Shown: positions 1 through 64,000 of the stretch, piece after piece
How positions within the stretch are numbered: position 1 is the stretch's first letter
Layout: each line of letters starts with the position of its first letter
Assembly: GCA_039028615.1 (NCBI GenBank)
Contig: JBCCHT010000020.1
Span: forward strand, 64,001 to 128,000
DNA: 64,000 nt
Source: Myxococcota bacterium
Lineage (GTDB): Bacteria > Myxococcota_A > Polyangia > Nannocystales > Nannocystaceae
Reading direction: 5' to 3'
Program-made: the position numbers and the translations under genes
The notes under the pieces: model-generated
Databases searched by the model: none
What the model saw: the letters and a program-made list of their open reading frames with translations, nothing else
Told to the model about the DNA's origin: nothing

Positions 1-1
1 T

Positions 2-475
2 GCTGCTGCTCAGGCCCGAAGTGCTGGCGGATGCCGAGTCTTCCGGCACGCTCTGCACCCCGGACTCGGCCGCCTTGGCTTCCTCTTGCTGAATGCGAAC
101 GAGCTCGTTGACATCGATGAGGCCCGACCCGGCGCTCGCCTTGGCCTGCGTCGCCAACCGGGCCGGCCGCGGAGTGTCGACCGGCGGCGGCGTGGGCTGT
201 CGAGCACGAGCGGCCGACTCGGCTTTGGCCTGCTCGGCCATGCCGGCCGCGATGGCTCGGATGTCGAGCAAGCCGGACTCCTTTTGGCTTCCGGGTGCCG
301 GCGTGGCCAAGCGGGCGCGAGCCTTCTTCGGCTTGTCGTCGGTCTTGGGAAGCTTGTCCCACGCGACCGGAGCCAACGCGGGCTCCTCACTCGCGGCGGG
401 TCGCCCCCAGCTGCCATCGCCCAATGAATCTCCCTTTTCGGAGTTGAACAGGCTCTCTGACCAATCGGCGCTCAT
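2..475 (-). CDS. Hypothetical protein, partial (runs off left edge), with myxobacterial SGL(L/I)D motifs
   Basis: Minus frame is open from ATG 475 to the edge: MSADWSESLFNSEKGD...SGLLDIRAIA...SGLIDVNELVRIQQEE. It is absent from the ORF track because there is no stop in the window; + ORF 93..554 is its antisense shadow. Confidence 0.65.
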   Translation of the reverse strand, partial: MSADWSESLFNSEKGDSLGDGSWGRPAASEEPALAPVAWDKLPKTDDKPKKARARLATPAPGSQKESGLLDIRAIAAGMAEQAKAESAARARQPTPPPVDTPRPARLATQAKASAGSGLIDVNELVRIQQEEAKAAESGVQSVPEDSASASTSGLSSS

Positions 476-744
476 CGTCGTTCTGCTTATGACTATGGCC
501 TACCTCGAAGATCCGAGGAAGCCCCGACACGGGACGAATCTTCAGTCTTTTTGAGGCACTCGAGGACGGCGCAGTTTCGCGCAAACGCGCTATTTGTGGC
601 GGGGCGGGGCTATCCGTGGCGCTAGGGATCGACCGTCGATCATGGTCGACCGACGAAGCGATCTCCCGCCCAGATCACGGGTCGTACATTTCCATCGCTC
701 GGCGACATTCCACCGACACTGTGGTACATCGCAGCCACTCCCCC

Positions 745-951
745 GTGACGTACAAGTTCGTCTTCGATCCGCAGGCCGAGTGCGTGCGACCCCTGGCCGG
801 GAATCCACCCCCCGCCCGACCACCGCTTCGGACCCGTCGCCGGCAGAGCGGCAGCTGGGCCATGGTGGTGATCGCGGTCGTGGCTTCGTTGTTCGGATAT
901 GGCGTGGTGCGGGCGGCGGTTCAGCACAACGCAGCCGCGACCTCGCGCTGA
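745..951 (+). CDS. Small hypothetical membrane protein
   Basis: GTG 745 is in the frame of ORF 616..951; one C-terminal TM segment (WAMVVIAVVASLFGYGVV). Start uncertain. Confidence 0.45.
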   Translation: MTYKFVFDPQAECVRPLAGNPPPARPPLRTRRRQSGSWAMVVIAVVASLFGYGVVRAAVQHNAAATSR

Positions 952-982
952 GACGAACGCGTCGCTCGACTCGAGCACGAGC

Positions 983-1942
983 TCAAGGCTCGGCGCCGTC
1001 GAGGATCCACTGCTCGATGGTGTCGATGAGGTCGGGCGCCAGGCCACCATCCGGCGCGGGCATGGGGTTGCCCTCGCCCCCCGCCTCGATGTGCGTGTTG
1101 TTGATCTTGTGCCACAGGTAGCTGTCGGCGGGCACACCGGGCTCGATGCGGTCGAGACCGGCCGCCTCGGTCGACGCCACGTCCACGAGGTTGGCGTAGC
1201 CGTCGGCCATGCTCAGCCCCGCCGGTTCGCCCGCGGTATGGCACTCGCAGTTGGCGTTGATGATGGGCTGGATCGTCTCGGCGAAGCTGATCGCGGGCTC
1301 GCCCGAGCTCTCGGCCGCCGTGTCGTCGGTCGTCTCCGCATCGCCGGAGGTGGTGGGGTCACCCGTGGTGTCGCCCATCTCGCCGCCGGTCGTCATGGGC
1401 TCGCCGGTCGTCGTCCCGGGATCGGCGTCGTCGTTGCCCGTGGTGGGGTTCGGGTCGCCCGTGGTCGCGCTGGGCTCGGCGTCGGAGAGCAGCGCATAGA
1501 AGATCGAGATCCCGTCGTCGATGCCGGTCACCAGCTGCTGCTCGAGGTTGATCTGCGCGACCGGGAGCGCTTCCCAGTTGCCCTGCCCCGATTCGAACGA
1601 GACCGCATCGACGGCCCCGACCGCCAACCCGGTGGTATCGGTGGGCAGCGTGGTCCGGTAGGTGACCGAGGCGGGAATCAGCAGCTCGGGGTTCGGCCGC
1701 ACCAGGTAGGCAGCACCGTAGACATCGGGCGGCTCGTTCGTCGACTCGATGAACAGCTCGACATCTTCTTCGAGCGCGCCGGGAAGGATGGCGATGGTCA
1801 AGACGCTGTCGAGTGAGGTGATGGTGCCCCCATTCGGGCCAATCACCACATTCGCCAGCTCCGTCGAACTACCGCCTCCCGAGTTGCATGCGGCGGCACC
1901 GAGCAGCAGAGCAAGGCCGTGAACACGAAGCGTTGCCTTCAT
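983..1942 (-). CDS. Lipoprotein: ZU5-like N-terminal domain, Thr/Gly/Asp linker, C-terminal cytochrome c-like domain (CxCH)
   Basis: Lipobox GAAAC; VIGPNGGTI...IAILPGAL; C-terminal FAETIQPIINANCECH...PGVPADSYLWHKI...MP...IEQWILDGA, resembling the planctomycete-type cytochrome c pattern. Confidence 0.8.
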   Translation of the reverse strand: MKATLRVHGLALLLGAAACNSGGGSSTELANVVIGPNGGTITSLDSVLTIAILPGALEEDVELFIESTNEPPDVYGAAYLVRPNPELLIPASVTYRTTLPTDTTGLAVGAVDAVSFESGQGNWEALPVAQINLEQQLVTGIDDGISIFYALLSDAEPSATTGDPNPTTGNDDADPGTTTGEPMTTGGEMGDTTGDPTTSGDAETTDDTAAESSGEPAISFAETIQPIINANCECHTAGEPAGLSMADGYANLVDVASTEAAGLDRIEPGVPADSYLWHKINNTHIEAGGEGNPMPAPDGGLAPDLIDTIEQWILDGAEP

Positions 1943-2068
1943 CGCAGTCTTCCCCGAACGCTGAAGGTAGCACGGTCACCTCGCCCGAAGGGCGGGCGCC
2001 ATCGCGCGAGCGCAAACCGGGCTGCCGGCGACGTTCGGGCTCGCGTATCCTCCGGCAGACCAGCCGTC

Positions 2069-3688
2069 ATGCCTTCCCTGCACCAGCTCGGGCTCGCCCT
2101 TCGCACCGCGCGACATCTGCGACCGCAACAGCTCGCCGCCCAGCTCGCTCACCGCGTGCGTGGGCCCGCTCGCATGCCTCGACGTCGGCGTGCGCCCGGC
2201 ATCGACTCGCTGGCTCCATGCTCGGTCGCCTTGTGCCCGTCGCCCGAAGGCCGACCCGGCGCCACTGGAATCGCGCTGGTCGGTCGCCCGCCCCACGACC
2301 CCACCACCGAAGGCTGGGACGCGGGCGCCAACCCGCTGTGGGCGTACACGCTGCACTACCACGGCTGGCTCAACCATCCCGAGGTGAGCACCGAGTTTGC
2401 CCGCGCGACCCTCGGGCACTGGATCGACGAGCATCGCCACGGCGTCGGCTGGGAGCCCTACCCCACTTCGCTCCGGGTGCTGCACTGGCTGGGCTGGCTG
2501 CATCGTCACGGCGCCGAGCTGCAGGCCTTCGAACGCGAGCGCATCTTCGGCTCGCTGGCGGCCCAGCTCGACCACCTCGCGGCCCACGTGGAGGTGCACA
2601 TCGATGGCAACCATCTGTGGACCAACCTCGTCGCGCTGACCACCGCGGGGCTCGCCCTGCGAGGACCCTTGCCGACCCGGCTGCTCGAGCGCTTCGAGGC
2701 TCGCACCGTCGACACCGTGCACGCCCAGCTCGCGGGCGACGGGATGCACGGCGAGCGAACGCCCTCGTACCACTGCCTGCTCACCGAGCAGCTCGCCGTG
2801 CTGTCGTCGTTTGCCCGGTCGCAGCGGCCCCGCCTCGCCCATGCGCTCGCGCCCGCGCTGTCGGCCATGCTCGAGTCGATCCCCGCGTTCACCCACCCCG
2901 ACGGCGACGTCGCGCTGTGGGGAGACAGCCAGCGCAACGCCCCCGTCACTCCCCAAACGCTGCTCGAGCGATTGGGTCGCACCATGCCCCGGGGGCATGC
3001 GGATGCCCCGGTCAGCGGCTTCGCCCGACGTCAGTGGGGGCCGTGGTCGCTGCTGTGGAATCGGGGCGACGTCGGCCTGTCGCACCAGGTCGGGCACGTG
3101 CACGGCGATGCCTTGGCGATCGAGCTCAGTCTCGGCGGCACGCGTGTGGTGGTCGATGCCGGGGTGGGCACCTACGAGATCGGGCCCGAGCGCGCCTACG
3201 CCCGATCCACCGCGGCCCACAACACGGTCACCGTGGGCTCGGGCGCGACCGACCAGCACGAGCTGTGGGCGAGCCATCGCATCGGGGCACGGGCGCAACC
3301 CCAGACCCTCGCCTGCGCCGACGATCGGATCGTGGCCGAGGTCCGCGGTCACGCCAGCCCGGCCACCCACCGCCGCCGCATCGAGCACGAGGGCGAGGTC
3401 ATCCGCGTGACCGACACCCTCGACCAACCGAACGTGCCGGCCGTGGTTCGCTACTTCGTCCCCGCCACGCTCGAGCCGAGGCTGCGCGGCGAGACCGTCG
3501 AGCTCGAGGCGGCCGGACGCCGGGTGCAGATCCGGGCGCCGGGCGGCCGCTGGCACGCCAGCGATGCTCCGGGCTGGGTCGGCATGGGTCGTAGCGCGCC
3601 GCGGGTGTGCCTGTCGCTGCCGCTGGGGATGCAGGGCACGGTCGTCGAGTTCCGCGCCCTCGGGGGCGGACCCGCGACGCCTCCCTGA
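2069..3688 (+). CDS. Heparinase II/III family protein
   Basis: LWAYTLHY, WEPYPTSLR, GNHLWTN, DGMHGERTPSYH, GHVHGDAL, VDAGVGTY, RSTAAHNTV. ATG 2069 chosen within ORF 1919..3688. Confidence 0.85.
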   Translation: MPSLHQLGLALRTARHLRPQQLAAQLAHRVRGPARMPRRRRAPGIDSLAPCSVALCPSPEGRPGATGIALVGRPPHDPTTEGWDAGANPLWAYTLHYHGWLNHPEVSTEFARATLGHWIDEHRHGVGWEPYPTSLRVLHWLGWLHRHGAELQAFERERIFGSLAAQLDHLAAHVEVHIDGNHLWTNLVALTTAGLALRGPLPTRLLERFEARTVDTVHAQLAGDGMHGERTPSYHCLLTEQLAVLSSFARSQRPRLAHALAPALSAMLESIPAFTHPDGDVALWGDSQRNAPVTPQTLLERLGRTMPRGHADAPVSGFARRQWGPWSLLWNRGDVGLSHQVGHVHGDALAIELSLGGTRVVVDAGVGTYEIGPERAYARSTAAHNTVTVGSGATDQHELWASHRIGARAQPQTLACADDRIVAEVRGHASPATHRRRIEHEGEVIRVTDTLDQPNVPAVVRYFVPATLEPRLRGETVELEAAGRRVQIRAPGGRWHASDAPGWVGMGRSAPRVCLSLPLGMQGTVVEFRALGGGPATPP

Positions 3689-3779
3689 TCGGCGCGATGA
3701 AAACGGGCCGTGGACCATCCGGGATCGGATGGCACACGGCCCGCACCTCGGGCTCGGGCGCATGCCCGAGCCCACCGCC

Positions 3780-4175
3780 TCAGCCCGTCTTGCGGGCCTT
3801 GCCCGGCCCGATCCAGATCGAGCTGGTCCGCGCCGCTCCGTTGGCGGCCTCGTCCGCGGCGGTCCCCACCGTGTTCACCAGCGCCTCCACGCCCTGCTGA
3901 GAAGTGGAGAGGGTGTCCTCGATGACGGCGTCCACGTGACCCACGAGTCGGCGCGTCAGCGACGTGAAGCCCTGCTGGGTGCTCTCTACGGTGTCGAACA
4001 CGTCCTTGAGTCGGGCCTTCCACTCACCGTGGACGTCACGGGCGGCGGTGAAGCTGGTTTGTACGAGCTTGCGTGCGTAGCCGGTGCCCAAACCGATCCA
4101 GGTCTGGAGGATCGCCTCGGACGGGCGGGTGAGCGCAGTGACATCGCTATCGTGCTCTTCCATGGTCTGGACCAT
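3780..4175 (-). CDS. Hypothetical helical protein (phasin-like composition)
   Basis: 131 aa amphipathic helical sequence with host-like codon usage; family call is weak. Confidence 0.55.
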   Translation of the reverse strand: MVQTMEEHDSDVTALTRPSEAILQTWIGLGTGYARKLVQTSFTAARDVHGEWKARLKDVFDTVESTQQGFTSLTRRLVGHVDAVIEDTLSTSQQGVEALVNTVGTAADEAANGAARTSSIWIGPGKARKTG

Positions 4176-4357
4176 GACAAGGATCGATGCCCGCGACGAT
4201 GATCCGCGGTCGAATGCTGATGGCCAAATACCGGTAGAAGAGCGGCGTATTCGGTGGGACGCCGTCCTTCGTAAAGGCAGTCAACGGGAGCGCAATCGAA
4301 CGAGGCCGCGACTCCGCCCGGAGCCGCGACCTACTCGATCGGCGTGTCGCGACTGAA

Positions 4358-6490
4358 TCAGTGCGCCTGCGGATCGCCGCCGTGCCAGTAGTCGGCGCTA
4401 TAGACCGTCACGCCGCCCGGCGGCGTACTGAATGCGGTCACGCGCATCTCCAGACAGCGGCCACCGATCTCGGAGCCCTCGAGGCGAACCGACTTGCGCG
4501 GGTCATAGCTCATGTCCGCGCTCACCAGCACCTCGCCGCCGCCCGGGGGACAGGTATCGTAAAGACGCGCCACGACGTCCGAGACCCCGTTGAAGTCGTC
4601 CTCGGACCAGGTCACCGCCCACTTGTACTGCTGCACGGCAGGGCTCTCGGCCACGGCATCACCGACGGTCCAGCTCTTGGTCTGCCCTTCGACCAAGTGT
4701 TCCGACCGCCAGCCCCAACCCCACGGCGCCGTGAGGCTGTCGTTCGACGGGAAGTGGGCCTTGATGCGCCCGAAGCCCGAGGTGTCCGACACCCCCGTGT
4801 TGCGATCCGCCGACTGATCGTAGTCCCACTTGTCGCCCAGCAGCAGCAGGTTGACCATCAGGGCGTGGGCGTCTTGCACGGGGCCGTTCCACTCCATCGC
4901 ATCGAAGTGATCGCGCATGTTGGCCGCGATGGCAGCCACGATGGGGGACGCGACCGAGGTGCCGCATTCGGAGCTCGTGGCGTATCCGTTCACGCCGCTT
5001 TGTGGGAACCGCACGGCACAGCCCGGGGCCGCCAAGTCGACCGCCGCGGCCGTTCGCTGCGGACCGTCGTGGATCTCGATGGCAATCCCGCCGCGGCTCG
5101 AATCCGTGCGCAACGACGCATCGTCGTAGTCGACCGTCGTGTCGGTATCGAGCGCCGCCACCGATACGACGTCGGGATGATTGGCGGGGTAGTTCACGTT
5201 GCAGCCAGCGCCGTGACCTTCGTTGCCCGCCGCCGAGACCAGCAGCACGCCCGCATCCGCGGCGTTGGCCAGCGCCTCGTTCATGCACGAATAGTCGGGA
5301 TCGCAGAACGTGCTCGATACGGCCCGGAGGCCAAAGGACATGTTGATCACGTCGACCTCGTCCAGCACCGCCTGCTCCACTGCCGCCTCCAGGCCCTGGC
5401 AGAAATTCGAGCCCGCGTAGTAGTAGATCGACGACTCGGTGGCGATCCCGCTTCGCTGCTCGCGTTGAATCGTGTTGGTGATGGAGGAGTCCTGACCATC
5501 GGTGAGATCACCGCTGGCCAGCGACGCGACCAGCGTGCCGTGGCTGCCGTTGGGAGCGTTCATGGTCGTGGTGCTGCACCCGCTCCCGTCGCAGTCGTAG
5601 TTCTCGGCGATACGGCTCAACGTGGACCAGTTCACGGTTCGCCAGGCGACGTGATTGCGGTTGATCCAGTTCGACCCGTTGTTGAGCTCGATCACCCCCA
5701 CGCGGACCCGCAGCCCGTTGGCTCGTGCGCCCGTGAAGCTGTCTCGGCTCGCCGCCAGCAGCTCGTTCGCCAGCGTGTTGTTGCGGATGTCTCGACCGTC
5801 GTAGGTGGCCAGCGTCACGCCCTCGGCGTCGAGTTCGATCTCGGTCACCTCGGGGAGTCGGCTGAGTTCCTCGACGCGGCCGGCATCGATCTCCACCAAC
5901 ACGTGGCTGGAGATCCAGCGGCGGCCGAGCACGGTGCCGCCCAAGGCCTCGATGCGCGAGCCGACGCGAAGCTGCACCGGCTCGAGTCCCGCTCGTCGCT
6001 CCGCGATGGCCTCGCGGCGAGCCTCGCCCGTGCGCCCCTGGAAGCGGTGAAAGTCGGTGGGGGGCGCATCCACGGAGACGAGCAGGCTCAGGCGCTCGGT
6101 GGGCTCGAGACTCGCGGCATGGGCCACCGCGGTCTCGGTGGGGCTGACGGCCAGGCGGGGCGACTCGGGCGCGGCCCCATGTCGTGCGACGCTGGCGGTC
6201 AGATCGGTGGGCGACCACGGCACGACCCGCGCGGGAGCGAGGCCCATGGAGCGCGCTTCCCCGCGGTCATCGACCATGACCGCCTCACCACGGCCATCGG
6301 GGCTCTCGAAACGCTCGACCGGATGCTCGGGTCGCTCGTGCTCTTCGCCTTCATCTTCCAACTCGACCAGCGTGACTTCATCGATGGACTCGCTCAGCTC
6401 GAGCTCGGCGTCGAGGCTGGAGTCCTGGGAGGCGGTGGTGCACGCGGCAAGGCCGACGAGCACCGACAATAGGTGGCGGTGATTGTTCAT
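4358..6490 (-). CDS. S8 subtilisin-like serine peptidase lipoprotein
   Basis: Lipobox GLAAC; propeptide; SHGTLVAS (His), VINMSFG, AAGNEG (oxyanion Asn), GTSVASP (Ser); first triad position reads VGVIE. Confidence 0.9.
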   Translation of the reverse strand: MNNHRHLLSVLVGLAACTTASQDSSLDAELELSESIDEVTLVELEDEGEEHERPEHPVERFESPDGRGEAVMVDDRGEARSMGLAPARVVPWSPTDLTASVARHGAAPESPRLAVSPTETAVAHAASLEPTERLSLLVSVDAPPTDFHRFQGRTGEARREAIAERRAGLEPVQLRVGSRIEALGGTVLGRRWISSHVLVEIDAGRVEELSRLPEVTEIELDAEGVTLATYDGRDIRNNTLANELLAASRDSFTGARANGLRVRVGVIELNNGSNWINRNHVAWRTVNWSTLSRIAENYDCDGSGCSTTTMNAPNGSHGTLVASLASGDLTDGQDSSITNTIQREQRSGIATESSIYYYAGSNFCQGLEAAVEQAVLDEVDVINMSFGLRAVSSTFCDPDYSCMNEALANAADAGVLLVSAAGNEGHGAGCNVNYPANHPDVVSVAALDTDTTVDYDDASLRTDSSRGGIAIEIHDGPQRTAAAVDLAAPGCAVRFPQSGVNGYATSSECGTSVASPIVAAIAANMRDHFDAMEWNGPVQDAHALMVNLLLLGDKWDYDQSADRNTGVSDTSGFGRIKAHFPSNDSLTAPWGWGWRSEHLVEGQTKSWTVGDAVAESPAVQQYKWAVTWSEDDFNGVSDVVARLYDTCPPGGGEVLVSADMSYDPRKSVRLEGSEIGGRCLEMRVTAFSTPPGGVTVYSADYWHGGDPQAH

Positions 6491-6566
6491 TGGGGGCTTT
6501 CTCGACGTTGAAGGAGTCGCCGTTGCGGTGACTCGCTCCTAGGACGACCTGCGCCCGCCGATCCCC

Positions 6567-9416
6567 TCAGGGCTTTTTTGAATCGCGATGACGTCGAAGC
6601 ACGCGCCATCCCGCCGCCGCGATTCCCAGGCACAACAGCGCCGCGCCCACGAGCAGCCAACGTCGCCACGGCCACCACCACGGGCGCGGGACCAGCACCA
6701 AGTCGCCTCGGCCTACCACCACCACGCCAGCCCATGCCGCCGTCGGAGCCCCTTCGGCGATCATGTCGCGCTGCGCCAACGCCAGGGACGCGGAGAGCGA
6801 ATGGCCTTCGTCGAGGTGGGAGTACAGCCGCGAGAACAAGGCCATGGCGTCGGCATCGGCCAGGGCCCAGCGGCTCGCCACCACCGCCTGCGCCCCGCTC
6901 TGCAAGAAGGCCCGCGCCAGGCTCATCACCCCCTCACCGCGTACGAAGGCCCCCGAGGCGCCGCTGCAGGCCGACAGCACGACCACCTGGCCATCGAGCG
7001 GAAGACGGACGATCTCCCGCGCCTGCAGCAGACCGTCCTCCCCGTCGCCGCCCGGGGTGAGCACCACCGCCGAGCGCTCGGGCTCCTCGGCGTCCATCAC
7101 CGCATGGGTCGCAAAGTGCAGCATGCCGTACTGCGACAGCTCCGAGGCCTTGAGAAACCGTTCGCTCGCCGAGTCACCGACTTCGGCCCGGCGCGGCTCG
7201 GCGTTCCACAGCTCGGTGATGGTCTCGACCTCCTGGCGAGCCCGCGGCAAGGTGCCCAGCTCGACGCCATCCTCCAGCGTGCCCGCCCGCCACGATGCGT
7301 TGCCCGGCGACGGCTGGATCCGCGGCGCCATGGCCAACAAGCCAGCGGCCGGAGCTTCGGGCCGGGCCCGCCAGTCCATCCAGCTCGTCACCGAGGGCAC
7401 GACGGAGATCGAGTAACGGCTGGCCAGGGGAGGAGCGGAGGGTCCGTCGCTCAGCGCCGAGAAGGGCAAGGCCCACAGACCGCCGTCGGGCACGATCACC
7501 AGGCGCTTCACCGCGGGATCGAGCTCCGCCAGCGCGGGCGCGACGAGCTCGCGATGAAGCTGAGACAACGCGGGACGCTCACTCCCGTCGCGGCGCACGA
7601 GCAGACCTTCGATGAAGCCGAGGGAGCCCTCGATGGCCCGACGCTCGGGAATGGGCACCACCCGCACGTCGTCGCGGGTCATCGTCCAGACCCACGCACC
7701 ACCCTCGGGTGCGCCCGAGAGGTTGCGCTCGTCGGCGAGCTGGTAGCTGATCAGCGCCTCGTCGGGGGCCAGCGCAGCTCGGACTTCGTCGAGCCCGGGG
7801 AACCGAGGCAGCAACAGCTCGCCGATGCTCCTTCGGCCGCGATGGAGGAATCCCCGCCGCACCCGCTCGCGCCGCTCGAGCTTCACGAGGCGGTCGAGGG
7901 CCTGTGCGCGCGGCTCGGCCTCGAGCGCGGGCGAGAGCAACGAGCGCTGGAGCACGGTGATCTCCTGCAGCGTCGATCTCCAGCGCTGCTCGTCGGGGTC
8001 GAGGGTGGGCTTCGGGTTCGCGTCGGCGCGACGCAGGCCGTCGAGCAACGAGCGCGCCCGCAGTCGCTCCATCGTCCCGAACGCCAGCGCCAGATCGGCG
8101 CGCGTACGCTCGGGCGCCGCCAACAGCGAGCCCGCGAAGAAATAGTAGCCATAGGCAGACCGCCGCATGGCCTGGCTGCGATCGTGCTCGTCGGTCTGGA
8201 GGTCGCGCAGCAGCTCGACGTCGTCGAACAGCCGCTGCGCCCGCGTCGTGGCCAACGCACGATCCCCAGACCGCCACGCCGCCACCGTCCGCACGAACCC
8301 CGACAAGATCCGCGGCTGACGATTGCCGGAGCGCCGCGCCTCGACATCGACGGCATCGCTCAGCGCCCGCCCCTGCGCGTCTTCGCCTTGCAGCAGCAGA
8401 TGCAAGGCCCGCCACGCCTCGGCCTCGATCCGGTATTGCGGGTCATCGATCTCCGCGCACCGCCCGTAGGCCGCCACCGCGTCTTCGTGGTGCCCCCGCG
8501 CGCTGGCCAGGCTCCCTTCCAGACACCACAGGCTGGCCGCCGTGTTCACCTGCTGCGCCCGAGCGGCCAGGGCATGCGCGGCGTCGAGGCGCTCGCGGAG
8601 CGACGCGGGCAGGGGTCCGTCGCGCAGCTCGATCGAGCTCAGCTCGAGCTCGATCAACGACGCCGCAGCGAAGGCTTCGACATAGGCATCGTCGTGCTCG
8701 CGGGAAGCCTCGAGCATCTGCTGGTAGTCGGCTCGCGCCCGCCCCGGCTTGCCCAGCCGCTGCCACAGCTCGGCCCGCGCCCGCAGGCCGTGCATGACCA
8801 CCGTGTACGAGCCTTGCTCGGCGGCCCGAGGAATGCCCGCGTCGTACAGCGCCCGCGCGATGATGAGGTCTCCGCCCCCGCGCAAGATCGTAAAGCCCAG
8901 CTCCACCTCGCCCGCCGCCTGCATCTCGGGCATGCCCGCCGCCTCGCCCAGCTCGATCAAGCGCTCGAACGCACGCTCGGCCTGCGCGTACTGCCCCAGG
9001 GACCGCGACCACTGGCCGTAGTTGGCCAAGAGCGTGGCCTGGTCGGCCACGTCGGCGTCGGGCGGAAAGGGGTCGACCAGCTCGGCCACCAGCCCCACCG
9101 CCCGACGCATGTCACCGCGATCGGCCACCACCGAGGCGAGGCCGAGCCGCGCCCAGGCAGGCCCCGACGAGCGCTCGACCAGCGCTTCGAGCTCGCGCTG
9201 CGCCTCGTCCCAGGCTTGGTCGCGCCGCGCCGCTTCGTAAAAACACATGGCGTCGGCGCGGGACAGCGGCTCGCTCGCGGCGGCAGCTCGGCACGCCGTC
9301 ATCGCGTCGGCCGAAGGGGACTCGACCGGCGCCGCCCGAGCCGAGCCCGAGGCCCCGCACACCAGCGCCAGCACCAGCGGTGCCGACCGACCCAGGCGAG
9401 ACCCACTCGAGTTCAT
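6567..9416 (-). CDS. TPR-CHAT (caspase-like) protease with signal peptide and C-terminal TM helix
   Basis: ERLRARSLLD, LVIVPDGGL, HFATHA (catalytic His), DGLLQAREI, VVLSACSG (catalytic Cys), GEGVMSLARAF, WAG; N-terminal signal peptide; C-terminal WLLVGAALLCLGIAAAGW followed by a basic tail. Confidence 0.92.
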   Translation of the reverse strand: MNSSGSRLGRSAPLVLALVCGASGSARAAPVESPSADAMTACRAAAASEPLSRADAMCFYEAARRDQAWDEAQRELEALVERSSGPAWARLGLASVVADRGDMRRAVGLVAELVDPFPPDADVADQATLLANYGQWSRSLGQYAQAERAFERLIELGEAAGMPEMQAAGEVELGFTILRGGGDLIIARALYDAGIPRAAEQGSYTVVMHGLRARAELWQRLGKPGRARADYQQMLEASREHDDAYVEAFAAASLIELELSSIELRDGPLPASLRERLDAAHALAARAQQVNTAASLWCLEGSLASARGHHEDAVAAYGRCAEIDDPQYRIEAEAWRALHLLLQGEDAQGRALSDAVDVEARRSGNRQPRILSGFVRTVAAWRSGDRALATTRAQRLFDDVELLRDLQTDEHDRSQAMRRSAYGYYFFAGSLLAAPERTRADLALAFGTMERLRARSLLDGLRRADANPKPTLDPDEQRWRSTLQEITVLQRSLLSPALEAEPRAQALDRLVKLERRERVRRGFLHRGRRSIGELLLPRFPGLDEVRAALAPDEALISYQLADERNLSGAPEGGAWVWTMTRDDVRVVPIPERRAIEGSLGFIEGLLVRRDGSERPALSQLHRELVAPALAELDPAVKRLVIVPDGGLWALPFSALSDGPSAPPLASRYSISVVPSVTSWMDWRARPEAPAAGLLAMAPRIQPSPGNASWRAGTLEDGVELGTLPRARQEVETITELWNAEPRRAEVGDSASERFLKASELSQYGMLHFATHAVMDAEEPERSAVVLTPGGDGEDGLLQAREIVRLPLDGQVVVLSACSGASGAFVRGEGVMSLARAFLQSGAQAVVASRWALADADAMALFSRLYSHLDEGHSLSASLALAQRDMIAEGAPTAAWAGVVVVGRGDLVLVPRPWWWPWRRWLLVGAALLCLGIAAAGWRVLRRHRDSKKP

Positions 9417-9423
9417 GGCTCGA

Positions 9424-10122
9424 CTACCGTATCGTGGCGATGAAGGTCTCCGACACGATGCGGCGCCCGTCGGACCGTACGGCCTCGACTCGCCACAACA
9501 GCCGGGCGTCGTGGGGAATGCTCACCACCGTCTCGGCCGCGATCGAGTAGCGAGGCTCCTCGAGGGCCAGCGACTCCACCACGACCTCGAGCTGGGGCGT
9601 GCGCACGAACAGCTCGTAGCGCACGGCATCGGTCACCTCGGTCCACTCCAGCGTCGGGTCGGCCCGCGTCACGTCTCCGTCGCCCCGGATGGCCGAGATC
9701 CCCGCTTCGGCGCCCCGCAAGGTCCCCGCGTCGTCGGAGTACGGCTCGATGCCCCCGCGCGGCCACGCCAACACCAGCAGCACTGCGGCGGCGAGCAGAG
9801 CGACGACGGGCACGAGCCGCACGATCGCCGCCGGACGAGGGCCGCGCTCGACCCCCTGCAACGGCGACTTCGTCCGCGCGGAGTCCTGCTCGGCAAAGGC
9901 CTCCTCGGCAAAGGCCGCGGCCAAGCGCCAGTCCTCGGCCAACGCGGAATCGTCGGCCATGCGCTCGGCCAGTCGCGCCACCGCGGCCGGCTCGGCGTCG
10001 CCGTGGACCGCCGACCACAGAGCCTCGGCATCGATCTCGTCGTGATTCGACCGCGGCGGTCGCTCGGCGAAGGCCCGAGCCAACGCCTCGTCCGCAGCGC
10101 TTCGTTGCTCGATGCGGCTCAT
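9424..10122 (-). CDS. Putative anti-sigma factor (cytoplasmic anti-sigma-like domain, TM, extracytoplasmic beta domain)
   Basis: ATG overlaps the sigma stop (ATGA at 10119-10122); helical N-terminus, TM VPVVALLAAAVLLVLAW, then TLRG and an FN3/Ig-like region. Confidence 0.7.
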   Translation of the reverse strand: MSRIEQRSAADEALARAFAERPPRSNHDEIDAEALWSAVHGDAEPAAVARLAERMADDSALAEDWRLAAAFAEEAFAEQDSARTKSPLQGVERGPRPAAIVRLVPVVALLAAAVLLVLAWPRGGIEPYSDDAGTLRGAEAGISAIRGDGDVTRADPTLEWTEVTDAVRYELFVRTPQLEVVVESLALEEPRYSIAAETVVSIPHDARLLWRVEAVRSDGRRIVSETFIATIR

Positions 10123-10661
10123 GGCGCCCATCCTTTCGCGGCCAGGTGCTCGCGCAGCTTGGCCAAGCCGCGGTAGACCATGTTCTCGGCTCGCTTGGGC
10201 GGCCACCCCAGCAGCCGACCGATCTCCGGCACCGAGTGGCCCTGCAGGTAGAGGGTCACCGCCTGACGCCGCGCCTCGTTGAGCTGCCCGAGTCCCTGGG
10301 CAATGGCTCCCGACAGCTGCGCCGACTCGGCCCTCCGCTCGGGGCCCAGCGCCGCCGCGTCGACGGGCTCACCCCCTTCGTCGCTCGCTCCCGAGCCCAG
10401 CGAGACCTCCCGCTTGGCACGAAGCCGCCGAACCTCGTCGATCGTCGCGCTATAGGCCACCTTCCACAGGTACGAGGAAGGCAGCTCGCGCCCGTCCTCG
10501 TTGCGTTCGCGGGCCCGGACCACGCGGAGCATCGCGGCTTGGACGATGTCCTCCCGATGCGCGGCCGCCCACGGGGGGCAGGCGCGAGCCACCACGCGCC
10601 CGAGCTTGGCCCGCAGCGCCTCGTCGTCTTCACGCACGATACGGGGCGTGGATCGACCCAT
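10119..10661 (-). CDS. ECF RNA polymerase sigma factor
   Basis: Region 2 REDIVQAAMLRV...YLWKVAYSATIDEVRR; region 4 LNEARRQAVTLYLQGHSVPEIGRLLG...VYRGLAKLR. Confidence 0.9.
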   Translation of the reverse strand: MGRSTPRIVREDDEALRAKLGRVVARACPPWAAAHREDIVQAAMLRVVRARERNEDGRELPSSYLWKVAYSATIDEVRRLRAKREVSLGSGASDEGGEPVDAAALGPERRAESAQLSGAIAQGLGQLNEARRQAVTLYLQGHSVPEIGRLLGWPPKRAENMVYRGLAKLREHLAAKGWAP

Positions 10662-10904
10662 CGGAGCATGACGCGGCCGAAGCCGTCGGACCGATGTGTC
10701 ACGGGCATGAGGGGAGGTCAAGACGTGCGGCGCTCGGCTCGGCGGACACCCAGGCAGACGCAAGGCCGACGATGATTCGAACGGCCCCGGCGTCACGAGG
10801 CAGCCTCGTGAACGTGGGTTGGCGCTACGAACGCGGGTGCGGGGGCGGGCATGGTCGCTCCCTCCACTTACGGAGGCCGCGACCCGATCCCCTCACCCGC
10901 ACCG

Positions 10905-11822
10905 CTAATATTCGATGACCTTCTTCTTCTTCAGCGCGACCAACGTTCTGGACAAGGTCAGGTCGTCGATCTCGCTGCGGTCGAGCACGTTCCACCAGCC
11001 GCCCATCTCGACGATGTCTTGCACGAGCTCGAGCTCGGTCTCGTCGAGTTCCTTCCAGCGCACGGGGCTGGGCTTGGCTAGCGCGACCTTGGCTCGGGGC
11101 TTGGGCAGCGGGTTGCGCTTGGCGAGCGCGGCCATCTCGTCCTCTTGGCGAGCGGCCTCCATCAGCATGTGCTCGAGCGACATGCTGATCTCCTCGGGCG
11201 CCTCGTCGATGGCTTCGCTCTCGAGCTCGAAGCTGCCGCGCTTCCACAGCAGCATGCGCAACAGAGCCTTGGCCGGCTTGAGCTCGTCGGCCCCCGAGAT
11301 GGAGGCGTAGAAGACCTGACCCGAGCGCAGGTGCAGCGCGCCGATACGGTCGTCGGGATCCTTGACCTTGAGGGTGCCCGTCTTGCGACTGGTGGCGAGC
11401 CACTGCAGCACGTCGACCAGCGGGATGTCCTGGATGCTCCCCGCCATCGAGCGGTTGGAGACATCGGCCGAGCCCTGGCTTTTTTCGCCGGCCCGCGTCT
11501 TGGACAGCGAGTCGGGGTCGCTGCGCACGACCCGAGCCAAGCTCGAGCCAATGGCGATCCGATCGCCCTCGCGCAGACAGTGCCGCTCGACCGCTTCGCC
11601 ATTGACGACGGTTCGATTGCGGGAGCCGAGGTCGCGCAGCCAGATCCGACCGCGCGCGGGATAGAAGCGGACGTGCTTCCGGCTGACCGCGTCGTCGGCC
11701 AGGATCAGGTCGACCTCCGAACTCCGTCCGGCGATGTAGCTGCGTCGGTCGTCGAGGGGAAAGTCCTGCCCCTCGTAGCGTCCGGACACGAACTTCAAAA
11801 CCGTGACGAGGCCGTCGTCCAT
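10905..11822 (-). CDS. FHA domain + DUF4388 protein
   Basis: FHA motifs AGR, VSRKH, DLGSRNRTVVNG; DUF4388 motif MAGSIQDIPLVDVLQWLATSRKTGTL...WKRGSFEL. Confidence 0.88.
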   Translation of the reverse strand: MDDGLVTVLKFVSGRYEGQDFPLDDRRSYIAGRSSEVDLILADDAVSRKHVRFYPARGRIWLRDLGSRNRTVVNGEAVERHCLREGDRIAIGSSLARVVRSDPDSLSKTRAGEKSQGSADVSNRSMAGSIQDIPLVDVLQWLATSRKTGTLKVKDPDDRIGALHLRSGQVFYASISGADELKPAKALLRMLLWKRGSFELESEAIDEAPEEISMSLEHMLMEAARQEDEMAALAKRNPLPKPRAKVALAKPSPVRWKELDETELELVQDIVEMGGWWNVLDRSEIDDLTLSRTLVALKKKKVIEY

Positions 11823-12153
11823 GCTCGGTCACGATACGCGGACCGCGGACTTCGCGTCAACGCGACTACACGGTGTTCCACGGCGGAACCGGGCGTATTC
11901 GACCGATTCTGCGGACCTGCGTCGGCGTGTGATCGGGATCGCCAGCTCACGGGAAAAAAGTGCCCTCCCTCGGACGGGAAGCCCCCTATCGACGATGGCC
12001 ACCAAGTGCCCTCTACGAGCCGAAACCCAGCGTTTGCCGGACCTGATTAGGGGGATGCCCCCGATCGCGGAGTGTGCGCGATCCGGCCGCCCCGGGGGGG
12101 ATCCACGTCTTGCTGGCTCCTACTTCACAGTGAAGACTGTTCTCGTGCCGTCG

Positions 12154-13794
12154 ATGAAAATGGGTTGGAAGTGGTGGGGAGCCGCGGTCGTTGCCGCGGG
12201 CCTGAGTGTGTTCACCGGATGTGCCAACCAACGCGCGACCACGGGATATGAATCTGGCGGCGCCTATGCCAACGCCGCCCCGCGCACGGTCATCGCCGAG
12301 CCCGGCGCCTACGATGGAATCTACGTCGAGCAGGTCTACGCCCAGACCGGCGACGAGGGCATGATCGGCTACGAGCAGCTCTCCGACGGCACCGAAGTCC
12401 AGGTCATCACCTACGTCCACACCTATCCCGAAGCCATCGAGACCTACCCCAGCGTGTGGTGGTCCGGTCGCTGGTACTACAACGTCAACGGCGACTTCGT
12501 GTACTACAGCGCCGACCTCGGGCAGTGGGTCTACTACTACGGCCCGCCCGCGCCGCTGGTTGCGTGCTGGAACGGCTACTACCCGTACTCGCCCTACTAC
12601 TGGGGCGTCGGCTACTACGGCTCGGGCTGGTACTGGGGCGGCGTAGGCGTCTACGGCTATCACGCCTACGGACTGCCCGTCGCGCACACGCACCACCATC
12701 ATCACAACCACTGGAACGATCGCCCGTCGCGTGGCGGAGGCTCCGGCAACTCGCGCCCGAGCACGGGTGGGCCCGTCGGCGACGGACCGAGCCCCGGTGG
12801 CACCACCGACAAGGGCCCGCGTCGCACCAAGGTCGCCGACGCCAACCAAGGCGACCCCCGACGGACCCGCCCCGCGGGCAACCCCACGCGCAACAAGCCC
12901 GATGCGCCGTCGCGGGCCGAGCCCGGCCGCACCAAGCCCAACGAGGGCGGCAGCACGCTCGCCAAGAACGAGCCCACGCGCAACAAGCCCTCTGCCGACG
13001 CACGCAAGGACCCGAACACGGGCGGCACCAACCTCGCGCGCACTCAGCCCACGCGCACCAAGCCCTCCGATACGCGCAAGGACCCCGCCAATAGCGGGCC
13101 CACGCGCAGCGACTCGGGCACGGCCACGCTCGCGCAGCGCCGTCCCACCGAGACCGCGCCGGCCTCGAGCCGCACGCCCAAGACCCGCGGCCCCTCGCGC
13201 TCGAGCTACACCTCGTCGGCGGGCAACAAGGTCACCGTGGTCAACCCGCCGACGCGCTCGCGACCCGCTCGCTCGTCGCAGACCTTCACCGCGGCCAAGG
13301 ACACGACCTTCCGGGCACCGCCGCGCCGCACCAGCGCACGCTCGCCCAGCTGGGGTCAGACCGTCGCGGCCCCGAACCGCAACGCCGCCCCGAGCCGCAG
13401 CACCGCGCCGAGCCGCCGCGCGTCGCCCAGCCGTAGCGCTTCGCCCAGCCGCAGCGCGTCGCCCAGCCGCCGCTCCACGCCGACCTTCGGCTCGAGCCCC
13501 AGCCGCAGCTCGGCCCCGAGTCGCAGCGCTGCGCCCAGCCGCTCCCGCGCCCCGTCCCGCACCACGCCATCGCGCTCCAGCCGGACCCCGTCGCGCAGTC
13601 AGCCCAGCCGGTCGATGCCGAGTCGCTCGCCCAGCCGCAGCCGCACCACGCCGACGCGCTCGCCCAGCCGAGCCACCCCGTCGCGCTCCCCGAGCCGTAG
13701 CCGCACGACGCCCGCACGCTCGCCGAGCCGCTCCAGCCCCTCGCGCTCGCCCAGTCGATCCGCCCCCAAGCGCTCGACGCCCAAGCGACGCTGA
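12154..13794 (+). CDS. Lipoprotein with Tyr/Trp/Gly-rich domain, His tract and long Ser/Arg/Pro repeat tail
   Basis: ATG 12154, lipobox FTGC; YYWGVGYYGSGWYWGG; HTHHHHHNH; repeated PTRxKP and SPSRS units. Confidence 0.8.
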   Translation: MKMGWKWWGAAVVAAGLSVFTGCANQRATTGYESGGAYANAAPRTVIAEPGAYDGIYVEQVYAQTGDEGMIGYEQLSDGTEVQVITYVHTYPEAIETYPSVWWSGRWYYNVNGDFVYYSADLGQWVYYYGPPAPLVACWNGYYPYSPYYWGVGYYGSGWYWGGVGVYGYHAYGLPVAHTHHHHHNHWNDRPSRGGGSGNSRPSTGGPVGDGPSPGGTTDKGPRRTKVADANQGDPRRTRPAGNPTRNKPDAPSRAEPGRTKPNEGGSTLAKNEPTRNKPSADARKDPNTGGTNLARTQPTRTKPSDTRKDPANSGPTRSDSGTATLAQRRPTETAPASSRTPKTRGPSRSSYTSSAGNKVTVVNPPTRSRPARSSQTFTAAKDTTFRAPPRRTSARSPSWGQTVAAPNRNAAPSRSTAPSRRASPSRSASPSRSASPSRRSTPTFGSSPSRSSAPSRSAAPSRSRAPSRTTPSRSSRTPSRSQPSRSMPSRSPSRSRTTPTRSPSRATPSRSPSRSRTTPARSPSRSSPSRSPSRSAPKRSTPKRR

Positions 13795-13830
13795 GCCCCC
13801 GCCGCGAACGAACGCGGCCCGCTCCAACGA

Positions 13831-13870
13831 CCGGCCGGACCCTCTCGAGGGCCCGGCCGGACTCGTTTTC
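13831..13870 (+). terminator. Intrinsic terminator-like hairpin between convergent genes
   Basis: CCGGCCGG-A-CCCT-ctcg-AGGG-C-CCGGCCGG followed by ACTCGTTTTC. Confidence 0.6.
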
Positions 13871-13889
13871 GGCGACCGTCAGGCGACCG

Positions 13890-14528
13890 TCACGGGGCGC
13901 AGCTGGAGGTGTCGAGCTGGCAGAACTCGGTGCAGGGCAAGGGCTCGGTGCCGGGGCCCAGGCCGAGGCTCTCGCAGGTGTCGGTGGGCGGACGGTCGAG
14001 CTCGCAGTTCTCGCCATCACCGATGACGGTATCGCCACAATACCCGCACAGATCGAAGCGATACTGACAGCTGGCCAAGCCGCAGTCGAGCAGCCCTCCC
14101 GTGTAGATGCGATCGGGAAACGCGGGGTTGGTCAGGCCCGCACACTCGGCGAAGTTCAGGCCCTCGGGGGTGCAGAAGTCCTTGGCGCAGTCGCATTGCT
14201 CAGTGGCATCGATGATCCCGTTGCCACAGCACGAGTGACAGACCGGCCCTTCGGCGACGTCGCCGAAGTCGTCGCCCGCGGTGGTGCCGGTCGAAGGATC
14301 GGAGGTCGTGCCCGAGCTCGTGCCCGGGCTCGTGCCGGACGTCGTGTCCGCGCCACCGCTTCCGCTCGTGGTCCCGGGCACGACGCTGGTCGCCCCGGGC
14401 CCGGTGGTCGCCCCCTCACTCGTGCTCTCGGTGTCGCCGTTGCTCGAGCTCGTGTCGGTGAGGATGAACGGAGCGGGACAGCCCGAGCCCAACACGGCGA
14501 GGAGGCCGATCCATGGTTTCAATCTCAT
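13890..14528 (-). CDS. Cys-rich myxobacterial lipoprotein
   Basis: Lipobox LGSGC; Thr/Ser/Gly linker; CGNGIIDATEQCD and CGDTVIGDGENCE disulfide repeats. Confidence 0.8.
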   Translation of the reverse strand: MRLKPWIGLLAVLGSGCPAPFILTDTSSSNGDTESTSEGATTGPGATSVVPGTTSGSGGADTTSGTSPGTSSGTTSDPSTGTTAGDDFGDVAEGPVCHSCCGNGIIDATEQCDCAKDFCTPEGLNFAECAGLTNPAFPDRIYTGGLLDCGLASCQYRFDLCGYCGDTVIGDGENCELDRPPTDTCESLGLGPGTEPLPCTEFCQLDTSSCAP

Positions 14529-14623
14529 ATGCATAGGCGAACTCGACCGCGCCATCGTACCGCGGAGGTCGACGCTCGTTTTCGCGATTGCCGGCCCTGC
14601 GCCCATCGACTAGAGGTTAGTCA

Positions 14624-15244
14624 ATGAGGCGATGTCGGACGGAGAGTCGATGGATGATCGTCGCGGCGATGCCCGTCGTGCTCGCGTGCCGGCCGGGCTC
14701 GTCTCCCGCTCCCGAATCGGCCGAAGCCTCCCCTTCGTCCGCGGCCGAGCCCGTTGCCGCCGCAGAACCCGAGGCCTCCGAAGCTCCAGCTCGAACGCCC
14801 GAGGTCGTGACGCCGCCGCTGGACGACGCGACCCCGTTTCCCCACGTGGAGGGCGTCGGCTCCTCGGAGCGACTTCGCACGATCCGCCAGGCCATGGTCG
14901 CCAGAGGCCTGCCCGATGGCGTCTGGGTACGAATCTCGACCACGGACATCGCCACCGAGTCCACCGTCGTCCTCGAACTCGACCGCGGCTCGATCCCCGG
15001 CATCACCGACTCGGAACAGGCCAAGACGGTCGACGTGCCCGAGCTGGTGCAGGCGCTGAAGGCCGCGGCGCACGAGGCCCCCGAAGGCGTGGAGAAAAAC
15101 CTCGTGCTGCTCGGCGACCAGAACCTTCGCTTTTTCACCCTCACCGCGACCATGCGCGCGGCCGGCCAAGCGGGGCTCACGACCTACGCTTTCCTCGTCG
15201 AGGAACCCGACGGCACCGTACGTCTGCGAGCCGAGGAGGAGTAG
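14624..15244 (+). CDS. Lipoprotein with ExbD/TolR-like C-terminal domain
   Basis: Lipobox VLAC; C-terminal VPELVQALK...LVLLGDQNLRFFTLTATMRAAGQAGLTTYAFLV. Start may be 14654. Confidence 0.65.
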   Translation: MRRCRTESRWMIVAAMPVVLACRPGSSPAPESAEASPSSAAEPVAAAEPEASEAPARTPEVVTPPLDDATPFPHVEGVGSSERLRTIRQAMVARGLPDGVWVRISTTDIATESTVVLELDRGSIPGITDSEQAKTVDVPELVQALKAAAHEAPEGVEKNLVLLGDQNLRFFTLTATMRAAGQAGLTTYAFLVEEPDGTVRLRAEEE

Positions 15245-15253
15245 GCGAGCGGT

Positions 15254-16285
15254 TCAGGGCCGACGCGCGGCCCGCCAGATACGTCCGCCGTCGTGGTCGA
15301 CCACGAGCAGGTTGCCCTGGGCGTCCAGGCTGAGCCCCCGGACTTCGCTGAGCTGGGGTGCTCCCGCGAAGCGTTGAATGGTGCCGGAGGGATCGACGAA
15401 CCAGACCGTGTCCGACTCGTGTGTCCCCAAGAAGTAGCCCCCGGAGGCATCGAACCATAGCGCCCGCACCCCGGGCAGTGCGGTACGCAGGGCCGCCGAG
15501 CCATCCCCTCCGCCCGAGGACTCACCCGTGCCCGCGATCGGGGTCGCGGTGCCGTCGGCCGCGAGCCGAAACACCCGACCCGCCCTGCGATCGGTCACCA
15601 CCAGCCGTCCTTCGAGATCGAGCGCGAGGTTGCCCAGCGACCGAAACCCCGACGCATACACCTGTACCCCGGCCTGCGGCGACCAGCGCAAGACCTCGGT
15701 GTTCGAGGCCACGAACGCTCGCGTCTCGTCGTCGCTGACCCACAGCCCACGACCGATCGAGATGCCCTGTGGGACCTCGAACAGCGTCGTCAGGGTCCCT
15801 CGTGCATCGAGGCGCTGGATGGCCGAGTGACCGAGGTCGAGGATGTACACGACCCCCGTGCCCGCGACCCACAGCCCGTTGGGCGACTTCAGCTCGGGCG
15901 CCCCCGCCACGGTGACGATGGTGCCGGCCGGATCGATCTTGCGGACCGCTTGCGCATCCTTGTCGGCGACGAACAGGTTGCCCGTCGCGTCCGCCATGAC
16001 GAAGTGCGGCCGTGAGAGCTCGGCCTGGAGGGCGGGCCCTGCCTCGTACTCGGCCTTCCACCCGTCGACGCCTTTGCGCTCGATCCGGGCCGTGCCCGCC
16101 ACGAGCTTCAGCTCACCGAAGCACGCCCGCATCTGCTCGGGGCGGCACGATGCCGGGTCGGGCCGCGCGGTCGAGTCGGGAGCGCCCGCGGGCACGCCTC
16201 CCGAGGGCGTCGAGGCGCTCTGGCCCGAACACGCGAACATCATCGCGGCCATCGCCACCAGCCAACCGAGCCGACGTGCTGCCAT
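15254..16285 (-). CDS. NHL-repeat beta-propeller lipoprotein
   Basis: Lipobox MFAC; repeats such as DATGNLFVAD...VRKIDPAGTIVTVAG, GRLVVTD, GDGSAALRTAL, DAQGNLLVVD. Confidence 0.8.
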   Translation of the reverse strand: MAARRLGWLVAMAAMMFACSGQSASTPSGGVPAGAPDSTARPDPASCRPEQMRACFGELKLVAGTARIERKGVDGWKAEYEAGPALQAELSRPHFVMADATGNLFVADKDAQAVRKIDPAGTIVTVAGAPELKSPNGLWVAGTGVVYILDLGHSAIQRLDARGTLTTLFEVPQGISIGRGLWVSDDETRAFVASNTEVLRWSPQAGVQVYASGFRSLGNLALDLEGRLVVTDRRAGRVFRLAADGTATPIAGTGESSGGGDGSAALRTALPGVRALWFDASGGYFLGTHESDTVWFVDPSGTIQRFAGAPQLSEVRGLSLDAQGNLLVVDHDGGRIWRAARRP

Positions 16286-17452
16286 CTACTTCACCGTTCC
16301 GCAGGGGCCTTCGAAACCCCCGGGCGCGAGGCGAACGTGAACTGGCCCCCAGACCGTCGGCAGCGCGAGCGCCTCGCCCCCGATCGCCGCCATCGTGGTC
16401 TCCTTCATCACGCAGCCGACCACCGTCGGTTGGTCGGGCGCGAGCAGGAACGTCCCCGCCGCGATCTTCACCCGCGGGGCTCGGCCCACGTCGCCCCACG
16501 ACAGCCTCATGCGGGGCCAGCCTCGACCGCAGCCATAGCCGATCCCGTACTCCGGCTGAAACACGTCCCGCGCACGCACATAGCCGACGTAGGAGACCTC
16601 GATGTCGCATCCCGGCTGGAACTCGACCAAGTGATAGCCCCGGTTGGGCTTGTCGGTGAGCAGCTGGACCTCGTCGTCCTCGCCCAGCTCGATCAGCACC
16701 TTGCCCCCCGGTCGCACGCGCAAGGCGGTGGCCTTCTTCGTTCGGTAGGGAGGCAGGGGATCGGTCGCGGGCGGGGCCGTAGTGGCCGAGGGCTCGGGCG
16801 TGGCCGGGCCGATGGTGGTGCCGAGCGCCGAGGTGTCGATCCAGCCGCTCCAGCTCTGCTCAGGGCCCGTCCAGCGGACCTCGCTCGCCTCACCGTCGGC
16901 GCCGATGACATCGACCCAGGTCCCGCGCTCGACGATCACGTGACCGCGCTTGGGCGGGTCAGCGAAGCGAAACGCAGGATCGGGGCGCAGCCGGGCCCGC
17001 GTGGAGAGCAGGGGCTGGGCATCCGCACGGTCCACGTGCACCAACAGCCGCACCCCGCCCTGGTTGACCACCACCCGCGGCCGCTCGCCGTCGTCGACGA
17101 CCATCATCGGGTGGGCGGTGGGAAAGGCCTTGCCGTCGGCCAAGCCGTACTCGGGTCCGTCCGCTCGCAACCGCACCCCGCCGCGACGCGCCATCGCCAT
17201 GCGGGTCGACGCGCCCATCCACGAGATCCACTTCGCGCCGAGTACGTCGGCCACCTCGTCGTAGCCCTCGAGCTCGATCTTCGGCTCGGGCTCCGGTTCC
17301 TCGACCACGGGGGTGGGCGACGGCTCGGGCACGCGAATCGCCACCGGCTCCGGCTCCGCGCTCACCGGGTCGGGCGTGCTCTTGCCCGCACAGGACAGCG
17401 AGACCAGGGTCCCCACGACGACCACGGACGAGCGAAGGGGCACGGCCACCAT
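16286..17452 (-). CDS. Hypothetical lipoprotein (possible SH3-like segments)
   Basis: Lipobox SLSC; Pro/Glu linker; ALRVRPGGKVL and WSGWIDTSAL; abuts the NHL gene. Confidence 0.65.
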   Translation of the reverse strand: MVAVPLRSSVVVVGTLVSLSCAGKSTPDPVSAEPEPVAIRVPEPSPTPVVEEPEPEPKIELEGYDEVADVLGAKWISWMGASTRMAMARRGGVRLRADGPEYGLADGKAFPTAHPMMVVDDGERPRVVVNQGGVRLLVHVDRADAQPLLSTRARLRPDPAFRFADPPKRGHVIVERGTWVDVIGADGEASEVRWTGPEQSWSGWIDTSALGTTIGPATPEPSATTAPPATDPLPPYRTKKATALRVRPGGKVLIELGEDDEVQLLTDKPNRGYHLVEFQPGCDIEVSYVGYVRARDVFQPEYGIGYGCGRGWPRMRLSWGDVGRAPRVKIAAGTFLLAPDQPTVVGCVMKETTMAAIGGEALALPTVWGPVHVRLAPGGFEGPCGTVK

Positions 17453-17593
17453 GCGACGACCCTAGCACCGACGCGGACGTCCACGCATCGGTCGGTCGGC
17501 GAAGCCGTCGTGCCCGCTCGCCGTCGGGTCATTCCAACGTCAGCGGGCCCCCGCCACGCGGGAGCCCTCGCCGTGCATGAGGATCGAGCGAGC

Positions 17594-17977
17594 TCAGCTC
17601 ACTCGAGAGCCGAGGCGCACATGGGCGGTGACCAGCAGCACGATCATCACGATCTCCTGCCCCACGTGCCCCACGAACCCGGTCGGCATGCCATCGAAGG
17701 CCAAGCCCGCCATGCGTCCGATCAGCGCCATGGTGATGAGTAGGGCCGAAGCCAGAAACCACTGCGAGTACCGAGCCCGCAGGCCCAACCCGATCATGAT
17801 CCCGATGCTCGCGAGGAAGGCTCCGTGCCCGGCTCGCAGCGTGCTCAGGCCTTCCACCCCGCGGGGATCGACCGCGAGCTGATCCACCATCGCGGTGGGG
17901 TTGAACATGATCGTCAGGCCGAAGCCGAGCATCACGATGACGAAGATTCCGAGGATGATTCGAAGGGCCGTGTTCAT
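17594..17977 (-). CDS. DUF4345-like membrane protein
   Basis: Four TM helices; GLSTLRAGHGA and IGRMAGLAFDG motifs. Confidence 0.7.
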   Translation of the reverse strand: MNTALRIILGIFVIVMLGFGLTIMFNPTAMVDQLAVDPRGVEGLSTLRAGHGAFLASIGIMIGLGLRARYSQWFLASALLITMALIGRMAGLAFDGMPTGFVGHVGQEIVMIVLLVTAHVRLGSRVS

Positions 17978-18185
17978 GGTCGGGCTTGCTCCCAACCAAC
18001 ACGCCCGCGCCGCGCCGACCCGGCAGCAGCTCGCGAAACGAGCCGCGCGACCGGGGTCGGCACAGCGAGCGGTGAAGGCCGCGGCGGCCTTCGCTCGAAA
18101 ATGTCCATCAACGGGGGAGTACGGGGGTCTAGGCGTCCATCTAGAGTCGCGGCGGGCGGGCCTCGCCTCGCGACGTCTTCAGGCT

Positions 18186-18249
18186 AGTTTTTCGTTCTCG
18201 GGAAAACAACGATCAAAATCGCCGCTCAAAAACCCGAAAACGAAAAACT
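18186..18249. repeat. 17-bp inverted repeat with A-tract-rich 30-nt spacer (terminator or REP/MITE-like)
   Basis: AGTTTTTCGTTCTCGGG (18186-18202) pairs with CCCGAAAACGAAAAACT (18233-18249), one mismatch; lies just downstream of the molybdoenzyme stop. Confidence 0.6.
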
Positions 18250-18275
18250 GCCGCCGGCCTCGGCGCCCCGACGCT

Positions 18276-20963
18276 CTACTCGAGCTTGGCGATGTGGCCC
18301 CGCCCGAGCTTGAACGAGTACATCCCGTTGATCGGATCGGTGGTGTTGCTGACCACGTTGTTGGCCGCCTGCGACACGTCGCCCAGGAAGTTGAAGTAGG
18401 CGCAGCTGACCCCCGCGGGCAGGCGCTCGCTGATCTCGGCCATCGCCTCGAACGAGCCGGCCGCCGACGACATCGGCTCGAGATCGGGATCGACGACGTC
18501 GGAGTTGCGGACCTCGATGCGGTCGCCGCTGACGATGCCCAGGACCGCGGCATCCTGCGCGTTGAGCTCGACCACGTTGTAGGGCATCTGCATCCGACGA
18601 TGAGCGATGCGCTCGTCCTCGACCATCGCGCTCCAGGTTCGAGAGTCGCGGCGGTTGATGACCCACAGCTCACCGTCGCGAGGCGCGAGCATGTCCTGCC
18701 GCTCGACGACATCGTCCCAGTCACCCCGAGCAAAGATCGCCTTGCCCGTGGCCGTCTTGAAGCCGCCGCGCTCCCCCGCCGTGACCTCGGCCACCTCGGC
18801 GTCGTGAAAGCGCGGTGTCTGCTGGATGACGCCGTCTTCGAGACGCAAGGGGCACTGCAACCCCGAGGTCCCGTACTCGGCGAGGACGTCGTGGGCGGGC
18901 CGTCCCTGCTCGCGCGCCTGCTCGACCAACGCTCCGTAGGCCTGCGTGCCCCCGGACACGGCCGACGCCTCTTCGAAGACCTCGTTGCTCGAGCCCCACT
19001 CGAAGCCGGTGTAGCCCATGCGCCGCGCGATGCTGGCCACGATGCTCCAGTCGTCGCGCGTCTGGCCCGGGGCATCGCAGATCTGTGCATAGTGACGGAG
19101 CCGACGCTCGCCCTGCATGCGGGTGAACGACCCCTCGCCCCACGACGTGGCGGGCAGCACCAGGTCGGCCAGGTCGGTGAGGCTCTGCGGATACAGGTCC
19201 TGCTGCACCAGCACCATGCCGCCCGCGTCGGCGCGAGCACACAAGGCGGCGATGACCGCCTCGCGGTCGAGACCCCCTTGCGGCCCATTGGGTCGCGCGA
19301 TGGACTCGTCGACCTGAGGACCGGTCTCCCGTACGAGCTGCCGCATGCGCACGAACAATGGACCCGCCGCCGCGGTGCCGCCCCCGGCCCACGTGCACCC
19401 GATCGCCCACGCCATGCGCAGGTTGCCCTCGATGACCCATGCGTCGAGGTTGAGCCCCGCGGGGCGCCCCTCGAGGGTGTGCGGGGAGGCATCACTCGGG
19501 TACGAAGCAGCCCGCATCATCCCCCGCTGGTGCCCGCCACCCCGCGACACGACGCGGCCGGGGCGGTTGCCTGCGCCCACCAGCAAGCCCAGGCTGACCA
19601 AGGACGCACTGTTGGCGAAGTTGTGCGACCAGTAGTTGCCCTTCTCGAGCATCAGCGAGGCCCGAGGGCGACGCACCTCGCCGGCCGAGTCCAGCCCCGC
19701 TTCGGCCAGCCATGCCGCCGCCTGCTCGATCTTCTCGGCCGGCACCGAGGTGATGCGCTCCGCCTCGGCGAGGGTGTAGCGATCGTCGCCCTCGATCATC
19801 TCCCGCCACGAGGCAAAGTCCTGGCCGTAGGCGGTGCGCATATCGTGGCCCTCGCGCTCTTGCTCGAGCTCCTCGGCAGACACCACGTAGCGCTCGATGA
19901 ACTCCGCGTCGTGCCACCCTCGCTCGAGGATCACCCGGGCGATGGCGTTGTTGAGCACGGTGTCGGTGCCCGGCCGCACCTGCAGGTGCAGGCCACCCCG
20001 CTGCTCGGCGATCTCGGCGGTGACCGAGCGCCGCGGGTCGACCACGATGAGCCGCTTGACCCGTCGCCCCTGTTCGTCGACCAGGGCTTCCCCCGTGGGC
20101 TCGGCGAGGATCCAGTTGCTGAACAGCACCCCGCGAGCCTCGTACGCCGCCACCCCGGACAGCAGCACCACATCGGCCTCGCGCCAGTCCTCGTAGCCCG
20201 CGCTGAAGGCATCGACCCCCGCCACCGACAGGCCCGGCGTCGAGCTGCCCGAGCGCGGCTGATCGTGCGGGGCCCAGCACGGGGTCCCCACCGCGTCGAA
20301 GGCCAGCTTGGTGATCGCGTAGGTGTTCTCGTAAAACTGATAGGTATAGGTCTTGAGCCCCCAGCCGAGCGGGCCATGGTTGTCGATGACGTGCCGACCG
20401 ACCCGGGCCGCAATCTCGATCGCGTCGTCCCAGTCGATCTCGACCATCTCCTCGCCCACACGCAGCGCGGGCCGCAAGAACCGGTCCTGCTTGAGCTCGT
20501 CGTCGGGGGAGTAGAGCCGTCGCGCCAGCACCCCGCCCAGGTTGTGGTCGCCCATGGGGTTGACCACCTCCGCCTCCCAGTCGGGCAGCACCACCACGTG
20601 ATGCGGCACGCCGTCGACGGCCACGATGTTGTGCTGGTTGGGCGAGATCCACGGAGCGTTGGGCATGCGCGTGGGAAAGTCGATGCCCAGCGCGTTGTCC
20701 TCGGCGGCGGGACCTCCCGAGGCGCGGTCGACCGGCCAGCGGAAGATTCGATACCCGCAGCCGACGATGCAGAATGCACACGCGGAGGTGAGTTCTTCGG
20801 CGTCGACGGGCGGAAGGAACAGAGCCCCGGACGGGCCGACCGCGTCGTCGGCCTGCGCGGATCGACTCTTGGCCAGCGGCACCAGGGCGGCCCCACCGAG
20901 CGCCAGACGGCCGAAGCGACGACGACCGAGATCGGCCGCGGTCTTCTTGGAGCGAGCGGCCAT
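18276..20963 (-). CDS. DMSO-reductase-family molybdoenzyme large subunit, AioA/IdrA-like
   Basis: CAFCIVGCGY Fe-S motif; NQHNIV; YQFYENTYAITK; VVDPRRSVTA; PGTD; EKGNYW; GGHQRG; DLVLPATSWGE; ERRLR; Tat-like GRRRFGR...AQA. Confidence 0.9.
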   Translation of the reverse strand: MAARSKKTAADLGRRRFGRLALGGAALVPLAKSRSAQADDAVGPSGALFLPPVDAEELTSACAFCIVGCGYRIFRWPVDRASGGPAAEDNALGIDFPTRMPNAPWISPNQHNIVAVDGVPHHVVVLPDWEAEVVNPMGDHNLGGVLARRLYSPDDELKQDRFLRPALRVGEEMVEIDWDDAIEIAARVGRHVIDNHGPLGWGLKTYTYQFYENTYAITKLAFDAVGTPCWAPHDQPRSGSSTPGLSVAGVDAFSAGYEDWREADVVLLSGVAAYEARGVLFSNWILAEPTGEALVDEQGRRVKRLIVVDPRRSVTAEIAEQRGGLHLQVRPGTDTVLNNAIARVILERGWHDAEFIERYVVSAEELEQEREGHDMRTAYGQDFASWREMIEGDDRYTLAEAERITSVPAEKIEQAAAWLAEAGLDSAGEVRRPRASLMLEKGNYWSHNFANSASLVSLGLLVGAGNRPGRVVSRGGGHQRGMMRAASYPSDASPHTLEGRPAGLNLDAWVIEGNLRMAWAIGCTWAGGGTAAAGPLFVRMRQLVRETGPQVDESIARPNGPQGGLDREAVIAALCARADAGGMVLVQQDLYPQSLTDLADLVLPATSWGEGSFTRMQGERRLRHYAQICDAPGQTRDDWSIVASIARRMGYTGFEWGSSNEVFEEASAVSGGTQAYGALVEQAREQGRPAHDVLAEYGTSGLQCPLRLEDGVIQQTPRFHDAEVAEVTAGERGGFKTATGKAIFARGDWDDVVERQDMLAPRDGELWVINRRDSRTWSAMVEDERIAHRRMQMPYNVVELNAQDAAVLGIVSGDRIEVRNSDVVDPDLEPMSSAAGSFEAMAEISERLPAGVSCAYFNFLGDVSQAANNVVSNTTDPINGMYSFKLGRGHIAKLE

Positions 20964-21514
20964 CAGGCACCTCCGTTCGGCACGCTCAGCGCGGTGTCCT
21001 CGGACAGCGCCTCACCGTAGGCGAGCCGTACCGGGGCGCGCGCGAGCACCTGCTCCCCCTCCACCCTCAGCTCGATGCGCGGCAGGTTCGATGCCGCCCG
21101 CCCGTAGACCATGCCGCCGTCTCGACGCAGATCGAACAAGCTTTGGTGGCAGCCACAGGGGCCGATGCACCCGGTGGCCGCGTCGACGCCATCGAGACCC
21201 AGCGGGCAGCCCATGTGCGGGCAGACGCTGGAGAACGCCACGATCCGCGACTGTGGCCCCACCCCGTGCTCCGCCGTGTCGTTCAGGCGAACCACGAAGC
21301 AGGCGCTGCCGTCGGGCAGCTCGAAGGGCACCGCTTCGCCGCCCTCCAGCTCGTCGGTCCGAGCGACCGCAATCCACTGCGACCCCTCGGCATCGGCCGT
21401 GCATCCGCCGACCATGGCCACGGAGACTCCCCCCACGACCGCTCGCCCCAACGCCCGACGGGATAACGCCGGACTACGTCGAGGGCCCCCACGACTCGAA
21501 TTCATGCTCGTCAT
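20963..21514 (-). CDS. Rieske [2Fe-2S] small subunit, AioB/IdrB-like (Tat lipoprotein)
   Basis: LSRRALG...VGGC; GVGPQSRIVAFSSVCPHMGC and CGCHQSLFD; GRAASNLPRIEL; TGATG coupling to the large subunit. Confidence 0.9.
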   Translation of the reverse strand: MTSMNSSRGGPRRSPALSRRALGRAVVGGVSVAMVGGCTADAEGSQWIAVARTDELEGGEAVPFELPDGSACFVVRLNDTAEHGVGPQSRIVAFSSVCPHMGCPLGLDGVDAATGCIGPCGCHQSLFDLRRDGGMVYGRAASNLPRIELRVEGEQVLARAPVRLAYGEALSEDTALSVPNGGA

Positions 21515-21936
21515 CGAAATCCATTCCCCCGGACCGCATACGCATCCCAGTGGCGGCCGTGCTCCACCGACGCATGCCCATGCAGGCACGCGCACGCCGA
21601 GGCTCGACCCGCCGTCGCTTCAATCGACCGTCGCTCAACTGTGGTACTTCGACGTTCGTAATGCAGTCGTATCGATGGGAGAAATTGAATGGATCACTGA
21701 CAATTGCAAGAAGAAATCTCCCTACAACATTGGTAACTTCATAATCGGCCAGCCGGACTGTCGCGCAGGCTACGCTAGCGGTTCGAATCCTCGTGAATTG
21801 GGATAATCGATGTTCTACGACCAGACGCTCGCAATCGCGCGCCCAACGCGGCGGCTCCGAGGACCGAGCATTCCACGCAAGGATGGCCTAATCCACAAGA
21901 CAAAAGTGTAGAAATTAATTGTAGTGATTCGGACTG

Positions 21937-21968
21937 CATAATTCGACTGCCGAATTATGACAGTGTCA
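21937..21968. promoter_or_regulatory. Adjacent palindromes in an AT-rich intergenic region (candidate operators)
   Basis: CATAATTCG-actgc-CGAATTATG (21937-21959) overlapping TGACA-g-TGTCA (21958-21968). Confidence 0.4.
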
Positions 21969-22026
21969 CTGCCATAGCGGCATCAATTACTCATACCGAT
22001 GGCAGAGATTGCACCCGCCCCTGAAA

Positions 22027-23010
22027 TCAGGGCACGACCCAATCGTCGTCGAAGAACACCTCGGCGACCAAACCCGCCACGACCGGATCGTAGGCCGAAA
22101 GCTCGGCTCGAGTATCGACGTGATTATGGACGCCATCGGGCGGTTCGGCCTCGAGATTCGCGTTGAACCAGCTCTGCACCGCTTCGGCCCAATACTCGCG
22201 GTCGTTCGTGCTGGCGTAGGTCTCGGACCACAGGCCCGCCGCCAGGGCGTCGGTATGGGCGGCCACGAGCTGTTGCTGCTTGGCGCCCCCATCGGGCAGG
22301 AGCTGCACGCCGACCCCCCAGAGGGTGTGTGAAAATTCGTGCACCATGATGCTCTCGCCGGCATAGCCGTCGCCGGGCAGGTGCAGCAGGTTCTCCTCAC
22401 CCACGGTGGAGGCCGGGCGTTCGAGGGTCGCTCCCAGCCCCCGCGCCCGGTTGTCCCAGTCGATGCCCGGGAATACATCGTAGAGATCGGCATGCTCGGG
22501 GATGTCGGTGGTCACCTCATCCACCGCCATGATCCCCACGCGAATGCGATTGTCCACCAGCTGCGCATGCACATCCGGCCGCATGGCGAGCATGTGCTGC
22601 ACGATCTCGCAGGCCACCACGAACGCCTCGGGCTGCACGTTCGCCGATCCCAAGATCGGCAGGCCCTCGAAGTCGAGGTGCTGCTCATAGAAGGAAGACA
22701 GCGCCCACGCTCTCACGAGCTCCGCCGGGGGAGCGCCGACGAGCTCGAGTTGGCAGGGATCGACCATGGATCCCGTGCTCCCCGCAGCCGTCTCGTCGGC
22801 GCCCGCGGTCGTGCCCGCAGTGGTGGATCCGCCGGAACCAGCGTTGCCGCCCGACGTGGGCTCCACGGGAGCGGTGGTCTGCGGCGTGGGCGTGGGCGAC
22901 GTGCCCGTGCCCTCGCTCGAGGCGGCAGGCGTCGTTCCAGCCCCACCGCAGGTACAGCCCCCTGCGACGAGAACACACAGCCAACCGCGATGGAGCCAGG
23001 CGCGTCGCAT
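22027..23010 (-). CDS. Lipoprotein with zincin metallopeptidase domain (anthrax-LF/Pro-Pro-peptidase-like)
   Basis: Lipobox AGGC; RARGLG; GEENLL; VHEFSH (HExxH); YASTNDREYWAE; ELSAYDP. Confidence 0.8.
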   Translation of the reverse strand: MRRAWLHRGWLCVLVAGGCTCGGAGTTPAASSEGTGTSPTPTPQTTAPVEPTSGGNAGSGGSTTAGTTAGADETAAGSTGSMVDPCQLELVGAPPAELVRAWALSSFYEQHLDFEGLPILGSANVQPEAFVVACEIVQHMLAMRPDVHAQLVDNRIRVGIMAVDEVTTDIPEHADLYDVFPGIDWDNRARGLGATLERPASTVGEENLLHLPGDGYAGESIMVHEFSHTLWGVGVQLLPDGGAKQQQLVAAHTDALAAGLWSETYASTNDREYWAEAVQSWFNANLEAEPPDGVHNHVDTRAELSAYDPVVAGLVAEVFFDDDWVVP

Positions 23011-23121
23011 CCTCCCGACGATACAACGCCATCGCCCGGCCCATGCCTGCCGCCTGCGGCAAAAGCGATGAGATGCCACCGAACGAGGATGGAAACGACT
23101 ACCGTCGGACACATACCCGTC

Positions 23122-24156
23122 GTGCCCGTTTCGTCACTACGCCTCGCCCGTCGGTGCGCCCTCGCCCTCGCCCTCGTCGCCGCGCCGGCCTGCACGCAGG
23201 AGCCCGAGTCCCCCCCGCCCGCCGAGTCCGAGGCCGACCGCGAGTACCGGCCCATCCCCGCGTCCATGCGCCGGGAGCTGGCCGGTGTCTGGAGCAAGGG
23301 CGACGCCAAGATCGTGAAGATCTGGCTCAACGGCGACATCGAGATCTTGGAGACCGAGGCGGACGGTCGCCGCAGCCGGGTCTGGCAACCGAAGGTCGTC
23401 TTCCATCTCGCGCCCAAGGTGCCCTCGGCCTACCAGACGATCTACGTCATCGAAGAGCCCCCCGCCGAGCGTGATGGAACCTGGACCATGACAATGGATG
23501 GGGAGACCTACACCCTGCTCAGCCGGGACGACTACTCCATCGCGCCCGAGGGGTCGAGCGACTCGAAGGCACCGACCCACGGCAAGCTCGGCCCCCCGCC
23601 GCCAACCAGGAGCGCTCCGACCGGCACGCCCTCCGCGGCACCGGCCGAGCCCCCGCCGCAGATCCTGACCGATGCCGGGGCCTGGGCCGCGGCCCACCAC
23701 CGCGTGACGCACCGCGAGACCTTCGACCGCTACTCCGGCACCACGCCCCTGCAGGGCACCTCGATCGAGACCCCCGCCGGCCTGCAGCTGACGGCCCGGC
23801 CCAAGCGCCCCCGCATCGCCAGTCAGGTCGCGATCGTCGACAAGGATGGCCACAAGGGGCTGATGCTTTGGGGCACGACGCAAGCGCGCCCCTCCGTCGA
23901 GGCTCAGTTCGGGAAACCGGCCACCGACCTGCGATTTCGCTGGGCCTCCGCTTCTCCCGACGAGCCGATTCACGGCAACTACGAGCTGAAGCTGACGACC
24001 GCGTCCGGTCGGCACCACCGCCATCCCTTCGAGGGCACCGAGGGGACCCTCGTGGTCCAGAGCCCCGACGATCCCATCACGGAACTTTGGCTCGGGGCCC
24101 CTCGTAGGTGCGGCTACCGGGGAATCATGTTCGACGACTTCGCATGGGCCCCATGA
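23122..24156 (+). CDS. Hypothetical lipoprotein
   Basis: ALALALVAAPAC lipobox; two globular regions joined by a Pro linker. Start is GTG 23122 or ATG 23089. Confidence 0.6.
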   Translation: MPVSSLRLARRCALALALVAAPACTQEPESPPPAESEADREYRPIPASMRRELAGVWSKGDAKIVKIWLNGDIEILETEADGRRSRVWQPKVVFHLAPKVPSAYQTIYVIEEPPAERDGTWTMTMDGETYTLLSRDDYSIAPEGSSDSKAPTHGKLGPPPPTRSAPTGTPSAAPAEPPPQILTDAGAWAAAHHRVTHRETFDRYSGTTPLQGTSIETPAGLQLTARPKRPRIASQVAIVDKDGHKGLMLWGTTQARPSVEAQFGKPATDLRFRWASASPDEPIHGNYELKLTTASGRHHRHPFEGTEGTLVVQSPDDPITELWLGAPRRCGYRGIMFDDFAWAP

Positions 24157-24195
24157 ATTGAATCGATCCCGTCGGCGATCCGTTGGAAGCGGGGC

Positions 24196-24999
24196 ATGGC
24201 GTACGTGCTCGCCCAAACCGGACTGGTCTCCGCCTTCGACGACCGCCCTGCCGCGCTCACGGGGGTGCTGGGCACAGTGCTGGTGGCGGCCCTGGGCTTG
24301 CTCGCGGCGAGTGCGACCGCTGGCCCGAGCCTCGGCGAGCGCCCCCGGAAGATCCCGTTCGAGCCCGCGTTCGTCATGGCGCTGGGCTCTCCAGACGCCG
24401 ACGAGATCACACAGTCGTCTGCCGTCGACTCCCCGACCGAGCCCGAAGCCGAGCCCGAGCCCGAAACCGAGCCCGAGCCTGAAACCGAGCCCGACGATGC
24501 AGAGGCCAGTCCCGAGGACACAGTCACGAAGGACGTCACGCCCCCCAAGCCACCGCGTCCACCCAAGCCTCCTCGGGCCACGCCGTCTCCCCCCAAGCCG
24601 AGCCCACCCCGGCCGAGCCCACGACCGCCGCTGCCCTCTCCCCCCGAGCCCTCCAGGGGCAACCCCTGGGCCCCGGGCGGATTCGACGACCTCAACGAGT
24701 CGGGCGATCCGTGGGCACGCGCGGTGCTGGCCGCCCTCGAGCGCATGAACGTCGGCACCGCCTACGGTAAACCCATCACGGGCAACGTGCGCTTCCAGAT
24801 CACGGTGTGCAAAGACGGCCGGATCTCCCGCGTCGCCAACAAGGGCGGCACCGCCTCGGAGAACGGGCGAGACCTCGTCCTGCTCGAGGTCGGCCGCGTC
24901 CGTGTGCCCCGGCCCCCGGCCTCCATCGTGTCCCAGATGAAGGGTTCATGCGCAAAGCTGGGACACACCTTCTCCTGGACCCTGCAGAACACGCGGTAG
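24196..24999 (+). CDS. TonB/TolA-like protein
   Basis: N-terminal TM, EP and PKP Pro-rich linker, C-terminal VRFQITVCKDGRI...VPRPP domain. Confidence 0.7.
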   Translation: MAYVLAQTGLVSAFDDRPAALTGVLGTVLVAALGLLAASATAGPSLGERPRKIPFEPAFVMALGSPDADEITQSSAVDSPTEPEAEPEPETEPEPETEPDDAEASPEDTVTKDVTPPKPPRPPKPPRATPSPPKPSPPRPSPRPPLPSPPEPSRGNPWAPGGFDDLNESGDPWARAVLAALERMNVGTAYGKPITGNVRFQITVCKDGRISRVANKGGTASENGRDLVLLEVGRVRVPRPPASIVSQMKGSCAKLGHTFSWTLQNTR

Positions 25000-25024
25000 C
25001 TCGGGGCCAGGGCTCTTGCCCGCT

Positions 25025-25885
25025 TTAGCCTTCGGACGGACGAAAGTACACGATGCCGATGGCATGCCGATCGGCGTCCGACCAGGTCCCGCTCTGCTCC
25101 GCGGGCGCACACGCGTTCATGATCGAGTCGGGATCGCCCTGCGCGGCGTCGGGAGTCCCGGGAACCTGGACCGCACCGTAGGGCGGTACTCCTTCATCGG
25201 TCCGAGACCCACCGCAGCTGCTGTGCGTCGCGTAGTCGGTGTGGCGGAAGCCCACGGTATGACCGATCTCGTGCATGAGGGTGCTGGTCTGATTGCGGAG
25301 GGATTTGGCGAGCAAGCACGGGTTGATCTCGATCGTCGCCCCCGGTCGCCCGTCACTGGAGGGAAAATCCGCCACGCCATTGACGTCCCTGTTGATGTCA
25401 CCCGGAGTCGCGGCGTCGCAGGTGCTCGAGGAGTCCATCGCCGTCACTTCGATGACGCCGCGATCGGTACGTGAGGCGGGCGGCAAACAGTCGGTGGAGA
25501 GGCTAAAGCGCAGGCGGCTGCCCTCGATCCCGTTCCACTGCTTCAGGGCCTCGTCGGCGGCGGTGAGGAACGAGCCCGAGCGGAGGCGAGGCCCCACCCA
25601 GATCACGATCTCGTCGATGGAGTCGGCGACGGTCACATTGGTGACGAACTGGCGAAAGCTCGTGCCCCGCGGCCCGGCCGAGGCCTCGAGGCTCATCCGA
25701 ATGTCACCCTGCACGAGGACCTCGCCTTCGGGCGTGATCTCGATGTCGGCGGGGCGATGGCCTGCCTCGAGCAGGTTGGCCACGATCTGCTCCGTCGACG
25801 AGTCGGCTTCGGCGGGGCCCGGGTCGCAACCACCGATCGCGCTCAACGCCAACGCCCCCAGCACCGCACTCGCGATCTTGCCCAT
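25025..25885 (-). CDS. M57 family (HEIGH) metallopeptidase lipoprotein
   Basis: Lipobox IGGC; VQGDI; ADFPSSDGRPG; MHEIGHTVGFRHTDY; VPGTP...DPDSIMNAC. Confidence 0.88.
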   Translation of the reverse strand: MGKIASAVLGALALSAIGGCDPGPAEADSSTEQIVANLLEAGHRPADIEITPEGEVLVQGDIRMSLEASAGPRGTSFRQFVTNVTVADSIDEIVIWVGPRLRSGSFLTAADEALKQWNGIEGSRLRFSLSTDCLPPASRTDRGVIEVTAMDSSSTCDAATPGDINRDVNGVADFPSSDGRPGATIEINPCLLAKSLRNQTSTLMHEIGHTVGFRHTDYATHSSCGGSRTDEGVPPYGAVQVPGTPDAAQGDPDSIMNACAPAEQSGTWSDADRHAIGIVYFRPSEG

Positions 25886-25926
25886 CGAGATGACTCCTTC
25901 GAAGGAGTCACCCGACGACGGATTAA

Positions 25927-27126
25927 CTATTCACCCATCAGCTCGATGACATACCCGGCCGTGATGTCGGCACCGCCCGGGCCGAAATGGCCGTCGTGGG
26001 TCAGGTAGTCGTCGTACTCCAGGCGCTCGAGCAGTCCGAGATCCGGCTCGATTCCCGCGCCGCGCATCGCTGCGATCATCGCCTCCGTCGCGGGGGCCCA
26101 CCGCCCGGCCTCGGCTTCCATCATCGCGGGCAGCACCACCACATGGAACGCGGCGTCCAACTCGGCTGCACGGCGGCGCATGGCCTCGACCTGCTCGACG
26201 ACGCGCGGTCGGAACTCGGCCCGATACGCCGACGATGGCGAGCCCAGCAGGCGCAGGTTGGGATCACGAAACGCGAGCACGACCCCGCGTACGGCCTTCA
26301 GGGTCAGGCGATCTCGAAGCGTGGCGGTCGCGCGCGGCCACGGCTCCCGCGAGCGCAGCAGAGCCTGGACCCGCTGCTCCACCTCCGCGTCGCTCAGGAC
26401 GACCCCCGGCGCCGGCTTGCGCGTCACCGCCCAGCCGTCCCAGACATCGTTGGCGGTGGGCTCGACGTTCGTCCACTCGGCATCGTTGGCGCAGTACAGG
26501 TACACGACCGTCGACCCCCGCCAGGGCAGCGTGTCCACCACATGGCGGGCTTGGGGAGCGCCCCAGCCGGGCACCCCGGTCGAGTACGCCCGCAGCTCGG
26601 TTCGCGCTTCGATCCGAGCCTGAGTGGTGTGCTCGCGCGGGAGCCCCTGGCCGAACGTGAACGAATCACCCACCAGCAGCACGTCGTCGTCGATGCTCTC
26701 GCCCCGCGGCTCGTCGTCGCGATGGCCCCAACCGTTGAGCTGTACGGGGACCTGCACCACGGAGTCGTCGTAGGTCCCCTGCCAGCCCGGCACCATGCGG
26801 TGACCGAGCACGGGATCGGCCATGAACATCCCGCGACGAGACTGCGCGACCACGAAGGAATCGGCGCGCGGCCCCGTGGCGAGACAGGTGTCGACTCCGA
26901 TTGCGCTGGCATAGGCCACCGCCACGAAGACCGACAGACGGACCCCCAGTCCCCGCACTCGCTCGGGCAAGGGCGCGTACGCCAGCAGCATCAGCCACAC
27001 GCCGACGACGGCCGCGAGCGCGGGGACGGAGCCGAGCCGGGCGTGCGCGATCACGTAGACCGAGGCCGCCGCCACCATCACCGCGCCGAGTCGGCCAGCA
27101 ACGCGGGCTGTTCGAGACGTTCTCAT
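25927..27126 (-). CDS. Membrane-anchored SGNH/GDSL hydrolase family protein
   Basis: Three N-terminal TMs; NGWGHRD; VGDSFTFGQG; GVPGWG; CAND; DGHF. The 5' part of ORF 25927..28050 is an antisense shadow. Confidence 0.82.
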   Translation of the reverse strand: MRTSRTARVAGRLGAVMVAAASVYVIAHARLGSVPALAAVVGVWLMLLAYAPLPERVRGLGVRLSVFVAVAYASAIGVDTCLATGPRADSFVVAQSRRGMFMADPVLGHRMVPGWQGTYDDSVVQVPVQLNGWGHRDDEPRGESIDDDVLLVGDSFTFGQGLPREHTTQARIEARTELRAYSTGVPGWGAPQARHVVDTLPWRGSTVVYLYCANDAEWTNVEPTANDVWDGWAVTRKPAPGVVLSDAEVEQRVQALLRSREPWPRATATLRDRLTLKAVRGVVLAFRDPNLRLLGSPSSAYRAEFRPRVVEQVEAMRRRAAELDAAFHVVVLPAMMEAEAGRWAPATEAMIAAMRGAGIEPDLGLLERLEYDDYLTHDGHFGPGGADITAGYVIELMGE

Positions 27127-27300
27127 CGGGAGGCGGGCTACAGGTCGAAGCGGTCCACGGAGTCGACCCTCGACCGCGAAACTAGCATTGGCCGACCGCT
27201 CGCTGCGCGTAGGGTGTCGGCGCCGCTCATGCTCGCCGCGTGAACCCCCCGGGTGGGGGGCAGCCGTCGCCCGGGGGCGCTCGCTAGCCTGAACGATGCC

Positions 27301-28056
27301 ATGAAGCTGCCCCGGATCTCCCCCGTGCCGCGCTCGACCCCACGGGCTCCCATCGTCCGGGACCCAGGGACCGTGCACCCCGCGTCGTCCACCAACTTCA
27401 AGAAGACGGCCATCCTGCAGATCGGTCGACCCAGCTTCGTCGGTCAGGCGGCCAAGGTCAGCTGCCCCAACAAGAGCAACCAGAGCCAGAGCCTGGACCA
27501 CCTCATCCCCTGGGCCTCGATCCGAAACGGCTACTACGCCTCCATGAACCCCGGCTCCAACGGCTCGTGCACGAACAACCTGGGTCTGCTTTATGCGTCG
27601 GTAGGGCTCAGCCCCGACTCGAACTCGATCAATACGGCCTGCGGCTCGAGCAACGTGAACAACAACTCCGCGACGCAGATCGACAAGTCGATCCTGAGCA
27701 CGCTGAACAGCGCAACGACCAACCTGCGCTGCGGCTTCTCCTCCGCCAATCAGTCGGTGAGCAATGCGCTCGACATCCCCTGCGGCGATCAGAGTTTCAA
27801 CAGCCAACAAAACCGCATCGAGATCGGCGGGACCTCGGCGCAGAGGCTCTCGTTCTTCCTGGCGATCAACTCGACGGACCCGCAGCCGCCCTTCGTGTTC
27901 AAGACCAACCAGTCGTGCCAGGGAGGTGGCGGTTGCAACAACTCGCGCGTGCAGACGAGCGACTGCAGCAACGACGTGGGCGCGAGCGTGATGCCGCCAC
28001 AGACCGCCCCCGCCTTCTACCTGAACAAGTTCAGCGGAACGCTCACACACTTGTGA
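27301..28056 (+). CDS. Asn/Ser/Cys-rich protein with HNH-like nuclease motif
   Basis: DHLIPW...LNSATTNLRCGFSSANQSVSNALD; GC-rich third codon positions support real coding. Confidence 0.6.
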   Translation: MKLPRISPVPRSTPRAPIVRDPGTVHPASSTNFKKTAILQIGRPSFVGQAAKVSCPNKSNQSQSLDHLIPWASIRNGYYASMNPGSNGSCTNNLGLLYASVGLSPDSNSINTACGSSNVNNNSATQIDKSILSTLNSATTNLRCGFSSANQSVSNALDIPCGDQSFNSQQNRIEIGGTSAQRLSFFLAINSTDPQPPFVFKTNQSCQGGGGCNNSRVQTSDCSNDVGASVMPPQTAPAFYLNKFSGTLTHL

Positions 28057-28071
28057 GCGAGCGGCAGGCCT

Positions 28072-29286
28072 CTAGGGGCTGGCGAACACCCGGTCGGCGG
28101 TGACCAGGTCGACGGACGAAGGCTGGCGACTCCACGGCAAGTTCGGGAAACCGCTGAGGTCGGGCGCCATCACGCGGAACTGTTGCTCGTAGCCACAGCC
28201 GTCCATCGTGAAGTCGCTGCCGTCGAGGCGCACCAACACCACCCCGCTGGGCTCGTCTCGCCACGCCTGCTCGATGACCGCCTGCTTCGAGCACATCGCG
28301 GGATCCCACGCATCCACGATCTTCATGCGGGCGAGGCCGGGCTCGGGCTGACGGTGATAGACCTTCACTTTCGGTACCCGCACGACCAACGACGAGCCCG
28401 CCACCACGGCGACCTCGAGCGTGGGCGGCTTGGCGCCGCAGCTGGCGAACACGGGGGGATCACCAGGCACCGGGTTCGGCTTGGGAAACGACCACCCGCC
28501 ACAGGCCTCCCGCGGGGCTTCCAGGTCCCGCACGCGATCGACATGGACCGGCAACGCGACCAAGGGGCGCCAGCGACCGGCCAAGTGCTTGCGCGCCTCG
28601 GCGACGCGGGCGTCGATGGTGCGGCGGAAGGCCTGGCAGGTCTTCTTGGAGTCCACGGACTCGAGCTCGGACCCCGTCCACAGGCGCAGCTTTGCTTGCT
28701 CGACACCCGCCCGATCGAGCACGACCAGGTCGTGGTCGAGGGCCCAGTCGTCCGCGTTGGCCGGACCCACGAACGTGGACAACGCGACGCCCGTGCCGTC
28801 GGCTCGCACCGCGGGCAGACCGGGCAGCGCGATCGCCTGGAGCTTGCATCGCACACCCGGCGGTAGGTCCACGTCGACGGTGGCCAGCGAGACCGAAAGC
28901 GGCGTGCCCGGGGCCGACGTGGGCACGACCGGAGGGGGTGCGACCGCGCCGTCCATGGCTGGAGCCGGAGGCTCGGGCTTCGCGGCGGGCTCGTCGTGCG
29001 GGATCTTCTGCGCGACCACGTCGGGGCTGTCGCCCGCGGCCGGAGGATCTGCGTCCGCCGCCGGGGACGCTGCGGCCCCCGACTCGCTCTGAGGCCGCGC
29101 GGGGGGCTCCGAGTTCCGCTGCTTCGCGCCCGCCTCAGCCCCCGCCTTCGGGCCCGCGGCGGCGCCCGATTGCCCCGCGGACGGCTCCGTTCGCGCCGAA
29201 CTCCCGTCGGACGGGCCTCCCCCACAACCAGCGGCAAGCCCCAGTGCGAGGATCGCGGCAGGGCGCGAGGCGAATCTCCGGGACAC
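28072..29286 (-). CDS. Hypothetical lipoprotein
   Basis: GTG 29286, lipobox LAAGC, Ala/Pro linker, then a globular region with paired Cys. Confidence 0.65.
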   Translation of the reverse strand: MSRRFASRPAAILALGLAAGCGGGPSDGSSARTEPSAGQSGAAAGPKAGAEAGAKQRNSEPPARPQSESGAAASPAADADPPAAGDSPDVVAQKIPHDEPAAKPEPPAPAMDGAVAPPPVVPTSAPGTPLSVSLATVDVDLPPGVRCKLQAIALPGLPAVRADGTGVALSTFVGPANADDWALDHDLVVLDRAGVEQAKLRLWTGSELESVDSKKTCQAFRRTIDARVAEARKHLAGRWRPLVALPVHVDRVRDLEAPREACGGWSFPKPNPVPGDPPVFASCGAKPPTLEVAVVAGSSLVVRVPKVKVYHRQPEPGLARMKIVDAWDPAMCSKQAVIEQAWRDEPSGVVLVRLDGSDFTMDGCGYEQQFRVMAPDLSGFPNLPWSRQPSSVDLVTADRVFASP

Positions 29287-29407
29287 GAGCACGCCCGGAT
29301 CGTACGCTTCTCGGGCGACTGCGCGAGCATCGCGTTTCCGCACACTGGAATAGCTGTGCGCCGCCCGCAGTCCACACCGATGAAGCCACGCCTTCGTTAG
29401 GACCGTC

Positions 29408-30007
29408 ATGCAAGATCGACTCATGGTGAACCCCCCCAGACAGTCCCTGTTCGCTGCTCTACGCGGATCCATGGTGCTCATGGGCGGGCTTCTCGCGATC
29501 TTGTGGGGCCTGGAGGCCTTCGACACCTTCGTCATGCGCGGCAGCCTCGACGCGTTCGGCATCGCACCCCGAACGACCTCGGGGCTGTTTGGCGTGTTGG
29601 CCGCCCCCTTCCTGCACGGCGACTGGGGCCACCTCAGCAGCAACACCGTCGGCCTGCTCATCCTGGGCGGCCTGACCATGGCCATCGGTCGCCGCGAGTT
29701 CATCGTCGTCGGCTTGGCCGGCCTGCTCGTCGGTGGTCTCGGCACCTGGGTCTTCGGTCGCCCCGCCATGCACATCGGCGCGAGCGGAGTCGTCTTCGCC
29801 TACCTCGGCTACTTGGTGTTGCGCGGCTGGTACGACCGCAGCCTCGGCTCCGTGCTCCTGGCGGGCGGCGTCGCGTGGGTCTACGGCAGCATGATCTTCG
29901 GCATGCTCCCCGGCTTCGCCCCCGCGTTCATCTCCTGGGAGTGCCACTTGTTCGGCTTCATCGGTGGTGTGCTGGCCGCTCGCCTCCTGCACCAGCGCAG
30001 CCGCTAG
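29408..30007 (+). CDS. Rhomboid family intramembrane serine protease
   Basis: PFLHGDWGHLSSN, IGASG (catalytic Ser), WECHLFG (catalytic His). Confidence 0.92.
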   Translation: MQDRLMVNPPRQSLFAALRGSMVLMGGLLAILWGLEAFDTFVMRGSLDAFGIAPRTTSGLFGVLAAPFLHGDWGHLSSNTVGLLILGGLTMAIGRREFIVVGLAGLLVGGLGTWVFGRPAMHIGASGVVFAYLGYLVLRGWYDRSLGSVLLAGGVAWVYGSMIFGMLPGFAPAFISWECHLFGFIGGVLAARLLHQRSR

Positions 30008-30033
30008 TCGACACGCTTCGCCCACGTCATCGA

Positions 30034-30073
30034 GGCGGTTTCCCGGATCCGGGGAGCCGCCTCGTTTCGTTTC
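30034..30073 (+). terminator. Intrinsic terminator after the rhomboid gene
   Basis: GGCGGTTTCCCG-gatc-CGGGGAGCCGCC stem (with G-U pairs) followed by TCGTTTCGTTTC. Confidence 0.55.
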
Positions 30074-30197
30074 AGCGCCGCGAAACGACTCGGAGGCACG
30101 CGCTCGATCCCCTGAAAGGAGACCTCGCTCGGGAAGGAACACCCAATGAAATCATCGATTTCGTCGGCTTCGGGACGCGGACTGCTAGCCTCCCGCC

Positions 30198-31121
30198 GTG
30201 GCGCTGCGCGCATGGATTCAGGCTTCTCGACCGTTGGCTCAGGCCAACATCGCGGTGCCCCTGTTGCTCGGCGCCATGCTGGCCACCGCCCTCGGCGGAC
30301 CGCTCGACCTGACCCTGCTGGGGGTCGCGCTCGGCTTCGGGGTGCTCGATCAACTCTTCATCGTGTGGTCGAACGACGTCGCCGATGAGCAGGCAGATCG
30401 CAGCAACGAACACCCCACGATGCTCTCGGGCGGCTCTCGGGTCCTGACCGAAGGCAAGCTCGAGCGGCGCCAGCTCGCCCGCGCCGCGGCGGGGGCTGCG
30501 GTGCTCATGCTGGGGCTGTGCGTGGCCGCGGCGATCTGGCTCGACCGCCCGGCCATGCCCATCGCGTGGGCGCTGGCGGTGCTGCTGGCGTGGGCCTACA
30601 GCTTCCCGCCCGCGCGCCTATCCTACCGAGGCTACGGCGCCATCGCCCAGGCGCTCGGGGTGATGGTGGTCTTGCCGCTGATTGGCTTTTATCTCCAAGT
30701 CGGCGATGTTCAGAAGTTCCCGTGGCCCGCCCTCGTGCCCTGCCTCGCGCTGGGCCTGGCGGGCAACATCACCACCGCGCTGCCCGACCACGAGGCGGAC
30801 GAGGCGACGGGCAAGTCGACCTGGCCCGTGCGCTACGGGGCCGAGCGGGCCCGCAAACACAGCCTGCAGCTCATCGGCCTGGGTGCCGTCTGTGCTCCGC
30901 TGGTGCTCCCCGATCTTCCCCAGATGGGCTGGGCGCTGGTCGAGGCCGGCCCGCTGCTGTTGTTGGCGCTGAACCTGCGGCTCCAATCCGCGGCCAATGC
31001 CGGGGACCGCAAAGCGATCCTGCGCTTTTCCATCGTCAACGGGGCCGCGATCAACCTCGCGCTCACGGGGTGGATCATCGCGCTGGCCCTGCGACCGCCG
31101 CTCGGCTGGGCGTTCTATTAG
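30198..31121 (+). CDS. UbiA-family prenyltransferase (MenA-like)
   Basis: WIQASRP; NDVADEQAD; SGGSRVL; AYSFPPARLSYRG; PDHEADEATGKST; multiple TMs. Confidence 0.85.
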   Translation: MALRAWIQASRPLAQANIAVPLLLGAMLATALGGPLDLTLLGVALGFGVLDQLFIVWSNDVADEQADRSNEHPTMLSGGSRVLTEGKLERRQLARAAAGAAVLMLGLCVAAAIWLDRPAMPIAWALAVLLAWAYSFPPARLSYRGYGAIAQALGVMVVLPLIGFYLQVGDVQKFPWPALVPCLALGLAGNITTALPDHEADEATGKSTWPVRYGAERARKHSLQLIGLGAVCAPLVLPDLPQMGWALVEAGPLLLLALNLRLQSAANAGDRKAILRFSIVNGAAINLALTGWIIALALRPPLGWAFY

Positions 31122-32107
31122 GTGAGCACCAGCCAGCGCGCGAGGACCCCGAGCGCCACCAAGCCCACGCCGATCGCCACCAGTCGCCCCATCCGCGAGC
31201 CACCGCGCACGTCGGACATGTCGTGGGCCCGGTCGTCGTCTTCGTCCACGGCGGCCGCGAACGCTCCGGCGGCGGCCTCGGCTTCGGCGTCGGCCTTCGC
31301 TCGTTCGGCCGCAGCGGCCTCCGCCGCCCGCTGTTCTTCCACACGCTGCTCGGCCCGTCGCTTGGCCGCGACCTTTTGCTCCTCGCGCTCCACCGCCTGC
31401 TGCTCGAGGTCGCCGATCGCCTCCCAGATCCAGTCTTGCCAGTTGTCGGCGGGATGCACCCGCGCCATCAGGCTCCGCAGTGCCTGCCGCACGTCGGCAA
31501 AGCGCTGAGCGTCGCCACGAATCTCGGCCCACGCCTGCGGGTCATCGCTGAGCGGCTTGCCCTGGGGTCGCTGCATCGGGGGAGCGTCCGCGCCCGGCAG
31601 ACCCACCACGAAGTGATCCAGCCGCCTCCAGGCCCGACAGGTCTGCGCGACGAGCTTGGAGACCGAGGTGCCCCGCACGGTGACCAGCTCCGACCAAGGG
31701 AACCCGAGCACCGAGCGCTGCACCAACCCCGCGCGCCCGATCGGCCGCAGCTGGAGCATCGCCTTGGCCACGCGAGGCTCGAGCCTGCCCTGCAGCTCGA
31801 CGCCGTGCAGCGCGGGGCCTCCCCCGGCTCGCCCTCGCGCGATGCACCGATTGAAGGTCATCGCGTGCAGCCGCGCCCGCTCGCCCATGCTCTCGTCGTG
31901 GGCCCCGAGCTCGTGCACATGGGCGAAGATCACGGGCACCAGCTCGTCGGCTTCGTCCCGGCCCAGCACGGCGACACAGTGGCGGTACATCGCGGCCCCG
32001 TGCGCATCCATGAGCCGCACGAGCTGTTCCCGCGGCAGCGGCGAGACGGCCTCGGCTCCCGCGTCGGCCTCGGCTTCGGGCACGGGCTCGTCCGGGTTGG
32101 CGCTCAT
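31118..32107 (-). CDS. Divergent ECF sigma-like protein with C-terminal extension and TM anchor
   Basis: Region 2-like LMDAHGAAMYRHCVAVLGRDEADEL; region 4-like LQLRPIGRAGLVQRSVLGFPWSEL...RAWRRL; coiled coil; C-terminal TM. Confidence 0.6.
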   Translation of the reverse strand: MSANPDEPVPEAEADAGAEAVSPLPREQLVRLMDAHGAAMYRHCVAVLGRDEADELVPVIFAHVHELGAHDESMGERARLHAMTFNRCIARGRAGGGPALHGVELQGRLEPRVAKAMLQLRPIGRAGLVQRSVLGFPWSELVTVRGTSVSKLVAQTCRAWRRLDHFVVGLPGADAPPMQRPQGKPLSDDPQAWAEIRGDAQRFADVRQALRSLMARVHPADNWQDWIWEAIGDLEQQAVEREEQKVAAKRRAEQRVEEQRAAEAAAAERAKADAEAEAAAGAFAAAVDEDDDRAHDMSDVRGGSRMGRLVAIGVGLVALGVLARWLVLT

Positions 32108-32123
32108 GCGCCGGAGTCTACTC

Positions 32124-33101
32124 TCAGAAGCGCCCCGCCACGCTGATGCCGGAGAAGGTCCGCGTGATGACGGGTTGGGCCCGAATTCGCGAGACCAAGG
32201 ACTGATGGTCGCGGGTGTATCGACGGTAGCCCGTGCCGTAGGCGCCCAGGACCAAGCCGGCCGTGACGGCACCGAGGCTCGCGTAAGCCCCCGTCTCGAG
32301 GGTCGCAACGGAGCAGGTGTCGGTTTGACAGCCGAGGTAGCCGACGAAGCGGGTGATGATCCACAGCCCCGCGCCTCCGCCCACCAGGCCCCAGCCCAGC
32401 CTCGGCTTGACGGGGACGAACGAGGGGCGAGCCTCTCCGGTCTCGAACATGTCGTGGTGCGCCTGCGAACGACCCCGCATGCCCATGCCCCCGCCGATCA
32501 TTCCTAACGAGATCACGAAGGCCGGATTGGCCGTGACCCCACCCGTGAGCAACCAGAACTGAGGCCCGAGGAAGGAATTGCCCACCTCGCCGATGGCAAT
32601 CGCGGACACGTAGCCGCGATAGATGAGGGTCCCGGCCCCGATCACGCCACCGACGGCGAGCAACGCGGTGCCCTTGTACTTGGGTGCGGGATAGGTCTTG
32701 GGGGCGTCGGTATCGATGGGGCTGAGCTCGACCACGGGAAGCGGCTCGGCGACGGCGTCGGACATCAACGGGGCCGTACCGGGACCGGCGGGTGGGGGCA
32801 TGACCGCGGGTGCGGGCTCGACCGCGACGGCGGGCACGGACTCGGGCTGAGGCGGCGCGGCCTCGGCGGTGGGCTCGGGTAGAGCGGCACTGTCCGGCGG
32901 CACGACGGGCTCGGGCTCCGCGGGTTCGGCGGGCGGCGCTGGCACCATGGAATCGGGCCGCATCAGGGGAGGCGACTCGGGGGCGGGCGCGGCCGTCTGG
33001 GGGGCAACGACGCCGGGAGTCTCGGCGGGCAGGGCTGGCGCCGCAGCCTGAGCCACGAGCATTTGGCCCAGCAGGGCGAACATCGACGACGAAAGAGCCA
33101 T
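32124..33101 (-). CDS. Pro-rich secreted/membrane protein (paralog of 48946..49947)
   Basis: Signal peptide, Pro/Ala linker, four Gly-rich hydrophobic helices, C-terminal GISVAGRF. Confidence 0.75.
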   Translation of the reverse strand: MALSSSMFALLGQMLVAQAAAPALPAETPGVVAPQTAAPAPESPPLMRPDSMVPAPPAEPAEPEPVVPPDSAALPEPTAEAAPPQPESVPAVAVEPAPAVMPPPAGPGTAPLMSDAVAEPLPVVELSPIDTDAPKTYPAPKYKGTALLAVGGVIGAGTLIYRGYVSAIAIGEVGNSFLGPQFWLLTGGVTANPAFVISLGMIGGGMGMRGRSQAHHDMFETGEARPSFVPVKPRLGWGLVGGGAGLWIITRFVGYLGCQTDTCSVATLETGAYASLGAVTAGLVLGAYGTGYRRYTRDHQSLVSRIRAQPVITRTFSGISVAGRF

Positions 33102-33181
33102 GAACCAAGCGCCTCTGTGCCCAGATAGTGCCCCGACCCGCCCATTCGATCATGGGCGCACTGCGTTTATGATCCCCGCTC

Positions 33182-34048
33182 GTGTCCGCGATCTCCGCAA
33201 CGCTCCCCGAGGCGCGCCCCTGCCCCGCCTGTGACTCGTCGCGCTCGCAGTGGGCGTTCGTGGTCGATGGCTTTCCCCATGTGCAGTGCCAGGAGTGCGG
33301 CTCGGTGTTCGTCTCGCCGCTGCCCACCGAGGAGGTCGTGCAGGCGACGTACCTCGACCCCGACTATCACGGCGAGATCGCGGGCTCGGTAGAGCGCATG
33401 CGCGACGAGGCCCGTGCTCGCGCCCGCGTGATGCAGGAGCGTGGCTGCACTCGCGTGCTGGAGATCGGCTGCGGTGCGGGATTCTTCGTGGAGGCGCTGC
33501 TGGAGCTGGGCATCGATGCGCAGGGCGTCGATCCGGGTCCGCAGGCCAAACAGGCGGCGGCGCGAGGACTGCCGATCCACCCGATCTGGCTGGAGCAACT
33601 GGAGCCCGACCGCCCCTTCGACGGCATCGCGATGTTCGAGCTGCTCGAGCACCTGCCCGATCCGGTCACCGCCCTGCAATGGTCGCAGCGCCACACGAGG
33701 CCGGGAGCGACGCTCGCGTTGTCCACGCCGAGCGCCTCGGGGCTGCCCGCCCGCATGTTGGGTCGGCGCTTTCCCATGTTCTGCCCGCCCAATCACCTGG
33801 AGCTGTTCACCCGACGCGGGCTCGAGCGGCTGCTGGCGCGCGGCGGCTTTCGGCCCTTCCGTTGGGACAGCTTCTCCAACCTCGACCACGCCGCGCTCAA
33901 GCGGGGTTTCCAGCGGTTCTTGCTCGGGAGATCCGGGCCCGCGGGCTGGGTTGCGGGGCACTTGGCCACGGCTGCGTCCGTTCCGACGCAGCTGGTCGAC
34001 AAAATGGGTCAGGGAACCTCGTTCGAGGTCTATGCCGAGCGCGAGTGA
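33182..34048 (+). CDS. Class I SAM-dependent methyltransferase with N-terminal Zn ribbon
   Basis: CPAC...CQECG; VLEIGCGAG; FELLEHLPDP; PPNHLELF. Confidence 0.88.
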   Translation: MSAISATLPEARPCPACDSSRSQWAFVVDGFPHVQCQECGSVFVSPLPTEEVVQATYLDPDYHGEIAGSVERMRDEARARARVMQERGCTRVLEIGCGAGFFVEALLELGIDAQGVDPGPQAKQAAARGLPIHPIWLEQLEPDRPFDGIAMFELLEHLPDPVTALQWSQRHTRPGATLALSTPSASGLPARMLGRRFPMFCPPNHLELFTRRGLERLLARGGFRPFRWDSFSNLDHAALKRGFQRFLLGRSGPAGWVAGHLATAASVPTQLVDKMGQGTSFEVYAERE

Positions 34049-34115
34049 GTCGCGGTCACCAACGCGGATTCGGTGCTGAACGAGTGCGCGACGTGGGGCT
34101 ACCATTGCGCCCACG

Positions 34116-35084
34116 GTGAGCAAGGGAAACGATCCAAAGCCCGGCGACACGATGCCGTCTGCGAGCCGCAGCGCGAACTACAGCACGTTGCAGCTGTTGT
34201 CGGCGACCAACCAGGGCATCCGTAGCCTGGCCGACGCGGCCGCCATCGCCAGCAACCCCGCGGTGGTGGCCGACTTCTTCGGAGCCACCGACGTCGGGAA
34301 GGTGCGCAAGGGCAACGAAGATCAGTTCCTCGTCGCGACGCTCGAGCGCTCGCTGTTCATCGAGGGCTCGAGCTTGCCGGCCGAGGCGGGCACCCGACTC
34401 ACCGACACGCCGCAGGGACGGCTGCTGATCGTCGCCGACGGCATGGGGGGTCACGGCGCGGGCGAGCTGGCCAGCGCGGTGGCGACCGATGCGATGGCCC
34501 ACTATGCCTTCGCCGCGATGCCGTGGGCGGTGGGCCGCGGTCGCTTGAGCAGCGAAGAGGTGGCGCAGGGCCTACGGGACGCGGTGACCAAGGCCCAGGC
34601 GAGGATCCGCCGGGTGGCGCAGCGCAAGCACGTCGACGATCGGCTCGGCACCACGCTGACCATGGCCTATCTGACCTGGCCCGACCTGCACTTGGTGCAC
34701 GTGGGCGACAGCCGGGCCTACCTGCTGCGCGACGGCACGCTGCATCGGCTGACCAAGGACCACACGCTCGCGCAGCAGCTGGTCGATGGCCAAGCGATGA
34801 CCCCCGACGAAGCGGCACGCTCTCGGCTCTCGCACGTGCTGGTCAATGCGGTCGGAGGCGGCAGCGACGAACTCAACGTGGAGCTTCACCGCGTGAAGCT
34901 CAAGCTCGAAGACCAGCTGCTGATGTGCACCGACGGCCTGTACGACATGGTCTCGGAGAAGATGATCGCGGCCCACCTCGAGGACCACTCGATCCCGGTC
35001 GACAAGGTCGTGCACGGCCTCATCCGCGCCGCCAACCAGGCCGGCGGACGAGACAACGTCACCGTCGTCCTCGCCCGGTTCTAA
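34116..35084 (+). CDS. PP2C-type Ser/Thr protein phosphatase
   Basis: TDVGKVRKGNED; VADGMGGH; GTT; HVGDSRAY; LTKDH; CTDGL; GGRDNVT. Confidence 0.95.
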   Translation: MSKGNDPKPGDTMPSASRSANYSTLQLLSATNQGIRSLADAAAIASNPAVVADFFGATDVGKVRKGNEDQFLVATLERSLFIEGSSLPAEAGTRLTDTPQGRLLIVADGMGGHGAGELASAVATDAMAHYAFAAMPWAVGRGRLSSEEVAQGLRDAVTKAQARIRRVAQRKHVDDRLGTTLTMAYLTWPDLHLVHVGDSRAYLLRDGTLHRLTKDHTLAQQLVDGQAMTPDEAARSRLSHVLVNAVGGGSDELNVELHRVKLKLEDQLLMCTDGLYDMVSEKMIAAHLEDHSIPVDKVVHGLIRAANQAGGRDNVTVVLARF

Positions 35085-35320
35085 ACCTCGAACCCGAGTG
35101 CGGGGGTCGACCGTCGGCCGATAAAGTCGGCAGGCACGGGGCGGACGAGCTCCCGACTCGTCCGCACCCGGCCGCCGCGCCGTTCCTCTTGCGTGGACTG
35201 CCCGGCGAGTTTCCCGACTACGCTGGCTGGTCCACGTCCTCCTCGATCGGATCTTCGTTCCCTCGTGCCGTCATCCCTTGCTGGGTCCCGACCACCACAA
35301 TCGGGGGTCCCGGGATTTGT

Positions 35321-35483
35321 CGCGGCACTAACGGGGCGGGCTGACCTCTCGATGTTTTCTACGTTACACCAAATTTGGCAGGCAATCACGGACCAGTTGG
35401 GTTTGGGATCCTAGAGTCACGCCCCAGAGGCGGCCGGCACCCCAAGGGACCCCCGACACGCGCGAAAGCGCGCTGAACTTTTA
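35321..35483. ncRNA. Candidate structured RNA (long rod hairpin plus GAAA-loop hairpin)
   Basis: TCGGGGGTCCC (35321-35331) pairs with GGGACCCCCGA (35446-35456); internal GGGGCG/CGCCCC and TGAC/GTCA pairing; then CGCGC-GAAA-GCGCG and a T run. Family unassigned. Confidence 0.3.
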
Positions 35484-35532
35484 GTAGGACAGAGTAGGAA
35501 ATCTCCATTCATACCGGTGTCTGTAGGTGCGT

Positions 35533-36876
35533 ATGGGCGGGGCACCGATGATGAATGCACAGGTGGGAGGCCATCCGGCGAGCCCGGGGTCGAGCTACGC
35601 GGCTTCTGGAGCGCAGTGGATGGCCCATGGGCGCCCCGATCAGGCGGTTCACCTGTTTCGCGCCGCGCTGGATCTCGAGCCGAGCAACGTTCGCTTCCGC
35701 ATGATGCTGGCCGACTGCCTCGTGCGCTGTGCCCAGCTGCCGGCCGCCGCCCGCGAATATCTGGAGGTCGCGCGCGACTACGCCGCGCGACGTCGCGACG
35801 GCGAGCTGAGCGCGATTTGCTACCGCGTGCTTCAGCTCGACCCCAGCCAATTCGTCTACATGGCGGTCGCCGAGATGCTGCGTCGCATGGGGCGCCGGGC
35901 CCGCCCGCTCTGTGCGGCCGCGGCCGAGGCCCATCTCGCCGCCGGCCGGGTCAACGACGGGCTGCACATGCTGCGCCTCGGCGCCGAGCTCGATGCCCAC
36001 AACCCCGAGCCTCGCCGTCGCCTCGCGCAGATCTATCTGTCGCAGCACATGGTCTCGGATGCAGTGGCCCAGCTGGTCGAGGCGGGGCGCCTGCTGCTGG
36101 CGGCGGGCAACAATGCCGAGTACGTCGAGGTCGCCACCCAGGTGCTGCAGCTCGACCCGCGACACCTGGATACGCTTCGCGAGCTACCCCGCGTGTACCT
36201 GCGGGTCGGCGAGCCCCAGCAGGCGGTGGTGGTCCTGTCGTCGCTGATGCGGGTGAGCCCGGGAGACACCGCCGGCTACGAAGCCCTCGCGCATGCGTTC
36301 GCGGCGATCGGTCGGGTGCCGACCTCACTGTCCGTGCTGCGCCGACTCATCGGCGAGCTCGACCAGACCGGTCGTCGGGGACTCGCCGACGAGATCGTTG
36401 CCCGCGCCCGTCACTGGCGACTCGAAGATGCGTCCTTTGCCGAGAAGGTCGGCAGCCTTCGCCGCCCCGCCACGCCGCCGCTGCCACGACCGCCGCGACC
36501 GACCACCGCCGAGGGCACCGTCGTCCTCGACATTCGCGACCTGCTGCCCGGCGCCGACGACTCGGAAGAGATCTGCACGCTGGATTCCGCCGACCTCATC
36601 GAGCTCGAGGACGCCGAAGGCACCATGGTCCTGCGCCTGCACGATCTGTCGCATGTCGGCCCTGCCCCGACGCGGCCGCCCGCCGTGCCTCCCACCGACC
36701 CGGGCGCGACGCAGGCCCTCGACCTGACCGACCTCCACGACCTCACCACCATGGCCTACGACGAGGAATCGGGCGAGCTGGCGGCGGGCGACGATGGCGA
36801 GACGCTGCGAATGACCCAGTTGCCCGCAATCCCGCCGATTCGCCCCGCTCGCCGCGGAATGACGGCCCGGCACTAA
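35533..36876 (+). CDS. TPR-repeat protein with acidic low-complexity tail
   Basis: ALDLEPSNVRFRMMLAD, VLQLDP and LSSLMRVSPGD repeats; acidic C-terminus. Confidence 0.8.
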   Translation: MGGAPMMNAQVGGHPASPGSSYAASGAQWMAHGRPDQAVHLFRAALDLEPSNVRFRMMLADCLVRCAQLPAAAREYLEVARDYAARRRDGELSAICYRVLQLDPSQFVYMAVAEMLRRMGRRARPLCAAAAEAHLAAGRVNDGLHMLRLGAELDAHNPEPRRRLAQIYLSQHMVSDAVAQLVEAGRLLLAAGNNAEYVEVATQVLQLDPRHLDTLRELPRVYLRVGEPQQAVVVLSSLMRVSPGDTAGYEALAHAFAAIGRVPTSLSVLRRLIGELDQTGRRGLADEIVARARHWRLEDASFAEKVGSLRRPATPPLPRPPRPTTAEGTVVLDIRDLLPGADDSEEICTLDSADLIELEDAEGTMVLRLHDLSHVGPAPTRPPAVPPTDPGATQALDLTDLHDLTTMAYDEESGELAAGDDGETLRMTQLPAIPPIRPARRGMTARH

Positions 36877-36969
36877 AGGGATTGTCCCGACTCCGCGTGG
36901 GTTCAGGAACACACGCGCAGGCTTTGCTCGGAGGCGTTCCGCTGCAACAATGGCGTTCGCTGAGGTCGA

Positions 36970-38460
36970 ATGGCCAGCGACAGCACCGTACTCCTCCACT
37001 TCGGTCGACATGCGATCCGCCCCACGGAGATCGTCTCCCTGGCGGACGGACGAATGCGTGCGGTCATCGAGACCGACGAGGGGTATCGAAGCCGGCTGAC
37101 GCGTGGCGCCGAGGTCGTTCGGCAGCGGCTGGACGCGGGCAACCCGGTGGTCGATCAGCTCGATGGCCATCAATCGGGACCCCCGGATGCCATCGGCTTG
37201 GTGCGGCGCTACGGCACGGCCACCGACGGCCTGCTGCGCGACCGTGAGTCCGCGGCCGTCATCGCGGCGCGGCTGTCCGTGCTCTCGCGCGGCTACTCGG
37301 GGGTGCGGGTCGAGGTGCTCGAGCTGATGTGCGAGCTGCTCAACCGCCGCGTGCTCCCGCAGATCCCCGCCAGCACTCCGGGCTCGAGCGACGGCGGGCT
37401 CATCCCGATGTCTCACCTCGCCGCCGCCCTCACCGGGCAGCGCGAGGTCAGCTACCACGGCCGGGTGGTGCTCGCGAGCGAGGCCTTGCGAGCGGCTCGC
37501 CTCAGCCCGGTGGAGCTACGCCCCAAAGAAGCGCTCGCGATCATGAGCGGCACGTCCATGGCCGCCGGACTCGGGTGTCTCGCCTGGGAACGCGCCCGTC
37601 GCTTGGTTCGCTTCGCCACCGCCCTGACCGCGATGGCGCACGACGTCATCGGTGGCAACCCCTCGCACTTCGATCCGCGGCTCGACGAGCTCAAGCCTCA
37701 TGCAGGGGCCCGCACCGTCGCCCGGTGGATCCGCGAGGACATCGAGTTCGACGGCCGCACCGACGGCCAAGGCCCGGACCCCGGCGTGGTTCGCTGCTCG
37801 ACCCAGGTGCTGGGCGTGCTGGTCGACTCGGCTCGGAACGCGGAAAAAGCACTGGAGATCGAGCTGTCCTCGGTCAGCGATGCCCCCGTCGTCGACCCCG
37901 AGACGGGCGACGTGCTGGTCGGCGGCAGCAGCTACGGCGCCCACGTGGCCTCGGTGCTCGATGGCCTCAAGAGCGCCGTCGCAGCCATGGTCGGGCTGCT
38001 CGAGCGCCTGCTGGCCCTGGTGTGCGATCCCGAGGTCAACGGCGGGCTCCCCCGTGACCTCGTCGCCAACCCCAAGGTCGGCCGATATGGGTTCCGACCC
38101 ATGCGCGCGACGGTGGCCGGGCTCGCCGCCCAAGAGCGCAAGCACGCCCTGCCGAGCACCGGGTTCTTCACCGCGCTGGGCACCGAGCACGACATGCCCT
38201 GCCCCGCGCAGTTGTCCGCCATCGACTGCCTGCGAGCGCTGTCCGTCGCCGAGACGGTGGCCGCCATCGTGGCGCTCGGCATGTGTCAGGGCGTCGACCT
38301 CCGCGACGGTCGGGGCTGCCATCGCCGCGCGAGCTCGATCTACGGGGCCGTTCGACAGCTGGTGCCGCGGCTGACCCAAGACCGCGCGCAGGACCACGAT
38401 GTGGTCACGGTGCTCGAGCTGTTCCGGGCCGGGCTGCTGCCGCTGGGCAACCTCTCCTGA
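36970..38460 (+). CDS. Aromatic amino acid ammonia-lyase (HAL/PAL) homolog with degenerate active site
   Basis: SRGYSGVR; LRPKEALAI; KPHAG; RC..QVLG; NGGLP; CQGVDLR; canonical ASG MIO motif absent. Confidence 0.85.
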   Translation: MASDSTVLLHFGRHAIRPTEIVSLADGRMRAVIETDEGYRSRLTRGAEVVRQRLDAGNPVVDQLDGHQSGPPDAIGLVRRYGTATDGLLRDRESAAVIAARLSVLSRGYSGVRVEVLELMCELLNRRVLPQIPASTPGSSDGGLIPMSHLAAALTGQREVSYHGRVVLASEALRAARLSPVELRPKEALAIMSGTSMAAGLGCLAWERARRLVRFATALTAMAHDVIGGNPSHFDPRLDELKPHAGARTVARWIREDIEFDGRTDGQGPDPGVVRCSTQVLGVLVDSARNAEKALEIELSSVSDAPVVDPETGDVLVGGSSYGAHVASVLDGLKSAVAAMVGLLERLLALVCDPEVNGGLPRDLVANPKVGRYGFRPMRATVAGLAAQERKHALPSTGFFTALGTEHDMPCPAQLSAIDCLRALSVAETVAAIVALGMCQGVDLRDGRGCHRRASSIYGAVRQLVPRLTQDRAQDHDVVTVLELFRAGLLPLGNLS

Positions 38461-38553
38461 AGGCACCTGGGTCCATGCGTCGAGTGGTCGCTTCGCCGCG
38501 GTCAACGGTGTGGTGCGACCGCCGAGCGTCGCTACGCTTCGAATCGCTCCGCC

Positions 38554-39474
38554 ATGCCGCTTCGCAACGCTTCGATCTGCCGCGCCTCGTCCTTCCTCGC
38601 CCTGTCGCTGGTGGCCGCCACGGCCTGCCGTAGCCCCGATTCGTCGACCGATCCGGGGCAGAGCGACGACGCGGCCGACGGCAACGGCAGCGCCCCCATC
38701 GTGTACGACGACTGCGTGCTCTCGTCCGGCAACGGCACCGTGCCCGAGCAGCTCCACACCCGCGGAAGCGTGAGCACCACGAGCGACTGGGGCCGCTTCA
38801 CCAAGTCCCTCGAGGTCTACGGCATCACGCTCGTGGCCAAGGACGACGTATCCGATGCGTTCCTCGAGGCGGTGGCGACCAGCATCGTCGAGCTGTTCCC
38901 GCAGACGGTGCCGTCGCCCGAGGAACAGGCCGAGATCCTGCGCAACCTGTACCGCTACCGGGCCGTCATCCCCGTGTTCGCGGGGGGTGAGCGGGGCATC
39001 GACGAAGCCGCGATCGAGTCCATCCAGGGCACGGCGAGCGTCTGCGACATCATCATGCTCGACGTCCCCGAGCGGCAGGCGATGGAGGTCATCGAGCACG
39101 TGCTGCACATCGTGTCCGACGTGGGCTTGCACCACGCGTATCCCGAGCGCTGGGGCATGACCAGCGGCTCGGAGCTGTTCGCCTCGCGCAACGCCGCCCG
39201 GGACGAGGGCGCCTACGACACGTCGTCGTATGGCGACATCGACGAGGCTCCCATCCGCGAGCGTGTCGAGCTCCAGGAGTATGCGTACTGGGTGATCACC
39301 ACGTACTGGGATCTGCAGAGCGGCTACGGGCCCAACGAGCGAGAATGGACCGCACGCACGCCCGCCCAGCTCGAGCAACGGGTGCCCAGCGCCTACTCGC
39401 TGGTGGAGGCGACGGTGGGTCGCACCATGGCCGCGCCATCCACCGCGACCATGGATACGCTCGACGCCTGGTAA
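38554..39474 (+). CDS. Lipoprotein with zincin-like domain carrying EHxxH
   Basis: Lipobox ATAC; MEVIEHVLHIV; QEYAYW; aligns by eye with 22027..23010. Confidence 0.7.
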   Translation: MPLRNASICRASSFLALSLVAATACRSPDSSTDPGQSDDAADGNGSAPIVYDDCVLSSGNGTVPEQLHTRGSVSTTSDWGRFTKSLEVYGITLVAKDDVSDAFLEAVATSIVELFPQTVPSPEEQAEILRNLYRYRAVIPVFAGGERGIDEAAIESIQGTASVCDIIMLDVPERQAMEVIEHVLHIVSDVGLHHAYPERWGMTSGSELFASRNAARDEGAYDTSSYGDIDEAPIRERVELQEYAYWVITTYWDLQSGYGPNEREWTARTPAQLEQRVPSAYSLVEATVGRTMAAPSTATMDTLDAW

Positions 39475-40542
39475 TCAGCGAGGCCACGCCACGGGCGAGC
39501 TGCACAGGGAGATCCCGCCCACATGAGGGTCTTCGAAGCGGACGTCCTGGACGGTACCGTCGGCGGCCAGCGTCACCCACTCGCTGCCCACCACGATGCG
39601 CGGCCCCTGCGGTGACAGGGCCACCGCCACGGGGTACCGAGGTCGCACGAGCGCCTGCTCGTTCGGCACGACGGCCTCGACCTCGCCGTCGGCCGAGAGG
39701 GTCCAGAGCATGGAGGCAGAATCGCAGCCCAGGGTGCCCACCGCGGCGATGGTCGAGCCGTCCGGGGAGATGGCCACGCTGGTGAACGGAGCGTCGGGCT
39801 TCACGCCCGGCAACGCCTCGGGGCGCCCCGCGATCCAGCGATGAGCCGTCGGTCGGCCCTGCCGCTCGATACCCGCACTCACCCACTGCCCCTCGGGTCG
39901 CACCGCCAGCGCCTGCACGATGACCTGATGCCCCTCGAAGGGCCCGTCCGTCTGCCCGGTGGCGAGGTCGACCCGCCACAGCCGATCGCCGCCGCCTTCG
40001 GCCAGCGTCGAGCTGGCCACCACGACCTCGCGAGCATCCGGGCCGAACGCGACCGCGGTGAGCGTGGGCTCGAAGCGTTGTCGCAGGCGGGGCCGAAGGT
40101 GCTCCATTTCGTAGATCTCGAGCCGCTCCGCGCCAAAGACCGCCACGTGGGAGCCATCGGCCGACAGCGTCACCCCATCGCAGGCCTTCACCGTTCGAGC
40201 CTGGTGGCGCCCCTCGGACAGCACCCATCGCTCGAGCCGACACCGACGTCGCGCACCCGATGGCCGCACCACCGCGGCGAGCCTCTGCCCCTGGCCGTCG
40301 AGGGCCACCGCCACCACCGTTCCGTCGAGCTCGGCGAGCGGGATCCGGCCGATCGGGGTGTGCTGCCATAGCTCGAGGCCACCCTTCCCATCGACCGCGG
40401 TCCGGGCCAGCCGCGACCCGTCACCGCTGAGGCGGGGGCTCACCACGGGCACCGGGCCTGTGCTCCTGCGCGCGCAACCGAGGCTCCCCGCCCCCGAGGT
40501 GAGCACGGCCAGGCCGACAACCGCGAGCGACGAGCCATTCAT
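39475..40542 (-). CDS. WD40-like beta-propeller lipoprotein
   Basis: Lipobox SLGC; AVAFGPD, GHQVIVQALAVRPEG, SVAISPDG, VALSPQG blades. Confidence 0.75.
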   Translation of the reverse strand: MNGSSLAVVGLAVLTSGAGSLGCARRSTGPVPVVSPRLSGDGSRLARTAVDGKGGLELWQHTPIGRIPLAELDGTVVAVALDGQGQRLAAVVRPSGARRRCRLERWVLSEGRHQARTVKACDGVTLSADGSHVAVFGAERLEIYEMEHLRPRLRQRFEPTLTAVAFGPDAREVVVASSTLAEGGGDRLWRVDLATGQTDGPFEGHQVIVQALAVRPEGQWVSAGIERQGRPTAHRWIAGRPEALPGVKPDAPFTSVAISPDGSTIAAVGTLGCDSASMLWTLSADGEVEAVVPNEQALVRPRYPVAVALSPQGPRIVVGSEWVTLAADGTVQDVRFEDPHVGGISLCSSPVAWPR

Positions 40543-40801
40543 CGACGGTGAGGGATCATCGCATACCCCTGTTCGCGCCCGCCGAGGGCCAGGGGGCGGA
40601 CGCGTCGGGCCCCACGGACGACGGCGTGTGACCCCGCTCGCGTGGGCCCATGACCGGCCCCGCTGCCGAGCTGGGAGCACCGAAGCGCCCCTGCGCTGCT
40701 AGAGCCATCAATGGCGCCAGATCGACGCAGAACGACCGATATCGTCCGAGGGCCGAACTCCACGTGGAGCCGAGCCCTTCGGCCTGCTAGCTTCGTCGGT
40801 C

Positions 40802-42484
40802 GTGAACGGGATTCGTCGTCGATACGGATGGGTGACCGCGCTGGCGCTATTGACCGCAGCGTGCGCAAGCGATCCTCCCGACCTCACCACCGCCATGATC
40901 GGGCCCGAGGGTGGGCTGGTGACCTCGCGCGACGGCGTGCTGACCCTGGTCTTCCACCCGGGTGCGCTGACCAGCGAGACCGAGATCCAGATCTTCCCGA
41001 GCGACGCCCCGCCGGTCGTCTTCGGCCCCGCCTATCGCGTCAAGCCGGACATCGAGCTGATGATCGACGTCGAGGTCGGCTACCAGCGGCTGCTGCCCAA
41101 CGATCCCTCCACCGCGGCCGTCTCGGCCATTCGCCTCGAGGACTACAGCAACGAGGAAGGGCACTGGGTCGCCCTGCCGCGGCTGTCCCTGCACGAGGAA
41201 CAGCAGCTCATTCGGGCCTACGACTCTCAGCTGTCGCTGTACTACGGCATGGTCGATCGCGGCGGCGGCTCGGCGACCAGCAACGGAGTCGACACCGGAG
41301 ACTCGCTCGGGGGCACCGACGACAACGGGGTAACGGGCGACCTGACCGGCGACGAGTCGGACACCGACGGGGCCACCAGCGACCCCACGGCCACCGACGC
41401 CACCGATACCGAGACCGTCGACCCGGGCTGTAGCGACGGCAACGTCGACGAGGGCGAGATCTGCTTCATCGCCATGGACTTCCCCATCAGCGGCGGTCCG
41501 GTCGACGTCACCGTCGGCGACTTCGACAACGACGGCTCGCTCGACCTGGCCACCGCCAACGGGGACGGCACCTTCAGCGTGCGCCTCGGCGACGGGGCGG
41601 GTGGCTTCGCCTCCGAGCTGAACGTGGCCGCGGGCAACGGCCCGGCCGGCATCGACGCGGGCGACCTCGATCAAGCCATGGGCGACGACCTGGTGATCGC
41701 CCTGTCGGGCAGCAACCAGATGCTCCTGCTGCAGTCGCAAGGCAACGGGACCTTCGGCGAGAACCTCATCGCGCTGTCGGGCACCACGCCCACCGAGGTG
41801 CTGGTCGACGACTTCACCGCCGACACCATCCCCGACATCCTCATCAGCAACGCGGGCAGCAACAACGTCTCCTACTTCACCTTCAACGGTGGGCTGGGGG
41901 CCGAGGCGCTCTACACCACGGGCCCGGTCGCCGCTCCCGTCGGCCTGTCGCGAGGTCAGTACAACTTCACGGGCAACCAGGACATCGACGCCTTCGCCTA
42001 CGGCGGCGGGGCCTATGCCATCCTGCCCGGCAACGGCATGGGCCTGGGCAACTCCCCCCTCGAGGGGAACGTCGGCACCGACCTGCGCCGCGCCGTCGGG
42101 GGTGACTTCGGGGGAGCCGAGGCCGGAGACGCCGCGGTGGCCGACTTCGGCATGGGCGGCGTGCACGTGCTGCTCGGCGATGGCCAGCCCAACGGCTTCG
42201 CTGGCATGAGCTTCTATCCCACCGGGACCGGCACGGTCGACGTCGCGGCCGGCGACTTCAACGGCGACGGCGACATCGACTTCGTGGCGGCCAATAGTGG
42301 CGACGACAACGTCACCCTGCTGGCCAAGACCGGCGGCAGTGCGTGGGACGAATCCACCGACTTCGACGCTGGCAGCGGGCCCTCGGGTGTCGTGGCCGGC
42401 GACCTCAACGGCGACGGCGTCGACGACATCGTGGTCTCCAACCAAGCGGGCAACAGCGTCACGGTTCTGGTCTCGGATCCATGA
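40802..42484 (+). CDS. Lipoprotein: ZU5-like domain + FG-GAP/VCBS repeats
   Basis: Lipobox TAAC; IGPEGGLV...FHPGAL; GDFDNDGSLDLA, GDFNGDGDIDF, GDLNGDGVDDI. Confidence 0.88.
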   Translation: MNGIRRRYGWVTALALLTAACASDPPDLTTAMIGPEGGLVTSRDGVLTLVFHPGALTSETEIQIFPSDAPPVVFGPAYRVKPDIELMIDVEVGYQRLLPNDPSTAAVSAIRLEDYSNEEGHWVALPRLSLHEEQQLIRAYDSQLSLYYGMVDRGGGSATSNGVDTGDSLGGTDDNGVTGDLTGDESDTDGATSDPTATDATDTETVDPGCSDGNVDEGEICFIAMDFPISGGPVDVTVGDFDNDGSLDLATANGDGTFSVRLGDGAGGFASELNVAAGNGPAGIDAGDLDQAMGDDLVIALSGSNQMLLLQSQGNGTFGENLIALSGTTPTEVLVDDFTADTIPDILISNAGSNNVSYFTFNGGLGAEALYTTGPVAAPVGLSRGQYNFTGNQDIDAFAYGGGAYAILPGNGMGLGNSPLEGNVGTDLRRAVGGDFGGAEAGDAAVADFGMGGVHVLLGDGQPNGFAGMSFYPTGTGTVDVAAGDFNGDGDIDFVAANSGDDNVTLLAKTGGSAWDESTDFDAGSGPSGVVAGDLNGDGVDDIVVSNQAGNSVTVLVSDP

Positions 42485-43974
42485 TCGAACGGTGGTCGGT
42501 GCTGCTGGCGGCGGGCCTTTGTCTGGCCTGCCCCATCGACAGCGGGCCCGGGGTCGAGGCCCCGCCGTCGCCCCCCAGCGCCGACGTGAGCCCGGCCCCA
42601 CGCGCCGAGGAACCGACTCCCCCCGCCGCACCTCGTGATCCACCGCGCCTGCTGACCGACCCCGGCTCTGGCGTCCGCATCGTGTGGTCGGGCGCCGCGG
42701 CCAGCACTGCCGTGGCCGGACCCGACCTCATCGTCCTCGAGCCCGACGGTCGGCACATCAACGCCGTCGACTGGCGCGACGGCGAGGCCCGCTGGCGCAT
42801 CCAGGTCCCCACCTCGGGCTCGGCCCGGCTCTACGGGCTCGGCGATCGGGTGCTGTTGCACGACCGCGATCGGGCGACCGTCATCGAAGCCGACCGCGGG
42901 CGCGTGCTCGGTCGCCACCCCGCCCCCCTCGACGATCGCTGGCCCCACAACCACGGCGTCGTGCGCCGCAAGGACGCCTGCGCCTGGGTCAGCCCCTGCG
43001 GCATCCGAGCCTTCGACTGCGAGACCGGGGCCCCGCACGGGCGCTACTTCGCATCGATCGAGCGCGCCGACTCGGACGAGGGCGGCGAAGCGGGACAGGC
43101 GGAGACCTCCTGCAGCCCCACGCCACAGCTGCTCGGGCGTCACGAGGACGTGACCGTGTTCATCGCGGCCCTACCCCGCACCGACGAGACGGGGCGCCCC
43201 GCCGGCTCCGCTCCTTCGCTGGTGGGCCTGGCCGACGACTCCGAAGAGCCCCTGTGGTCCGTCCCGCTCCGCTCCGCCCGCATCGTCGCCGGGCTCACCG
43301 ACGACGGCGGATGCTTCAGCCTCGACGAAGACGCCCCCGCCCTGCGGATGTACGAGTGCGCCACCGGGGAGGTGCGCTGGGATCGACCGCTCGGGCCGGG
43401 ACGACTGGAGCTGCACCCCATCGAGGACGAGGTCGTCGTCGCTCGATACCAAGGGCGTCGCTGGAGGCTGCACGCTTATGCGACCGCGGACGGTCAGTCC
43501 GCGTGGAGCACCCGCCTGTCGAAGCGTCAGTACCCCGTGCTGCCCGGCTCACCGATTCCCGACGCCCACACCACCGGTCGGCGGCGGGTCTACGCGCTCA
43601 TCGATCCCCAGCGAGGCCGCGTCGCGGGTGAGCTCGTGGCCGGGCGGGATGAAGAGCTGTGGCGGGACCCGAACGGTGGCTTCGTGCTCGCCGGGCGAGA
43701 GCTGCGGGAGCTGGGGGCCAACGGGCGAATCGTGCGGCAGCAGCCGTTTACGGGCACCGGAGTGCAGAGCGTGCTCGCGGGGCACCTGGTAACGCTCGAA
43801 GGGGAGGCTATCGAGATCTACGATCGCGAGCAGCTGCGGGAGCGCGCGCGGGTGGAAGGGCGAATGAGCCTCGAGGCCTCGGCGGCGCTGCCGGATGATC
43901 GCCGGTTGTTGCGACGGCAAGGCGATGATGGCGTGGCGCTGGTGCTGGGCTTCGAGACACCAGGGCGACGGTAG
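42481..43974 (+). CDS. PQQ-like (BamB-type) beta-propeller lipoprotein
   Basis: ATGA coupling to the previous gene; lipobox CLAC; AVDWRDGEARW, ATGEVRW, TADGQSAW. Confidence 0.75.
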   Translation: MIERWSVLLAAGLCLACPIDSGPGVEAPPSPPSADVSPAPRAEEPTPPAAPRDPPRLLTDPGSGVRIVWSGAAASTAVAGPDLIVLEPDGRHINAVDWRDGEARWRIQVPTSGSARLYGLGDRVLLHDRDRATVIEADRGRVLGRHPAPLDDRWPHNHGVVRRKDACAWVSPCGIRAFDCETGAPHGRYFASIERADSDEGGEAGQAETSCSPTPQLLGRHEDVTVFIAALPRTDETGRPAGSAPSLVGLADDSEEPLWSVPLRSARIVAGLTDDGGCFSLDEDAPALRMYECATGEVRWDRPLGPGRLELHPIEDEVVVARYQGRRWRLHAYATADGQSAWSTRLSKRQYPVLPGSPIPDAHTTGRRRVYALIDPQRGRVAGELVAGRDEELWRDPNGGFVLAGRELRELGANGRIVRQQPFTGTGVQSVLAGHLVTLEGEAIEIYDREQLRERARVEGRMSLEASAALPDDRRLLRRQGDDGVALVLGFETPGRR

Positions 43975-44047
43975 AGCCGATCGCCCAAAGGGGCGTGTCC
44001 GCTTCGTGGCGTGCGGAGCATGACCGCGGCGGGCTAGAGTCGAACAG

Positions 44048-44443
44048 ATGAAGCCGCAGGACGACGGACCAAGGACGAACGGGCGCGTCGCGGACACGGT
44101 CGAAGACTGGGTCGATGGCCTGAGCGATCGAACGCGCGGCCAGGTCCTCGCGGCGGGCGGGGCCGCGGGATTGGCCGCCGTCTATCTGCTGTGGTCGTAC
44201 GGAATCGGGTTCGGCACCAACGGCGAGATCATCTCGAAGGAGCAGGTCGGGCTCGGGGCGTTTCTGGCCGCGTTGATGGTCTACGGCACGTCGCTACTCG
44301 TAGCGCCGGTCATGGCCGAGCCGGATCCGAGCCAACCAATGGCAGGCGCACTGCTCGAGGAACGACGCCGCGCCCTTTGGATCCGACGCCTGGTGGCGGG
44401 CGCCCTCGGCTTGGTGATCGGCTTCCTGCTCTTTCGGGGCTAG
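44048..44443 (+). CDS. Small hypothetical membrane protein
   Basis: Three TM segments in 131 aa. Confidence 0.65.
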   Translation: MKPQDDGPRTNGRVADTVEDWVDGLSDRTRGQVLAAGGAAGLAAVYLLWSYGIGFGTNGEIISKEQVGLGAFLAALMVYGTSLLVAPVMAEPDPSQPMAGALLEERRRALWIRRLVAGALGLVIGFLLFRG

Positions 44444-44733
44444 CCACCGTTCAGTCGCCACAGCACGTCGGCGACGACGAGCCACAGGCCCATGCCGATC
44501 CAGGTCACGCAGCAGACCCAGAACAACACTGCATCTTCCGTGCGCGACAAGTTCTGGACGATGTAGGTCTCGCCCGCGCGGATGCCATCGACGGCCCAGA
44601 AGATGAACAGCAGGCCCCAGACCGAATAGAGGTTGAAGACGGTGGCGGCCACCAACAGCGCCAGGACGACGACGGTGGGCCACTTGCCCCGACGGGGCGG
44701 GGCCGGAGCGGGAGTGCTGGATTCGCTGGTCAT
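44440..44733 (-). CDS. Small membrane protein, last gene of the graspetide operon
   Basis: ATG overlaps the ATP-grasp stop (ATGA); 2-3 TMs; WGLLFIFW...IRAGETY...R.EDAVLFW. Confidence 0.7.
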   Translation of the reverse strand: MTSESSTPAPAPPRRGKWPTVVVLALLVAATVFNLYSVWGLLFIFWAVDGIRAGETYIVQNLSRTEDAVLFWVCCVTWIGMGLWLVVADVLWRLNGG

Positions 44734-45629
44734 GCGCCGAGCCAGTCGAGCATGGCGTCACCGAGGCGCCCTTGGCAAACCCGGTCGAAGGCGACGAACA
44801 TCGGGGCGCTGTTGATCTCGAGGAAGGTCAGCGCTCCGCTGGCAGGGTTGGTCTTGAAGTCGGCGGCGGCGAAGTCCAGGCCGAGTTGCTCGGCGAGGGC
44901 GAGCAGGGCGTGCCCGATCGGAGCGGGCAGCGCCTCGAACGGCTCGACGCGCGTGTCGGCGGAGGCGCGGTAGTCGAGCTCGTCGGAGATCACCCGAAAG
45001 GCAAAGAGACGGCGACCGACGACGTAGACGCGGACCTCGGGCGGGACCAACCGTTGCTGGACGATGGCCGGCGCCGCAGCGACGCCGTCGTGTGCGTCGG
45101 TCTGCGCGAGGGCTTCGTCGAGCGGCCGGCACAGCGCACCGCCATCGATCGGCTTGACCACCCGCGGCCAGTCGGCGCCTTCCCGCAGCGCTCGCACGTC
45201 ATTGGTGAAGGCGGTGGCGGGCACATCGAGGCCCAGCGCCTTCGCCCGATGGAGCGCGAGGGGTTTGTTGGCTCCGTATTGCCGCGAGCGACGATTGAAG
45301 AACTTCACCGCGTCATGGGCGAGAGCCCAGCCGGAAACCAGCGTGTACCAAGCCATGGCCCGCTTGCCGACCGCAGGCCGGGGGTCGGCCATCGCGGCGA
45401 AGACGTCGTGACGCAGGAAGATGGCGGAGGGTGCAAGCGGCTGTCCGTCGAGGAGCAGGGCGTCGCCCTCGAGATCCCAACGCACGGCCGGGTCGTGCCC
45501 GGGTCCGACCCGCAGCGAGCGAAGCGTCAGGCCGCGCTCGCGAGCGCGCTGCTCGAGGCATCCGAGGTTCGGGTCGGCCGATCCTCCGGCCACGAGCAGG
45601 CAGGGCTCAGTATCCGCCGAAGGGTCCAC
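44730..45629 (-). CDS. ATP-grasp ligase, putative graspetide (omega-ester) synthetase, PsnB-like
   Basis: NKPLAL..AKALGLDVP.T..TND; VVKPIDGG; IVQQRL; EVRVYVVG; LDYR; LGLDFAAADF; FLEINSAPMF; overlaps the precursor gene's 3' end. Confidence 0.88.
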   Translation of the reverse strand: MDPSADTEPCLLVAGGSADPNLGCLEQRARERGLTLRSLRVGPGHDPAVRWDLEGDALLLDGQPLAPSAIFLRHDVFAAMADPRPAVGKRAMAWYTLVSGWALAHDAVKFFNRRSRQYGANKPLALHRAKALGLDVPATAFTNDVRALREGADWPRVVKPIDGGALCRPLDEALAQTDAHDGVAAAPAIVQQRLVPPEVRVYVVGRRLFAFRVISDELDYRASADTRVEPFEALPAPIGHALLALAEQLGLDFAAADFKTNPASGALTFLEINSAPMFVAFDRVCQGRLGDAMLDWLGA

Positions 45630-47688
45630 TGTCGTCGCCCGAAGAGGAATCGCCGTCGGAGTCTTCGTCGGACGCCTCCGCGCTCGCGGGTGCCGACTGC
45701 ACCGGGTCCGAGGGATGAGCGGGGTCCTCCTCGCCCCCGGCGAGCGTCGTCGGGCGCGGCTCAGTGGGCGGTCCTTCCTCTCCCACCGCCAACGTCGTCA
45801 TCATCGGACCTTCCTCGCCGACCGCGAATGTCGTCGGCTGCGGAGCGGGCGGTCCTTCTTCCCCCACCGCCAGCGTCGTCATCATCGGACCTTCCTCGCC
45901 GACCGCGAATGTCGTCGGCTGCGGCGACACGGGCGGCCCCTCTTCGCCCACTGCCAGCGTCGTCATCGTCGGCCCTTCTTCACCCACCGCTAGCGTCGTC
46001 GGGTGCGGTGGAGCGGGCGGTGGTCCCTCTTCGCCCACCGCCAGCGTCGTCATCGTCGGCCCTTCTTCACCGACGGCGTGCGTCGTGGGGTGCGGGGCAA
46101 CCGGTGGAGACTCCTCGCCCACGGCCATCGTGGTCATCGTGGGGCCCTCTTCGCCCACCGCTTGGGTGGTCATGACGGGCTCTTCTTCGCCGACGGCCTC
46201 CGTCGTCGCGGCGGGCTCGGTCTCCCCTGCGCCCTCGCTCGGGCTCTCCGCATCCAGCTCTTCGGGGGCATCCTCCGTCGACACGGGCGGAGTCGGAGGC
46301 GGATTCTCCTCGCCCAGCGCCTGGGTGGTCATCACCGGGCCCTCTTCGCCCACCATGGCCGTCGTCCGCCCAACGGGGTTGGGCGCCGCGACGCGATCTT
46401 CCCCGCCCCACATCGCCGAGGTCATGCCCGGGTCTTCCTCGCCCCACACCGACGTCGAGCGCGGCGGGCCTTCCTCCCCGATCGCTTGTGTCGTGAAGCG
46501 CGGACCCTCTTCTCCGACCGCCAGCGTCGTCGCGCCAGGGCCCTCTTCTCCGACCGCCAAGGTCGTCGGACACGAGGGGTCGGGCGGCGTTTCTTCGCCC
46601 GCCACCTGGGTCGTGGCGCTCGGGTCCTCTTCGCCCACCATCTGCGTCGTGAAGCGAGGCTCGTCGACCACCCGCGGGGACGAGCGCGACCACGGGCTCC
46701 CCACGCGCTCCGCCTCCGAGGGTGGGTCGCCCCCCTCTTCCGTTTGCGACGAGGGCCCGGGCACATCCTCGCCGAAGCCGAAGGTCGGCTGTTCTTCCCC
46801 CACCGCGAGCGTGGTGAACGTGCCCGCCCCGACCTCGGGATCGGTGTCGTAGACGTATCCGAGCGATCGATGATCGAGCAGATCGCGGGGCCGGATCGCC
46901 TGCGGCGAGTCACCGAAGGGCGCGACCACCTCGGGGTCCTCGCCCCCGTTCCACGGCCACAGGGTGTCCTCCCAGTTGTGCCCGCTCGGCCCCTCGCCCT
47001 GCGGCTGGTACTCGGCGCCCGGATGACGTCGCTGCCAGTCGGACCACAGCCGATCGATGAACGCATGCACGAGCCAGAACAGCGGATCGTCGGGGGCATC
47101 GTCGCGCGCCATGGCGCCGCCGATCCAGGCATGCACCCGATTGTGGAGCGCAGGGCCGTTGACCCACCCCTCCATGCGATTGCGGAACCCGGTCGACGAC
47201 GATCCGTCCCACGGCACCGCGTCGTAGACCGCGTCGGTCATCACGTGCTCGAGGTCTTCGACGGTGGGCAGCGTACGCGCGGCGGGGTCGAGCCCCAGGC
47301 GGCGGATCAAGAAGCCCTCGCCCGCCAGCGGCCACGCCCCGGCTTCGGTGGCAAAGGGCCCGGTGATCACCATGCCGTCGTGCGGGCGACCGTCGCCGCC
47401 CATGAAATCGTCGGCCCATAGCGGCGATTGCAGCGAGCGATCGCGCGTGAAGTCCCAGTAGGGCAGCGTCACCTCGGGCTCGGCGCTGCGCAGGTCTTCT
47501 TCGAAGCGCAGCAGGAAGTGGCGATGCCAGGCGAAGAACGCCGGCCCTCGTCGTGCCCAGCGAGCACCGAGCCGATAGATCCGCACGTGCTCGTCGTAGC
47601 GCCCTTCATCCTTGAGCGCGAGCAGGGCCTGCACGAAGCTCTGCCTCTCCTTGGCCGTACACCGGGCGTAGTTCTTGCGCGTCCTCAT
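45607..47688 (-). CDS. Tyrosinase-like domain fused to a multi-core graspetide precursor tail (TTxxxGEE x20)
   Basis: MelC2-like N-terminus (RKN..., FFAWHRHFLLRFE, LPYWD, FMGGDG, HNRVH, DPLFWLVHAFID, LGYVYD), then about 400 aa of TTxxxGEE repeats. Confidence 0.92.
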   Translation of the reverse strand: MRTRKNYARCTAKERQSFVQALLALKDEGRYDEHVRIYRLGARWARRGPAFFAWHRHFLLRFEEDLRSAEPEVTLPYWDFTRDRSLQSPLWADDFMGGDGRPHDGMVITGPFATEAGAWPLAGEGFLIRRLGLDPAARTLPTVEDLEHVMTDAVYDAVPWDGSSSTGFRNRMEGWVNGPALHNRVHAWIGGAMARDDAPDDPLFWLVHAFIDRLWSDWQRRHPGAEYQPQGEGPSGHNWEDTLWPWNGGEDPEVVAPFGDSPQAIRPRDLLDHRSLGYVYDTDPEVGAGTFTTLAVGEEQPTFGFGEDVPGPSSQTEEGGDPPSEAERVGSPWSRSSPRVVDEPRFTTQMVGEEDPSATTQVAGEETPPDPSCPTTLAVGEEGPGATTLAVGEEGPRFTTQAIGEEGPPRSTSVWGEEDPGMTSAMWGGEDRVAAPNPVGRTTAMVGEEGPVMTTQALGEENPPPTPPVSTEDAPEELDAESPSEGAGETEPAATTEAVGEEEPVMTTQAVGEEGPTMTTMAVGEESPPVAPHPTTHAVGEEGPTMTTLAVGEEGPPPAPPHPTTLAVGEEGPTMTTLAVGEEGPPVSPQPTTFAVGEEGPMMTTLAVGEEGPPAPQPTTFAVGEEGPMMTTLAVGEEGPPTEPRPTTLAGGEEDPAHPSDPVQSAPASAEASDEDSDGDSSSGDDSGPFGGY
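45727..46815 (-). repeat. Coding tandem array of 20 TTxxxGEE cores
   Basis: Counted from the translation; a 51-nt block is identical at 45793 and 45874 (81-nt period). Confidence 0.95.
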
Positions 47689-47691
47689 GGT

Positions 47692-47916
47692 TCAGCCCTC
47701 CTCCGAGCCGCTGTGGTGCAGCGCCAGCGCCTCGGCCAGGGCGCGCGGGCTCGCATAGCCGCGAAAGGGCAGCGTCGCACACAGCCAGCCCTGATCCTCG
47801 TCGAGCGTCGCGACCACGCGCCGCTCCCCGATGGTCACCGCCACGGACTCGGGCGCATCGTCATCGGTCTCGATGACCACGTCGTGGCCATGGAACTGCT
47901 CCTGTGTACTCGGCAT
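47692..47916 (-). CDS. MelC1-like tyrosinase caddie protein without signal peptide
   Basis: RBS GGAGGG before ATG 47916; EQFHGHDVVI...VTIGERRV...GWLCATLPFRGYASPRALAEAL resembles the caddie core; ends 3 nt before the tyrosinase ATG. Confidence 0.7.
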   Translation of the reverse strand: MPSTQEQFHGHDVVIETDDDAPESVAVTIGERRVVATLDEDQGWLCATLPFRGYASPRALAEALALHHSGSEEG

Positions 47917-47983
47917 GCCCCTCCGATGGTATGCCACCCCGACCGGGCTTGCTTCCCGTGCCCATGCGCGGCATGACCTACGC

Positions 47984-48940
47984 GTGCACGCGTTGACGCT
48001 CGAAGACACGGTGGCCCTGCGCGACGTCGAGCCCCCCACGCCCGGGCCCGGTCAGGCCCTCATCGCGCTGCGCAGCGCGGGTATCTGCGGCACCGATCTC
48101 GAGCTCGTCGCCGGCTACAAGGGGTACCGCGGCATCTTGGGTCACGAGTTCGTCGGCGAGGTGGTGCGCTGCCCGGACGCCCCGTTTTGGGAAGGTCGTC
48201 GCGTCACGGGTGAGATCAACCTGACCTGTGGCGAGTGCGAGCCCTGCCGCGCAGACCTCGCGAAGCACTGCACCACCCGCACCGTGATGGGCATCCTCGG
48301 GCACCCGGGCTGCTTCGCCGAGCAGCTCGTGCTGCCCTTCGCCAACCTCCACGAGGTCCCCGCCCGCGTCTCCGACGACGAGGCGGTCTTCACCGAGCCG
48401 CTCGCCGCCGCCTTCGAACTGTTCGAGTCGGTCGAGCTCGACGACGAGACCGAGGTCGCCGTGTTCGGCGACGGACGACTCGGCTTGCTCATCGGCCTCG
48501 CCTTGCGCAGCCGCGACGTGCCCGTCGTCGCCGTCGGCCGACACCCTCGCAAGCTCGCCATCGTGGCCGCCGCGGGGGCCCGCACCGTTCAGCCGGCCGA
48601 GCTGGGTGACCAACGCTTCGAGGTCGTCGTGGACGCCACCGGTTCGGCCGAGGGCCTGGCGATGGCCTTCGACCACGTACAACCGCGAGGCACCATCGCC
48701 CTCAAGAGCACCGTGCACGGCACGGTCAACCTCGACACCTCGGCCCTGGTGGTCAACGAGATCCGCCTCGTCGGCTCCCGCTGTGGCTCCTTCGACGTGG
48801 CCCTCGAGGCGCTGGCCCAAGGCCGCATCGATCCGCGGCCGCTCATCGACGCCCGCTACCCGCTCGACCAAGCCGCCGCCGCCATGGAGCACGCCCAGCG
48901 CAAGGGCGTGCTCAAGGTGTTGCTGCAGCGGAGCCCGTGA
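47984..48940 (+). CDS. Zn-dependent alcohol dehydrogenase (MDR family)
   Basis: GICGTD; GHEFVG; CGECEPC...HC; EPLAAA; GDGRLG; GSRCG. GTG 47984. Confidence 0.92.
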   Translation: MHALTLEDTVALRDVEPPTPGPGQALIALRSAGICGTDLELVAGYKGYRGILGHEFVGEVVRCPDAPFWEGRRVTGEINLTCGECEPCRADLAKHCTTRTVMGILGHPGCFAEQLVLPFANLHEVPARVSDDEAVFTEPLAAAFELFESVELDDETEVAVFGDGRLGLLIGLALRSRDVPVVAVGRHPRKLAIVAAAGARTVQPAELGDQRFEVVVDATGSAEGLAMAFDHVQPRGTIALKSTVHGTVNLDTSALVVNEIRLVGSRCGSFDVALEALAQGRIDPRPLIDARYPLDQAAAAMEHAQRKGVLKVLLQRSP

Positions 48941-48945
48941 GCAAC

Positions 48946-49947
48946 CTAAAAGCGTCCGGTCAGCGACAGGCCCCAGCCGTTGCGGTGGGCCAGCGGCGAC
49001 ACCGAGACATTCTTCGCGAGGTGTCGGAACTTCTTGTCGTAGCTGCGGAAGCCCGAGGCATAGCCACCCATGACCGCGCCGGGGATCGTGCCCAGCAGGC
49101 TGCCGTAGTAGCCCGCTTCCCACACGTTGGCCGTGCAGCGCTCGTCGGAGCACAGGAACCCAGCCGCCCGCGTGATGACCCACAGCCCCACGCCGCCGCC
49201 GAATAGCCCCCAGCCGAGGCCAAAGCGACGCTTGCGGCTGGAGGGCGTGCTCTCGAACAGCTCGGCGTGTGCATCGACCTGACCGCGACGCGCCATGCCG
49301 CCGATGGTCAGGCCCAAGGCCGTACCGATGAGCGGGTTGTAGAGGTAGCCGCCGGCCGCCAGCGTGCTCACGGGGCTGTTCGTGTCGGCGTTCCGCACCG
49401 CGCTGATCGAGGTGGAGATCTTGACCAGCAGACCCACCGTGCCCACGACTCCGGCGGCGATCAGCATGCCGCGACCGGTCCGAGTGGGTGCGGGCGGAGC
49501 ATTCTTCACCGCGAGGTCGGGCGGGGGTGGCCCAGCCGGAAGCACGGGCGCGGGCACGTCGGCGACCTGAACCGGCGGCGTCTCGGATGCCACGGGCTCG
49601 ACGGGCTCGGCCGCTTCGGGATCGACGGGGGCCTCACCGCCGGGCGGCGTGGCGGGAGCGGGCACCATCGACGGCGGCGCGCTCCCGGACGGCGCGGGGC
49701 CGGGCGCGGGCGCGGGCACCATCGACGGCGGAGGTGCAGCACTCGGCGGAGCGGTGCTCGGAGGCGGAGCGGCGCTCGGCGGCGGAGCGGCGCTCGGCGG
49801 CGGAGCGGCGCTCGGCGGAGCGACGGCGGGAGGCGTGGTCGCGGGCGGGGGCGCGGCCGCGGGTGGCGAAGCCGTGACCTCGGGCGGAGCCGCCGGCTGG
49901 GGTGCAGACGCGAGCAGGAGCGCGAGACAAGCCAGAGACAACGACAT
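48946..49947 (-). CDS. Pro-rich secreted/membrane protein (paralog of 32124..33101)
   Basis: Signal peptide; (SAAPPP)n linker; TGRGMLIAAG; LGWGLFGGGVGLWVITR; C-terminal GLSLTGRF. Confidence 0.75.
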   Translation of the reverse strand: MSLSLACLALLLASAPQPAAPPEVTASPPAAAPPPATTPPAVAPPSAAPPPSAAPPPSAAPPPSTAPPSAAPPPSMVPAPAPGPAPSGSAPPSMVPAPATPPGGEAPVDPEAAEPVEPVASETPPVQVADVPAPVLPAGPPPPDLAVKNAPPAPTRTGRGMLIAAGVVGTVGLLVKISTSISAVRNADTNSPVSTLAAGGYLYNPLIGTALGLTIGGMARRGQVDAHAELFESTPSSRKRRFGLGWGLFGGGVGLWVITRAAGFLCSDERCTANVWEAGYYGSLLGTIPGAVMGGYASGFRSYDKKFRHLAKNVSVSPLAHRNGWGLSLTGRF

Positions 49948-50096
49948 GGCGGCCCCCCGATAGTGCCCGGTCCGAGCGAAACGATCATCATCCGAGGGAC
50001 GGGCTGGCGCCGATCGGGGTCCGGGTGCCCCAAATCGCGGGTTTCCCCACCTAGGCGCTCATCCCGTCGTCGTGGGTGTGGCCGCGACAACGCCCA

Positions 50097-50112
50097 CGGC
50101 ACGCCAATTGCC
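50097..50112 (+). promoter_or_regulatory. Sigma54 (-24/-12) promoter
   Basis: CGGCACG-CCAA-TTGC: GG at 50098-99 and GC at 50110-11 with the exact 10-nt spacing, about 65 nt upstream of the transporter gene. Confidence 0.65.
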
Positions 50113-50178
50113 GCAAAACAGCGTCCGTAGACCTGCGTTCAGTGGTCGGCGTCGTATCGGCTGGGGGAGACTGGTTGT

Positions 50179-53100
50179 CTGAGCAAGGACGGCAAGTTCG
50201 GAACCTTCGGCGGGGTCTTCACCCCCTCCATCCTGACGATCCTCGGCGTCATCATGTACCTGCGCTTGCCGTGGGTCATCGGCAACGCCGGCCTCTGGAT
50301 GGGCCTGGGCATCATCGTCGTCGCCCACGTCATCTCGATCACCACCGGGCTGTCGATCTCCTCGATCGCCACCGACAAGAACGTCGGCGCGGGCGGGCCC
50401 TACTACATCGTCTCGCGCAGCCTGGGCCTGCCGATCGGCGGCACGCTCGGCTTGGCTCTATTCGTGGGGCTGTCGTTTTCGATCAGCCTGTACGTGATCG
50501 GTTTTTGCGAGAGCATGCTGTCGCTGACCGGCTTCGAGGTGAGCCCGGGCAACCTGCGGATCGCGGGCACGATCACCATCGTCGCGGTCACCGTCGTCAC
50601 GTTCATCTCCACCGCGTTCGCGATCAAGACGCAGTACCTCATCCTCGGGGCGATCGGCCTGTCGCTGCTATCGATCGCCTTCGGCTTCCTCGGCTCGAAC
50701 CCCGCCCCCGTCCCCGCCACGCCGCAGTTCGACGTGGCCCCCAACGCGCCCTCGATGGGTGAGCTGTTCGGGGTGTTCTTCCCCGCGGTGACCGGCTTCA
50801 CCGCGGGCGTGAACATGTCGGGCGACCTCAAGGACCCGAAGCGGGGGATCCCCGTGGGCACGCTGGCCGCCATCGGCGTGGGCATGGTCGTGTACCTGGC
50901 GCTGGCGGTGTTCCTCGCCTACCGGGTCGACGCCTCCGCGCTGCGCGACCAGACCGACGTCCTCACCCAGATCGCGGCCGTGCCCGCGGCGGTCACCGCC
51001 GGCATCTGGGGTGCCACCCTCAGCTCGGCGCTGGGCAGCATCCTCGGGGCACCGCGAATCCTCCAGGCGCTGTCGGTCGACCGCATCACCCCGCGCTTTT
51101 TCGCCAAGGGCACGGGCAAGACCAACGAGCCGCGCAATGCCCTGCTGCTCGCGTTCGTGATCGGCGAGGGCGGCATCCTCATCGCCGAGCTCGACGTCAT
51201 CGCGCGCGTGGTCTCGATGGTGTTCTTGGCCACCTACGGGTTCTTGAACATCAGCTCGGCCATCGAGAGCTGGGCGAGCCCGGACTTCCGGCCCGACTTC
51301 CGCATCCCCCGGCTGGTGAGCGTCATCGGAGCGGTCACCTGCGCGGTGGTGATGATCCAGCTCGACTTCGCGGCCATGGCCGCCGCGACCGCGATCCTCA
51401 CCGCGCTGTTTCTGCTGCTCAAGCGCCGCCAGCTCACCCTGGACGCGGGCGACACCTGGGAGGGCATCTGGTCGTCGATCGTGCGCGCGGGCCTGCATCG
51501 GCTCAACCAGAGCGGCCGCGGGCAGCGACGCAACTGGCGACCCAACGTGCTGACCTTCAGCTACGCGGGCGACTCCTCCCGCCCCCAGCTGCTCGAGCTC
51601 TCACGCGCCCTCATCACCGGCAACGGGCTGCTCACCGACTTCGAGCTGCTCGATCCGACCCGCGGCCACTCGGGAGACACCGACGACGACGATGACGACA
51701 CCAGCCCGGTGGGGGTCTTTCGTCGGCGTACGCCCTGCCGCGACTACTACGAGACGGTCTCCGCCGCCTGCCGCCACCATGGCTTCACCGGCATCGACCC
51801 CAACGCGGTCATGCTCGACTGGGACGTCGACCGCTCGCAGCCCGCCCGCCTGCTCGCCCTGCTGCGCAATACCGCCGAGCAAGACCTCAACCTGCTCGCC
51901 CTGCACTACGACGAGGAGCGGGGCTGGGGCCAGCGACGCCGGGTCGACATCTGGTGGCGGCCGCAGCAGGGCAATGTGGCGCTCAGCCTGTCGCTGATGC
52001 GCTTTTTGACCCGCTTCGAGGAATGGCGAGCGACGCAGCTGCGCTTCGTGCTCGTGTCCGAGGACACCTCGTTCAGCGACGACCTGCTGCACGCCATGCG
52101 AGGGGTGCTGGCCGAGGCTCGCGTCGAGGCCAAGGTCAAGGTGGTCGCCAGCCCCTCGCAGGCGCAGGGCTTCGAGGCCATGGTGCGCCAGGAGTCCAGC
52201 GATGCCGACCTCGTGGTCATGGGTCTACCGCGGACCCGCGACCTCGACGAAGAGCGCATCGCCAGCATCGACGAGATGCTCTCCGGGCTCGGCACCACGC
52301 TGCTGTTGCAGGGCTCTTCGCTCTTCGAAGAGGTCCTGCCCGTGGGCGGGCGCACCGGCCTGGTCGAGGCCATCGAGCGCGCCCAGTCCAGCGCCACCGA
52401 GCTTCGACCGCTGCACCTGCCCAAGATGGCCGAGCTGGAGGAGCCCGCGTCCAACTTCGCCTCGCGGCTGGGCAAGCTCACCGACGAGCTGTACCGGCTC
52501 GGCCTCGCCCCCGTGCTGGGGCGCCAGGAATCGCTGCTCAGCGACGTCAAGCAGCTGGTCGTGCGGCAGTTCGAGATCGTCCGCAAGGGCGTGGACGAGG
52601 CCGACCCCGCCCGCGCCCGCAAGCCCGCGGGGCGAGCCCAGGGCGGCTTCCTGTTCCAGGCCCGCAAGCTCATCGACACCTTCGAAGAAGAGGAGCTCCC
52701 CGCCCAGGCCAAGGCCTTGCACGATCGCCTCGGCACCTTCATCTCCGGCCTGTCTCGCCTCGGCCGCGACGTGCCCAAGACGATCCGCGTCCGCATGATG
52801 CCGGACGAGCTGGCGGCCAAGCCCGAGGACGAAGGCTACCTGCGGCGCTTCAAGTGGCGCCGTCGCTGGGCCTCCCGGCTGCTGCGCAGCACGACCTACG
52901 AGGCTCCCATCGGGGTGCTGCAAGCCTGGTACATCGACGAGGGCGCGGCCGAGCTGCTCGAGCAGACCTTGCGCGGGGTCGAGTCGTGCAGCCACCGGGT
53001 CACGGTCCAGCTGGGTAAGATCCTCAACGAAGCGGCGACCGAGCTGGGGGCGGTGCTGTCGGCCATCGACCGCCGGGACATCGACGCGGACGGCATCGAG

Positions 53101-55323
53101 GAGCGCAAGCGGCGGGTGGTGTCACACGTCGACGCGGCCATCGCCTTCGGGCGCGAGCAGACCGAGAGCATCGCTGCCCGCCTCGCCGAGCGCAGCCACG
53201 AGCTGAGCCAGTCGCTGTGTCGCGACATCGAGCGCCTCGACATCGGCCATCTCGTCCGCGGCGAGCGCAAGCCGCCCAAGGCCAAGGCCGCCGCCGCTCG
53301 CTTCGCGGCGCTGCGGACCAGCGCGGACACCTGGCGCGACCACCAGGCGCTATTGCTGCACCGGGCCCAGCTCGGGGTGCAGGTGGCCGCGTTCCAGCAT
53401 CGCTTCTCCGTGCTGGCCCTGCGGGCGCGCAACGACATCGTCCAGGAAATCCGCGGCTCGGTGCTCGGGGACGGCAACGCCCTGCTCGAGACGCTCAAGA
53501 ACTTCGCCGAGCAGGCCCAAGAGGGCGCCCCCAAGCCGCCTTCGGAGCGCGACCTCAAGGCTCGCTTCGACGGGCATGCCGTGCTGGAGACCATCGCCCG
53601 CGACGTGGACGAGCACGTCAAGGAGCTGCCCGAGACGATCACGACCCTGGGCGACGAGTCCATCGCTGCGCTCGAGAGCGGGGTGATGGCCGACCCCGAA
53701 GAGGTCACCGTCTCCGTCCGACCGCTCATCAAGGTGCTCATCGAGACCGAGTTCTTCGAGGTCATCAACCACGAGATCTCCGGCATCCCGCTGCAGGAGC
53801 AACGCACGGTGGGCGTGGCCCGGGACGTGATGCGGCTGTTGTCCTTCACCCTGGGCGACCTCGATGCCGCGGGCGGGTGGGACCACGCGGGGCTCCGCAA
53901 GCAGGTGCTGGGGGTCGTGCGCGAGGGCACCCATCGGCTCGAGGCCGAGCTCAAGGTCCTGCAGGCCACGCTCGACACCTTTGCCGACCAAGTGGGGCAG
54001 CAGCTCGAGACCCTGCGCGAAGAGACGGCCCCCTTCACCCTCACCAGCCGCTCCGATCGCCTCGCCCACTACATCCGCAGCCGCGGCAGCCAGCGCGCCG
54101 TGTCGCGGATCCGCGAGCTCGGCCAGCGCATCGCCGACCGCACCCGGGCCACCTTCGTCGCCCTGCTCTATCGCAGCAGCGCGGGGGTGCTCTTCGCTCG
54201 CAAGCTGCGGCGAGGCCAGGACGACGAGCAGACCGCGGTCGATCAGATCACCACCACCGCCCACGCGCTGACGCCTCGGCGCGACCTGATGCGCTCGCTG
54301 CCCTTCTACTACCGCCAGCTCTTCTCCGGGCAGGCCACCATCGGCGAGACCTTCTGGGTGGGACGCAAGGCGGAGCTCGACCGGGCGCGGGCCGCCATCA
54401 AGCGGCACGACCAGGGCGGCGCGGGGGCGCTGTTCGTGGTCGGCGAGATCGGCTCCGGGAAGACCGCCCTGTGCCAAGCGATCGTCAGCAAGCACCTGGC
54501 GCGTCGCACCGTGTATCGCATCACGCCTCCGCCCGGCGGCGCCATCGAGCTGGCCGCCTTCCGCCTGGCCATCGAGGGCGAGATCAAGGAGCGCGGCGAA
54601 CTCGATGCCCTGATCGCCGAGGTCCCCGACGGCAGCGTGTTCGTGTTCGACGACCTCGAGCTGTGGTGGGAGCGCAGCGACGCGGGGATGATCGTGCTGG
54701 AGCGCTTCATCGCGCTGCTGCGCGCCCACGGCCGCCGCTGCCTGTTCATCGCCAACCTCAACACCCACGCCTGGCGGGTGCTCAACCGCTCGGCCCGGCT
54801 GGCCGAGCACGCCCTGTCGGTCGTCGAGTGCGAGCCCTTGCCCGCCGAGGACCTCAAGTCGATCATCTCGCTGAGGCACGGCTCGACCGGGGTGCACTTC
54901 GAGCTCGACGGCACCCCGGAGGACGAGCTCGCCCCCTGGCGACAGGCGCGGCTATTCACCCGCTACTTCGACTTCTCCCACGGCCTGGTCGCGGTCGCGC
55001 TGCGGGCCTGGCTGTCGCATATCGACAAGATCGACGGCTCCACGCTGCAGGTTCGCTGGCCCAAGCGCCCGCGTGCCGATGCGATCGCCGACCTCCGCGT
55101 CGAGCTGCGGGCCCTGCTGGTGCAGCTCATCGTCCACAAGCAGCTCAACCTCCGCCGCCTGCGACGACTCTCCGCCATCGATCCTCCCACCCTCGAGGCG
55201 GACCTCGGCGCCCTCGTCCGCATGGGCCTCGTGCGCCGTGACGAACGCAGCGTCATGCACGTCGACCGCTTCATCGCCCACCTCGTCACCGACCGCCTGC
55301 GGGCGCAGGGGATGCTGGCATGA
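50179..55323 (+). CDS. Cation-chloride cotransporter (SLC12/APC permease) fused to a helical region and a P-loop NTPase with wHTH-like end
   Basis: KFGTFGGVFTPSILTILGVIMYLR; GGPYYIVSRSLG; FFPAVTGFTAG; NWRPNVL; FWVGRKAEL; GEIGSGKT; VFVFDDLE. Conserved sequence begins upstream of ATG 50254; start is CTG 50179 or a frameshifted TTG 50175. Confidence 0.88.
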   Translation: MSKDGKFGTFGGVFTPSILTILGVIMYLRLPWVIGNAGLWMGLGIIVVAHVISITTGLSISSIATDKNVGAGGPYYIVSRSLGLPIGGTLGLALFVGLSFSISLYVIGFCESMLSLTGFEVSPGNLRIAGTITIVAVTVVTFISTAFAIKTQYLILGAIGLSLLSIAFGFLGSNPAPVPATPQFDVAPNAPSMGELFGVFFPAVTGFTAGVNMSGDLKDPKRGIPVGTLAAIGVGMVVYLALAVFLAYRVDASALRDQTDVLTQIAAVPAAVTAGIWGATLSSALGSILGAPRILQALSVDRITPRFFAKGTGKTNEPRNALLLAFVIGEGGILIAELDVIARVVSMVFLATYGFLNISSAIESWASPDFRPDFRIPRLVSVIGAVTCAVVMIQLDFAAMAAATAILTALFLLLKRRQLTLDAGDTWEGIWSSIVRAGLHRLNQSGRGQRRNWRPNVLTFSYAGDSSRPQLLELSRALITGNGLLTDFELLDPTRGHSGDTDDDDDDTSPVGVFRRRTPCRDYYETVSAACRHHGFTGIDPNAVMLDWDVDRSQPARLLALLRNTAEQDLNLLALHYDEERGWGQRRRVDIWWRPQQGNVALSLSLMRFLTRFEEWRATQLRFVLVSEDTSFSDDLLHAMRGVLAEARVEAKVKVVASPSQAQGFEAMVRQESSDADLVVMGLPRTRDLDEERIASIDEMLSGLGTTLLLQGSSLFEEVLPVGGRTGLVEAIERAQSSATELRPLHLPKMAELEEPASNFASRLGKLTDELYRLGLAPVLGRQESLLSDVKQLVVRQFEIVRKGVDEADPARARKPAGRAQGGFLFQARKLIDTFEEEELPAQAKALHDRLGTFISGLSRLGRDVPKTIRVRMMPDELAAKPEDEGYLRRFKWRRRWASRLLRSTTYEAPIGVLQAWYIDEGAAELLEQTLRGVESCSHRVTVQLGKILNEAATELGAVLSAIDRRDIDADGIEERKRRVVSHVDAAIAFGREQTESIAARLAERSHELSQSLCRDIERLDIGHLVRGERKPPKAKAAAARFAALRTSADTWRDHQALLLHRAQLGVQVAAFQHRFSVLALRARNDIVQEIRGSVLGDGNALLETLKNFAEQAQEGAPKPPSERDLKARFDGHAVLETIARDVDEHVKELPETITTLGDESIAALESGVMADPEEVTVSVRPLIKVLIETEFFEVINHEISGIPLQEQRTVGVARDVMRLLSFTLGDLDAAGGWDHAGLRKQVLGVVREGTHRLEAELKVLQATLDTFADQVGQQLETLREETAPFTLTSRSDRLAHYIRSRGSQRAVSRIRELGQRIADRTRATFVALLYRSSAGVLFARKLRRGQDDEQTAVDQITTTAHALTPRRDLMRSLPFYYRQLFSGQATIGETFWVGRKAELDRARAAIKRHDQGGAGALFVVGEIGSGKTALCQAIVSKHLARRTVYRITPPPGGAIELAAFRLAIEGEIKERGELDALIAEVPDGSVFVFDDLELWWERSDAGMIVLERFIALLRAHGRRCLFIANLNTHAWRVLNRSARLAEHALSVVECEPLPAEDLKSIISLRHGSTGVHFELDGTPEDELAPWRQARLFTRYFDFSHGLVAVALRAWLSHIDKIDGSTLQVRWPKRPRADAIADLRVELRALLVQLIVHKQLNLRRLRRLSAIDPPTLEADLGALVRMGLVRRDERSVMHVDRFIAHLVTDRLRAQGMLA

Positions 55324-56099
55324 CCGCGCTGCTCGAAGCCGTGGGCCACCTCGCGCTGCTCCTGCTCGGCGGCGTCGCGCTCGTGTGGCTGTTGCGATCG
55401 CTCGGGGCCCTGGCGCGCATCAGCCCGCTGCCGTGGCGGATCAAGACCGCCCTCTTGCGCCTGGCTCCCGCCGCCGAGCTGATCCTCGCCGTCGCGTACG
55501 TCGCCTCCAGCCTCGCCTTCTTGCTCAACAACGACCGCGAGTTCGGCTGGATGGTCGCGGCCTTGGTGCTCGCGCTCGTGCTGTTTTCGTGGTCGGCCCT
55601 GTACGACCTCGTCTGTGGCGTCGCCTTCCGAGTCGCGCTGGTGTGCCGCCCCGGCGACCTCGTGCAGGTCGAGGACGTCGAGGGCCGCGTGATGGTGGTC
55701 GGGGCCCGGGCCCTGGTCCTTCAGACCCGCCAAGGAGACGAAGCGGTCGTGCCCTACGGGTGGATCGCCCGCCGAACCCTGCGACGCACGCAGTCGGTCA
55801 GCGGTGCCTACGTCCACGCCTTCGAGCTCGACCAAGAAGCGGGCGCGGGTTTCGCCGACCTCAAGCGCACCGTCATCGAAGCCGCGATGCGCAGCCACTG
55901 GTCGTCGGTGGTGCACGAGCCCAAGGTCGAGCGACGCGGCGGGACGAAGATCGAGGTCACCGTCTACGCCCACGATGCCGACCACGCTCCGCTGGTCGAA
56001 GCCGCGGTGCGGAAGGTGCTGGTGGGGCGTGAGGCCGCCCAGGTGTTCGACGGCGCACCGCCGCCTCGAACGCCGACATTTCGTCGTCCGCTCGGTTGA
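55320..56099 (+). CDS. MscS-family mechanosensitive channel domain protein
   Basis: ATGA coupling; three TMs; DLVCGV...RPGDLVQVEDVEGRV...LQTRQGDEAVVPY. Confidence 0.8.
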   Translation: MTALLEAVGHLALLLLGGVALVWLLRSLGALARISPLPWRIKTALLRLAPAAELILAVAYVASSLAFLLNNDREFGWMVAALVLALVLFSWSALYDLVCGVAFRVALVCRPGDLVQVEDVEGRVMVVGARALVLQTRQGDEAVVPYGWIARRTLRRTQSVSGAYVHAFELDQEAGAGFADLKRTVIEAAMRSHWSSVVHEPKVERRGGTKIEVTVYAHDADHAPLVEAAVRKVLVGREAAQVFDGAPPPRTPTFRRPLG

Positions 56100-56210
56100 G
56101 CGTGGCTCGACCCAGACCAGACCCGCGGCAACGTTGTGAAAGCGTCGTTCCGCGAGTCACGGCGGATTGGGACAGTGAGATCCGCACGATGTGGTGTCTG
56201 ATTCCATACG

Positions 56211-59200
56211 ATGGCATCCGAAGAGACCACGCAGGTCCTGGCTGGGTCCGGGCCACAGACACCGCCGTCGCCGAGCCCGCCCACGACCAAGGCCTCCGTC
56301 GCCGGGGGTGATTCGGCCTCATCGTACGGGCAGGACACCCTGGAGCGGATCGAGGCCCGCGTCCGTCAGCGCTTGCTCTCCGCCGGGTCGGCCTCCACTC
56401 GCATCGGGCGCTATCGCCTGCTCGAGCCCATCGGTCGCGGGGGCATGGGGGCCGTGTACACGGCCTACGACGAGCAGCTCGACCGCAAGGTCGCGCTCAA
56501 GACCCTGCTCCCCGAGCAGCTGCCCAGCGAGCGGATCCGGCTCCGTTTTCTCCGCGAGGCCCAGGCTCAAGCCCGCCTGTCTCATCCCAACGTCGTCACC
56601 GTGCACGAGGTCGGTGAGAGCAACGACGAGGTCTTCCTCGCCATGGAGTACGTGCACGGTCAGAGCGTGCGCGAGTGGCTCAAGTCCGAGCCCGCATGGA
56701 CGGAGGTGCTGGACGTGTTCGTCCGCGCGGGCCGAGGGGTCATGGCCGCCCACGATGCGGGGTTGATCCACCGCGACCTCAAGCCCGCCAACATCATGCG
56801 CAACGACGATGGCGTGGTGAAGGTGCTCGACTTCGGCCTCGCGCGGCTGGCCGAGTATGAAGACGAGTCGACCGAGGGGGCCCTGCCCGTCTCCGCGAGT
56901 TCCTCGCTTTCGTCGAACCTGACGCAATCCAACGTGATCATGGGGACCCCGGCCTATATGGCCCCCGAGCAGCTGGAAGGCCGCCCCCTCGACCCCCGCA
57001 GCGATCAGTACAGCTTCTGCGTCGCGCTGTGGGAGGGCCTGACCGGCACGCGCCCCTTCGGTGGAGAGGACGTCGACGGCCAGCTGAAGGCTCGTCTCGA
57101 TGGTCCCCCCGCGTGGCCGAGCGATGCCCCGCCCGTTCCCCGAGCCATCACCGACGCGCTGCGAAAGGGGCTCGCCGTCGATGCGGACGCGCGCTGGCCC
57201 TCGATGGCGCACCTGCTCACCGTGCTCGATCGAGACTCGGCTCGGGGCGGCCGCAAGTGGGTGGCCGGCTTCGGCGTGGCCACCGTGGCCGTCATCGTGG
57301 GCGCGGGGGTCAACCAGTGGGCCCAAGATCGAGCCGAGCGCTGTGCCGGAGCCACGACCAAGCTCGCCGCCGTGTGGGACGACGCGAACCGAACCCGAGT
57401 GCAGACCGCCGTCGCGAACGTGGACCGCCCCTACGCCGCCTCGGTGTGGACACGGACCGAAGCCGCGCTGGACGACTACGCCGACGCCTGGTCCGGGATG
57501 CATACCGAGGCCTGTGAAGCCACCACCGTCCGACGCGAGCAGTCGGGTCATGCCATGGATCTGCGCATCGCCTGCCTCGATCGGAGCCTGGTGGAGTTCG
57601 GGGCGGTGGTCGAGACGCTGGCCGACGCCGACACCAAGGTCGTCGACCGGGCGCACGTGCTGATGACCGAGCTGCCCGAGCTGTCTCGCTGCGCCGACAT
57701 CGAGGCCCTCGAGGCCGACGTCGCGCCCCCGGCCGACGCCGACGCACAGACGGTCGAGCGCGCTCGACAGCGCGTCGCCCGGGCTCGTAGCGAGCGCCTT
57801 GCAGGCCGCTTCAAGAATGCCCGGGTCGCCATCGAAGAAGCCGAGCAGCTGCTGACCGACGTCGACTACGGCCCGGCCAGCAGCGAGCGCGCTCTCGAGC
57901 AGGGGCACATCCTCACCGGGCTGGGCGAGTACGAGGCCGCGGTGGGTGCCCTCACCCAGAGCGTCACTCTGGCGTCCGAGTCACGGCAGTGGGACGTCCT
58001 GAGGCGAGCGTTGGCCAAGCGCATGTACGTCATCGGTGTGCGCCGACAGCAGCCCGAGGTCGCCCTCCACGACTGGCCCCTCGTGCTCGCCCTGGCGAAG
58101 CACGACCCCGTAGCGGAAAACCAGGCGCGCTCGAAGCACTCCTCCATCCTGCGCGTCCAGGAGAAGTACAAAGAAGCGGAAACGGAGCTACGCACGGTGT
58201 TGGCCTCGCGGCAGCAACTGCCGGGCACGTCACCGCTGTCGCTCGCCGATGCTCATCGGGGCCTCGGCGCGGTCCTGCAGATGCAAGGGCGCTCCGAGGA
58301 AGCCGAGGTCGAGCTACGCGCTGCGCTGGAGCTGTCGTTGCAGAGCGTCGACGCCGATCACCTCACCGTCGCCACCGCCCGCAACAACCTCGGCAACGTG
58401 CTCGCGGCGCAGGGGAAGCTCGAGGACGCCCTGTCCGAGTATCGCCAGGCCATCGAATCGGAGCTGCGCTCGCTGGGCTCCGACAGCCCGCGGCCGGCCC
58501 TGGCCCGGGTCAACATGGCCAACGCGCTGGTCGAGATGAAGCGCTACGACGAGGCGGAGACCGAGCTGAACACGGCCCTGGCGGTGCTGGAGAAGACCAT
58601 GGGGGCCGACCATCCCGCCGTCGCGGACGTGTGGCGTTTCTTGGCGCGACTGCTGACCGAGCAGGGTCGATTCGAAGAAGCCACCGTGCACGCCCGGGCC
58701 GCCGTCGAGGGCACACTGAAGAGGGTCGGCCCCGGCCATCCCGCCGTGGCCACCGCCCGCACCGATCTCGGCACCGTCCTGCGTGCGCAGGGCCGCACGG
58801 CCGAGGCCGAGCAGGAGCTTCGGGCCGCGCTGAAGGGCAAGCTCGAGGCCCTTGGCCCCGACCATCCCACCACCGGGCTGACGCGTACCGAGCTCGTCTT
58901 GGTGCTGATGCAGCAAGAAAAGTACGCCGAGGTGGCCACGGAATCGGCGGTCACGCTCGAGCACTTCGACGATCACACCGACCCGGACATGCGCCTGAGC
59001 GTCCAGGTCGTCCGCACCGAGAGCCTGCTTCTGCTCGGGCGTCACCAAGACGCGCTGACCTTGGCGTGGAAGAACTGGGACGAACGGAACGACGACGAGC
59101 CTCCCGTTGCCCTGGGCGACAAGGCATTCTTGCTCGCGCTGGTGACCTGGACCATCGACGGTCCCGGGCGCGACCGGGAGCAGGCCGAGAGCTCGGCCGA

Positions 59201-59330
59201 GCGGGCGCGGGAGTACTACCGAAGCGCAGGCGACTCGGCGGCGGGCCGCTTGCGCCGCGTAGAACAATGGCTCACGGCGCCACACGACCTGCGCAGCCCG
59301 ATCTTGAGCCTCGAGGCGGTCGGGCTCTAG
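56211..59330 (+). CDS. Ser/Thr protein kinase with TM and TPR repeats
   Basis: IGRGGMGAVY; VALK; HRDLKPANI; DFG; GTPAYMAPE; TM; kinesin-light-chain-type GxDHP TPRs. Confidence 0.95.
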   Translation: MASEETTQVLAGSGPQTPPSPSPPTTKASVAGGDSASSYGQDTLERIEARVRQRLLSAGSASTRIGRYRLLEPIGRGGMGAVYTAYDEQLDRKVALKTLLPEQLPSERIRLRFLREAQAQARLSHPNVVTVHEVGESNDEVFLAMEYVHGQSVREWLKSEPAWTEVLDVFVRAGRGVMAAHDAGLIHRDLKPANIMRNDDGVVKVLDFGLARLAEYEDESTEGALPVSASSSLSSNLTQSNVIMGTPAYMAPEQLEGRPLDPRSDQYSFCVALWEGLTGTRPFGGEDVDGQLKARLDGPPAWPSDAPPVPRAITDALRKGLAVDADARWPSMAHLLTVLDRDSARGGRKWVAGFGVATVAVIVGAGVNQWAQDRAERCAGATTKLAAVWDDANRTRVQTAVANVDRPYAASVWTRTEAALDDYADAWSGMHTEACEATTVRREQSGHAMDLRIACLDRSLVEFGAVVETLADADTKVVDRAHVLMTELPELSRCADIEALEADVAPPADADAQTVERARQRVARARSERLAGRFKNARVAIEEAEQLLTDVDYGPASSERALEQGHILTGLGEYEAAVGALTQSVTLASESRQWDVLRRALAKRMYVIGVRRQQPEVALHDWPLVLALAKHDPVAENQARSKHSSILRVQEKYKEAETELRTVLASRQQLPGTSPLSLADAHRGLGAVLQMQGRSEEAEVELRAALELSLQSVDADHLTVATARNNLGNVLAAQGKLEDALSEYRQAIESELRSLGSDSPRPALARVNMANALVEMKRYDEAETELNTALAVLEKTMGADHPAVADVWRFLARLLTEQGRFEEATVHARAAVEGTLKRVGPGHPAVATARTDLGTVLRAQGRTAEAEQELRAALKGKLEALGPDHPTTGLTRTELVLVLMQQEKYAEVATESAVTLEHFDDHTDPDMRLSVQVVRTESLLLLGRHQDALTLAWKNWDERNDDEPPVALGDKAFLLALVTWTIDGPGRDREQAESSAERAREYYRSAGDSAAGRLRRVEQWLTAPHDLRSPILSLEAVGL

Positions 59331-59526
59331 GTTCCCCCGACGCTGTACACGGAGCGAAGTGGCTGGTCCCGCGGACGATCGCCGGTCCGTCTGTCCGCGA
59401 TCCCGGACACCCCAAAACGAGCCCGCCCGGCGCCCCTGAGGGCTGAGTCGCCGAGGTCATTGCACATTTCCCCCGCGGGCATGGTCGGCCCCGCGACGGT
59501 ACGGCGGTTGCTTTGGGATCCGCCCG

Positions 59527-60084
59527 ATGGATGCCAGTGCAGACCTACGGTCGGACGAACAACTCGTCGACGCGTGGCACGCAGGAGAGCGGAGCGCCAC
59601 CGGGGAACTCATCGCGCGCTACAACGAACCGCTGCGTCGCTACTACCGACGTCGGCTGGGGCCGGGGCACTACGAGGACGAGCTTCAGCGGTCCTGGGTC
59701 GCGATCCTGCAGAGCCTCCCGCGGTTTCGCGGCCAGTCCTCGGTGCGAACCTTCGTCTACGCGATCGCCAACAACTGCGTGCGAGAGGCGTGGCGGAGGC
59801 GCAATCGCAGCCGCCGGGTCTTTGCCCCCATGAAGTCCCACCTCGATCCTCAGCCGAGTCCGCATGCCGTGCTCTCGGCCGACCGATCCCGGCAGGCGCT
59901 GCAGCGAGCGATGGACGAGCTGCCGGACTCCATGCAGCGGATGCTACGGCTGTACTACTGGGAGCACCGCACGGCGGGGGAAATCGGCACGATCTTCTCG
60001 ATCCCCGAAGACACGGCTCGCAGCCGGATTCGCCGCGCCAAGGGGCTGCTCCGCGATCGACTCCAGCCGCAGTTCGACGCCTGA
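59527..60084 (+). CDS. ECF RNA polymerase sigma factor (kinase-associated)
   Basis: SDEQLVDAWHAGE; FRGQSSVRTFVYAIANN; LYYWEHRTAGEIG...TARSRIRRAK. Confidence 0.9.
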   Translation: MDASADLRSDEQLVDAWHAGERSATGELIARYNEPLRRYYRRRLGPGHYEDELQRSWVAILQSLPRFRGQSSVRTFVYAIANNCVREAWRRRNRSRRVFAPMKSHLDPQPSPHAVLSADRSRQALQRAMDELPDSMQRMLRLYYWEHRTAGEIGTIFSIPEDTARSRIRRAKGLLRDRLQPQFDA

Positions 60085-60100
60085 GCCTGCCCCCCGCCGC

Positions 60101-60766
60101 TCACAGCGACAGCGTCAGGCCCACGCTCACCTCGGCGTGGTCGTCCCCCGTGAGCTTCCATCGGCGCATTTTCAATCGCAGGCAACGGATCATCGATTCC
60201 GATCCGCTCTCCGTCTTCACGTCGCGGATCTGCTCGCCGTCGAGGGTGAACGAGAAGTCGAAGCGCCCCTTCAGGTCGGGCTCCTTGTCGACGGCGGCGC
60301 GATAGCAGGCCACGAGCTGCCTGCGCTTGCCTTCGAGCAGCGCACGAGCGCTGGCGGAACCGCTCACGCTGGCGATCTCGACCTTGGGCTCGGGTCGGGG
60401 CTCCGTGGGCAGCGGGTCGACGGGGGGAGCTGCTCCGCCGAGCAGCGACTCCACCGCGGCCGGATCGACGCCCGCCTCGTCTCCCGCGCGGAGGGTGGGC
60501 ACGGGCTTCAGCAGCGGAGAATCGGCCGCCTTCGTCTCGGCCTTGGCCTCGGGCTTGATCTCGGCCTTCAGGTCGGCGTCGGCCTTCGCTTCCGCGACCG
60601 CGGCCGCCTTGGCGTCGAGTTCCTCCTTCGACATGGCATCCGCCTTGGCGTCGGACTTCGCGGCCGTCTTGGCCGGCTCGGGCTTGGCGGCCTCGCGATC
60701 ACACCCGAGCGCCAGCACGCACACCACCGCCACACTCGACCAACAACGTAGTACTGCGCTCGACAT
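60101..60766 (-). CDS. Lipoprotein with AgmX/PglI-like C-terminal domain
   Basis: Lipobox ALGC; QLVACYRAAVDKEPDLKGRF...CLRLKMRRW. Confidence 0.75.
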   Translation of the reverse strand: MSSAVLRCWSSVAVVCVLALGCDREAAKPEPAKTAAKSDAKADAMSKEELDAKAAAVAEAKADADLKAEIKPEAKAETKAADSPLLKPVPTLRAGDEAGVDPAAVESLLGGAAPPVDPLPTEPRPEPKVEIASVSGSASARALLEGKRRQLVACYRAAVDKEPDLKGRFDFSFTLDGEQIRDVKTESGSESMIRCLRLKMRRWKLTGDDHAEVSVGLTLSL

Positions 60767-60777
60767 CGACCCTTCTC

Positions 60778-62019
60778 CTATCGGCACTCGGTGCCCTTTT
60801 CGAGGCACTCCCCGAACTTGCAGCTACATCGCACGGTGGACCCGTCGGGCAGCCGCGTCTCCCACCCCTTGATGTAGCACTCGCCGAAGTTGCACGAGGT
60901 GCGCGCGGTCGAGCCATCGGGCAACCGCGTCTCCCACCCCTTGGTCGCACACTCGCCGAAGTTGCAGCTGGTGCGTGCCGTCTCGCCGCTGGGGAAGCGG
61001 GTCTCCCACCCCTTCTCCATGCAGCTGCCGAAGTTGCAGCTAGTGCGCGCCGTCTCGCCGCTGGGGAAGCGAGTCTCCCACCCCTTCTCGAGGCACTCTC
61101 CGAAATTGCAGGTCGCGCGGATCGTGCCCTCGTCGGTGCGGATCTCCCAGCCCTTGTGCATGCAGTCGCCGAACGAGCAGGAGCCGGCCGCGAACACGGC
61201 CGCCACGGTGTACTGGGCCATCTTGCGTGCTTCCTCCGCGGCGGCGAGGCGAGCCTCTTCGGCGGCACGCGCTTCCTCCTCGGCCCGGATACGCTCTTCC
61301 TCGGCCCGGATGCGCGCCTCTTCGGCCCGTCGATCCATCTCTTGGCGATGCGCGACCAGGTCCTTCTTGACGCCCTTCCACTCGAGCGCCGCGGTATTGC
61401 CCCCGGCCGCGGTGAGGCACGCTTCGATGAAGTCGGGCACTTCGTCGTCGGTGATCTCGGGGCGGATCTTCGGGCACAGGTCGACCACGATCACGCTGAC
61501 GGTCGGGTTCAGCCCCAGACCCAGCAAGAGCACGAAGGTCTGCTTGTCGGGGCGGGCCTCGAACGACTCGGCGTAGGCGGCGGCCGCCGCATCGCGGTCA
61601 CCCGTGAGCGCATGCACGCTGCCTTTGGCCAGGGCGAGGTCGGCGAGCGCATCGGGCTCGGCGGCGATGGCCTCGTCGATGTGGGTGAGCGTGGAGGTAC
61701 CGAGCCCGGCCCCGTCGATGGAACCGCGATCCACCGCGCCCGACGAGAACGCCTTTTCGGTGAGCCCCGCCAGCGACATTGCACGCTCGGCCGTGATCCC
61801 CTGCTCGTCGATCTCCGCCCACACCGCCTGGATCTCGGCCTGCAGCGCCTCGTCCTGCTCTCGCTGCTTGGCGGCTTGTTCGTCGTTGCGCAGCTTCTGC
61901 TCGGTCCGAGCCTTGGTGTCGTCGCCGCCCAGGAGCTTCCCGATGAAGCCGCACCCGCCGAGGCCCAGCAGCACGGCGAGAGACACTGAGGCAAAGTTCC
62001 TCGTTCGAAGCGTGACCAT
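60778..62019 (-). CDS. Lipoprotein with TPR-like region, coiled coil and C-terminal CxFGxCxxKGW repeats
   Basis: ATG 62019; lipobox LGGC; EEARIRAEEE coil; six Cys-pair repeats. The 5' part of ORF 60778..63948 is an antisense shadow. Confidence 0.8.
   Translation of the reverse strand: MVTLRTRNFASVSLAVLLGLGGCGFIGKLLGGDDTKARTEQKLRNDEQAAKQREQDEALQAEIQAVWAEIDEQGITAERAMSLAGLTEKAFSSGAVDRGSIDGAGLGTSTLTHIDEAIAAEPDALADLALAKGSVHALTGDRDAAAAAYAESFEARPDKQTFVLLLGLGLNPTVSVIVVDLCPKIRPEITDDEVPDFIEACLTAAGGNTAALEWKGVKKDLVAHRQEMDRRAEEARIRAEEERIRAEEEARAAEEARLAAAEEARKMAQYTVAAVFAAGSCSFGDCMHKGWEIRTDEGTIRATCNFGECLEKGWETRFPSGETARTSCNFGSCMEKGWETRFPSGETARTSCNFGECATKGWETRLPDGSTARTSCNFGECYIKGWETRLPDGSTVRCSCKFGECLEKGTECR
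60790..61180 (-). repeat. Coding 72-bp tandem repeat (six Cys-pair units)
   Basis: GTCTCCCACCCCTT recurs at 60857, 60929, 61001 and 61073. Confidence 0.9.
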
Positions 62020-62112
62020 GGTGCGACCAGTAGGCGTGAAGGCGGATGCAAGGTCAATCCCTACCTTGGTCCACCACCGCCGACCGGAAGAACTGGTGTA
62101 CCGTGTCCGGCG

Positions 62113-63789
62113 ATGGATTACCTTCGTGGCTGCGCGTGGCTCGGGATCTCGGCGATGCTCGCCTGCAGTGCGGAGCCCGGAGCCTCGAGCCCGACCCAGG
62201 ACGGAACGGGTGACTCGAGCGGCGGCATGGTCCAGACCAGCACCAACCCGAGCACCCCCGACGACGACACGGGATCCGCCTCGGGGGACGCCGACAGCTC
62301 GGGATCGGCCCTCCCCTGCGACGGCGACATGTCCGACGCGGACGACGATGGGGTGCTCGACTGCGAGGACAACTGCGTCGACATGGCCAACGCCGACCAA
62401 GCCGATGCGGATGCCGACGGGGTCGGAGACGCTTGCGACCTGTGCCCCGACGACGCCGACCCCAACAATGGGGATCAGGACGGCGATGGCCTCGGAGACG
62501 CCTGCGACAACTGTGCGGACGACATGAATCAAGACCAGGCCGACGGCGATGCCGACGGGGCGGGCGATGCCTGCGACAACTGCCTGGGCATCCCCAACCG
62601 CGGTCAGATCGACTCCGATGGCGACGGCGTCGGTGAAGCCTGTGCCTGCGCTCCCACGCTGCAGCCCTGCCAGGGCGGCACGGCGGGGGGCTACGAGTGC
62701 AGCAACATCGAGCTGGTCTCGCGCGTCACCAACAACGAGATGGGCCTCGGCTGGGGCTCGGACATGTGGAGCTGGACCGACCCCGCCTCGGGGCGCGTCT
62801 TTGCGTTGTTCTCGGGCAACGTCGGCGTCGCCTTCGTCGAGCTGACCTTCCCCTACTGCCCCGAAGTGGTCGGGTTCTTGGCCTCCACCGCCGGCCCCTC
62901 GGGGGTTCGCGACGTCAAGGTCCACGGCCACCATGCATTCGTGGTGGCCGAGGCAGAGGGCCATGGCATGCAGGTCTTCGACCTCGAGCGCCTGCTCGAC
63001 GTGGACGGAGGCATCGAGGAGTTCGAAGCCGATGCGGTCTACGAGGGCTTCGGCCGGGCGCACAACCTGGCGATCGACACCGAGTCGGCCTTCGCCTACG
63101 GCGTGGCGATCGGGGCCTGCGAGCAGGGCCTGTACATCATGGACATCGCCGACCCCTTGGCGCCGAACTTCGTGGGCTGCCACCTCCCGCCCGGCGAGCA
63201 CGTGCACGACACCCAGTGCGTGGTCTACCAGGGCCCCGACGCCGAGCACCAAGGGCAGCAGATCTGCGTCAACGCCAACGGCCCCTCGGGCTCGATCTCG
63301 GTCATCGACACCACCGACAAGGCGAACATCGTGACCTTGGCCGAGGCCCCCTACCCCGCGGCCGTGTACTCGCATCAAGGCTGGTTCACCGATGACCATG
63401 CCTACGTGCTGATGAACGACGAGATCGACGAGATCCAAAACGACACGCGGACCCGCACCTTCGTGTGGGACATGAACGATCTCGACACCCCGCTGCTCAT
63501 CGGCACCTACGAGCACGACACCTACGCGAGCGACCACAACCTGCTCATCGACGGGCAGTACGCCTACCTGGCCAACTATCGGGCCGGCATGCGGGTGCTC
63601 GATCTGTCCGAGGTCGCCAGCGGCACGGTCGAAGAGGTCGCGTTCTTCGACACCTTCGGCATCGACGACTGGCACGGCCTCGACGGCGCGTTCACGGCCT
63701 ACCCGTGGCTCGGCGATGCGGGCGAGGGGATCGTGGCGGTCAGCGACATCCAAGGCGGGCTCTTCGTCCTGCGCCACACGCCCGACTGA
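62113..63789 (+). CDS. Lipoprotein with thrombospondin type-3 repeats and choice-of-anchor B / LVIVD domain
   Basis: Lipobox MLAC; DxDGDGxGDACDNC repeats; GSDMWSWTD, RDVKV, HGMQVFDL, AHNL, YSHQGW, DHN, ANYRAGMRVLD, SDIQGGLFVL. Confidence 0.88.
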   Translation: MDYLRGCAWLGISAMLACSAEPGASSPTQDGTGDSSGGMVQTSTNPSTPDDDTGSASGDADSSGSALPCDGDMSDADDDGVLDCEDNCVDMANADQADADADGVGDACDLCPDDADPNNGDQDGDGLGDACDNCADDMNQDQADGDADGAGDACDNCLGIPNRGQIDSDGDGVGEACACAPTLQPCQGGTAGGYECSNIELVSRVTNNEMGLGWGSDMWSWTDPASGRVFALFSGNVGVAFVELTFPYCPEVVGFLASTAGPSGVRDVKVHGHHAFVVAEAEGHGMQVFDLERLLDVDGGIEEFEADAVYEGFGRAHNLAIDTESAFAYGVAIGACEQGLYIMDIADPLAPNFVGCHLPPGEHVHDTQCVVYQGPDAEHQGQQICVNANGPSGSISVIDTTDKANIVTLAEAPYPAAVYSHQGWFTDDHAYVLMNDEIDEIQNDTRTRTFVWDMNDLDTPLLIGTYEHDTYASDHNLLIDGQYAYLANYRAGMRVLDLSEVASGTVEEVAFFDTFGIDDWHGLDGAFTAYPWLGDAGEGIVAVSDIQGGLFVLRHTPD

Positions 63790-63797
63790 GACGCGCC

Positions 63798-64000
63798 ATG
63801 CCGTCCTTCGCCTCCGCGTCGATGCCGAAGTCGGGCCGAGTCCTGCTCCCCGGGACCGTCGCGCTCGTGGCCGCGCTGGGCCCGATGCGCGACGCCCAAG
63901 CCATCGACGGCACCCGCATTCGCACGCCCGTGGTCTGGTCGGATACACCGTGCATGACCATCGTCGACCGCTCCGTCGACGCGACCCTTCACATTCCCTA
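63798..64000 (+). CDS. Secreted hypothetical protein, partial (runs off right edge)
   Basis: ATG 8 nt after the previous stop; signal-like VLLPGTVALVAALG...AQA then IDGTRIRTPVVWSDTPCMTIVDRS; open to the edge. Confidence 0.55.
   Translation, partial: MPSFASASMPKSGRVLLPGTVALVAALGPMRDAQAIDGTRIRTPVVWSDTPCMTIVDRSVDATLHIP

Follow-up and report, generated by a model that had tools for sequence, protein, structure and literature searches.

A tyrosinase-like protein with a tail of plesiocin-type cores, encoded beside a graspetide-type ATP-grasp ligase

Why does a gene for a tyrosinase-like protein run on into a long array of plesiocin-type cores, and what would the neighboring ATP-grasp ligase do with so large a partner? 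We addressed this question in a 64,000-nucleotide stretch of a Nannocystaceae (Myxococcota) genome, the whole of which is here called the window. The locus comprises four tightly coupled ORFs on the minus strand, in the 5' to 3' order small ORF, fusion ORF, ATP-grasp and membrane ORF:

47692..47916, minus strand: small ORF, caddie-like, 74 aa, with GGAGG before the ATG
45607..47688, minus strand: whole fusion ORF (tyrosinase-like domain, core array and C-terminal motif), 693 aa
46819..47688, minus strand: tyrosinase-like domain, residues 1-290 (PF00264 match; CuB intact, CuA degenerate)
45727..46815, minus strand: TTxxxGEE core array with Pro-rich linkers, residues 292-654, by motif count
45766..46162, minus strand: youngest part of the array, tandem repeat still visible in the DNA (period 81-84 nt)
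45610..45624, minus strand: C-terminal PFGGY, residues 689-693, proposed "follower" motif at which the ligase would dock
44730..45629, minus strand: ATP-grasp ligase, graspetide-type, 299 aa, GTG start
44440..44733, minus strand: membrane protein ORF, 97 aa, ATGA overlap with the ATP-grasp stop

The ORF coordinates bear out the tight coupling described in the initial annotation, with a gap of 3 nt between the small and fusion ORFs, the ATGA overlap, and an overlap of 23 nt between the 3' end of the fusion and the ATP-grasp ORF (GTG start at 45629). The last of these depends on the start codon: database copy P0061 (287 aa) begins at another GTG, at 45593, so the 23-nt overlap is not certain, but the coupling is tight with either start. 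The tyrosinase-like ORF does run without a stop into the repeats, as a single frame from 45607 to 47688. Other assemblies also contain full-length orthologous fusions: P0001 (753 aa, 80% identity), G004/L005 (672 aa), P0002-P0004 and L105. That two genes were wrongly joined, or a repeat collapsed, is extremely unlikely, given that the frame from domain to tail is unbroken in at least four other assemblies and that a single Logan contig (run X1, 46042-48100) crosses the junction. The Logan contigs of this run show 0 differences from the window, an agreement that is not independent support because run X1 may be the window's own source. What favors such an artifact concerns the repeats: 45822-46042 is present only in short unitigs of run X1, which makes the exact count of the youngest repeats less sure, and the near-identical relatives P0005 and L005 differ in repeat number. 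The fusion of a tyrosinase-like domain to a graspetide tail is thus real and conserved.

The tail contains 20 exact TTxxxGEE motifs and two degenerate ones (STSVWGEE and TSAMWGGE), all within residues 292-654. In 20,000 shuffles of the 403-residue tail, the mean was 0.018 motifs and the maximum 2, and the other five reading frames of the window contain no such motif. Core positions 1, 2, 6, 7 and 8 are nearly invariant, and position 3 is variable (nine L, five Q, two A, two F, and one each of S, E, M and H). The youngest part of the array, about four copies, still matches at 82-85% at the DNA level. The identification of the cores as plesiocin-type is strengthened by the genome itself, in which only two open frames have two or more TTxxxGEE motifs: this fusion and a canonical, PsnA2-like precursor of 74 aa on another contig (C18), with an LFIEDL leader and four TTLAIGEE cores. 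Both lie directly upstream of one of the genome's two PsnB-like ligases.

We conclude from sequence and modeled fold that the ATP-grasp enzyme of the locus is a graspetide synthetase and not of the RimK/LysX type, as had been proposed. Among NCBIfam families it matches TIGR04187 best (ATP-grasp ribosomal peptide maturase, E 5.2e-24; 85 bits, far under the curated cut-off of 350), ahead of rimK_fam (E 2.9e-4), and it has no Pfam family match. All six PDB sequence matches at E<=10 are graspetide ligases, with PsnB (7DRM, E 8.7e-20) the best. When its AF2 model (pLDDT 89.1) was used in a fold search, the 15 matches listed before rank 31 were all graspetide ligases (PsnB, PruB, CdnC, AMdnB, MdnC and MdnB), and ArgX, RimK and LysX began at rank 31 among the matches listed. 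A quick and poorly resolved tree also put it with the graspetide ligases. The expected D-[WFY]-R motif is present as LDYR (residues 218-221), and R73, R200 and D219-Y220-R221, invariant in 16 of 16 aligned sequences, align with Arg72, Arg213 and the DFR loop of PsnB, described in the PsnB preprint as conserved residues for catalysis and recognition. The ligase is only 26-32% identical to its PsnB-like paralogue in this genome, and it has just one of the seven leader-pocket residues of PsnB.

It could be argued that the tail, acidic and rich in Pro and Thr, is merely a linker or surface repeat that stays unmodified, and that the ligase has another substrate, for instance by RimK-like C-terminal addition. 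The score under the curated family cut-offs, the name "RimK-type ligase-like" given by some sources to relatives of the ligase, and a conserved extreme C-terminus that could in principle be a ligation site would fit this explanation. We consider it very unlikely, as the T, T, G, E and E positions are retained although the repeats have long diverged at the DNA level, the PsnA2-like precursor of this genome has an identical core, the residues with which PsnB holds the ring-forming Glu are invariant, and RimK and LysX fall below all graspetide ligases in the sequence and fold rankings, among the matches listed.

How would the ligase recognize its substrate? The initial annotation had the enzyme fold take the place of the leader. 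We surveyed the ligase clade over 80 loci from many phyla, and the result does not support this. A same-strand repeat ORF ends just upstream of the ligase in 63 loci (median distance to the tblastn match, 34 nt), and none was found with the pattern used in the other 17. These precursors lack N-terminal leaders: 36 of the 63 have at most 35 residues ahead of the first core, some only 2-4. Their common element is C-terminal, with 44 ending exactly in PFGx[FY], 54 fitting a relaxed form and 9 without even that. The fusion is the sole open frame of at least 30 aa in the 12.27-Mb genome to end in PFGx[FY]. The tail and its C-terminal motif are also joined to unrelated domains (PrcB_C, RTX, Calx-beta and unknown folds), and occur without any domain. 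The general leader motif of Makarova et al. is P-h-h-x(1,2)-h, and in fuscimiditide RPFG is the key recognition sequence of a leader that still works when moved to the C-terminus (PMC13003496). PFGx[F/Y] is thus probably a natural C-terminal docking signal of this ligase clade, a role suggested by co-occurrence. Docking at the C-terminus would free the N-terminus for varied domains. Since the clade precursors share the C-terminal motif, and in many of them the first core comes almost at the N-terminus, we prefer to see the N-terminal domain as cargo and not as a stand-in for the leader.

The tyrosinase assignment stands for the fold but not for an active enzyme. Residues 45-221 match PF00264 (E 1.3e-34), a Streptomyces tyrosinase is the top PDB match (E 1.2e-72), and the MelC2 family NF047834 scores 277.7 bits, under its cut-off of 450. 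All three CuB histidines are kept in the clade, whereas in CuA His1 is replaced by Tyr and His2 by Arg in six of six members, and His3 by Asn in two of six. With two of the three CuA histidines lost throughout, an active binuclear copper enzyme is unlikely, and the protein is probably not an active tyrosinase; with CuB fully conserved and 72-80% identity of the domain among orthologues, it may retain some metal-dependent activity.

The upstream small protein had been called caddie-like, which its fold corroborates. It carries the motif LPFRGYASP, has no signal peptide by inspection, and finds no Pfam, NCBIfam or PDB match by sequence search. In a Foldseek search with its AF2 model (mean pLDDT 85.1), the top 21 ranks among the matches listed were all caddie/MelC1 chains (TM 0.70-0.74, 17-19% identity). 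Its predicted complex with the tyrosinase-like domain scored 0.91, against 0.26 for the best control; 116 of 157 solved complexes came up to that mark, and so did 2 of 215 mismatched pairs. Such a prediction may pass by memory of solved caddie-tyrosinase complexes. Three runs gave at least 93% contact agreement, with a partner pLDDT of at least 87, and placed the invariant Phe51 over the CuB histidines. G004/L005, L016 and L105 keep the small ORF together with the fusion. The models thus predict a caddie (MelC1) fold that caps the tyrosinase-like pocket, and in our reading domain and partner form a cargo or scaffold without catalysis rather than a working phenol oxidase.

Latent tyrosinases and polyphenol oxidases have C-terminal shielding domains, and the tail might likewise regulate the domain, or its hairpins might inhibit tyrosinases. 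Tyrosinase fusions are indeed present in two distant tyrosinase lineages, and the Planctomycetota form (L073, P0025) retains all six histidines; moreover, the graspetide microviridin A is, according to a review, a weak tyrosinase inhibitor (IC50 0.33 mM). We regard such a role as very unlikely: the same tail and C-terminal motif occur on unrelated domains or none, the degenerate CuA leaves little activity to regulate in this clade, and the predicted occupant of the pocket is the small ORF product, not the tail.

The 97-aa membrane protein, previously included in the operon, appears on sequence grounds to be translationally coupled here but is not a conserved member of the system. It has no Pfam or NCBIfam match, tblastn over 94 loci found it only in the window's own loci, and in L105 the region downstream of the ligase lacks it. 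Antisense-frame artifacts aside, no gene cluster besides ligase and precursor is common to more than 9 of the 80 loci. A peptidase-ABC transporter is absent from the fusion locus, and no protease, exporter or signal peptide accounts for a cytoplasmic product meeting external proteases.

This bears on a possible, though clearly less probable, explanation in which the fusion is a polyprotein: the ligase modifies the tail, the tyrosinase-like domain is a disposable carrier, and free hairpins are cut out and exported, perhaps in trans by the transporter of the canonical cluster. Characterized Group 2 precursors are reported to be processed at a GG by transporters that contain a peptidase; in all six fusions, a pair of small residues, [A/G/D]-G, lies two residues ahead of the first core, and the canonical precursor on C18 adjoins a C39-type peptidase, HlyD and ABC set. 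Yet no protease or exporter is conserved with the ligase clade (80 loci), no obvious cleavage motif recurs in the Pro-rich linkers, and the N-terminal domain and its partner are conserved at 72-80% identity, which a disposable carrier would not require.

We therefore favor, with a probability of about 0.6, a three-gene graspetide system acting on a protein-sized substrate, with the tail modified, its hairpins protease-inhibiting and the domain as cargo. The ligase would dock at the extreme C-terminal PFGGY of the 693-aa protein and, by homology with PsnB, phosphorylate Glu side chains of each TTxxxGEE unit using ATP and form two Thr-Glu omega-esters in each, the reaction that PsnB carries out on PsnA2. 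The 400-residue tail would become a chain of about 20-22 bicyclic hairpins with up to 40-44 esters, while the caddie-fold partner would hold the tyrosinase-fold domain, with Phe51 predicted over the CuB histidines. An inhibitor function is taken from the literature, which reports Group 2 graspetides as protease inhibitors; by analogy with plesiocin and other members of this group, the hairpins would most likely inhibit serine proteases, and the variable third core residue would give many heads differing specificities. This suggests that graspetide cross-linking chemistry also serves whole proteins.

Among known systems, the Streptomyces MelC2/MelC1 pair has the same gene order, with the gene for the small partner immediately ahead of the tyrosinase gene. 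The domain matches Streptomyces tyrosinases at E 1.2e-72 to 5.4e-72, and the partner shares with MelC1 the caddie fold and a predicted aromatic residue over the CuB histidines. The fusion clade differs from MelC2 in CuA (His1 to Tyr, His2 to Arg, 6/6) and in its 400-residue tail. MelC1 carries a Tat signal; the partner here has no signal peptide by inspection and no detectable sequence similarity to a PDB chain or Pfam family. The large precursor, repeated motifs and structured N-terminal part recall corallotide CorA (Group 15), which has five Lys-Asp isopeptide repeats, an N-terminal helical region without known enzyme fold, required partner proteins and a ligase of a different group. In engineered "leader-to-follower" constructs, the fuscimiditide ligase ThfB likewise works with its recognition sequence C-terminal to the cores, and it also accepts several cores; the key element, RPFG, contains PFG (PMC13003496). 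Protein cyclization has reportedly been engineered with ThfB as well (PMC12291112). These constructs are artificial and come from a different graspetide group, whereas here the arrangement is natural and widespread, with the motif at the very C-terminus.

The closest system is plesiocin (PsnA2/PsnB, Group 2, Plesiocystis pacifica). The TTxxxxEE core is common to both (here TTxAVGEE; the bound core region of PsnA2 is AIGEE), both precursors have several cores, and PsnB is the best solved relative of the ligase by sequence and fold, with Arg72, Arg213 and the DxR loop conserved. Unlike PsnA2, the fusion lacks the LFIEDL leader, has 20-22 cores instead of four, includes a folded domain (693 aa) and ends in PFGGY; unlike PsnB, the ligase has a segment 14 residues shorter where PsnB bears Arg101, with no Arg opposite it; and the locus has no peptidase-ABC transporter.

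The initial annotation knew of no described system of this kind, which holds for the tyrosinase form, not found in the literature searched, but not for domain fusion as such. Carter et al. 2026 (PMC13097080) list, as Group 2 predictions only, precursors that are short or, at ~300 aa, fused to a domain, some with N-terminal domains of ~115-160 aa. These RODEO entries have the same core motif and C-terminal PFGx[F/Y], and share with our loci Longimicrobium, Thermoanaerobaculia, Pyrinomonadaceae and Kofleriaceae (supplementary file 2). Section 7 and related passages do not take up the C-terminal motif or the N-terminal domains, and "tyrosinase", PF00264 and HNRVHAW gave 0 matches in the part of supplementary file 2 searched. 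Judged against these passages and entries, the short and ~300-aa domain-fused Group 2 relatives were already listed, and the tyrosinase-fused form appears to be new.

We consider real a conserved module of three genes, which encode a partner with the caddie fold, a pseudo-tyrosinase whose tail of 20-22 cores ends in PFGGY, and a ligase of Group 2 type. In the source genome (12.27 Mb, ~70% GC), of which the window covers contig C20 from 64001 to 128000, it is found among four tightly packed genes:

47916..47692, minus strand: partner, 74 aa; ATG preceded by GGAGG
47688..45607, minus strand: fusion of a tyrosinase-like domain and a TTxxxGEE tail, 693 aa; 3-nt gap from the partner ORF
45629..44730, minus strand: ATP-grasp ligase, 299 aa; 23-nt overlap with the fusion if GTG at 45629 is the start
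44733..44440, minus strand: membrane protein, 97 aa; ATGA overlap with the ligase

The fusion ORF overlaps the start of the ligase, so that the ligase adjoins a precursor with donor and acceptor residues in repeats; in the database copy of the ligase (P0061), the start lies 12 codons downstream of GTG 45629. The initial annotation had counted the membrane gene as an operon member. We could not sustain this: the protein belongs to no family in Pfam or NCBIfam, tblastn found no homologue in the other loci (94 loci), and the gene is absent after the ligase of the related locus L105, where ABC-2 transporter genes in convergent orientation come next. A promoter and terminator scan of 44000-48300 was uninformative (no promoter-like site, and one terminator-like site versus 1.4 expected). 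Elsewhere in the window, an ORF of 1689 aa (50254-55323, plus strand) has about 400 initial residues that resemble a multi-pass membrane transporter, and then an extended soluble part in which GEIGSGKT resembles a P-loop.

The continuity of the frame from the tyrosinase-like domain into the tail, which a stop or a frameshift would have disproved, is upheld by orthologous fusions and agrees with assembled reads. Logan contigs of X1, a DNA sequencing run that is possibly the source of the window, show no differences, and one contig spans the domain-tail junction; the segment 45822-46042 is represented in X1 by short unitigs only. X1 is the one DNA run listed as containing the stretch, with no RNA run listed, and almost none of it is present in two further runs from that study. 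A protein search with the fusion gave 60 matches, 14 of which we classified. Tyrosinase plus tail is the architecture of six of them (P0001, P0002, P0003, P0004, P0005, and P0025); P0006 is a tyrosinase without the tail, and the other seven have the repeats attached to different backbones. P0001 (753 aa) is 80% identical to the fusion over 98% coverage, P0005 is N-truncated, and P0025 is distant. Among 41 related genomes including the source, eight match the fusion at E<=1e-10. Full-length orthologues occur in G004 (672 aa) and G001, G005 has only a tyrosinase match (34% identity), and no orthologue was found in the same-genus genome G002 in this search. Further tyrosinase and core-array fusions thus exist, as had been proposed for checking. 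P0005 and the fusion at L005 912-2930, from different assemblies, are near-identical and differ by about three copies of GPSPQPTTLxVGEE, either through real variation in copy number or through repeat collapse in assembly.

The tail has the core type of plesiocin. Residues 292-654 of the fusion contain 20 exact TTxxxGEE motifs and two degenerate ones, with no stop between domain and tail, and the C-terminus is GPFGGY; the cores show the TTxxxxEE pattern of Group 2 (plesiocin-type) graspetides. When the tail was shuffled in 20,000 rounds, we obtained a mean of 0.018 motifs and a maximum of two. Tandem repetition at the DNA level is limited to the final stretch of ~400 nt (45766-46162). In the older units T, T, G, E, and E are retained while the remaining positions have drifted, a pattern that speaks for selection on the retained residues. 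The whole 12.27 Mb, scanned in six frames, has just two open frames with at least two TTxxxGEE motifs, the fusion and a precursor on contig C18, and the fusion is the sole open frame ending in PFGx[FY]. This second precursor belongs to a canonical cluster (locus L002, 1..3552):

C18, L002 2471-2695, minus strand: canonical precursor, 74 aa; LFIEDL leader and four TTLAIGEE cores
C18, L002 1438-2373, minus strand: PsnB-like ligase, 311 aa

Its ligase is 26-32% identical to that of the window, and beyond it lie an HlyD-like gene and the beginning of a gene for a C39-type peptidase. The LFIEDL leader, an element named in the PsnB paper, is the Group 2a criterion; the C18 precursor has this N-terminal leader and the fusion lacks it. 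Strong homology and synteny suggest that the fusion tail would be cross-linked, and the tail may act as a protease inhibitor.

Comparisons by structure and by sequence place the ligase with the graspetide enzymes. The best NCBIfam family is TIGR04187 (ATP-grasp ribosomal peptide maturase; E 5.2e-24, 85 bits versus a cut-off of 350), followed by MvdD (47 bits versus 475), MvdC, and grasp-with-spasm, with rimK_fam at E 2.9e-4; none of the curated cut-offs of TIGR04187, TIGR04184, and TIGR04185 is reached, all scores being far below, and Pfam gives no match. In the PDB, all six sequence matches at E<=10 are graspetide ligases, the best being PsnB (E 8.7e-20). The AF2 model (pLDDT 89.1) matches PsnB best in Foldseek (E ~1e-20), and then PruB, CdnC, AMdnB, MdnC, and MdnB; among the matches listed, the 15 rows above rank 31 are all graspetide ligases, and ArgX, RimK, and LysX appear from rank 31. 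All 16 aligned sequences share R73, R200, and D219-Y220-R221 without variation. Assuming 20 extra N-terminal residues in the crystallised chain, these residues align with PsnB Arg72, Arg213, and the DFR loop, and the PsnB preprint describes Arg72, Arg213, and the D(F/W)R loop as conserved residues holding the ring-forming Glu and ATP. In a quick tree of 25 rows, the window ligase groups with those of L005 and L016 with support 100; the tree is poorly resolved outside this group, and the RimK-like and GshB sequences of the same genome are set apart by branch lengths of 9-10 changes per site. The PDB, Foldseek, conserved-residue, and tree results therefore speak against the competing placement with RimK/LysX, and the original assignment as a graspetide-type ligase holds. 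On another contig of the same genome (C55, L003 1420-3495, minus strand), a protein of 691 aa consists of two tandem MvdD-like ATP-grasp halves scoring 410 and 242 bits for TIGR04184 (cut-off 475, reached by neither half); two ligases of microviridin type may be fused here into one enzyme.

Relatives of the window ligase are widespread. A word-based search gave at least 323 at E<=1e-5 (~45-55% identity), and a scan of species-representative genomes gave 128, from which 80 loci were retained for counts; these span Acidobacteriota, Gemmatimonadota, Myxococcota, Pseudomonadota, Planctomycetota, Verrucomicrobiota, and others. A same-strand ORF with at least two core motifs ends directly upstream of the ligase in 63 of the 80 loci. 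These precursor ORFs terminate in exact PFGx[FY] in 44 of 63 cases, and in a relaxed form of it in 54. Thirty-six have at most 35 residues ahead of the first core (some only 2-4), and 23 have at least 100; a few of the long N-terminal parts, among them those of L058, L059, and L079, are probably over-extended by the start-codon rule. When 4,174 ORFs of the 80 loci were clustered all against all, we recovered the ligase in 80/80 loci and repeat-derived frames in 75/80. Save for a cluster of antisense frames over the ligase gene (26/80), no other gene cluster occurs in more than 9/80 loci, and these are therefore two-gene systems.

Besides the cores, the C-terminal motif is the only element common to the precursors of the clade. 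Recognition of graspetide leaders proceeds through short Pro-aromatic motifs (PFFARFL, P-h-h-x(1,2)-h) (Makarova et al.), and a paper on fuscimiditide describes recognition of RPFG in the leader and an engineered C-terminal leader that is still functional (PMC13003496). On these grounds, we suggest that PFGGY serves the ligase as a natural docking motif at the C-terminus, or follower. The shortness of the motif, its richness in Gly, and its association with the ligase clade led us to set aside the alternative that the C-terminal aromatic residue is an outer-membrane or secretion signal. In three Acetobacteraceae loci (L071, L072, and L047), the C-termini of the precursors read D(H/P)xFW(A/S)A or DPWGA instead of PFGx[FY]; the ligases of L047 and L072 pair in the quick tree with support 100, and two of the three precursors carry RTX repeats. 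These endings would fit co-variation of the tail with the ligase lineage.

What precedes the array varies between loci. Pfam identified PrcB_C (L007/L023 and L044, L023 encoding the same 269-aa protein as L007 of G003), RTX repeats (L072), Calx-beta (L089), and Tyrosinase (L073), along with a weak PAP2 match (L076); a domain of ~140 aa common to eight Acidobacteriota loci had no Pfam match in the three scanned (L017, L024, and L030). The earlier proposal that an enzyme fold substitutes for the leader does not agree with this picture, in which clade precursors often have almost nothing before the first core and the varying N-terminal parts are better read as cargo. The two Planctomycetota tyrosinase fusions (L073 and P0025) are 34-36% identical to the window domain, and their ligase falls in a different part of the quick tree; by sequence, the tyrosinase fusion probably arose twice, a tentative reading. 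The L076 protein (3894-5831, Longimicrobium MAG; 645 aa) adjoins a ligase of the same clade and has a 566-aa N-terminal part (PAP2, E 0.008), STDxYGEE-like units, and an end without PFGx[FY]. In P0036 (802 aa, ENA metagenome), TTMAVGEEGG units stand between repeated globular segments of ~150 aa, with a faint match to Emfourin, a metalloprotease inhibitor (E 0.029, below cut-off).

The cargo of the window fusion is a tyrosinase by fold (PF00264 at residues 45-221, E 1.3e-34; PDB tyrosinases at E about 1e-72). We compared the two copper sites, CuA and CuB, of six window-clade members with those of a solved Streptomyces tyrosinase and six reference tyrosinases. All six clade members have Tyr for the first CuA His and Arg for the second, and the third is His in four and Asn in two; the window protein thus keeps one of three (Tyr38, Arg46, His55), and L005 and P0004 none. 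The three CuB His are kept in all six. Since at least two of the three CuA His are lost in the clade, with all three kept in 6/6 references and in both Planctomycetota fusions, a binuclear copper centre is unlikely in the window domain. The tyrosinase domain of the original call stands, but it lacks the full set of six copper-binding His, nor does it reach the cut-off of the MelC2 equivalog NF047834 (277.7 bits versus 450). A second tyrosinase of the same genome is encoded on contig C52 (L012 1-2565, minus strand), where it forms the N-terminal part of an open frame longer than 850 aa; its sequence motifs suggest an intact CuA site, and by likeness to P0024 the frame may join tyrosinase to a von Willebrand A domain.

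The 74-aa partner resembles a caddie (MelC1) in fold and not in sequence. Pfam and NCBIfam give no family (for this ORF and the membrane ORF taken together, the sole match was DUF3203 at E 0.12), and a profile of four sequences had no match among PDB sequences at E<=10. The template-free AF2 model (pLDDT 85.1, from an alignment of only four rows) places caddie/MelC1 structures at all of the top 21 listed Foldseek ranks (TM 0.70-0.74), superposing with an rmsd of 2.3-4.3 A over 69-74 columns (E 0.01-0.17). The caddie likeness first noted therefore applies to the fold, and membership in the MelC1 sequence family falls away. The partner occurs only with these fusions (6/94 loci by tblastn, representing three genomes, with L105 adding another). 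The predicted complex of partner and domain scores 0.91 versus 0.26 for the best of three controls, a mark reached by 116/157 solved complexes and 2/215 mismatched pairs; three runs agree in at least 93% of contacts, with partner pLDDT of at least 87, and invariant Phe51 lies against His182, Asn183, His186, and residues 187 and 194-196. Because caddie-tyrosinase complexes have already been solved, the score may reflect the model's memory of them, and we take it as a sign of likeness, not as proof of binding. The resemblance of LPFRGY in the partner to PFGGY/PFGRY in the tails is probably chance, the L105 partner having LPFVGH.

The initial annotation knew of no described system with this architecture, which agrees with the literature covered for the tyrosinase form and is too broad for domain-bearing Group 2 precursors. 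A tyrosinase-graspetide fusion was not found in the literature covered. The table of Carter et al. (2026; PMC13097080), in the part examined, assigns precursors with a PFGx[FY] end to Group 2, some of them ~240-300 aa long and with N-terminal domains, and contains neither "tyrosinase", PF00264, or HNRVHAW nor the window ligase; in the sections of its text covered, no discussion of PFGx[FY]-ending or domain-bearing precursors was found. The literature found on followers in graspetides concerns engineered or unrelated cases.

Our joint reading, to which as a whole we give a probability of about 0.4, is that a widespread, undiscussed ligase branch reads the extreme C-terminal PFGx[F/Y]-COOH as a natural follower. 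Docking at the C-terminus would leave the N-terminus free, so the array could be fused to whole folded domains, and would have been hung repeatedly on tyrosinase (on two seemingly independent occasions), PrcB_C, RTX, Calx-beta, and several unknown folds. The mature product would be the intact protein of ~70 kDa with ~40 enzyme-installed esters, an "armoured" multi-headed inhibitor rather than a RiPP peptide, whose cargo is a pseudo-tyrosinase locked to its caddie-fold partner.

Graspetides are usually viewed as peptides steered by an N-terminal leader. The locus and its relatives suggest that C-terminal docking, a placement that chemists engineered only in 2026, is already natural, that graspetide chemistry acts on protein-sized substrates with dozens of cross-links, and that the cross-linkable array is a portable module joined to varied domains. 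The locus also raises the question of what role a tyrosinase-fold pseudo-enzyme and its retained caddie would have without a binuclear copper site. For stapling proteins, a C-terminal tag of five residues recruiting a compact ligase of 300 aa would offer a simple tool. At the level of sequence, the locus points to a broader natural graspetide chemistry on proteins, largely unremarked so far. The ligase itself differs from PsnB in its leader pocket: one of seven pocket residues is identical, the segment carrying PsnB Arg101 is 14 residues shorter in the clade, and Tyr95 of the window ligase lies opposite Arg101, a residue said to be conserved only in Group 2a.
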